A stretch of 29,696 nt of DNA, from positions 131,401-161,096 of the forward strand of contig RQSC01000958.1 of assembly GCA_013416795.1 (NCBI GenBank), written 5' to 3'. Positions 1 through 29,696 of this stretch are shown here, one piece after another (positions within the stretch are counted from its first letter, which is position 1; every line of letters starts with the position of its first letter). The position numbers and the translations under genes are program-made. The DNA comes from Prasinococcaceae sp. CCMP 1430 (lineage: Eukaryota; Plantae; Prasinodermophyta). The notes beneath the pieces are model-generated. The model was not told the origin of the DNA, did no database searches, and saw only the letters and a program-made list of their open reading frames with translations.

Positions 1-295
1 TTTTTTTTTTTTTTGAGGGTGGTGGACGTGGGAGGAGGGGCTCGACTGGCTGGGGAATATCTGTAGGCACGCCCCATTTTTTTTTTTCGCGCGAACGGCG
101 CGCAACGCCGGCCTCAACCGCCCACCCAACCACCCACAAAAAAGACAGCGTTTGTTTGCGTGTGCGCGCTGCCGACCGCGATCCCGATCCGCTCCTTTCC
201 CTGCGTTTCATCCCTCGTTTCTCTCCCGCCCGCGCCGAAATTCTTCCCGTTTTTTTGTTTTGCCGCTCCGGCGCCGGGCCGCCCCGCCCCCTTTT

Positions 296-345
296 CGATA
301 CCAATCCGCGCCGCCGGCGTTTCTCGCCGGGGCGGATTGGTATCG
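296..345. promoter_or_regulatory. Inverted repeat/hairpin upstream of nitrate reductase, each arm carrying GATA and CCAAT motifs
   Basis: CGATACCAATCCGC (296-309) is the exact reverse complement of GCGGATTGGTATCG (332-345). Inner stem CCGGCG/CGCCGG encloses a TTTCT loop. It lies about 260 bp upstream of the ATG at 606. The repeat is seen directly; a regulatory role is inferred. Confidence 0.55.
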
Positions 346-605
346 CCGCCGCGCGAAAGCCGCCGCGAAAAAAAAACGGGGCCGCGCGCGCGCGCGCGCG
401 CGACTGCGCGCCGCGTCCGCGAGGAGCGCGGCAGGCACCCCCACGGCGGGCGCCACAGCGTGCGCGCTGCTCTGGCGTCCGCGCGAGCAGGCCCGCGCCA
501 CAGAGAGGTCGACGCGCCCGGCCGCACGGGACAAAGCGCGAACGCCGGCCCCCGCGCCGGACGCACCCGCTCGCCGCTCGCTTGCCTGCACGGGAATTTG
601 CAGTC

Positions 606-3407
606 ATGGTGCTCGGTGTGGTGAAAAAGCTGCTCACGGGGGGGGGCAAGGAGGACCCGTCCGTCTACGGTCCCACCCTCGCCCAGCGCAATGCCTTCAG
701 CGTGCCCGACGTGAAGGCGGAGGCGGAGATGAATGGTGTGGATGACCGCGACAAGGGCACGCCCGACGACTGGGTGCAGCGCCACCCAGACATGATCCGC
801 CTCACGGGGCGTCATCCCTTCAACAGCGAGCCGCCACTCACCAAGCTCTACGAGTCTGGCTTCCACACGCCCTCGCACCTGCACATCGTCCGCAACCACG
901 GTGCCGTGCCCAAGTGCGTTGCGCGCGGCGTGCGCGCGCGCGAGCACCTGCGACGCTCGCGCGCGAATGCCGCCACTCGCGCGCGCACCAGCGTGAAGAG
1001 TCTGTAGGCGTGCTGACGCCCTGGCGCCGCTGCCCGCGATCTCATCGTCCGGACCTCGCCGACGCCCGCATCCCGTTTCCGCAGACTCAGCTGGGACACC
1101 CACCGCGTCTCCGTGGGCGGCCTGGTGAGCAAGGGCCGCTCGTTCTCCATGGACGAGCTGTTCGCGGGTGGCGCGAAGCTGCCCATTTCGAGCTTCCCCG
1201 TGCTGCTGCCGTGCGCTGGCAATCGCCGCAAGGAGGAGAACATGGTGAAGCAGACCATTGGCTTCAACTGGGGCGCGGCGGCCGTGGGCGTGAGCATTTG
1301 GTCCGGCATCCACCTCTGTGACCTGCTGACGTACTGTGGCGTCAACCTCGACAAGGCCAAGTGGGTGTGCTTCGAGGGTCCCGAGGGCGAGCTTCCCGGC
1401 GGCGAGAAGGGTATCTACGGTACCTCCGTCCCCATCGACCGCTGCATGGACCGCACGCAGGACGTCCTCATCGCCTTCATGCAGAACGGCGAGAAGCTGC
1501 GCCCTGACCACGGCTATCCCGTGCGCGTCATCCTGCCCGGGCACATCGGCGGACGCACCATCAAGTGGCTGTGCAAGATCACGGTGACTGAGGAGGAGTC
1601 CGACAACTTCTATCACTACCGCGACAACCGCGTGCTGCCCAGCCACGTCGACGCCGAGCTCGCCGACAAGGAGGGCTGGTGGATGAAGCCAGAGTTCGTT
1701 ATCAACCACCTCAACATCCAGAGTGCCTCGGTGTACCCGCAGCATGGCGAGATTGCCAAGCTGCCCATCGCGAAGACCCTCAAGACGAAGAGCGGGCTGA
1801 ATGCCACTTCGCCAGTGGCTGGCGAGCCCGGTGCGACGACGTACACACTTAAGGGCTACGCCTACAGTAGCGGCCCGAAGGTGCACCGCGTGGAGATCTC
1901 CCTCGACAGCGGCAAGACGTGGATCCTCACCAAGATCACGCACCCGTGGGAGGTGATGGAGGACAAGGAGCTCTGGTCGCCGCGCTGGTCCAGCCGCTGC
2001 TGGTGCTGGTGCTTCTGGGAGCACACCATCGATCTGGGGGCGTTTGCCAACACCATCACGGCTGGCGTTGAGGGCGAGCTCTGCGTGCGCGCGTGGGACG
2101 TCACGATGAACACGCAGCCGAACGCGCTCAGCTGGAACGTGATGGGCATGCTCAACAACTGCTGGTTCCGTACCAAGGTGCACAAGACAGTCGGTGGTGG
2201 CACCGTGTCGCTCGAGTTCGAGCAGCCGACGATCGCAGGACCCAAGCAGGGCGGCTGGATGGACCGCGTGGATCCTGTCAAGGAAGCCGCGGAGAAGGCG
2301 GCCAAGGCGAAGGCGGCCGCCGAGGCCGCCAAGAAGTCCGCGAACATGCCCAAGTTTACGCGCGCCGAGGTGGCCAAGCACAACACGGAGAAGGACGTGT
2401 GGATCGTCGTCAACGAAAAGGTGTACGACTGCACGCCGTACCTGAAGGAGCACCCGGGCGGCGCCGAGTCAATCATGATCAATGCCGGTGCCGAGTCCAC
2501 CGAGGACTTCGAGGCGATTCACTCGCAGAAGGCCTGGAAAATTCTCGACAAGTACTACATCGGCGACATCGTTGGCGGCGATGAGAAGCCCGTCGTCGCG
2601 GCGCCGGTGAAGGCCGAGGGCGTTGTCCTCGACCCCACTTCGTGGGTGTCGCTGCCGCTCGTGAAGCGCACGAAGCGCAGCCACGACACCGTCGAGTTCA
2701 AGTTCCGCTTCCCGAAGGAGACGGACAAGCTCGGCCTTCCCTGCGGCCAGCACTTCCTCACGCGCATCAAGGGCCCCGACGGCAAGAACGTCATCCGGGC
2801 GTACACGCCCATCTCAAACGACAAGCAGTCGGGCTCGGTCGACCTGCTCATCAAGGTCTACTATCCCAACGACAAGTTCCCCGAGGGCGGCAAGATGTCG
2901 CAGCTCTTCGACAACCTCAAGTTGGGTGACACAGTAGAGTTCAAGGGCCCGATCGGCCACCTGGACTATCATGGCAAGAGCGACTTCACTGTGGGCGGAA
3001 AGCGCGGCACCTTCGCCAAGTGCAACTTCATCGCCGGCGGAACGGGCATCACGCCCATCTACCAGCTGCTCAAGGAGAATGCCGAGGAGAAGGACGACAA
3101 GACCAACATGGTGCTCGCCTTTGGCAACCGTACCCCCGCAGACATCCTGTGCAAAGAGGAGCTCGACTCGTTCGTCGCCACCAAGCCCAAGAACATCGAT
3201 GTGCAATACGTCGTCAGCAGCAATGGCGGCGACAAGTCATGGAAGGGTCATGTGGGTAACGTCAGCAAGGACATGTGCTTGAAGTACTTCCATCCGCCCG
3301 CCGACGACGTGCTGAACGGTCTGTGCGGGCCTCCCGGCATGGTCACTGCGCTCACCAAGGTCCTGAAGGAGCTCGGCCACAAAGAGGAGAACATTTTTGC
3401 GTTCTAA
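606..3407 (+). CDS. NIA1: Assimilatory nitrate reductase (Moco, dimerisation, cytochrome b5 and FAD/NAD(P)H domains), about 876 aa; join(606..913,1085..3407)
   Basis: Motifs: RLTGRHPFNSEP, HIVRNHGAVP, Moco cysteine in PCAGNRRKE, DHGYPVR, WNVMGMLNNCWF, heme HPGG, RAYTPIS, GGTGITP, CGPPGM. Intron 914..1084 (GTGCGT...GCAG) restores HGAVPK-LSWDTH in frame. Confidence 0.97.
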
Positions 3408-3607
3408 TTTGCGTTCTAAGTTTCGCTAGGAGTGAGTAGAATGGTGGGAGTCCAGTCGCGCCACTGTGGGGCAGGCTCCACAGACTGTGATCGTACATTT
3501 TTTAATTTAATAGCCTTGTGTAGGACACTCGGGGAGTTGTCTGCCGCGCGCTGAGCGCGCGACTCGCGTCGCGCGTGTTGGTTGGCCACGCGCGCACCAA
3601 TGCTATG

Positions 3608-3612
3608 TTACA
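3608..3612 (-). terminator. TGTAA-type poly(A) signal for the SLC37 gene
   Basis: TTACA on + about 85 nt past the stop. UGUAA is the established chlorophyte poly(A) signal. Confidence 0.45.
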
Positions 3613-3695
3613 GCCCTTTTCCAAACGCCGATCGCGCCGGCGTTTCTAGGGCAGCGCTGGTCATGACGGACGGCTGGAGAGCGGGAGCGCACGAG

Positions 3696-5392
3696 TCACA
3701 CCTCACCTGCTACTACCTTGGCCTCGGCCAGCTCGTCCTCGGCGTGCAAATCTAGCGCCGATCCCTTGGCCTTGACCCCCTTTCGTTCAGCGCGCGCGGC
3801 AGGCACAAGTGCCACCACCGAGCACAGCGCCAGCCACGCGAGCACCTTGAACAAAGCTGCCCATCCGTACGTGTGCGCGATTGATGAAGTCACGGCGCCC
3901 TGCAGCACGGAGCCCAAGGCACCAACGCCGTCCACGACGCCGACGGTGGCAGCAATGTCGCCACCATTTGCCAAGTCTCGAGGGATCAGACCGCTAAGGA
4001 AGTTGTCCGGCCCGGCGACAGCAAAGCCCGCAACAAACAGCAAGGCGACCGCACGTGCACCACTCAGAAAGCGCCCAAGCGACGCAAGAATGCCCCCGCC
4101 GCCGTCGATGCCGTCGGCTGCCTGCTCTGCCGACGCTGCCCACAGCGCCATGCCGCCCATGCTCACGGCAAATAGCAACAACATGGGCAGCAAGACGGGG
4201 TACCGCCTCCCCCCGACGAACTTGTCGACTAGGACACCGGAGAGGGCACAGCCGAGCACGGATCCCCACTCAAAAGCACTTGCGACAACGCTTGCATGGT
4301 GGTCTTCCAAGCGTACGACCTTGTGCAGGAAGAATGGCAGCCAAAAAAGGAGCACAAAACGAATGAGCTTTAGGATGAAGTACGCCAAGGCCACGCTCCG
4401 CAAGAAAGGCAGCTCCAATGTGGCGAGCATTCGGGCGAGCGCTCCTCGCCGGTCGCGCTTCATGCCGACGAGGTGCCCGACGTCCATTGCGTGAACTTCC
4501 GACTGCTGCCGGCTGCGGCCCACGACCGGTACTGCCGCCCATGCGACGGCAGAGAGAAACGTGACGAACCAGCCTGGAATGGAGAAGCACGATCGCCAGC
4601 CGTGGTGCTGGAGGTGCCCAGACAGCCCCACGTTACCAGCGGCGCCGCCGAGGTGACAACTCACGAGCCAGACCCCCATCACGGACGCCAGCACATGCTC
4701 GGGGAATGAATTGTTCAGTAGTGCCATGCATGTGGGAAATATCATGCCCTGCGTCAGACCTACGATGCCCCACAGAAGAGTGAGCGCACGCGCACCACCG
4801 CTTGATGGCACCAGCTGCGACACGAGCACGCCGAATACCCCGCTCGAGGCGCCCCCGGCGCACAGCACACCGCGTTCGCCCACGACACTGGCCAGTGGCG
4901 CCGCTGCGAAGCTTCCTATCGTGTACGCCATGAGGTACGAGGTGTCGACGACCGCGAGAGCATGCGGCCCATCGACGACCGCCTCGGCCAGCAAGCGGGC
5001 CTTGACTATGCTCACGCCCTGGCGCGTATGAAGGCGGGGAGAGCGTGGGGATGCAAACGACGACAGGAAGATACGCGTGCGCGTATGAGGCGGGCGAGCA
5101 AGTGGGTGAGCGAGCGACAGAGAAAGAGCCGCATCCACGGGAGTCAGTGCATCTGTCTCCTGCGGAGTGAGGTCCGCGAGAGCGAGCGTGCGAGCGAGTC
5201 GCAAGTGCGCGCGCACGTGTGGTGTGTGCGTGCGGTGCTCACCTTCCTCGCAGCGACGACGCAGAAGTAGAGCGCAAACGTCGCGGCGAAGACCTTCCAT
5301 CGCTCCGCTCTGGCCCCACGCGCGAGAAAGACCGAGCCAACTCTCGGTTGCGCCGAGCGCCCGCCCGGGCCCTTCTCCCTCCCGCGCCGCAT
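3696..5392 (-). CDS. SLC37/GlpT-type (OPA family) sugar-phosphate/glycerol-3-phosphate MFS transporter; complement join(3696..5018,5243..5392)
   Basis: Splicing intron 5019..5242 (GTGAGC...CAG) gives TFALYFCVVAARK-GVSIVK, the SLC37 N-terminal motif. Further motifs: FILKLIRFVLLFWLPFFL, FEWGSVLG, GPDNFLSG, GVVDGVGALGS. The start ATG at 5392 is the nearest in-frame one and is uncertain. Confidence 0.88.
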
Positions 5393-5807
5393 CGCAAGCG
5401 CGCCCCAGCCCAACCGTGCTGCGGCCGATCGCGCCGGCGGTGGGGCGCGCCTCACCCCCACGCGCGCCACCACCAGCAGCGCCCCTCACTGAGCGCCGGC
5501 CGGCCGGACAAAGGGCAAGGGAAGTGAGGGCGGGGGGGAAGCGGGCTTGCTGCTGGCTCCCCCCCAGGCGCCCCGGCGCACGCGCCTCGCGCGCGAGCTG
5601 TGCAGACTGGCCCCACCCGTGCACCGGCGCGGGCCAGCGACGCAGCGCTCCTCTCGCGCTGCCTCGACGCGAATTTTGACCTCTGCCAGGGCAAATCTGC
5701 CATGGCTGTTTGCGGTGCAGCGCGCTCGACGGTGGGCGCGGCAGAGGCGACGCTCGGCGCAGGGTGCGGGGGCCCCTCCGCCTCCGCCCCCGTCCTCACG
5801 CGTGGCC

Positions 5808-7808
5808 ATGGCGCCGCCGAGGCCAGAGCTGTCGCTGGGCTTCGAAGATGCGCTGGTGGACGCCGTGGAGGAGGCGCTCGCGGCCGGCGCGCGTGGCGGC
5901 GTGACCGCGGCCGACGTGCTTCGGCCGTACGCGCAGCGCGGCGGGGAGGCGCCCGCGGCGGCGCTCGACGGCCAGCTTATCGCGCTCGCGGCGGCCACCG
6001 GCGCCGAGCTACGAGGCGCTGGGGGCACAGGGGGTCCAGGTACGCACGCAGGCCTCGCGGCTCGAGCCTAGCCTCGCTCTGCGCGCTGCACACTGCCAGC
6101 CAGGCACTGACCTCTGCGCTGCCGTTGTCGCTGCAAAGGGCGCGTTGTGTATGGCTTCGCGCCGAGGATCCGCGCTAGGCTTGCCATGCGCGCGGGCCGC
6201 GGACGCCTGGCGGCGACGGCCGTAGCCCTCTTCTTCGCCGCGGCGCGCGTCGGGAGGCTCTTCTTCGGGGGGGCGCTCGTGGTGTCCGTCGTCATCCTCG
6301 TCCTCGCGCTCATCGCCCTTGCCATCCTCGCCGTCATGGCTGCTGCGCGTGACGGAGGTGGCCGCGGGGGTGGCCATAGGGCGCCGTCGCCTTTCGTGCC
6401 CGGCGGGCACGCGCACGGGCACGGGATCGACACCTACCACACGCACTACGTCAGGCCGATAGGGCTGGATACCGACTTCTGGTTCTGGATGTGGTATTGG
6501 GACAGGCTCGACAGGCGCGCTCAGTGGGACTGGGCGCATGGCGCGCCGCAGTATCAGTATCAGCACCAGGGTGACGCGGCGCAGGCGGCCGGGGGAAATC
6601 GCTGGGTGCCTTTCGCGCTAGGCGCCGCCGCGGCCGCGCCGGAGGAGGCAGACGGAAAACCTGGCAGAGATGGATCAGGTGGCGGTGCTGGCCCGAGCGG
6701 TGGCGGTGGCGACGGCGGCGATGGCGGTGGGGATCCGGACGACCCCTCCGCCGCGAGACGCGCTCTGCACTTGCCCGATCGAGCGCCAGCTGTTGATGAC
6801 GTCGATGCCTCTGCATCCGAACGCGCAGACAAGAAGCCCAACTTCATGCTCGACGTGTTCGCTTTCGTGTTCGGCGGGGCGGCGCACGAGTATGCGGACT
6901 ACGGCGCTGGCTCCCACGCGCTCGAGGGGCGCAGGGCGCTGGCGGTGTACGACAAAATTGCAGAATGCGGCGGAGTGGTGTGCGCCGAGCAGCTCGCGCC
7001 ATTTCTTGACGACATCTTGCTGAAGCGCTCGGCGGGCGGCAGGGGCGGCGGCACGGCAGCGGCTGCAACGGCCTTGTTTGAGCAATCAGCCAGGCGACTC
7101 CGGCGTGTGCTTCGCCTGCGGCGCACGGAGGGGTCGGGTTCGGACGATGAGCGCGCGGAGGACACGAGTGACGGCACCGGCACGCTGCAGGAGGGTTACA
7201 TGTTGCCCGTGTGTCGACGTTTCGGTGGCACTCCTGTGGCCACCGACGATGGCGTGCTCGCGTACATCTTCCCGTTGGTGGCCACAGCCTCGCGCGCCAC
7301 GGCCGGACAAGGCGCGCCTGAGCCGCCGCCGTTGCTGGAGAAGGAATGGCCACACCTCGCACCCCGGCTACACGATAGGGAGGGGCGCGTCGCGCTCGTC
7401 GCAGGACTGGGCGCGGCGAACGTAGCGCTGCTCTTTGCCTTTAGTGGCATACACGCCAGCATCACAAGTGGCAAAGGCGCGCGGGAGCTCTCGAAGCTCT
7501 TCGTCGCGAGCGTCGGAGCCGAAGGCAACCAGGAGGCGATTTCTGACTTCGAGAAGCTTCTCGTCGATTTCGTCAATTTCGTGGCGTGGATGCTGCCCGC
7601 ACTGTGGGCCTACGCGCTCAGCTTCATCGTGGTGCCCACGGCACGCTGGCTGGTCAGGGAGGTCCTAAATCGCGGGGTGAGGCACCGCAATGCACGTCGC
7701 GGGCCTGCAGCCGCCGAAGCGCTCGCGCACGCCGAAGCAGCCGAGGAGGTCAAGGGGCAAGCGCTCGCCTTCGCGACCAGAGCGCTCGCGCGTGGCAATG
7801 TCGTGTGA
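5808..7808 (+). CDS. Uncharacterised membrane protein resembling Arabidopsis At5g03900 and its cyanobacterial homologues; join(5808..6039,6139..7808)
   Basis: Blocks recognised from memory of that family: NFMLDVFAFVFG, GGVVCAEQLAPFLD, YMLPVCRRFGGTP...YIFP, ALVAGLGAANV, YALSFIVVPTARW...NRGVRHRN. Intron 6040..6138 (GTACGC...AAAG, phase 1) joins the exons in frame. Confidence 0.8.
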
Positions 7809-7878
7809 AACTGAGTAGAGTGTACACCATGGCGCGCTTCAATGTCTCGCATTGGGCGTAGGCCGAGCGACCCGAGTT

Positions 7879-9153
7879 TTACGCATTGGCTGCCTCGCTA
7901 GTTCGGCCCAGAGTTAGCAGTACACCATAGTGGTCGCTCACGAAGACCGGCAGCACCTTGTCCTTGCCGCGAACGTTTTTGACGAACGTCTCGCCGGGCA
8001 CGCACTGGTCGCCAACTATCTCTATGCCCTGTGCATGCCAGGCGCTGCCCGCGGACAGCAGAAATCTGTCGAGCCTCTCACGCATGCCGTAGAACGTAAG
8101 CATCTTGTTTGTGGCCGTGTCGAATGTGAAACCATCTGAACCAGGCCTGAGGGTTCTCCAGGCGTCCATCCACCCCGGCGGCAGCGGCATGGGCCCATCC
8201 GAAGGAGCTCCCCTGCGCGTCCGCTCTTCCGACCAGTTCATGTCGCCACACAATATGGCCACGGAAGCCTCGCCTTCCCTCCACCCCTGAAGCACGCGTA
8301 GAGCCTCCACCAGCTGCGCCTGCCGCTGCTCGACGTTCCAAGCCGGCGGACTTTGGTACACAATGGGGCTTTCTAGGTGCGACGTGGCAATCACCACCCG
8401 CTCACCGTCGCCGCAGTCAATGGAGCACGAGAGCAGGTCTCTGCCCATGACGCTGTTGCGAAAGGGCACCCTGCGCGCCGATCCGGGCACCACCTCAAGC
8501 GAGCGCCGCACCAAAAGGAGCGTGTAGTACGCAGCACCATACTCTTCATCGGTGACCGAGCGGTAGCGCTGCCACCAGCTTCGCCCGTCTGTGCCGGCCT
8601 TGGTCTCGTTCTTCATAATGTACACCTGCTCGGCCGTGCACTCCTGCAGCGCGATGACGTCGGGGTCGTGCCGTTTAACGAGCGCACCGAGCGCCGCAGC
8701 GCGCTGTTCCCGGCACGCGCGATCGAACCATATGTTCAGGGTTAGCAATTTGAGCTTGTCCACGCGCGCCTCTGCGGGAGCGCCGTCCCACGCCTTCGGC
8801 GCGGCCGAGGTTGCTGCGCCGCTGCCTGCCGCGCCCCTTCGCTGCCTCTGGCGCGCCGCCCGCTCCGCATGGAGCTGCTGCAGCCACACGTTCTGAGGCG
8901 GAGCTTCCAGCACCCGCGGCGCGACATCCACGCCCCCTTCCTCCTGGACTGCCCCCTGCGCCCTATGTGAGCCCCCTGCGCCCTCAGCCTCCCCCCTCGC
9001 TTCACCACCTTGGCCCTCCTTCCTCGGGCGTTTCCGAGCGCCCTGCCCGCTGCCCGGCCTGCTACCCGTAGCCGCCGCGCTCGCGCCGACGATCTGCACG
9101 TCGTCATCGTCAGACGAGTCCGAGATCAGGTCGACCACGTCCGGAGCGGCCAT
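7879..9153 (-). CDS. TDP2: Tyrosyl-DNA phosphodiesterase 2-like EEP-family phosphodiesterase, about 424 aa, single exon
   Basis: EEP catalytic motifs LTLNIWFD, PDVIALQE, ATSHLES, CGDMNW, DAW...GFTFD...N.ML, RLDRFL, SDHYG. N-terminus has VVDLISDSSDDDDVQIV and an NLS-like RKRPRK. Confidence 0.88.
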   Translation of the reverse strand: MAAPDVVDLISDSSDDDDVQIVGASAAATGSRPGSGQGARKRPRKEGQGGEARGEAEGAGGSHRAQGAVQEEGGVDVAPRVLEAPPQNVWLQQLHAERAARQRQRRGAAGSGAATSAAPKAWDGAPAEARVDKLKLLTLNIWFDRACREQRAAALGALVKRHDPDVIALQECTAEQVYIMKNETKAGTDGRSWWQRYRSVTDEEYGAAYYTLLLVRRSLEVVPGSARRVPFRNSVMGRDLLSCSIDCGDGERVVIATSHLESPIVYQSPPAWNVEQRQAQLVEALRVLQGWREGEASVAILCGDMNWSEERTRRGAPSDGPMPLPPGWMDAWRTLRPGSDGFTFDTATNKMLTFYGMRERLDRFLLSAGSAWHAQGIEIVGDQCVPGETFVKNVRGKDKVLPVFVSDHYGVLLTLGRTSEAANA

Positions 9154-9398
9154 CTGGGGCGGCTGGGGCCGCGCGCCTGGCGCCCCGCATGTGGCGGCAC
9201 CGGCCCCCTGCTCCGCCCCGAGCAGCGCCGACACTGGGCCCACACCCCCTTCTTCTCCCTACGGCGTGATATATATAGAATAACAAATAGTACAAACCAC
9301 GGGCGAGTTGTTTGCTCATGTGAGGCGTTTTGATGGCAAACAAGAGCAGAAGCAGTCAACATGCATGGGGGTCACGCACGTGCTTTTTGACCATCCCG

Positions 9399-9424
9399 TT
9401 CGAAGCCTTCTAGAATCTGGGAAG
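9399..9424 (+). promoter_or_regulatory. Possible heat-shock element upstream of Fes1/HspBP1
   Basis: TTCGAAGCCTTCTAGAATCTGGGAAG has one canonical TTCnnGAA core (9408-9415) plus out-of-register GAA/TTC units, about 120 bp before the ATG of an Hsp70 co-chaperone. Confidence 0.3.
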
Positions 9425-9539
9425 TGCTGGCGGCCGTGTCTGCGCTGGAGGCGAAGAGGGGGGGAAGGGGGGAGGTGGGGCTGCCACACCGTGCGCGCTG
9501 CGCGGACATCCCACGGGCGTGGGTTGCCTCTCTGACGCG

Positions 9540-10640
9540 ATGAGCGCTGCAGGCGGCGGCGGTGGCGGCGGCGGCGACGACGGCGGCGGCGAGAGCGCGT
9601 TCTGGTCGTCGCTGCTCAAGTGGTCGCTCGCTCAGCAGGAGAACGGCAATGTCGCGGGCGCCGGGCGGCTCGGCGCGGTGCCTGAGGACACCGAGGCGGG
9701 GGAGGATGGCGCGGTCGCTGGCGCGCTGAGGCCTACGCGCGAGATCAGCAAGGAGGAGCGCGAGTGGTTCTATGAGGCCATGCAGGCGCGAACAGAGGAT
9801 GTGGCCGTCACGATGCAGTCGATAGCGTCGGCGCTGGCGTCCAAGGCGTCGGCGTCGCTCCCGCCGGAGGAGGTGGCCGTGCGCGCCGCGCTGCTCGAGG
9901 ACCTCGCCGAGCGCGTCGAGTCCATCGACCACGCCAACGACCTCGACGCGGTCGGCGGGCTCGCGCCGGTGCTCGAGGCGCTGCGCAGCCCGCACGAGGC
10001 AATCTGCGCGCGCGCGGCCGAGGTCGTGTCGATCGTCGTGCAGAACAACCCCAAGGCGCAGGCGCGCGCACTCGAGCTCGGCGCCATGGGCCATCTTCTC
10101 ACGCTCGTTGAGGAGGGCGATAGCGGTGGTGCGAAGGCAGCCGCTGGCGCGGACGCGGATGCCGCGCCGGAGCGGACGCAGCAGACGCTGGCGATGGCGC
10201 TGCTCGCACTTGGCTCACTCGTGCGCGGCGACGCGGCCGCGACGAGCGCGCTCGTGCTCGGCAGCGGCCCGCGCCTGCTGCTTCTGGCGCTGCGCGGCTC
10301 GACACCCAAGGTGCAGCGGCGTGCGCTGCACCTTATGGCGCACCTCGCTGCCCACCACGAGGCCGCGGGCGCTGCGACGGCCGCAGCTGGCGGCGTGCGC
10401 GCCGGGGGGGCGTGCCTGCTCTCGCCCGATGCCGCCGTGCGGCAGGCCGCGCTCAGCTACCTGCTGTCGCTCGCACGCGTCATCGACTTCGAAAAGAACC
10501 CCGGCGCGCTCGCCGACTACCGCGCGCCCGCGCTCGCGGCGGCGCTGGGCCGCGTGTCGGCCGGGGCGGAGGCTGATGCCGACGCTCGGCGCGAGGAGCT
10601 CGTCATGGCGCGCGAGCTGCGGAGGATGCTCGGCGAGTGA
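9540..10640 (+). CDS. FES1: Hsp70 nucleotide-exchange factor Fes1/HspBP1 (armadillo fold), about 366 aa, single exon
   Basis: WSSLLKWS, ISKEEREWFYEAM, LEDLAERVESIDHANDLDAVGGL, RAAEVVSIVVQNNPKAQ. Confidence 0.92.
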   Translation: MSAAGGGGGGGGDDGGGESAFWSSLLKWSLAQQENGNVAGAGRLGAVPEDTEAGEDGAVAGALRPTREISKEEREWFYEAMQARTEDVAVTMQSIASALASKASASLPPEEVAVRAALLEDLAERVESIDHANDLDAVGGLAPVLEALRSPHEAICARAAEVVSIVVQNNPKAQARALELGAMGHLLTLVEEGDSGGAKAAAGADADAAPERTQQTLAMALLALGSLVRGDAAATSALVLGSGPRLLLLALRGSTPKVQRRALHLMAHLAAHHEAAGAATAAAGGVRAGGACLLSPDAAVRQAALSYLLSLARVIDFEKNPGALADYRAPALAAALGRVSAGAEADADARREELVMARELRRMLGE

Positions 10641-10680
10641 GTGCCGTGCGCGCCGGCATGTACACTAGTGCACACGATCA

Positions 10681-10685
10681 TGTAA
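10681..10685 (+). terminator. TGTAA-type poly(A) signal for Fes1
   Basis: TGTAA 40 nt after the stop at 10640. Confidence 0.5.
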
Positions 10686-10754
10686 CATCCTTGACACCTA
10701 CGCTTGCGCACATGCCGTCCGCGCCGGGCCTGCTCCTCAACGTCGTTGATGGCC

Positions 10755-11778
10755 TCATCCGTCCGCGGCGCGGGTCGCCTCGCCGGCCGTCTCCACGTGC
10801 AGCTTCGGTCGGTCGCGCGCGCGCTCGCGCATAGCTGCGTCAGCTGAATGCGTTCGCCAATGCGACCACGCGCACGCACACACACCGCGGCGCAGGAACT
10901 AACGCACCTGAAGGCAGAGCCCCCCCATAGCGGGCGCGTACGAGCGCACCGCGCGCACCCGCGGCGCGGCGGGCGCGAGCGGCACCCCGTCTGCGGCCGC
11001 CCACACGTGCGCGGGCGGCACGTGTGCTGCTGGGGCGTACAGCGCCACCTCCCAGCACACCTCCACCCCACGTGCGCGCCGCGGCATGGCCGCACACGCA
11101 TGCTGCAGCCGCGCTATGAAGCCGCGAGCAGCCTCGGCAAAGTCGGCATCCACTCCGGCGCCTGCTGCGCTGCCAGCTCCGGCGTCCCTGTTAAGGTTGG
11201 CATCTGTTGTAGGCGTGCATGCATTCGTGCCCCCCGCCGGCGCGAATCGCAAGACGTAGCGCTCGAGCGGCTCCCCGGTGCGCGCGTCGGCCAGCAGCAC
11301 GGCCGCGGCGGCCGCCGCACCGGAGCACGCGGCTGCCGCAACGTCTGCTGCCGCGGCGTGCACGTACGCTGCGAGCGCGGGCGGCCGTGCTCGCCACGCA
11401 GCAACGCCGCCGAACGCGGCTGCACGAGAGAACGCCGCGCGCGCGTACACACCGCGCGAGTAGAGCACCTATGGGCGCGCCCATAGGCGCGCGCGCGCGC
11501 GTGCATGCACGCATGTGGGCGTGATCGCGCGTCCGCGAGTGTGGGTGTTTGAGTGTGCGTGCGCGTGCGCGTGTGGGTGTGAGTGAGTGCACATGCACGC
11601 TCGTGTGTGCACGCACGTGCTTGCTCGTGCGCTCGCGCAGGCACTCGCGCACGCCGCGCACCTGATGCACGAGCACCTCAAAGAGCTCGCCGACCGCCAC
11701 CGCCTCGGGGGCGTGCGCACCGCCCGCGCCGCCGCTGCCGCTGCCACCGGCGGCTCCGGCGGCGCCCATCGTCGCCAT
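10755..11778 (-). CDS. REV7: REV7/MAD2L2 HORMA-domain protein (DNA polymerase zeta subunit), about 241 aa; complement join(10755..10802,10908..11468,11662..11778)
   Basis: Spliced product ELFEVLVHQ-VLYSRGVY...F...FG...RARPPALAAYV...PLERYVLRF matches the REV7 HORMA pattern. A second intron (10803..10907, GTGCGT...AAG, CTGAC about 36 nt before the acceptor) gives the C-terminus CLQ-LHVE, like the conserved MQLYVE. Confidence 0.85.
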
Positions 11779-12182
11779 CGCGCGCCGGTGCCCCTCTGTC
11801 TATTTTCTCTCTCTCTCTCTCTGGCGGCCGCCGGCGCGCGCGCGGGCGACGTGCGCGCGTGCGCGCGCGCCAGTGACGCGACCGGGCGCGTCCTGGCGCA
11901 GGCGTCGCGCCCGGACGCTCTCGCGCTGCAGCACAGCGCCCGCCCGACTCATTTCACGCCGTTCGAAATAGGGCAAACAACTATTTGGCGAACTAACGAC
12001 GCGGATACCAAATGGTCGAATCCCGCAATTTCTGAATCTTACCCACCATCCACACGCACACCACACATCACACACAAACGCACGCCGCGCACACACCGCC
12101 CCTTGTCAGGCACGCAGCGCCATGGCGCCCCGGCAAGTCGCTGCTTTCACCGCCTCCGTCGGCCCGCACGGCCCGTGCCGCG

Positions 12183-12734
12183 TCAGGCCCCTCTCCGGCC
12201 GCCGGGTGTAGAGGCGGCGGTTGCCGCACCGTTGTCGTCGTTGGCGATGGCGATGGCCCCGACAGCATTGGCGCCTCCGGGCGACGCGGGCGGCGTCCTG
12301 CCCATCACCTGCGCGCGCGTGCATGCGTGGGCGTATGTGCGTGAGTGTGGCAGTGTCGCGTTCGTGCAAGCGCGTGCAACGTGTGTGTGCGTGTGAGTGT
12401 GTGTGAGTGTGCGTGCAAATGCTCTCGCGCACGAGCGCGTGCGTGTGTGCATTGCACGCATGCGCGTGCACGCGCGCAGACTCGCGCGCACTCCCTCTCT
12501 TTCCCTCCCCTGCGCGCCCCGCGCGGCACGTACGAAGTCCCCGAGCCCGAGGATGACGTTCTGGAGTGGCTGCAGCACGTGGTCCTTGCCGCCGTTGTGC
12601 GCGCGCCAGTCGTACATCACGCCCGCACCGACGGCGCACAGCGTGGCGAGCAGGCGCACTCCGCTGAAGAACGGCGACGGCGGTGGCAGGCGCGTCGCCT
12701 GCGGCGGCGCCATCGTTGGCGTCTCACCCGCCAT
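12183..12734 (-). CDS. Small orphan protein, about 108 aa, with one predicted TM helix; complement join(12183..12308,12534..12734)
   Basis: ATG in GCCATGG context, coding-like codon usage, hydrophobic VRLLATLCAVGAGVMY, and a canonical 225-bp phase-0 intron (GTACGT...GCAG) with the locus-typical repeat content. No family recognised. Confidence 0.6.
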   Translation of the reverse strand: MAGETPTMAPPQATRLPPPSPFFSGVRLLATLCAVGAGVMYDWRAHNGGKDHVLQPLQNVILGLGDFVRAARGAQGREREGVRASLRACTRMRAMHTRTRSCARAFARTLTHTHTHTHVARACTNATLPHSRTYAHACTRAQVMGRTPPASPGGANAVGAIAIANDDNGAATAASTPGGRRGA

Positions 12735-12770
12735 GGCAGCAGCGGGCGCGGCCAAGCATGCCCCTGTCCT

Positions 12771-12792
12771 CCCCCCCCCCCCCCCCCCCCCC
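12771..12792. repeat. Poly-C(22) homopolymer (poly-G on the sense strand of the small orphan gene, just upstream of its ATG)
   Basis: Seen directly. Confidence 0.9.
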
Positions 12793-12992
12793 TCCTGGGC
12801 GACGCGGGCGGGGCGCGCGCGCACTGTGCGTGCGCAGAGCAGAGCGCGCGTTGAGAGAACGTTCGCATGCGCGTGCGCCTTCTCGAAACGACGCAATACT
12901 TCAGTCCTGTAATAAGACGTCAAAAAGTGTTACTGTAGTCCTAATTGACGGAATTGGAATTATGGGTGGGGGCATTCAGTTCGCACGCGGGG

Positions 12993-13262
12993 ATGCTCAC
13001 TTCGCGCGCGCGTGGCGCGGCGCCCCCGCTGGCGGGAGGTGTGTGTGTGTGTGTGTGTGTGTGTGTTGTTGTTGTTGTTGTTGGTGTTGGTGGTGTTTGT
13101 GGAGGGGGTGCAGCGGCGGCGGCGATGGATGCTGCGGCAGCCGAGCGCGGGCTCGCCGCGCTCGCGGGGCGGTACGTGGCGCGTCCGCACGCCGAGAGCG
13201 CGCCCGCGCGCTGGTGTTCGTCGGCGCCTAATCGAGCACGCGTGCGCACAATGCTGTACGTG

Positions 13263-13310
<48 letters not shown>

Positions 13311-14995
13311 ACGTGCACACACACGCTGACTGTGCCAATCGCGCCCGCAGCGCGCCGCAGCCCGGCCGCCTGCCCGGGTGGCACTACTGCCGCGGCTACG
13401 CCATCGTTGGCGTCGGCCGCTGGCAGTCACGGGCGCTGTGGGTGTGTGCGTTCCTGTGGGCCATCGGCGCGCAGGCCGTCACGCTGCACATCTTCACCGA
13501 GGCGCAGTACGATGCGTGCGACGGCATCTGCAGCGATGCGGCCGCGTGCACGGCGCAGGCCGCTCCCGGCCGTGGCAGCGTGGCGTACGACTTCGGCCTG
13601 TACTGCGAGAACGAGTGGCGCGCGGTGATGCTGGGCATCCTGTATTTCCTGCCTGGGTGGTTTTTCGGCGCGTCCGTGATGGGCTCGGTGTCGGACAAGT
13701 ATGGCAGGCGGCCCGCCATGATAGCTTCAATAGTGATCGGCATCGCGTCCTCGGCCACGGCGTCGCTCGCGCCAGACTTCTACGCCTATGCCGCGGGCCG
13801 CACGGGCATGGGCTTCGCGTTCGGCGGCACCGGCGTGGTGAGCTATGTGCTCGGCTGCGAGCTCATGCCCACCGAGTGGCTCTCCATCATCGGCGTGGGC
13901 TTCTACAATGTGTATTTCGTGGCGGGCGAGGCGGGCATCGTGGCGGCCGCCCTGGCCATCAAGGACTGGCGCCTCCTCACTGGCGTGGTGGGCGCGCAGG
14001 CGGCGCTGGCGCTGCCGCTCGCGTACTTCTTTGCCCCGGAGAGCCCCAAGTGGCTCATCAGCCAGGGGCGCGACGGCGAGGCCAAGCGTGCGATGCTCAA
14101 GGCCGCCGCGCTGGACGGCGTGGCCGCGGAGGCTGCGTGCGGCGAGGTCGCCGTCTACGGCAACGCCGCCGCGGACGCCGTGCTGGATGCCGCCGAGAGC
14201 GCGGGTGCCTCCGGCGGCGCGCGGAGCAGCTCGCTCTCCTCCTCCGATCCCGCCAGCGCCCCGGGAAAGGTCGGAGAGCCCGTTGCAGGCGGCCTGGTGG
14301 GGCTCTTCCGCCGTCCCGCGATGGCGCTGATGACCGTGTGCATCACGTACGCCTGGCTGACGGTGGGCGGCGTGTATTACGGCATCAACTTCATCGCAGG
14401 CGACCTACCGGGCTCTCTGTACCAAAACGCAGTCGTCAGCGCGCTGGTGGAGCTGCCGGGTACCTTGCTGGGAAACGTCATGGTGGACGTGCCCTCGCTG
14501 GGCCGCAAGACCACCACGGTCCTTCTGTACGCGATCACCGCCGGATCCTGCGTGTGTGCTGCGTTCATGGGCGGCATGCTGCGCACAGTGGTGGCGTACG
14601 TGGGGAAGCTTGCCATATCCTCGGCTTTCTGCGCGGTGTACGTCTACTCGACGGAGATCTTCCACACGCCGTCGCGCAACGCGGGCCTAGGCCTGGCCTC
14701 GCAAATGGCGCGTGTGGGATCGGGTGCCGCCACCGGCCTCGTCACGGCGCTGGCGGTGCCGACGTCGATGCTCATGTTCGCAGCGTTCAGCGGCGTGGCG
14801 GCGCTCGCGGTGCAGCTCTGCTTGGTAGAGACGCTGGGGCATCCGCTGCCGGAGGCCGTCGACGAGGTGCTCGGGCGCCGCAAACGGCGCGGGGCGGCCG
14901 CCGGCGCGCGCGAGGAGTCGGCGCTGCTGCGCGGCGGCGGCGCCATGTCCGACGGCGCCGATGAGGACGCGCTAGCGTACGAACACGAGGGCTGA
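12993..14995 (+). CDS. SLC22/organic cation transporter-like MFS protein; join(12993..13038,13114..13171,13351..14995), first exon tentative (alternative ATG at 13125)
   Basis: GSVSDKYGRRP, GCELMP, PESPKWLISQGR..EA, YYGINF, VELPG, LGRK, VYVYSTEIFHT..R..GLG...ARVG, LVETLG.PLP. Intron 13172..13350 (GTACGT...GCAG, CTGAC branch) is in frame. Confidence 0.88.
13039..13113 (+). repeat. (GT)n then (GTT)n microsatellite, probably a 75-nt first intron of the SLC22-like gene
   Basis: GAG|GTGTGT...GTGCAG boundaries. Removing it puts ATG 12993 in frame with ATG 13125. Confidence 0.6.
13264..13298. repeat. (CT)n microsatellite inside an intron
   Basis: Seen directly. Confidence 0.9.
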
Positions 14996-15231
14996 GAGCT
15001 CGCACCGACGACGCTTTGGTGGCGCTGCGGCGCCACCCGGGCGACCTAAACAGATCCTAATTAACTTTTTAGCGAGACACCGCCGGATGCGCGCGACGAG
15101 ATGCGTACGCGCGCGACGCGAGCAGCGACACGCACAAACGCCAGCGTAGCGCTGCGGCACAGGACGGCAAAAGTGCGATGCTTGCTCATTACTGCCGGCG
15201 GCGCGCCCGCACGAGCGCCATCCCCGGGCGC

Positions 15232-17115
15232 TCACGCCAGTCCGAGGGTGTCGAGCGCCTCGAGGATCCCGGCCGCCATCGCCGCGTCGGTCACAAGCAG
15301 CCGCGGCGAGTCCTCGGCGTCGCCACGCGCGGCCGCCTCCGTCTGCGTGGCGCTGGGGTCAGCGCAGGCGCGAGCGGCCTGGCGTGCGCGCGCCAAAACA
15401 CGCGTGCGCGCAACCAGCCGCGCACGCACGACCGTACGCGCATCCACACGCATCCACGCATCCACGCGGACAGACGCGCTCGCGCGCGCGTACCTTTGCC
15501 CACTCCATGAGGGCCGGCTGCGCATTGCCCACGCACACGGCATTGTGCGCGCCCGCGAGCATATCGACGTCGTTGGCGCTGTCGCCGCACGCCACCACGC
15601 GCGCCGGATCGACGGCGAAGGCGTCGCGCACGTACTCCATCGCCGTGCGCTTGCCTGCCTCGCGCGGCAGCAGGTCGACGTACACGTACTCGCCGTCGCC
15701 GGAAGCCACCACCTTGCCCTTGCTGCCGCGCTCCTCGAGCGCTGCAAGCAGCTCCTCCGCCACCTCCGCGGCGACGTCGGCGCGCGCGAGCAGCGAGCGC
15801 TTGTACTCGCCCTGGTCGTCAGCGCCCAGCGGCCGCACCTGCGCGGTGTGTGCGTGTATGTGTGCGTGTGTGTGTGTGTGTGTCAGCGTGTCAACGCGTG
15901 CGTCTCAGTACGCGCATGTGCGCGCGCGCGTGCGCGTATGACAGTGCGTGTGCGTGCGTGCCAGCACGCACCTCGTCGGCCACGCCGCCGCGAGAGCCAC
16001 CGAGCACGGCGTCGAGGGCGTCGGCGGCGTGCGCGCCGTCCCAGCTGACGCGCAGACGCTGCGCCCAGTCCTCGTCCTCCGCGAAGCCACCCGTGAAACC
16101 GTCGGGGGCATACACGCGCGTGCCCACGCCAGTGACCAGCGCGTCGGGGGCCAACAGGGCGCCGCGCGGCAGCTCCTCGCGCAGGGCCTCGAACTGCGCC
16201 AGCGAGCGGCCGGTGGAATAGCACAGCACGCTGCCCGCTGCGGCGTGGCGGCGGCGCCAAAAGGCTGAGAACTGTGCGCGCGCGCGCGCGCAGGCGAGTG
16301 TTTGTCGATGTTTGAGTGCGTGCGCGTCAGTGCGTGCGTGTGCGCGCGCGTGTGTGCGCGCGCCACCACGGCGCGGGCGCGGGCGGCGTGCGCACGCGCA
16401 CCTCAGCGCCCGCCGCGTCGTTGCCCACCATGGTGCCGTCGAGGTCGGAGACGAGGAGGAGCGGCGCGCCCTCGTGCGCGGCGTGCACGCCGCCCTCCGC
16501 GACTGCCACGACGGCCGCGGCGCGCCCCACGCGCAGCGCGCCGCCGCCGGACGCGCCGTAGGTCTCGCGGACCGCGCCGTCCGACAGCACGAAGCGTGCC
16601 TCCTTGATGCCCTCCATGGGCATCGTCACCGCGTAGTGACCGCGGCTCGCGAGCCACCATGCCTCGGACATCGGGGTGGGCTCCACGCCGGCGATCGGCG
16701 TGCCGTCGGCGCGCGCGGGTACGATCTGCGGGGCCGGGGGCGCGAGCGTGGGTGCGGGTGCGTTAGTGAGTACGCGAACGTGTGTCCATGTGTGCGCGCG
16801 CGTGCGCGCGTGCGTGAGTGCGCAAGCGCGCGCGTGAAGACACGAGTATCGGTGCCTTGCACGGCGGCGGGTGCGCGCGTCTGGGATCGGCCCAGTGCGC
16901 GCAGCTGTCTCTCGCTCTTTCTGTCTCTCTGTCTGTCTAGGCCCATCGCGGACGCTTGCGCACACGCGCACCTGCGGAGGTGTGTCCCATCCCCTGCCAC
17001 GGAACACGATCGTCACCTCAGGCACACCTTCGCCGCCCTTGCCCTCGCCGCGTGCAGCCGCGCGCGCCACCGCCGGCCGACCGGCCAGCTGCCGAGATCG
17101 TGGGGATTCACCCAT
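15232..17115 (-). CDS. Sucrose-phosphatase-like HAD-IIB (S6PP family) protein with an N-terminal beta-rich CBM-like module, about 419 aa; complement join(15232..15378,15494..15838,15972..16271,16402..16725,16972..17115)
   Basis: HAD motifs LLVSDLDGT, YSTGRS, DLLP..AGK, VACGDSAND, VGNAQ and C-terminal AAGILEAL. Four phase-0 GT-AG introns assemble without stops. The CBM-like call for VTIVFRGRGW...WW...ARFVLSDG is an inference. Confidence 0.85.
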
Positions 17116-17636
17116 GCGTCCTCACCACGCCCGCGAGCGCGGCCGGCGCGGCCGCCGTCGCCGCCACCGGCGCCAGCAGGCCGACGAGCGCCACGTCAAG
17201 CGCCAGGCCGACCAGCAGGTCCGAGACGAAGAGGTCGAACTCCTTCCAGAATTCCTCGCCGCGCTTCTGCACCTCCGCGATGGTCGCGCACCCCGAGTCG
17301 ATGGCGACCTCGCAGACGACCTTGAACACGAAGCGCGTGTCCGCGATGAGCCTGTCGCGCAGCGGGGCCCAGCCCGCTGCCCATCGCCCGAAGGCGCCGC
17401 TGTCCCACAGCGCGATGTATCGCCGCACCATGCCCTCTCGCAGCTGGCCGCTCTGCGCGTACTCGGCCATGTCAGCGGGCAGCGCCACGTCCTTGCGCTT
17501 GCACAGCGCCTGGACGTCCTCCCAGGCCATCGGCTCGCCCTCCCAGCCCTCCTCGTCGTCGCCGTCCCCGCCCCCGCCGCCGCCCCCTCCGGTGCCCTTC
17601 AGGCCGCCGTCGCTACCGCCCGCGCCGCCATCGCCG
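17108..17636 (-). CDS. N-terminal half (about 175 aa) of a RETICULATA/RER (DUF3411) plastid envelope protein; C-terminal half absent, start unresolved
   Basis: A Gly-rich linker is followed by LRDRLIADTRFVFKVVCEVAIDSGCATIAEVQKRGEEFWKEFDLFVSDLLVGLALDVALVGLLAP, the diagnostic RE/RER1 block. TGA at 17110-17108. No LPSSVFE or SSNARYQ-type C-terminal block appears in any window ORF. Confidence 0.8.
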
Positions 17637-18083
17637 CTGCACGCACGCACGCACGCACGCACGCGCAAGCACGCACGCACGCACGCACAGACAGACACAC
17701 ACGCACGCGCTCGCGGTGTGGCGGGGGCTGCTGCGCCGCGCAGCGCGCCGCGCCGCCGCCCACAGCCCTCCCCTTGATCACCGGGGTTCAGGTTACTTTT
17801 AAGGGTTAAACAATTAGGGTTCATTCACTTGCGCACCCTAGTACCCTGCCAATCGCGTACCCAGCACAACACCCGGGCGGACCCGCACCCCCGGTCTACC
17901 ACCTGACTACCCCGAGTACCGGTACCGGTCCAACCCCCGTGTCGCGCGTGTCACCCCTGGTCTTCACTCAGGGACTCGACTTGCCTTGCTCATCGGGACC
18001 TGGTTTGATCCGTGGTCAGACGTATCAGAGCGGGCGCGGGCGCGTGAACAGCCCGAGCGCCCAGCACATTGCACGCCCATCCC

Positions 18084-18117
18084 GCGGCGGCGGCGGGGGC
18101 GGCGGGGGCGGCGGGGG

Positions 18118-18149
<32 letters not shown>
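18084..18149. repeat. G-rich tandem repeat (GCGGCGGGG x3) immediately followed by poly-C(31)
   Basis: Seen directly, upstream of the SEC11 ATG. Confidence 0.85.
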
Positions 18150-18270
18150 ATCCCGATCGCTTTGCGCGCCGCTCCTACTCTGCGCCCCCCCACCTTCCCA
18201 CTCCTCTCCCCTCCTGCTGTGCGCCAAGGCCGTGCCCGCGGTGAGGCCCGCGTGCGTGTGCTCGGCCGCG

Positions 18271-19252
18271 ATGGTGCTCGCGTCCGCGTGGAATGCGTTG
18301 CCCGACCTGGGCATCGCCGCGGGGTGTGCCGACACGGTCAAGACACTGCGGGAGATGAACAAGCGGCAGATGCTCAGCCAGGTCTGACGCGCGGCGAGGG
18401 CGGGCGCACTCACGCGCGCTCTTGGGGGCGCGTGCGCCGCGCGATGGCACGCGCTGAGCCGTGCGCCAGCGCGTGTCTGCGCAACACCGCGCTGACGCCT
18501 ACGCGCACCCGCCTCTGCGCGCTCCTGCAACAATACTCTCCCTGGCAGGCGCTCGCGCTTGGCCTGATTTGCTCGAGTGCACTGATGATCTGGAAGGTGC
18601 TCATGCTCTGGACGGGGTCGGAGTCTCCGGTCGTCGTTGTGCTCAGCGGGAGCATGGAGCCCGGCTTCCAGCGCGGCGACATCCTCTTCTTGCGCTTGGA
18701 CGAGGAACCCTTTCACACGGGCGAGGTCGTAGGTATGTCCTCCAAGCGGGGCAGTGGACAAGCCAAGGCGCACGCACACGAACGCGAACGTGTGTGTGTG
18801 CAAGCCGTGACCGCTGATCTATGCAGTGGACACCGGCGTGTTCAAGTCATCGCTGACCCTTGCGCGTGCGCGCTCGCTCGCTCGCGCGCGCTCGCACGCT
18901 CGCGCGCACACTCGTGTGCATGCTCGCCGTGTCCTCTCTGGCGCTTCCGCGCCATGCAGTGTTCAACATCCACGGTCGCGACATCCCCATCGTGCACCGC
19001 GTAGTGCGCGTGCACGAGGACGAGGGCACGGGCACAGAGCGCATCCTCACCAAGGGCGACAACAACTATGGCGACGACCGCGTGCTCTACGCGCACGGCC
19101 AGGAGTGGCTCGGGCGCGAGCACATTATGGGGCGATCCACGGGCTACCTGCCGCACGTGGGCATGGTCACCATCATCATGAACGACTACCCGCTCGTCAA
19201 GTTCCTGCTCATAGGCGTGCTCGGGCTGCTCGTCGTCACGGGGAAGGAATGA
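18271..19252 (+). CDS. SEC11: Signal peptidase complex catalytic subunit SEC11 (S26B), about 195 aa; join(18271..18381,18549..18732,18960..19252)
   Basis: [63 protein letters not shown]. Two introns restore the frame. Confidence 0.95.
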
Positions 19253-19418
19253 GCGCGCGCGCGCGCGCGCTCGTGTGGATGCGGAGGAGTAATAAGCGGG
19301 ACCTGGCGATTTTGACGCCGTTGGCGCGGGGGTCGGCGCGGGCGCGCACGCGGGCAGACGCGCGTGTGTGCGCGTGCACGTCCCGCACATGTGCTGAGAG
19401 CCAGCAGGTGGCAGTGTG

Positions 19419-19423
19419 TTACA
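19419..19423 (-). terminator. TGTAA-type poly(A) signal for Tic20
   Basis: TTACA on + about 27 nt past the stop at 19450. Confidence 0.45.
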
Positions 19424-19449
19424 CACGTCACGGTGCTCGCAGCGTCCTC

Positions 19450-20605
19450 TCACGGCCGCACCTGGATGTACACTGCGCGCGCGAGCGTACGGGGAGGACA
19501 GCAGAAAGCCGCACGCGCGCGCGCGCACGCGCGCACAAACGTATGAGCACACACACACACGCGCGCGCGCACGCATCGGTCAGATGAAGCACAGCCCGCC
19601 GTATCTTGCCGCGGGCCACGCGCCTGCGCGATGCACACGCGCGCGGGCACGTGCGCGCGCACGCGCGCGGGCGCATGCGTCACACTCCGCGGCGTGCGCG
19701 AGCCCCTCACCTGCCTCGCTGACCACCGGGATGTCCGCGTACGTCCCCACGAGCGTATGGTACGCGCAGTACGCCACAGCGCCGATGGACGTGACGAAGG
19801 TCATCGTGCACATGAAGCCGCCCACCATGCTCACCTGCAGCTCCATGGGCAGGTAGGAGATCACCTAGAGGAGGGCACGGGCGAGCGTCAGAAGGCAAGC
19901 TCACTCACACGTGTGTGCACGCGCGCGCTCACGCGCTCACGCGCTCACACACAGTCGCACAGTCGCACGGGCACGCGCAGGTGCAGGCGCAGGTGCAGGC
20001 GTACGCGCGCGCACGTTTGAACGCGCGCACACGCGCGACCACACACAGACGCGATTGCATCAGTGCGCACGTGCGGCCTTTTGCAGCCCGCTCACCCACA
20101 CTCCCCTCTTCTTCCCGCGCACGCGCGCCCCTTACCAGCCCGGCGAGCATGAGGCAGATATCGAGCAGGATGGACTGCATGGCGTTGAAGCGCACGAAGT
20201 GCGGCAGCTTGTTGTTGCGCACGACCACCAGGAAGAGCGCGAAGAAGACCAGGAAGGGGATCACGCTGTTGGCGTGGTACGCGTTGAGCACGGGTCCGAA
20301 CACCGTCAGCAGGAGGTTGCTCACCTCGTACTGGTCGTAGATCTCGCGACCGAAGACCAGGCCCTCGATGAGCGGCAGCACGTAGGGCAGGATGGCCGCA
20401 CAGCGCCACGCGGCGTTGGGCGGGCCGTCTGCGGGCACGTAGTCGGGGCTCACCTCGGCGGCGCGCGCGGCCACGCGGCGCGCACGCGACCGCACGCCGC
20501 GCCGCGCCGCGCCGCGCCGAGCGCCCTGTGGCGCAACGCTCGCCCCTACCCCCACCCCACCAACTCACCCACACACTCACGCACGAGCTCGCGCGCGCGC
20601 ACACG

Positions 20606-20636
<31 letters not shown>

Positions 20637-20653
20637 ACACGCACACACGCACG

Positions 20654-20685
<32 letters not shown>

Positions 20686-20830
20686 CAGAGGCCTGCGCAC
20701 AGCGCAGGGCAGCCGCCGGCGGGGCTTTGGGCGCGCGCGGGCACCGCGCGGCGAAATCCCCTTCCGTAAAATGTCCGAACGGCTCTCCTGAAGCTCTTTT
20801 GCACCCCGATTGCCGGCCGAACCGCGGCAT
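19450..20830 (-). CDS. TIC20: Tic20/Ycf60-family plastid inner-envelope import protein, about 236 aa; complement join(19450..19472,19711..19864,20136..20525,20687..20830)
   Basis: [60 protein letters not shown], and an Arg/Ala-rich transit peptide-like N-terminus. The first exon and ATG are less certain. Confidence 0.88.
20600..20687. repeat. (CA)n microsatellite forming most of Tic20 intron 1
   Basis: Seen directly. Confidence 0.85.
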
Positions 20831-21353
20831 TCCGCGCCACGAAATGTTAAAAATGAGAAAAAAATCCGCGCCCGAGCGAGGATAAGAAGGCAGCAGCAGG
20901 GGATCCAAACGAGCGGACGCAAACCCTCAATGGGTAAGAACCTAAATATGCAATTTGTGCTGTGAGTTTCACACCAAACCTAAACCCGGACCCACTCCAA
21001 CCCCGCGCGTATGCTCCACGGCGGCGAGCAACGTCGGGGCGCGCGGGTGCGCGAGCACACACGTGTGCGCGTGCACGCGCGCGTGTGTGCACACGGATAG
21101 CCGAATAGTTAACAGTACATGTACAACTGCCGTACGAACATTGGAAAAGAAGTGCGGAGGGACGAGCGTATGTGCGCGCGGGCGTGTGCTTTCGAGCTCG
21201 TGCACGAGCACGAGCACGAGTGCGAGCAAGACAGTGTGTGTGTGTGCGTTTGTGTGCGCGCGCGCGGGCGTTCGTGTGCGCGTGCGGCGTGCGCTCGCGT
21301 GCACGTGCGCGTGCGAAAAGTGCCAGGGCTCCAAATGCGCACGCACGCGCGCA

Positions 21354-23200
21354 TCACCGGCCGTCCGGTGCGCCACGCACGAGCCACACGTCGTCCGCCA
21401 CGTGTGGTTCCCCCATGCTGAGCGGCTCATCCACGCGGTAGAAGCGCCAGCGCGCGTGCGTGGCGTTCGCGCACGCCAGCCGCCCCAGACCGAAGTGCGT
21501 GAGCCGTGCCGCGCTCCACGGCTGCTCGATGACCGTCACCTCCGAGGTGAGCGTGTGACCACCCGCGCCGACCACCAGGTGGACCGTGCCACCGCCCAGC
21601 CTTACCACGCCCGCAGAGTCTTCCGCGGCCGACGCCGCGCCTCTCATCGCGGCGCTGCCGCCCACGCCCGCGACGTAGCTCACGTCGACCAACCCAGTGC
21701 TCGTGCCCAATACTGCAGAGTTTTCTGCAGCCGACCCCACGCCGCCGCTCGAAGAAGACGCATTCACACACGCAAAGTTGGCGAGCGGACACGAGCGCTC
21801 GTACGCGTGCACGTGGCCGTAGAGCATGACGTCGACGCTGTGTTTGCGCAGTAGCGGCTCGAGCGCCTTTCGCAGATGCGCCGCCATTGACTGCGTGCCC
21901 AACCCCGGCAAGTGATCATACGACGAGTACGCCGGCCGGTGGCCCGCGCCAACAATCCACGGCGTCGCTGAGCGGTTTACGGCAGCGAGGTCCGCCTCGA
22001 GCCACGCGAGCTGCTCCGAGCCCGCCGTCCAGTCGTGCTCCGTCGACAGCACGAAGGTGTGCACGCCACCGTGCTCGAACGAGTACCAGTACGGCGGCCT
22101 GGACGCGGCGGCCGCGGCGACGCCAGCGGCGACGCCCGAGGTGATGCCCTGCGCCCGCTCGGCCCGCTCCGCCAGCGCCGCCCTGCGCGGCGCGGAGACC
22201 CCAACCCCGCCCTGCCCCACCCCGCTCGCGCCCAGTCGCCCGCCGCGCCCGCCGCGCTGCCGGGCATGTGCGCGAAGCGCGCCGCCGCGGGCACGCAGCA
22301 CTCACCGCCCGAGTCGACGCCGTAGTCGGACCACGGCGGCCTGAAGGCTCCCGCCGTGCCGTTGGGCCAGTTGCACTCGTGGTTGCCGACGCCGACCATG
22401 TACGGCACGCGGCTGGAGATTGGCTCGATGAGGTCCATCCAGCGCTCCCACACGCCGGCGTAGCCACGCGCGTACGACAGGTCCCCCACGTGGAGCGCGT
22501 ACGCAGGCACCGCGTCGCCGTTCGCCCCGCCGCCGCCCAGAACAGCCTCGACCCCCTTCGCGACCAAGCCAGCGCCTGGGGCGTGCGCTTCGGCGTCGTC
22601 GGGCTCGCCCATGTCCATGAAGGCGAGGAAGTCCACCGGGAACGCGCCGGGCGCGGGTGGTGCCACCAGCGAGCCGGACGCCGACGCGCACCCCGAGGCG
22701 GCCACCCCGTCGGACGTCGAGTCGATGCAACGCACAGTGTAGCCGTAGGCAGTCCCGTCGGCGAGGCCTCCCAGGCGCGCCGAGTAGAACGCCCCCGGCG
22801 GCGCAAAGTGCGTGGGGTCGTTCGCCGGGCCGCCACACAGGTCGGAAATGCCATACGTGATCGGAGCGGACGCGCGTGACACCGACGGCTGCGCGGCGGA
22901 CATGGGGGCGGAAGGGGGCGGATGTTGAGAAGAAATGCAGTGTGTCAGCTTGTGCGTGTTCGTACGCACGCATGCGTGAGCGCGCGTGTGTGCGTGCGTG
23001 CACGCATTGTTCCGTACCGCTGCCTGCCCACTCACGGGCGCGTATGCCACCTCGAAGTCGCACTCCGCCGAGTCGGCCGTCCACGCGACTACGGCAGCGC
23101 CGGCGCCTCCCGCGCTCGCCAGCCGCAGGTGGCGCGGAGCGCACGCGCCCGCAGCCCAGCCGCTGCTGCCGTCACCGCCGGCGACCGGTGCCGCCGCCAT
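21354..23200 (-). CDS. Purple acid phosphatase (FN3-like N-domain plus metallophosphoesterase, PAP2/PAP9/NPP-like); intron about 22889..23035; frame change near 22100-22220 unresolved
   Basis: All five metal-ligand blocks are present: DMG, GDLSY, GNHE, GHRPAY, GHVHAYER, plus DSGGECCVP...RF.MP and YWYSF...FVLSTEHD. The motifs are split across two reading frames. Confidence 0.85.
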
Positions 23201-23212
23201 GGCCGGGCGCGC

Positions 23213-23213
23213 N
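23213..23213. other. Single ambiguous base (N), a possible scaffold join, between the PAP and PIS start codons
   Basis: Seen directly (gcgcNgggcgcg). Confidence 0.95.
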
Positions 23214-23379
23214 GGGCGCGCCAGACGGCGCGCGCAGTGGGCGCTGCTGCTCGCGCGGGGGGAGGGGAGGCCCTCCCGCTCGCCGGGACGCGGGCCTCGG
23301 GCGACGCCCGCGAGGTTGCGGCGGCCGCGCGGGAGGCGCGCGGCTGCAGCGCCTCTCCACGCCCGCCTCAGCCCGCGCG

Positions 23380-24302
23380 ATGTCGTCCACGCTGCACCGC
23401 TGGGCGGCGCTCGCGGGCGACAACGTGTACCTATTTGCGCCAAACCTGATCGGCTACACGCGGCTCATTGCGCTTTGCGTGGCGTTCGCCTACGCGGATC
23501 GCTCGCCGACGTCGTTCCTCGTGCTCTACGTGTTCAGGTGCGTCCCGGGCAGCGCGATACCGAGATCGACTGCGTCCGCACCGGCCACTAGCGCCGGCGC
23601 ACAGGGGTCCACCCATGCACTCCTGTGCGGTTCGATGCGCATGCCGCGCCTCGCTAACCATAGCGCCCCCCATGTGTGTGCGCCTCCGCGTCCCCAAGCT
23701 TTGCGTGCGACGAGCTGGACGGACGCGCGGCGCGTACCTTCGGCCAGTGCTCAACCTTCGGCGCAGTGCTTGATATGGTCACAGACCGCGTGGCGACAGC
23801 CGCATTGCTCGCGTCGCTCTCGGGGGCTGCTGAGTACGCGCCGCTGCGCCTGCAGTTCCTCGCGCTCATGGTGCTCGACGTGGGCTCGCATTGGTTTCAA
23901 ATGTACGCGCAGCTGCTGGTGGGCGCCGACTCGCACAAGAGCCTGGGTGTGCACAAGCCTTGGCTGCTCCGACAGTACTATTCCAACCGCATTTTCATGG
24001 GCTTTTGCTGCATATCCGCGGAGATAGCTCTTGTCGCGCTCTACGTGCGGCGCGGCGTGGTTGAGGGCGGCGCGCTTGCGAGGGTGTGCCGCGCAGTGGG
24101 CGCGCTGTGCGCGCCAGGAATGGTGCTCAAGGTGGTGCTCAACTGGATGCAGCTGCTAAGCGCGATGGGCGATATTGTGGAGCTTGACAAGCGCAAGCGT
24201 CAGGAGGCACGCGCCGCATCTGGGGCGGAGGGACGCGCGGGCCTGGGTGAAGGCGGGGGAGCCGCTGATGCACCCTCCGCTGAAGACAAAAAGGCGGCGT
24301 GA
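23380..24302 (+). CDS. PIS1: Phosphatidylinositol synthase (CDP-alcohol phosphatidyltransferase), about 253 aa; join(23380..23537,23699..24302)
   Basis: VYLFAPNLIGYTR, DELDG..AR.FGQCSTFGAVLDMVTDR, LDVGSHWFQMY, SHK, LLRQYY.NR.FM. Intron 23538..23698 (phase 2) gives VF-S-FACD. Confidence 0.95.
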
Positions 24303-24576
24303 GCGTGGCGAGCGAGCTCTCCCACTAATATACTTTTTTCGACAACGAGTCGGCGTTGACGCGCATGCGGCGCGCGCGACAAGTCTCGCACCGCGGCGCA
24401 TGAGCACACTCGGTGCTAAAGTGCGTCCTGTGGGCGTGGCCTCAGTGGGAAAAACTTTTTCTGTTGGTACACTAATTAGTCATCATCCGGCTGCATCTCC
24501 GTGCCTTTGTGTGTGTGTGTCTTTGTGTGTTTGTGTGTGGCGAGCGTCCACATCTGGCCGGGCCACATCAAGAAGC

Positions 24577-27500
24577 TCATGCGGCGCTCACCGCCGGTCG
24601 GCGCACAGTGCCGCTGGGCGAGCGCTTGGAGCGGCCAGCGCGCGCGCCGCCGACCTGCCGCGCGCGGCTGCGAGAGCCCGTGGCCTGCTTGGCCTGCTTG
24701 CGCGGTCGCACGACGACGAAGCCATCAGTCTCTTCGGCCTCCGGCTCCGATGGCAGCGATGCCCCGGCATCTACGCTCGCGCAGTCGGAGCTAGCGGGCT
24801 CGCTACTTCCTGTGCTGCCGCCCAGCGGCGTGGGCGTTGCTGTCGGCTCGAGGGCGTGCACTGACGCAGGCACGGTTGCGAGAGACAGGGGTCGCGCCCA
24901 GCTGCCACGGGGAGCGGCGGCCTTGCTAGCCGCCGCAGGCGCTGCCGCAGGGGCAGACTCCAGAGTCGTCGGCTTCTTCTCCTGCGCGGGCGCAGGCGCG
25001 GGTGCAGCCTTGGGCGACGACAACGCGCCTTCCGACCCCGATGTCTTGGCATCAGGCGCTGGCTTCGACGCTGCCGCTGTTGGGCTGTCCTGCGGCTGCT
25101 CGCGCTTGGCAGCTGGGGCTCCCGCTGCTACGCTTGCGGCCACGCGCGCGGCCACGCTCGCCGCCTTGGCCACCGGGCGAGTGATTGGCACGAAAACCAC
25201 AGCGTTTGGGTTCATGGCCTCGGACGATGCCTTCTTCGGCGACATGGCACTCTGCGCCTTGGCGCTGCCGGTGGCATCAGAGGGCTTTGTTGCACGGCGG
25301 GAACCCAGCTTCGCGGCGGCGGCCAGCGCTGCACCTGTAGCCTGCGCGACGCCCGCACGAGGGCGCACGAATGGCGCAGCAGCGGCGCTCAGGCTCTTGG
25401 ACGCGCTCGTTTTGTCAGAGCTGTCGCTGCCATTGCTGCTGTCGACCTCGCTGCTCTTGTCGGAGCTGCTGGTCTCGGCGCTCGTCTTGGCCACTGTGGT
25501 TGTGGCTGCGGCGGCGGCGTCGATCGAAGTTCCATCCGCCTGCGCATGCGACTCCTTCGACTCGCTCGCACCCAGCATCGTCGCGTACGTGCCACCCGCC
25601 TTGGCGGGCGAGGGCGGCGCCTGAACGCTCGCGCCGGCTGCACGGCCCTGGCGCGGCGAGGTCGGGTGAGACTGTGCGCCGTCCGACTGGCCCGAGCTCG
25701 AGCTGTTGTCAGGCGAGCTCTTCCACGCGCGCTCGAGCACCGTGTTCGGAGCACCGCCATCGCTGCCGTTGCCACTCGATTCGGTCGTCGTCTTCGCCGT
25801 CTCGGCCGCTGGCCGTCCAGCCGCCTGCGCCCAGGGCGCCATCGGGCTTTTCGACGGTGCGGCTGGCTTCATCGCCGGCTGCGCCGGTGCGTGCGCCTGC
25901 GCACGCGCGGGAGCGGGGCCGGGCGCCGCCTTCGTTGCGCCGCGCTCTCCTTTCGCGACCCGTTCGCCCCTCGCACTGCTTCCGCCCTTGCTGGTGTTTC
26001 CCGACTTCTTTCGGGTGCCGTTGGTGTCAACCTCACCGCGCGCGGTGCTCTGGGACGCGCGCGCGCTGCGCCGCTCCTGGCGCTCGGCGCGCCGGCGCTC
26101 GTCGCGCGCCTGCTGCCTGCGCTTTGAGGGCGCCACCACGTCTTCCCAGTCGTCACCAGCGAGCGAGGACTCAGGGGGCGTCAGTGCCCCCAGATCGTCG
26201 CTCGCGAGGCTCGAGATTCCGGCTGCAGCGGTCGGCTCCGCCGCCGTCGCGGTTCCGTCTGAGCTGTCGGCGGTGGCTGCAGCCTCGAGCGTGTCAGCGC
26301 CGGACGTTACGGGCTCCGCGCCCTCAGGGATTTCGTGATCCATATCACCCTTGTCCTGCGCGGCATCACACCCATCGTCCTCGACCGCGCCAGCATCCGC
26401 GCGTGCCTCGCCCTCGGATCCACTCGATGCCGCCTCGGTCGTCGCTCCTGCTGCATTGCTCTCCGCCTCGAGCGCCTCCTCAACTGCGAGACGTGCATCA
26501 GCTGCTGTGGTTTCCTCCTCCTCGATGAAGCGCACGAGGTCATTGAGCGCGAGATGGCCGCGCGACGCAATCGAGCGGTCGGGTCCAGCGCGGCCCGCCT
26601 GCCGCGCCTCGTTGCGCTCCACCTGCTTCGAGTCGAAGTATTCAAGCCAAGCCTGTGCGTCGAGCGTTCGCGGGTCGTCCGCGCCGAGGCTCGCCTCCAG
26701 AATGTTCAGGGTTGTCTGCTCGTGGCTCACACTCAGGCCGTACGCCTCGCTGAGCGAGAGCGCAATGGCAAGGGCGTGGTAGGCGGCGGCGGTCTGCACG
26801 TGCAGGCGACCGAGTAGCCGGCGGTTGCACGCAAGCGCCTCGTGGAGATAGCGCAACGCCAGCTGAGTCTGGCCGCAGCCTTCCTCCATCATGGCAATGT
26901 TGATGAAGGTCGCTGCGGTGTTGGGGTGCTCGGCCCCGCAGGCCATCCCCAGCAGCTGCAGCGAGCGGCGGACGTACACCAGTGCGAGCTCCGTGCGCTG
27001 CAGACGATAGTAGAATACGGCGAGGTCCCCGTAGGCCTTGATTGTGTCAGGGTGGTCCAGGCCCAGCTCGCGCTCACATGTGTCGAGCGCCGTCTGTTGA
27101 TAGGCGGCAGCCTGCGAGAAGTCGCCTGTGTGGTAGAGGGCCACGGCCAACAGCGAGCGTGCACCGGCGGACGCGCGGTGGCGGGCGCCGCATACGCCAG
27201 CAGCACGCACAAGCGCGCGCGCGGCCAGCGCTGCTGCATGCTCGAGACGGCCCTTGTCGAGCGCCGCCTTGCTCGCCTCGAGCAGCGCGCGCCCATCCGC
27301 CGACGTAGGCGCCACCTGCTTGAGCACGGGCACAGCCGAAAGCACATCGTGCGCGCGCACGACGACGCCGTCCTCACAACCGAAGTCGTACGCACGTGTG
27401 ACGACCTCGAGGCCCACCTTTGTGCACAGCGCACGCATGAGCGCCAGCCGCCGCAGCGTCGAGCGCTGCCCGCGTGCGCGCGCCCGCGTGGCTGCCGCTG

Positions 27501-29696
27501 CGCCCGCGCGAGCCGCGGCAGCGGCCGCGCGCACCGCGCGCGACGCTGGCGACAGGTGAGCACCGCGAAGCGGCAGCACGCCTCCAGCAAGCGTGGCGTG
27601 GCTGTCGGCAGCCCCCTCGGCGCTCTCAGGTGGTGGCGCGAACGCGGACAGATCGGCACCAAAGCGAACGCGCGCGTGCCGCACCAGCCAGCCCCAGACA
27701 GCGCGCGCTAGCGGCGTGTCGGCCTCACACAGCACGCCGTTGAGGACAGCGGCCGCACGAGCAGCCGCGCCGACCCCGGCCTTCGCGTGTGTCGCCATCG
27801 CCGCGCGCAGCAGCACCTTGGCGGAGCGCGCGATGACCTCTGCGAGGCTGACCTCCTGCATGTGGCGCAGGCCGTCGGTGGCTTCGACGATGCGCCCGAG
27901 GCTCCGCATCCCGATGCCGCGCGCGTGCAGAAACTCGGTGAGAGTGCGCCCGTCAATCGGCGACAGCTCCAGCCCGCGCAGCTCGGCAAGCAGCTTTGGC
28001 AGCGCCACACCCTCGTAGTGTGACTTGGCCGCCGCAACGAGCTCTGCGACGCTCATCGTGTGAAGGCCGACGTCGTCGCGCGCGAGGCGGAGCGCCGCGC
28101 GCACCCCCATCGCCTCAACCAGCTCCGCGTGTACGCCAGCGGCCTCGCAGGCCGACAGGGCGGAATCCTCGTCGAGCTCGGCGCCCTCCTCCGGGGCATC
28201 AGCCTCGACCTCAGCAACCGCCGCCGCAGGGGTGCGCGCGAGCGAGGCGTTCGCGTGCGCACCGTGGCCCCCGCGTGCGTTGGCCTGCGAGCGCGCGCGC
28301 GCGCGCGCTCCCGCGCCCGATCCCCGGCTCGAGGCCTTCTGCTCGCGCGCTCGCTTCTGCTCCCTAAGGTGCTGCACCCACGCCTGGCCGAACTCCCATC
28401 GAAACGCAGCAATGGGCACCATGGCTGCCGCGCTCGCGGCGGCCTCGCTTGCCTCCTCGCCAAGGCAGCCCTTGTTCGACTGGGCAAGCTGCATAACGGC
28501 CGCCTCAGCCTGGGCGACCTCAGCGTCATAGTCAGGCGACGCGTGCTCATTCAGCGCCACGCGCAGGGAGTGCAGGTTGAGCGCGTTGGCGCCCTCGTCG
28601 CGCGCCGCCTCGTCGTAGCGCTCGCGCGTGGCGTCCTCAACTTCAGCGTCCGCAGCTCCCGCGCTCGCAGCGCACGCATCAAGCCCCACCGCGCGCGCGA
28701 CGACCACCCTGCCGAGCTGGCGCACCGCGACCGTCCCGAGGGCGCGCACGTCGCGCGCCGGTGTGTTGACGTCCGCGCAGACGCCCTTGAGCAGCGCAGC
28801 GACGCTCGACGCGTCGTCCACGCCGCTGAAGGCACCCGAGCTGCTGCTCGCAGCGGCGGCAGCGTGCTCCGCGCAGTCCTGCACCTCAATCTCGATGTTG
28901 TGCGTCTCCCTCGCGTGCGCCGCCACGCCCTCGGCATCGCCGCCATCGACACAGCTCGCGAGGGCGTCTGTCGCGTGGCGCACGGCCACGTCGACGAAGG
29001 CGGCGTGCGCGAGGAATACTCGCCTGTCGCGCGCCTGCCGCTCGTCGGCCGTCACGCCGCGCTCCAGCGCGTACGCGGCAAACTCGCGCGCCCACTCACG
29101 CCCGGCGTGCGTGGCCTCGTCGCGCCCCCAGCCACCCCCATGCCCGCCCCATGCGGGGTCCTCAGCGGGCAGCGCCGCCTGGCCGCGCTCGCCCACGCCT
29201 GGCGGCGCGCACCACGTGTTGCGCCGCAGCCCCGCCGGCACGTTGCCATGCGGATTGCGCTCCTGCATGGCGCGCAGCAGGGCCGAGTAGCGCTCCTGGA
29301 AGCCGTGCAGCTTGAGCCGCAGCAGCGCAACCAGCGTGGGGCACAGCGTCTCGCTCCGCTCGCCGGCCGCGTAGAACCCCTCGGCGCACGCCACCACGCG
29401 CAGCTCGGGAGCGCCCGCCGCGCGGACCGCGCAGCAGAAGAGGCGGTCGGAGTCGTCCTCGGCCTCCGGCGCGAGCTCGACCCGCTCGATGCCATCCACC
29501 GGCGGCTCTACGTTGCCCAGGCTCAGAAAGCCGTAGAATCCCGCGAGCGTCGGCGGTGGCAGCAGCGGCTCCGCCTCGGGCGCGTCCGACGCCGCCACAG
29601 CCGCACGCAGCGCGGCGGTGGCCGCGGCCTCCTCAGGGCACGCAGAGGTGGCCACGTAGCCCGCCGCCGCGCCCCCGGCGCCCCTGCCGCCGGCGC
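24577..29696 (-). CDS. REC/TSS-type CLU-family TPR protein (REDUCED CHLOROPLAST COVERAGE-like), 5'-partial, more than 1700 aa, intronless in the window
   Basis: LAGFYGFLSL, RNPHGNVP.GLR.NTW, LPAEDPAWGG.GGG.GRD, ERQARDRR.FL.H..FVD, ANALNLHSLR, RWEFGQAW.QHL, LELSPIDGRTLTEFLH.RG, and a TPR array (ELGLDHPDT..YGDLAVFYYRLQ.TELAL.YV). The frame stays open to the window edge. Confidence 0.93.
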   Translation of the reverse strand, partial: AGGRGAGGAAAGYVATSACPEEAAATAALRAAVAASDAPEAEPLLPPPTLAGFYGFLSLGNVEPPVDGIERVELAPEAEDDSDRLFCCAVRAAGAPELRVVACAEGFYAAGERSETLCPTLVALLRLKLHGFQERYSALLRAMQERNPHGNVPAGLRRNTWCAPPGVGERGQAALPAEDPAWGGHGGGWGRDEATHAGREWAREFAAYALERGVTADERQARDRRVFLAHAAFVDVAVRHATDALASCVDGGDAEGVAAHARETHNIEIEVQDCAEHAAAAASSSSGAFSGVDDASSVAALLKGVCADVNTPARDVRALGTVAVRQLGRVVVARAVGLDACAASAGAADAEVEDATRERYDEAARDEGANALNLHSLRVALNEHASPDYDAEVAQAEAAVMQLAQSNKGCLGEEASEAAASAAAMVPIAAFRWEFGQAWVQHLREQKRAREQKASSRGSGAGARARARSQANARGGHGAHANASLARTPAAAVAEVEADAPEEGAELDEDSALSACEAAGVHAELVEAMGVRAALRLARDDVGLHTMSVAELVAAAKSHYEGVALPKLLAELRGLELSPIDGRTLTEFLHARGIGMRSLGRIVEATDGLRHMQEVSLAEVIARSAKVLLRAAMATHAKAGVGAAARAAAVLNGVLCEADTPLARAVWGWLVRHARVRFGADLSAFAPPPESAEGAADSHATLAGGVLPLRGAHLSPASRAVRAAAAAARAGAAAATRARARGQRSTLRRLALMRALCTKVGLEVVTRAYDFGCEDGVVVRAHDVLSAVPVLKQVAPTSADGRALLEASKAALDKGRLEHAAALAARALVRAAGVCGARHRASAGARSLLAVALYHTGDFSQAAAYQQTALDTCERELGLDHPDTIKAYGDLAVFYYRLQRTELALVYVRRSLQLLGMACGAEHPNTAATFINIAMMEEGCGQTQLALRYLHEALACNRRLLGRLHVQTAAAYHALAIALSLSEAYGLSVSHEQTTLNILEASLGADDPRTLDAQAWLEYFDSKQVERNEARQAGRAGPDRSIASRGHLALNDLVRFIEEEETTAADARLAVEEALEAESNAAGATTEAASSGSEGEARADAGAVEDDGCDAAQDKGDMDHEIPEGAEPVTSGADTLEAAATADSSDGTATAAEPTAAAGISSLASDDLGALTPPESSLAGDDWEDVVAPSKRRQQARDERRRAERQERRSARASQSTARGEVDTNGTRKKSGNTSKGGSSARGERVAKGERGATKAAPGPAPARAQAHAPAQPAMKPAAPSKSPMAPWAQAAGRPAAETAKTTTESSGNGSDGGAPNTVLERAWKSSPDNSSSSGQSDGAQSHPTSPRQGRAAGASVQAPPSPAKAGGTYATMLGASESKESHAQADGTSIDAAAAATTTVAKTSAETSSSDKSSEVDSSNGSDSSDKTSASKSLSAAAAPFVRPRAGVAQATGAALAAAAKLGSRRATKPSDATGSAKAQSAMSPKKASSEAMNPNAVVFVPITRPVAKAASVAARVAASVAAGAPAAKREQPQDSPTAAASKPAPDAKTSGSEGALSSPKAAPAPAPAQEKKPTTLESAPAAAPAAASKAAAPRGSWARPLSLATVPASVHALEPTATPTPLGGSTGSSEPASSDCASVDAGASLPSEPEAEETDGFVVVRPRKQAKQATGSRSRARQVGGARAGRSKRSPSGTVRRPAVSAA

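Follow-up and report, generated by a model that had tools for sequence, protein, structure and literature searches.

A truncated RETICULATA-type frame upstream of a CBM25-like and sucrose-phosphatase-like gene in Prasinococcaceae sp. CCMP 1430: a possible lineage-specific rearrangement at a variable junction

A 29,696-nt stretch of DNA from Prasinococcaceae sp. CCMP 1430, the whole of which is referred to here as the window, carries a truncated RETICULATA-type (RER) reading frame, termed RER-N, directly upstream of an apparently intact gene for a HAD phosphatase with a CBM25-like N-terminal domain. The best reading of this arrangement is that the truncation and the juxtaposition are both real and that the junction is hypervariable. 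Our preferred but tentative account, to which we assign a probability of about 0.45, is a lineage-specific rearranged locus, as opposed to a conserved fusion gene, in which RER-N is a remnant and the phosphatase is translated separately. Rearrangement would have brought the 5' part of an RE/RER1-type gene head-to-tail directly upstream of the intact phosphatase gene, and the ancestral 5' end of the latter (its own Met and leader, as in the sister species) would have been replaced. The resulting junction, at approximately 17160-17060, would be a GC-rich segment in which indels differ between the window and same-species wild genomes. Translation of the phosphatase would begin at the ATG at 17115, independently of RER-N and with a short, Arg/Ala-rich leader, on an mRNA whose 5' end probably lies within the RER fragment or immediately downstream of it; no AUG occurs in the 268 nt before this ATG. 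The RER fragment itself would be a recent or weakly constrained remnant and not a transporter.

A previous sequence-only reading had put forward three options, namely a chimeric enzyme tethered to the plastid envelope, a bicistronic or re-initiation arrangement, and a truncated RER gene left by deletion or mis-assembly. The third is supported as far as truncation and rearrangement are concerned, given that the sister species has an intact RER gene elsewhere and a phosphatase with its own Met at another locus. Its mis-assembly component fared less well, a plain mis-join being less likely because an independently assembled wild contig (L026) shares the composite motif of 17140-17111. The features of the locus are collected in Table 1. 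AT-rich islands (30-nt windows, GC <= 0.43) mark most, not all, of the gene boundaries in the window.

Table 1. Features of the RER-N and phosphatase locus between positions 15039 and 17836 of the window
Feature	Positions	Strand	Remarks
AT-rich island	17783..17836	n/a	Likely promoter region or 5' gene boundary in common with divergent SEC11-like gene
Possible first RER coding segment (uncertain)	17703..17824	-	ATG 17824; Arg/Ala-rich leader; GC3 only 0.60
Putative in-frame intron, 66-70 nt	17637..17702	-	(GCAC)n low-complexity; TRF array 17639-17708; ends GTGCAG
RER-N exon	17126..17636	-	Poly-Gly, conserved N-domain, first DUF3411 block, one hydrophobic helix
37-nt candidate mini-intron	17089..17125	-	Intron status not supported
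Phosphatase-frame ATG	17113..17115	-	Context ACGC ATG G
TGA closing RER frame	17108..17110	-	
Exon A	16972..17088	-	Arg/Ala-rich leader and first CBM25-like strand (VTIVFRGRGW)
Intron 1	16726..16971	-	246 nt, in frame, stop-free, CTAAC; flanks are contiguous sister coding sequence
Exon B	16402..16725	-	Remainder of CBM25-like domain and HAD motif I (DLDGT)
Intron 2	16272..16401	-	130 nt, CTGAC
Exon C	15972..16271	-	S6PP domain, motif II (YSTGRS), PF05116 positions 38-104
Intron 3	15839..15971	-	133 nt, CTGAC
Exon D	15494..15838	-	S6PP motifs III-IV (AGK, GDSAND), PF05116 E 1.4e-23
Intron 4	15343..15493	-	151 nt, CTGAC 19 nt from 3' site
Exon E and stop	15232..15342	-	Stop TGA 15234-15232
AT-rich island	15039..15083	n/a	Between convergent 3' ends of phosphatase and MFS genes

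The RER frame (17636..17126 and on to the TGA at 17110-17108, minus strand) is kept as far as the first conserved block and then stops, as the sequence-only reading had described. Pfam PF11891 (DUF3411) matches it at profile positions 1-71 of 177 only (E = 4.6e-22), positions 72-177 being absent, and the frame encodes a single hydrophobic segment, compared with the four to six membrane helices of a complete DUF3411 protein. The C-terminal half had been said to lie in no ORF of the window; indeed, full-length RER proteins matched nothing else there by tblastn. The C-terminal GxQ motif is also missing (the frame ends at 17110-17108), whereas relatives terminate in GVQ. RETICULATA1/RER1 (DUF3411) proteins are plastid inner-envelope basic amino acid transporters, and the GxQ C terminus has been reported to be essential for RE1/RER1 function (PMC12449267). 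Having neither the C-terminal half nor GxQ, RER-N therefore cannot be a transporter.

The poly-Gly stretch of RER-N and its conserved IDSGCAT..AEVQKRG..FW.EF block align with 11 outgroup RER proteins. RER-N is 47-50% identical to plant RE/RER1 across ~75% of the exon and 66-85% identical to the RER of the sister species, with which it is collinear only as far as 'LAPVAA'. The GC3 of the exon is 0.94, and the distance from the ATG at 17824 to the Arg-rich leader is the same as for the sister RER Met. At conserved sites, the window RER-N has 9 lineage-specific changes and the sister RER has 5, a difference that is not significant, and pairwise dN/dS is ~0.2-0.5. Clear decay was not seen, so a dead remnant would have to be young. 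Among proteins of 131-416 aa, the protein collection yielded no near-identical match to RER-N, whether intact or truncated. A scan of JGI metagenomes with the RER-N protein and a scan with a junction DNA pattern likewise gave no match.

The phosphatase gene comprises five exons on the minus strand, from the ATG at 17115 to the TGA at 15234-15232, with GT..CAG intron borders and a GC3 of 0.89-0.94 in exons B-E and 0.74 in exon A. The S6PP-type HAD domain proposed earlier was recovered with PF05116, which scored 38.4 bits on exon C and 84.2 bits on exon D against a Pfam cut-off of 20.3. HAD motifs I-IV are all present (DLDGT in exon B, YSTGRS in exon C, AGK and GDSAND in exon D) in an alignment to the Synechocystis sucrose-phosphatase (SPP) 1S2O, of which residues 111-213 align with exon D. 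When the exons were scored separately, TIGR01485 gave 35.2 and 70.9 bits (whole-protein cut-off 183.65). Counted from the ATG at 17115, the leader is 33 residues long (24 in L026), which is short for a plastid transit peptide.

The N-terminal domain, originally called CBM-like, has a predicted family-level match to the CBM25 fold; the model in question is that of a chlorophyte homologue and not of the window's own protein. Specifically, the N-domain of the homologue (P0207, residues 38-140) was predicted with a pLDDT of 90.9, and the best structural match of this model was the CBM25 module 2C3W (TM 0.75-0.81, E = 3e-5). The window's N-domain aligns to that of P0207, and the Trp residues W14, W28 and W43, which are nearly invariant in the family, are partly matched in Prasinoderma N-domains, where the alignment is weak. 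Pfam detected no CBM family match in the window's exons, and a comparison of exon B with proteins of 144-458 aa gave no match. Judged from its sequence, the phosphatase gene is an intact member of a conserved green-algal family that combines a CBM25-like domain with an SPP-like HAD-IIB domain, and this family is widespread in green algae. No described algal enzyme with a CBM and an S6PP-like domain was found in the literature, nor was a characterised member of the family.

Both genes, RER and phosphatase, are complete in the sister species (Prasinoderma singulare-like marine contigs), where they lie at separate loci. The sister RER adjoins a PNP_UDP_1 gene, and the sister phosphatase lies downstream of a kinesin gene and has its own Met and a leader of ~59 residues. 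The sister exon junction is also seen in P0189 (UniRef A0A7S3BMZ5, Prasinoderma singulare), which starts inside the N-domain. Exon A of the window is homologous to the sister first exon from 'GEVTICFRGRGF' onward; homology between the two leaders was not significant against shuffles. The phosphatases are ~68% identical, compared with 35-42% between the sister and chlorophytes, and their intron positions are entirely different. No synteny with the sister species was found beyond the RER and phosphatase genes themselves. The combination of DUF3411 with S6PP raised in the sequence-only reading has no counterpart among ~250 phosphatase relatives. A search with an RER profile found no RER domain in the 150 closest phosphatase representatives (0/150), nor is one present in family members with precomputed Pfam annotation (0/120), and 38 RER relatives contain PF11891 alone. 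With the genes apart in the sister and no RER domain in ~250 relatives, the juxtaposition is lineage-specific and not a conserved architecture.

At the junction, the phosphatase ATG (17115-17113) overlaps the RER stop TGA in ATGGGTGA on the minus strand, exactly where it had been placed, and removal of 17125..17089 (37 nt, GTGAGG..GGCAG) does fuse ...ALAGV to LAGRPAV... in phase 0. These observations underlie the proposal of a fusion protein: expressed from the RER promoter, a single polypeptide would run from the transit peptide through the poly-Gly stretch, N-domain and first membrane helix into the CBM25-like domain and HAD phosphatase. Either splicing of 17125..17089 would bring the frames together, or natural haplotypes (or the true sequence) would already be in frame. 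The enzyme would then be tethered to the inner envelope with its catalytic part in the stroma. In keeping with this proposal, the two genes have the same orientation with neither a boundary island nor room for a promoter between them (no AT-rich 30-nt window with GC <= 0.43 separates the ORFs), RER-N is still well conserved, and no other candidate pair looks as good as the donor GTGAGG with the acceptor GGCAG. The flank that follows the helix is net positive and by the positive-inside rule would resemble the native RER loop.

Nevertheless, the window itself has a stop and a frame offset: the phosphatase frame is offset by one base from the RER frame and is closed by a TGA (17124-17122) just 5' of the ATG. 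The 37-nt candidate intron does have GT..AG borders, but it compares poorly with the four verified introns of 130-246 nt (one putative intron is 66-70 nt) and lacks the CTGAC/CTAAC branch-point motif that is present in all four homology-verified introns. Its acceptor AG is missing in 6/7 conspecific contigs reaching the junction (L017, L018, L020, L021, L023, L024). Around the junction, moreover, 21 GT..AG pairs, the candidate included, restore the frame, which is no more than chance would give; that one can be found is therefore not evidence for an intron. Its short length, missing branch motif and unconserved splice sites speak against the intron as originally claimed. The 37-nt segment has a non-coding-like composition (GC 0.62; phosphatase-frame GC3 0.45, P = 8.5e-5 versus exons), and the first 11 codons around the ATG at 17115 have a GC3 of 0.45, unlike coding sequence in this genome. 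A low GC3 at the start codon as a general 5'-coding signature was considered and rejected, as other genes in the window do not have it. Also rejected was the idea that the exon A leader arose as a tandem copy (88 nt) of the RER segment after the helix, since many other sites scored above its 11.5. Exact look-ups of five window ORFs across the junction found none on record. Overall, we regard the chimeric enzyme as unlikely but not negligible; the basis on which it was proposed is weak, the 37-nt intron being unsupported and the architecture occurring in none of the ~250 relatives.

Both open reading frames could instead be translated from one bicistronic mRNA, the truncated RER followed by the phosphatase, through leaky scanning or termination-reinitiation at ATGGGTGA. 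Exclusively polycistronic loci occur in green algae, some with a stop/start overlap (PMC7896298; PMC11291117) such as that of the RER stop and phosphatase ATG in the window. The mechanism demonstrated for algal bicistrons is leaky scanning past upstream ORFs that are short (median 291-357 nt) and contain few AUGs (PMC11291117). The upstream ORF in the window is 714 nt long and contains six AUGs, several of them in a strong context (four with G at -3 and G at +4), which argues against leaky-scanning bicistronic translation. The stop/ATG overlap is also not kept in wild haplotypes. Reinitiation after a long ORF is inefficient in eukaryotic translation, and the 714-nt length counts against that route as well. 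We therefore consider the bicistronic option to be highly improbable. The same six AUGs imply that a transcript from the RER promoter could yield the phosphatase only as a fusion, a point in favor of the fusion protein.

Wild genomes of the same species inform on how typical the window is. At least 24 marine contigs on record contain the exon C ORF in identical form. Across 11 kb downstream of the junction the window is 98-99% identical to wild contigs, as expected of an ordinary population member. All ten of the same-species marine contigs with this level of identity end within ~55 nt of the junction, a zone of ~90% GC where these independent short-read contigs break. None of the seven informative contigs is identical to the window in the junction sequence. 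Six of the seven diverge just upstream of 17087 with the phosphatase frame open to the contig ends, so the common haplotype may start further upstream; read in this frame, the common wild type gives an Arg/Ala-rich, GC3-rich leader. Cluster look-ups for longer N-terminal versions of the wild ORF returned only members of 102-116 aa.

Contig L026 lacks the donor, the RER stop and most of the 37-nt segment and keeps ATGGG in the phosphatase frame. A 27-nt indel leaves this ATG in frame, and its context in L026, GCC ATG G, is stronger than the ACGC ATG G of the window. L026 carries the rare composite motif GCGCTCGCGG..CATGGG, which is found in the window only at 17140-17111 (0.02 expected by chance) and which thus links exon A, through a separately made assembly, to the sequence that precedes it in the window. 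A match between the L026 5' end and the RER helix region ranked ~13th of 1974 windows and is only suggestive; the composite-motif link is stronger. In favor of a fusion, the GCG CTC GCG of L026, read in the phase that it has within the window's RER frame, leads into the phosphatase frame with no stop. However, L026 shows only 26 nt 5' of the ATG, in DNA of ~90% GC, so this open frame means little.

The contigs also bear on two further explanations. The first is an assembly artefact, whether a mis-join or collapse within the GC-rich segment or leftover indel errors that create the stop and offset, with RER and phosphatase in reality intact or cleanly fused. The breakage of all 10 short-read contigs at ~90% GC and the absence of the window's exact junction from all seven informative contigs would fit this explanation, and a single base fewer in GGG 17113-17111 would give one continuous ORF. 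If the window belongs to the published P. coloniale assembly, its sequence derives from PacBio reads with Illumina polishing (PMC7455551). On the other side, the composite motif also stands beside exon A in L026, and ~30 nt of unique, AT-richer sequence is not made by consensus errors. The lack of a near-identical RER-N protein (131-416 aa) on record, versus at least 24 contigs with the phosphatase side, fits an RER-N island too short to assemble, which is an argument from absence. We judge an artefact to be distinctly unlikely. The second explanation is a null allele, by which RER and phosphatase would both be inactivated in the window haplotype, too recently for decay, and the common wild haplotype would work. 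The window junction does differ from 7/7 wild contigs, being non-coding-like where the common type has an in-frame, GC3-rich leader; the ordinary 11 kb downstream (98-99% identity to the population) and phosphatase exons free of defects make this very unlikely.

A doubtful variant is that in natural populations the RER N-terminal module is in frame with the phosphatase through a hypervariable linker, the window haplotype carrying either a recently arisen mini-intron (37-40 nt) or an indel that breaks the frame. This would make the product an inner-envelope-tethered sugar- or glucan-phosphate phosphatase with an architecture found in none of ~250 relatives. If the fusion were real, it would be a recent example of a new membrane-anchored enzyme, formed in the earliest-branching green lineage when one gene captured the part of a transporter gene that serves for targeting and anchoring. 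If it is not, a working RE/RER1-type basic amino acid transporter has been lost at this site, and the locus illustrates that gene prediction as well as short-read assembly can go astray at a GC-rich junction. A starch-binding HAD phosphatase, if it is one, would add a new type of enzyme to the starch or sugar-phosphate metabolism of algae.

Several known systems resemble parts of the locus. RER-N has the poly-Gly stretch, N-domain, first DUF3411 block and first helix in common with Arabidopsis RETICULATA1/RER1 (PF11891), and lacks the helices that would follow as well as the GxQ motif at the C terminus, reported as essential. The polycistronic loci of green algae (PMC7896298, PMC11291117) likewise have two ORFs on one strand with overlapping stop and start; the long, AUG-rich upstream ORF of the window is a poor fit to leaky scanning. 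The Prasinoderma singulare protein A0A7S3BMZ5 (P0189), annotated as 'Sucrose phosphatase-like domain-containing protein', has the same N-terminal β-sandwich followed by S6PP/Hydrolase_3. The same two-domain build, in 400-440 aa, is found in homologues from Chlamydomonas, Volvox, Gonium, Dunaliella, Haematococcus, Bryopsis and Mesostigma. In these relatives the phosphatase begins with its own Met and leader, no RER sequence being present, and the Prasinoderma N-domain has lost some of the conserved Trp residues. Synechocystis 1S2O and the plant and cyanobacterial SPPs (TIGR01485) have the same HAD-IIB core and cap (TM 0.83 for the family model). Relative to these enzymes the phosphatase gains a CBM25-like module and is without the plant S6PP C-terminal domain, and its single exons score far below the TIGR01485 cut-off. 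The CBM25 modules of Bacillus halodurans amylase (2C3W) and Paenibacillus beta/alpha-amylase (2LAB) are predicted to be alike in fold to the family N-domain (TM 0.75-0.81, E = 2e-5 to 1e-4), with an identity of only 20-22%, and starch binding by the family N-domain is putative. Finally, the glucan phosphatases SEX4/LSF consist of a dual-specificity phosphatase and a CBM48. They likewise pair a phosphatase with a starch-binding-type module in plastid-bearing organisms, their catalytic fold being that of a dual-specificity phosphatase as opposed to the HAD fold seen here.

The window carries a truncated RETICULATA-type (RER) frame on the minus strand, upstream of an intact gene for a phosphatase with a CBM25-like domain and a sucrose-phosphatase-like HAD domain. 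The RER frame matches only positions 1-71 of the 177 in the Pfam profile PF11891 (RETICULATA-like; E 4.6e-22). Its identity is 47-50% to plant RE/RER1 and to a Gonium protein, and 66-85% to the intact RER of a sister species, resembling Prasinoderma singulare, on marine metagenome contigs. The sister gene starts at a Met of its own and encodes an Arg/Ala-rich leader and poly-Gly; one intron comes next, and the remainder, as far as the terminal GVQ, is a single exon. Relative to this gene the window RER is truncated: collinearity ends at 'LAPVAA' (about 17160), with divergent sequence thereafter. A search with full-length RER proteins found the C-terminal half nowhere in the window, in agreement with the sequence-only reading, which had seen it in no ORF. 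Since RE1 and RER1, basic amino acid transporters of the plastid inner envelope, have four to six helices and an essential C-terminal GxQ motif (PMC12449267), the RER fragment cannot be a transporter. We favor, with a probability of about 0.45, the reading that it is a remnant and that the proteins are separate.

Positions of features in the window
Feature	Position	Strand	Remarks
RER-N exon-like stretch	17636..17126	-	poly-Gly run, conserved N-domain, one long hydrophobic segment
Phosphatase exon A	17115/17088-16972	-	GT..CAG borders
Phosphatase exon B	16725-16402	-	GT..CAG borders
Phosphatase exon C	16271-15972	-	GT..CAG borders; PF05116 (S6PP)
Phosphatase exon D	15838-15494	-	GT..CAG borders; PF05116 (S6PP)
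Phosphatase exon E	15342-15235	-	GT..CAG borders
SEC11-type signal peptidase gene	18400-19300	+	at least one intron; flanks RER fragment
TIC20-like gene	19929-20555	-	flanks RER fragment, with SEC11-type gene
Short AT-rich islands	3377-3532, 7797-7826, 9250-9309, 12885-12968, 15039-15083, 17783-17836, 20829-20984, 24310-24536		coincide with many gene boundaries

The arrangement where the two genes meet is exactly as first described. The RER frame continues to a TGA at 17110-17108, which overlaps an ATG at 17115-17113; the frame of this ATG is closed upstream by a TGA at 17124-17122, three codons before it. Excision of 37 nt (17125..17089; GTGAGG..GGCAG) fuses both frames in phase 0, as would one base fewer in the GGG at 17113-17111. 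A fusion protein in some form is rather doubtful. The 37 nt are far below the four phosphatase introns (246, 130, 133, and 151 nt), each of which has a CTGAC or CTAAC motif, and no branch motif was found in them. Their GC content is 62%, with a GC3 in the phosphatase frame of 0.45 versus 0.92 in exons (P 8.5e-5). The proposed mini-intron is one of 21 frame-restoring GT..AG pairs around the junction and is not conserved within the species on wild Tara contigs, leaving the intron reading weak. The bicistronic option is likewise weak, and we regard it as extremely improbable. Algal bicistrons use leaky scanning past short upstream ORFs with few AUGs (PMC11291117), whereas this locus has six AUGs from 17824 to 17116, of which four have G at both -3 and +4.

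Tara Oceans contigs include wild genomes of this species: the exon C ORF product has exact matches on at least 24 of them. The species is common in these metagenomes, with exact protein matches in 32 index blocks. The best six of ten contigs compared are 98-99% identical to the window and syntenic up to 11 kb downstream, and the remaining four have the same gene order. Microsatellite indels, intronic and intergenic, are numerous. At the junction the starts of nine contigs fall within about 55 nt of each other (equivalent to window 17060-17114), and the tenth begins further downstream, within exon B. Six contigs (L017, L018, L020, L021, L023, and L024) have CGGCGCGGCC, with one base changed in L021 and L023, where the window reads CGGCAGCTGGCC, so the proposed acceptor AG is absent from them. 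In this common junction type the phosphatase frame is open as an Arg/Ala-rich, GC3-rich leader, and the two longest of the six contigs are wholly unlike the window further upstream. Short-read assemblies are at their least reliable near contig ends, but the common type nonetheless recurs in six samples. The junction is thus polymorphic; that the window holds a null allele is very unlikely.

Contig L026 has a different junction. From the ATG to the leader it is 27 nt shorter than the window, a difference that keeps the frame; it retains ATGGG in the context GCC ATG G and has neither GTGAGG nor the TGA. One base ahead of CATGGG it has GCGCTCGCGG; in the window this composite motif is found at 17140-17111 alone (0.02 occurrences expected by chance). 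Because it carries this rare motif, L026, an independent assembly, ties exon A to the upstream sequence of the window over about 26 nt, a link that stops short of the demonstrably RER-derived part. An assembly or base-level artefact is accordingly quite unlikely in our estimate. No near-identical RER-N protein of 131-416 aa was found in the protein collection, which is compatible with an island some 530 nt long between two assembly-breaking stretches. In the divergent region that separates the RER frame from the SEC11-like gene, a homopolymer of 31 bases (plus-strand C) adjoins a (GCGGGGGCG)n array at 18084-18149; this may be a genuine feature or may have arisen in assembly or polishing.

Signs of decay in RER-N are slight. 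Its GC3 is 0.94; where 11 outgroups are conserved, the window has nine lineage-specific changes and the sister species five, a difference that is not significant; and its two parts have pairwise dN/dS values of 0.49 and 0.20, compared with 0.16-0.22 for the phosphatase. Relaxation is mild at most. Either the truncation happened recently or the fragment still has a use. A (GCAC)n tract (17637-17702) precedes the RER stretch. This tract and phosphatase intron 1 (16726-16971) are stop-free with lengths divisible by three, so simple ORF callers read through both and yield chimeric 'proteins', as arose on Tara contigs.

The juxtaposition of the two genes is lineage-specific. The closest phosphatase cluster (68% identity) includes UniRef A0A7S3BMZ5 from P. 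singulare; the GC content of the window, about 69-70%, matches the 69.8% published for P. coloniale (PMC7455551), and the window probably belongs to that species or one closely related. The phosphatase of the sister species follows a kinesin gene and begins with a Met of its own, from which a leader of about 59 residues extends to the first strand; the sister RER adjoins a PNP_UDP_1 gene at a separate locus. No further synteny with the window was found beyond the two genes themselves. An RER domain was found in 0/150 top representatives of the phosphatase relatives with a local RER profile and in 0/120 annotated family members. How the window phosphatase is expressed is a matter of inference.

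Elsewhere in the window, all five nitrate reductase domains lie in one 764-aa ORF (1113-5624) adjoining a convergent MFS transporter, probably as part of a nitrate-assimilation cluster. The AT-rich islands, surrounded by sequence of 70% GC, could be promoter or polyadenylation zones.

The phosphatase exon borders are consistent with uninterrupted coding sequence in the sister species. Intron positions are wholly different, with four in the window (15232-17115) and two elsewhere in the sister (L006 9027-10801), suggesting that introns turn over rapidly in the Prasinoderma lineage. HAD motifs I-IV are all present, and the top NCBIfam match is plant/cyanobacterial SPP, the exons, searched one at a time, scoring singly far under the cut-off. 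Searches with exon D and the sister protein retrieved a family of 400-440 aa from Chlamydomonas, Volvox, Gonium, Dunaliella, Haematococcus, Bryopsis, and Mesostigma, named at source only 'sucrose phosphatase-like domain-containing'. The combination of a CBM25-like and an SPP-like HAD domain (P0207, P0048, P0044, P0232, and other proteins) is conserved throughout chlorophytes and in Mesostigma, with extra CBM48 modules in some members; literature searches found no characterized member. The window N-domain is alignable to the family but divergent. In an alignment of the CBM25-like domain (A2), the Prasinoderma copies have apparently lost one or two nearly invariant family tryptophans (16972-16725 region), and for this reason the domain may bind starch less well or not at all.

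The structure of one family member, modeled with pLDDT 91, combines an N-terminal beta-sandwich with a HAD core, bearing out at family level the CBM-like and sucrose-phosphatase-like assignment of the sequence-only reading. The nearest structure to the modeled HAD core is Synechocystis SPP (1S2O), and for the family N-domain modeled by itself (pLDDT 90.9) the best matches are CBM25 starch-binding modules (TM 0.75-0.81).
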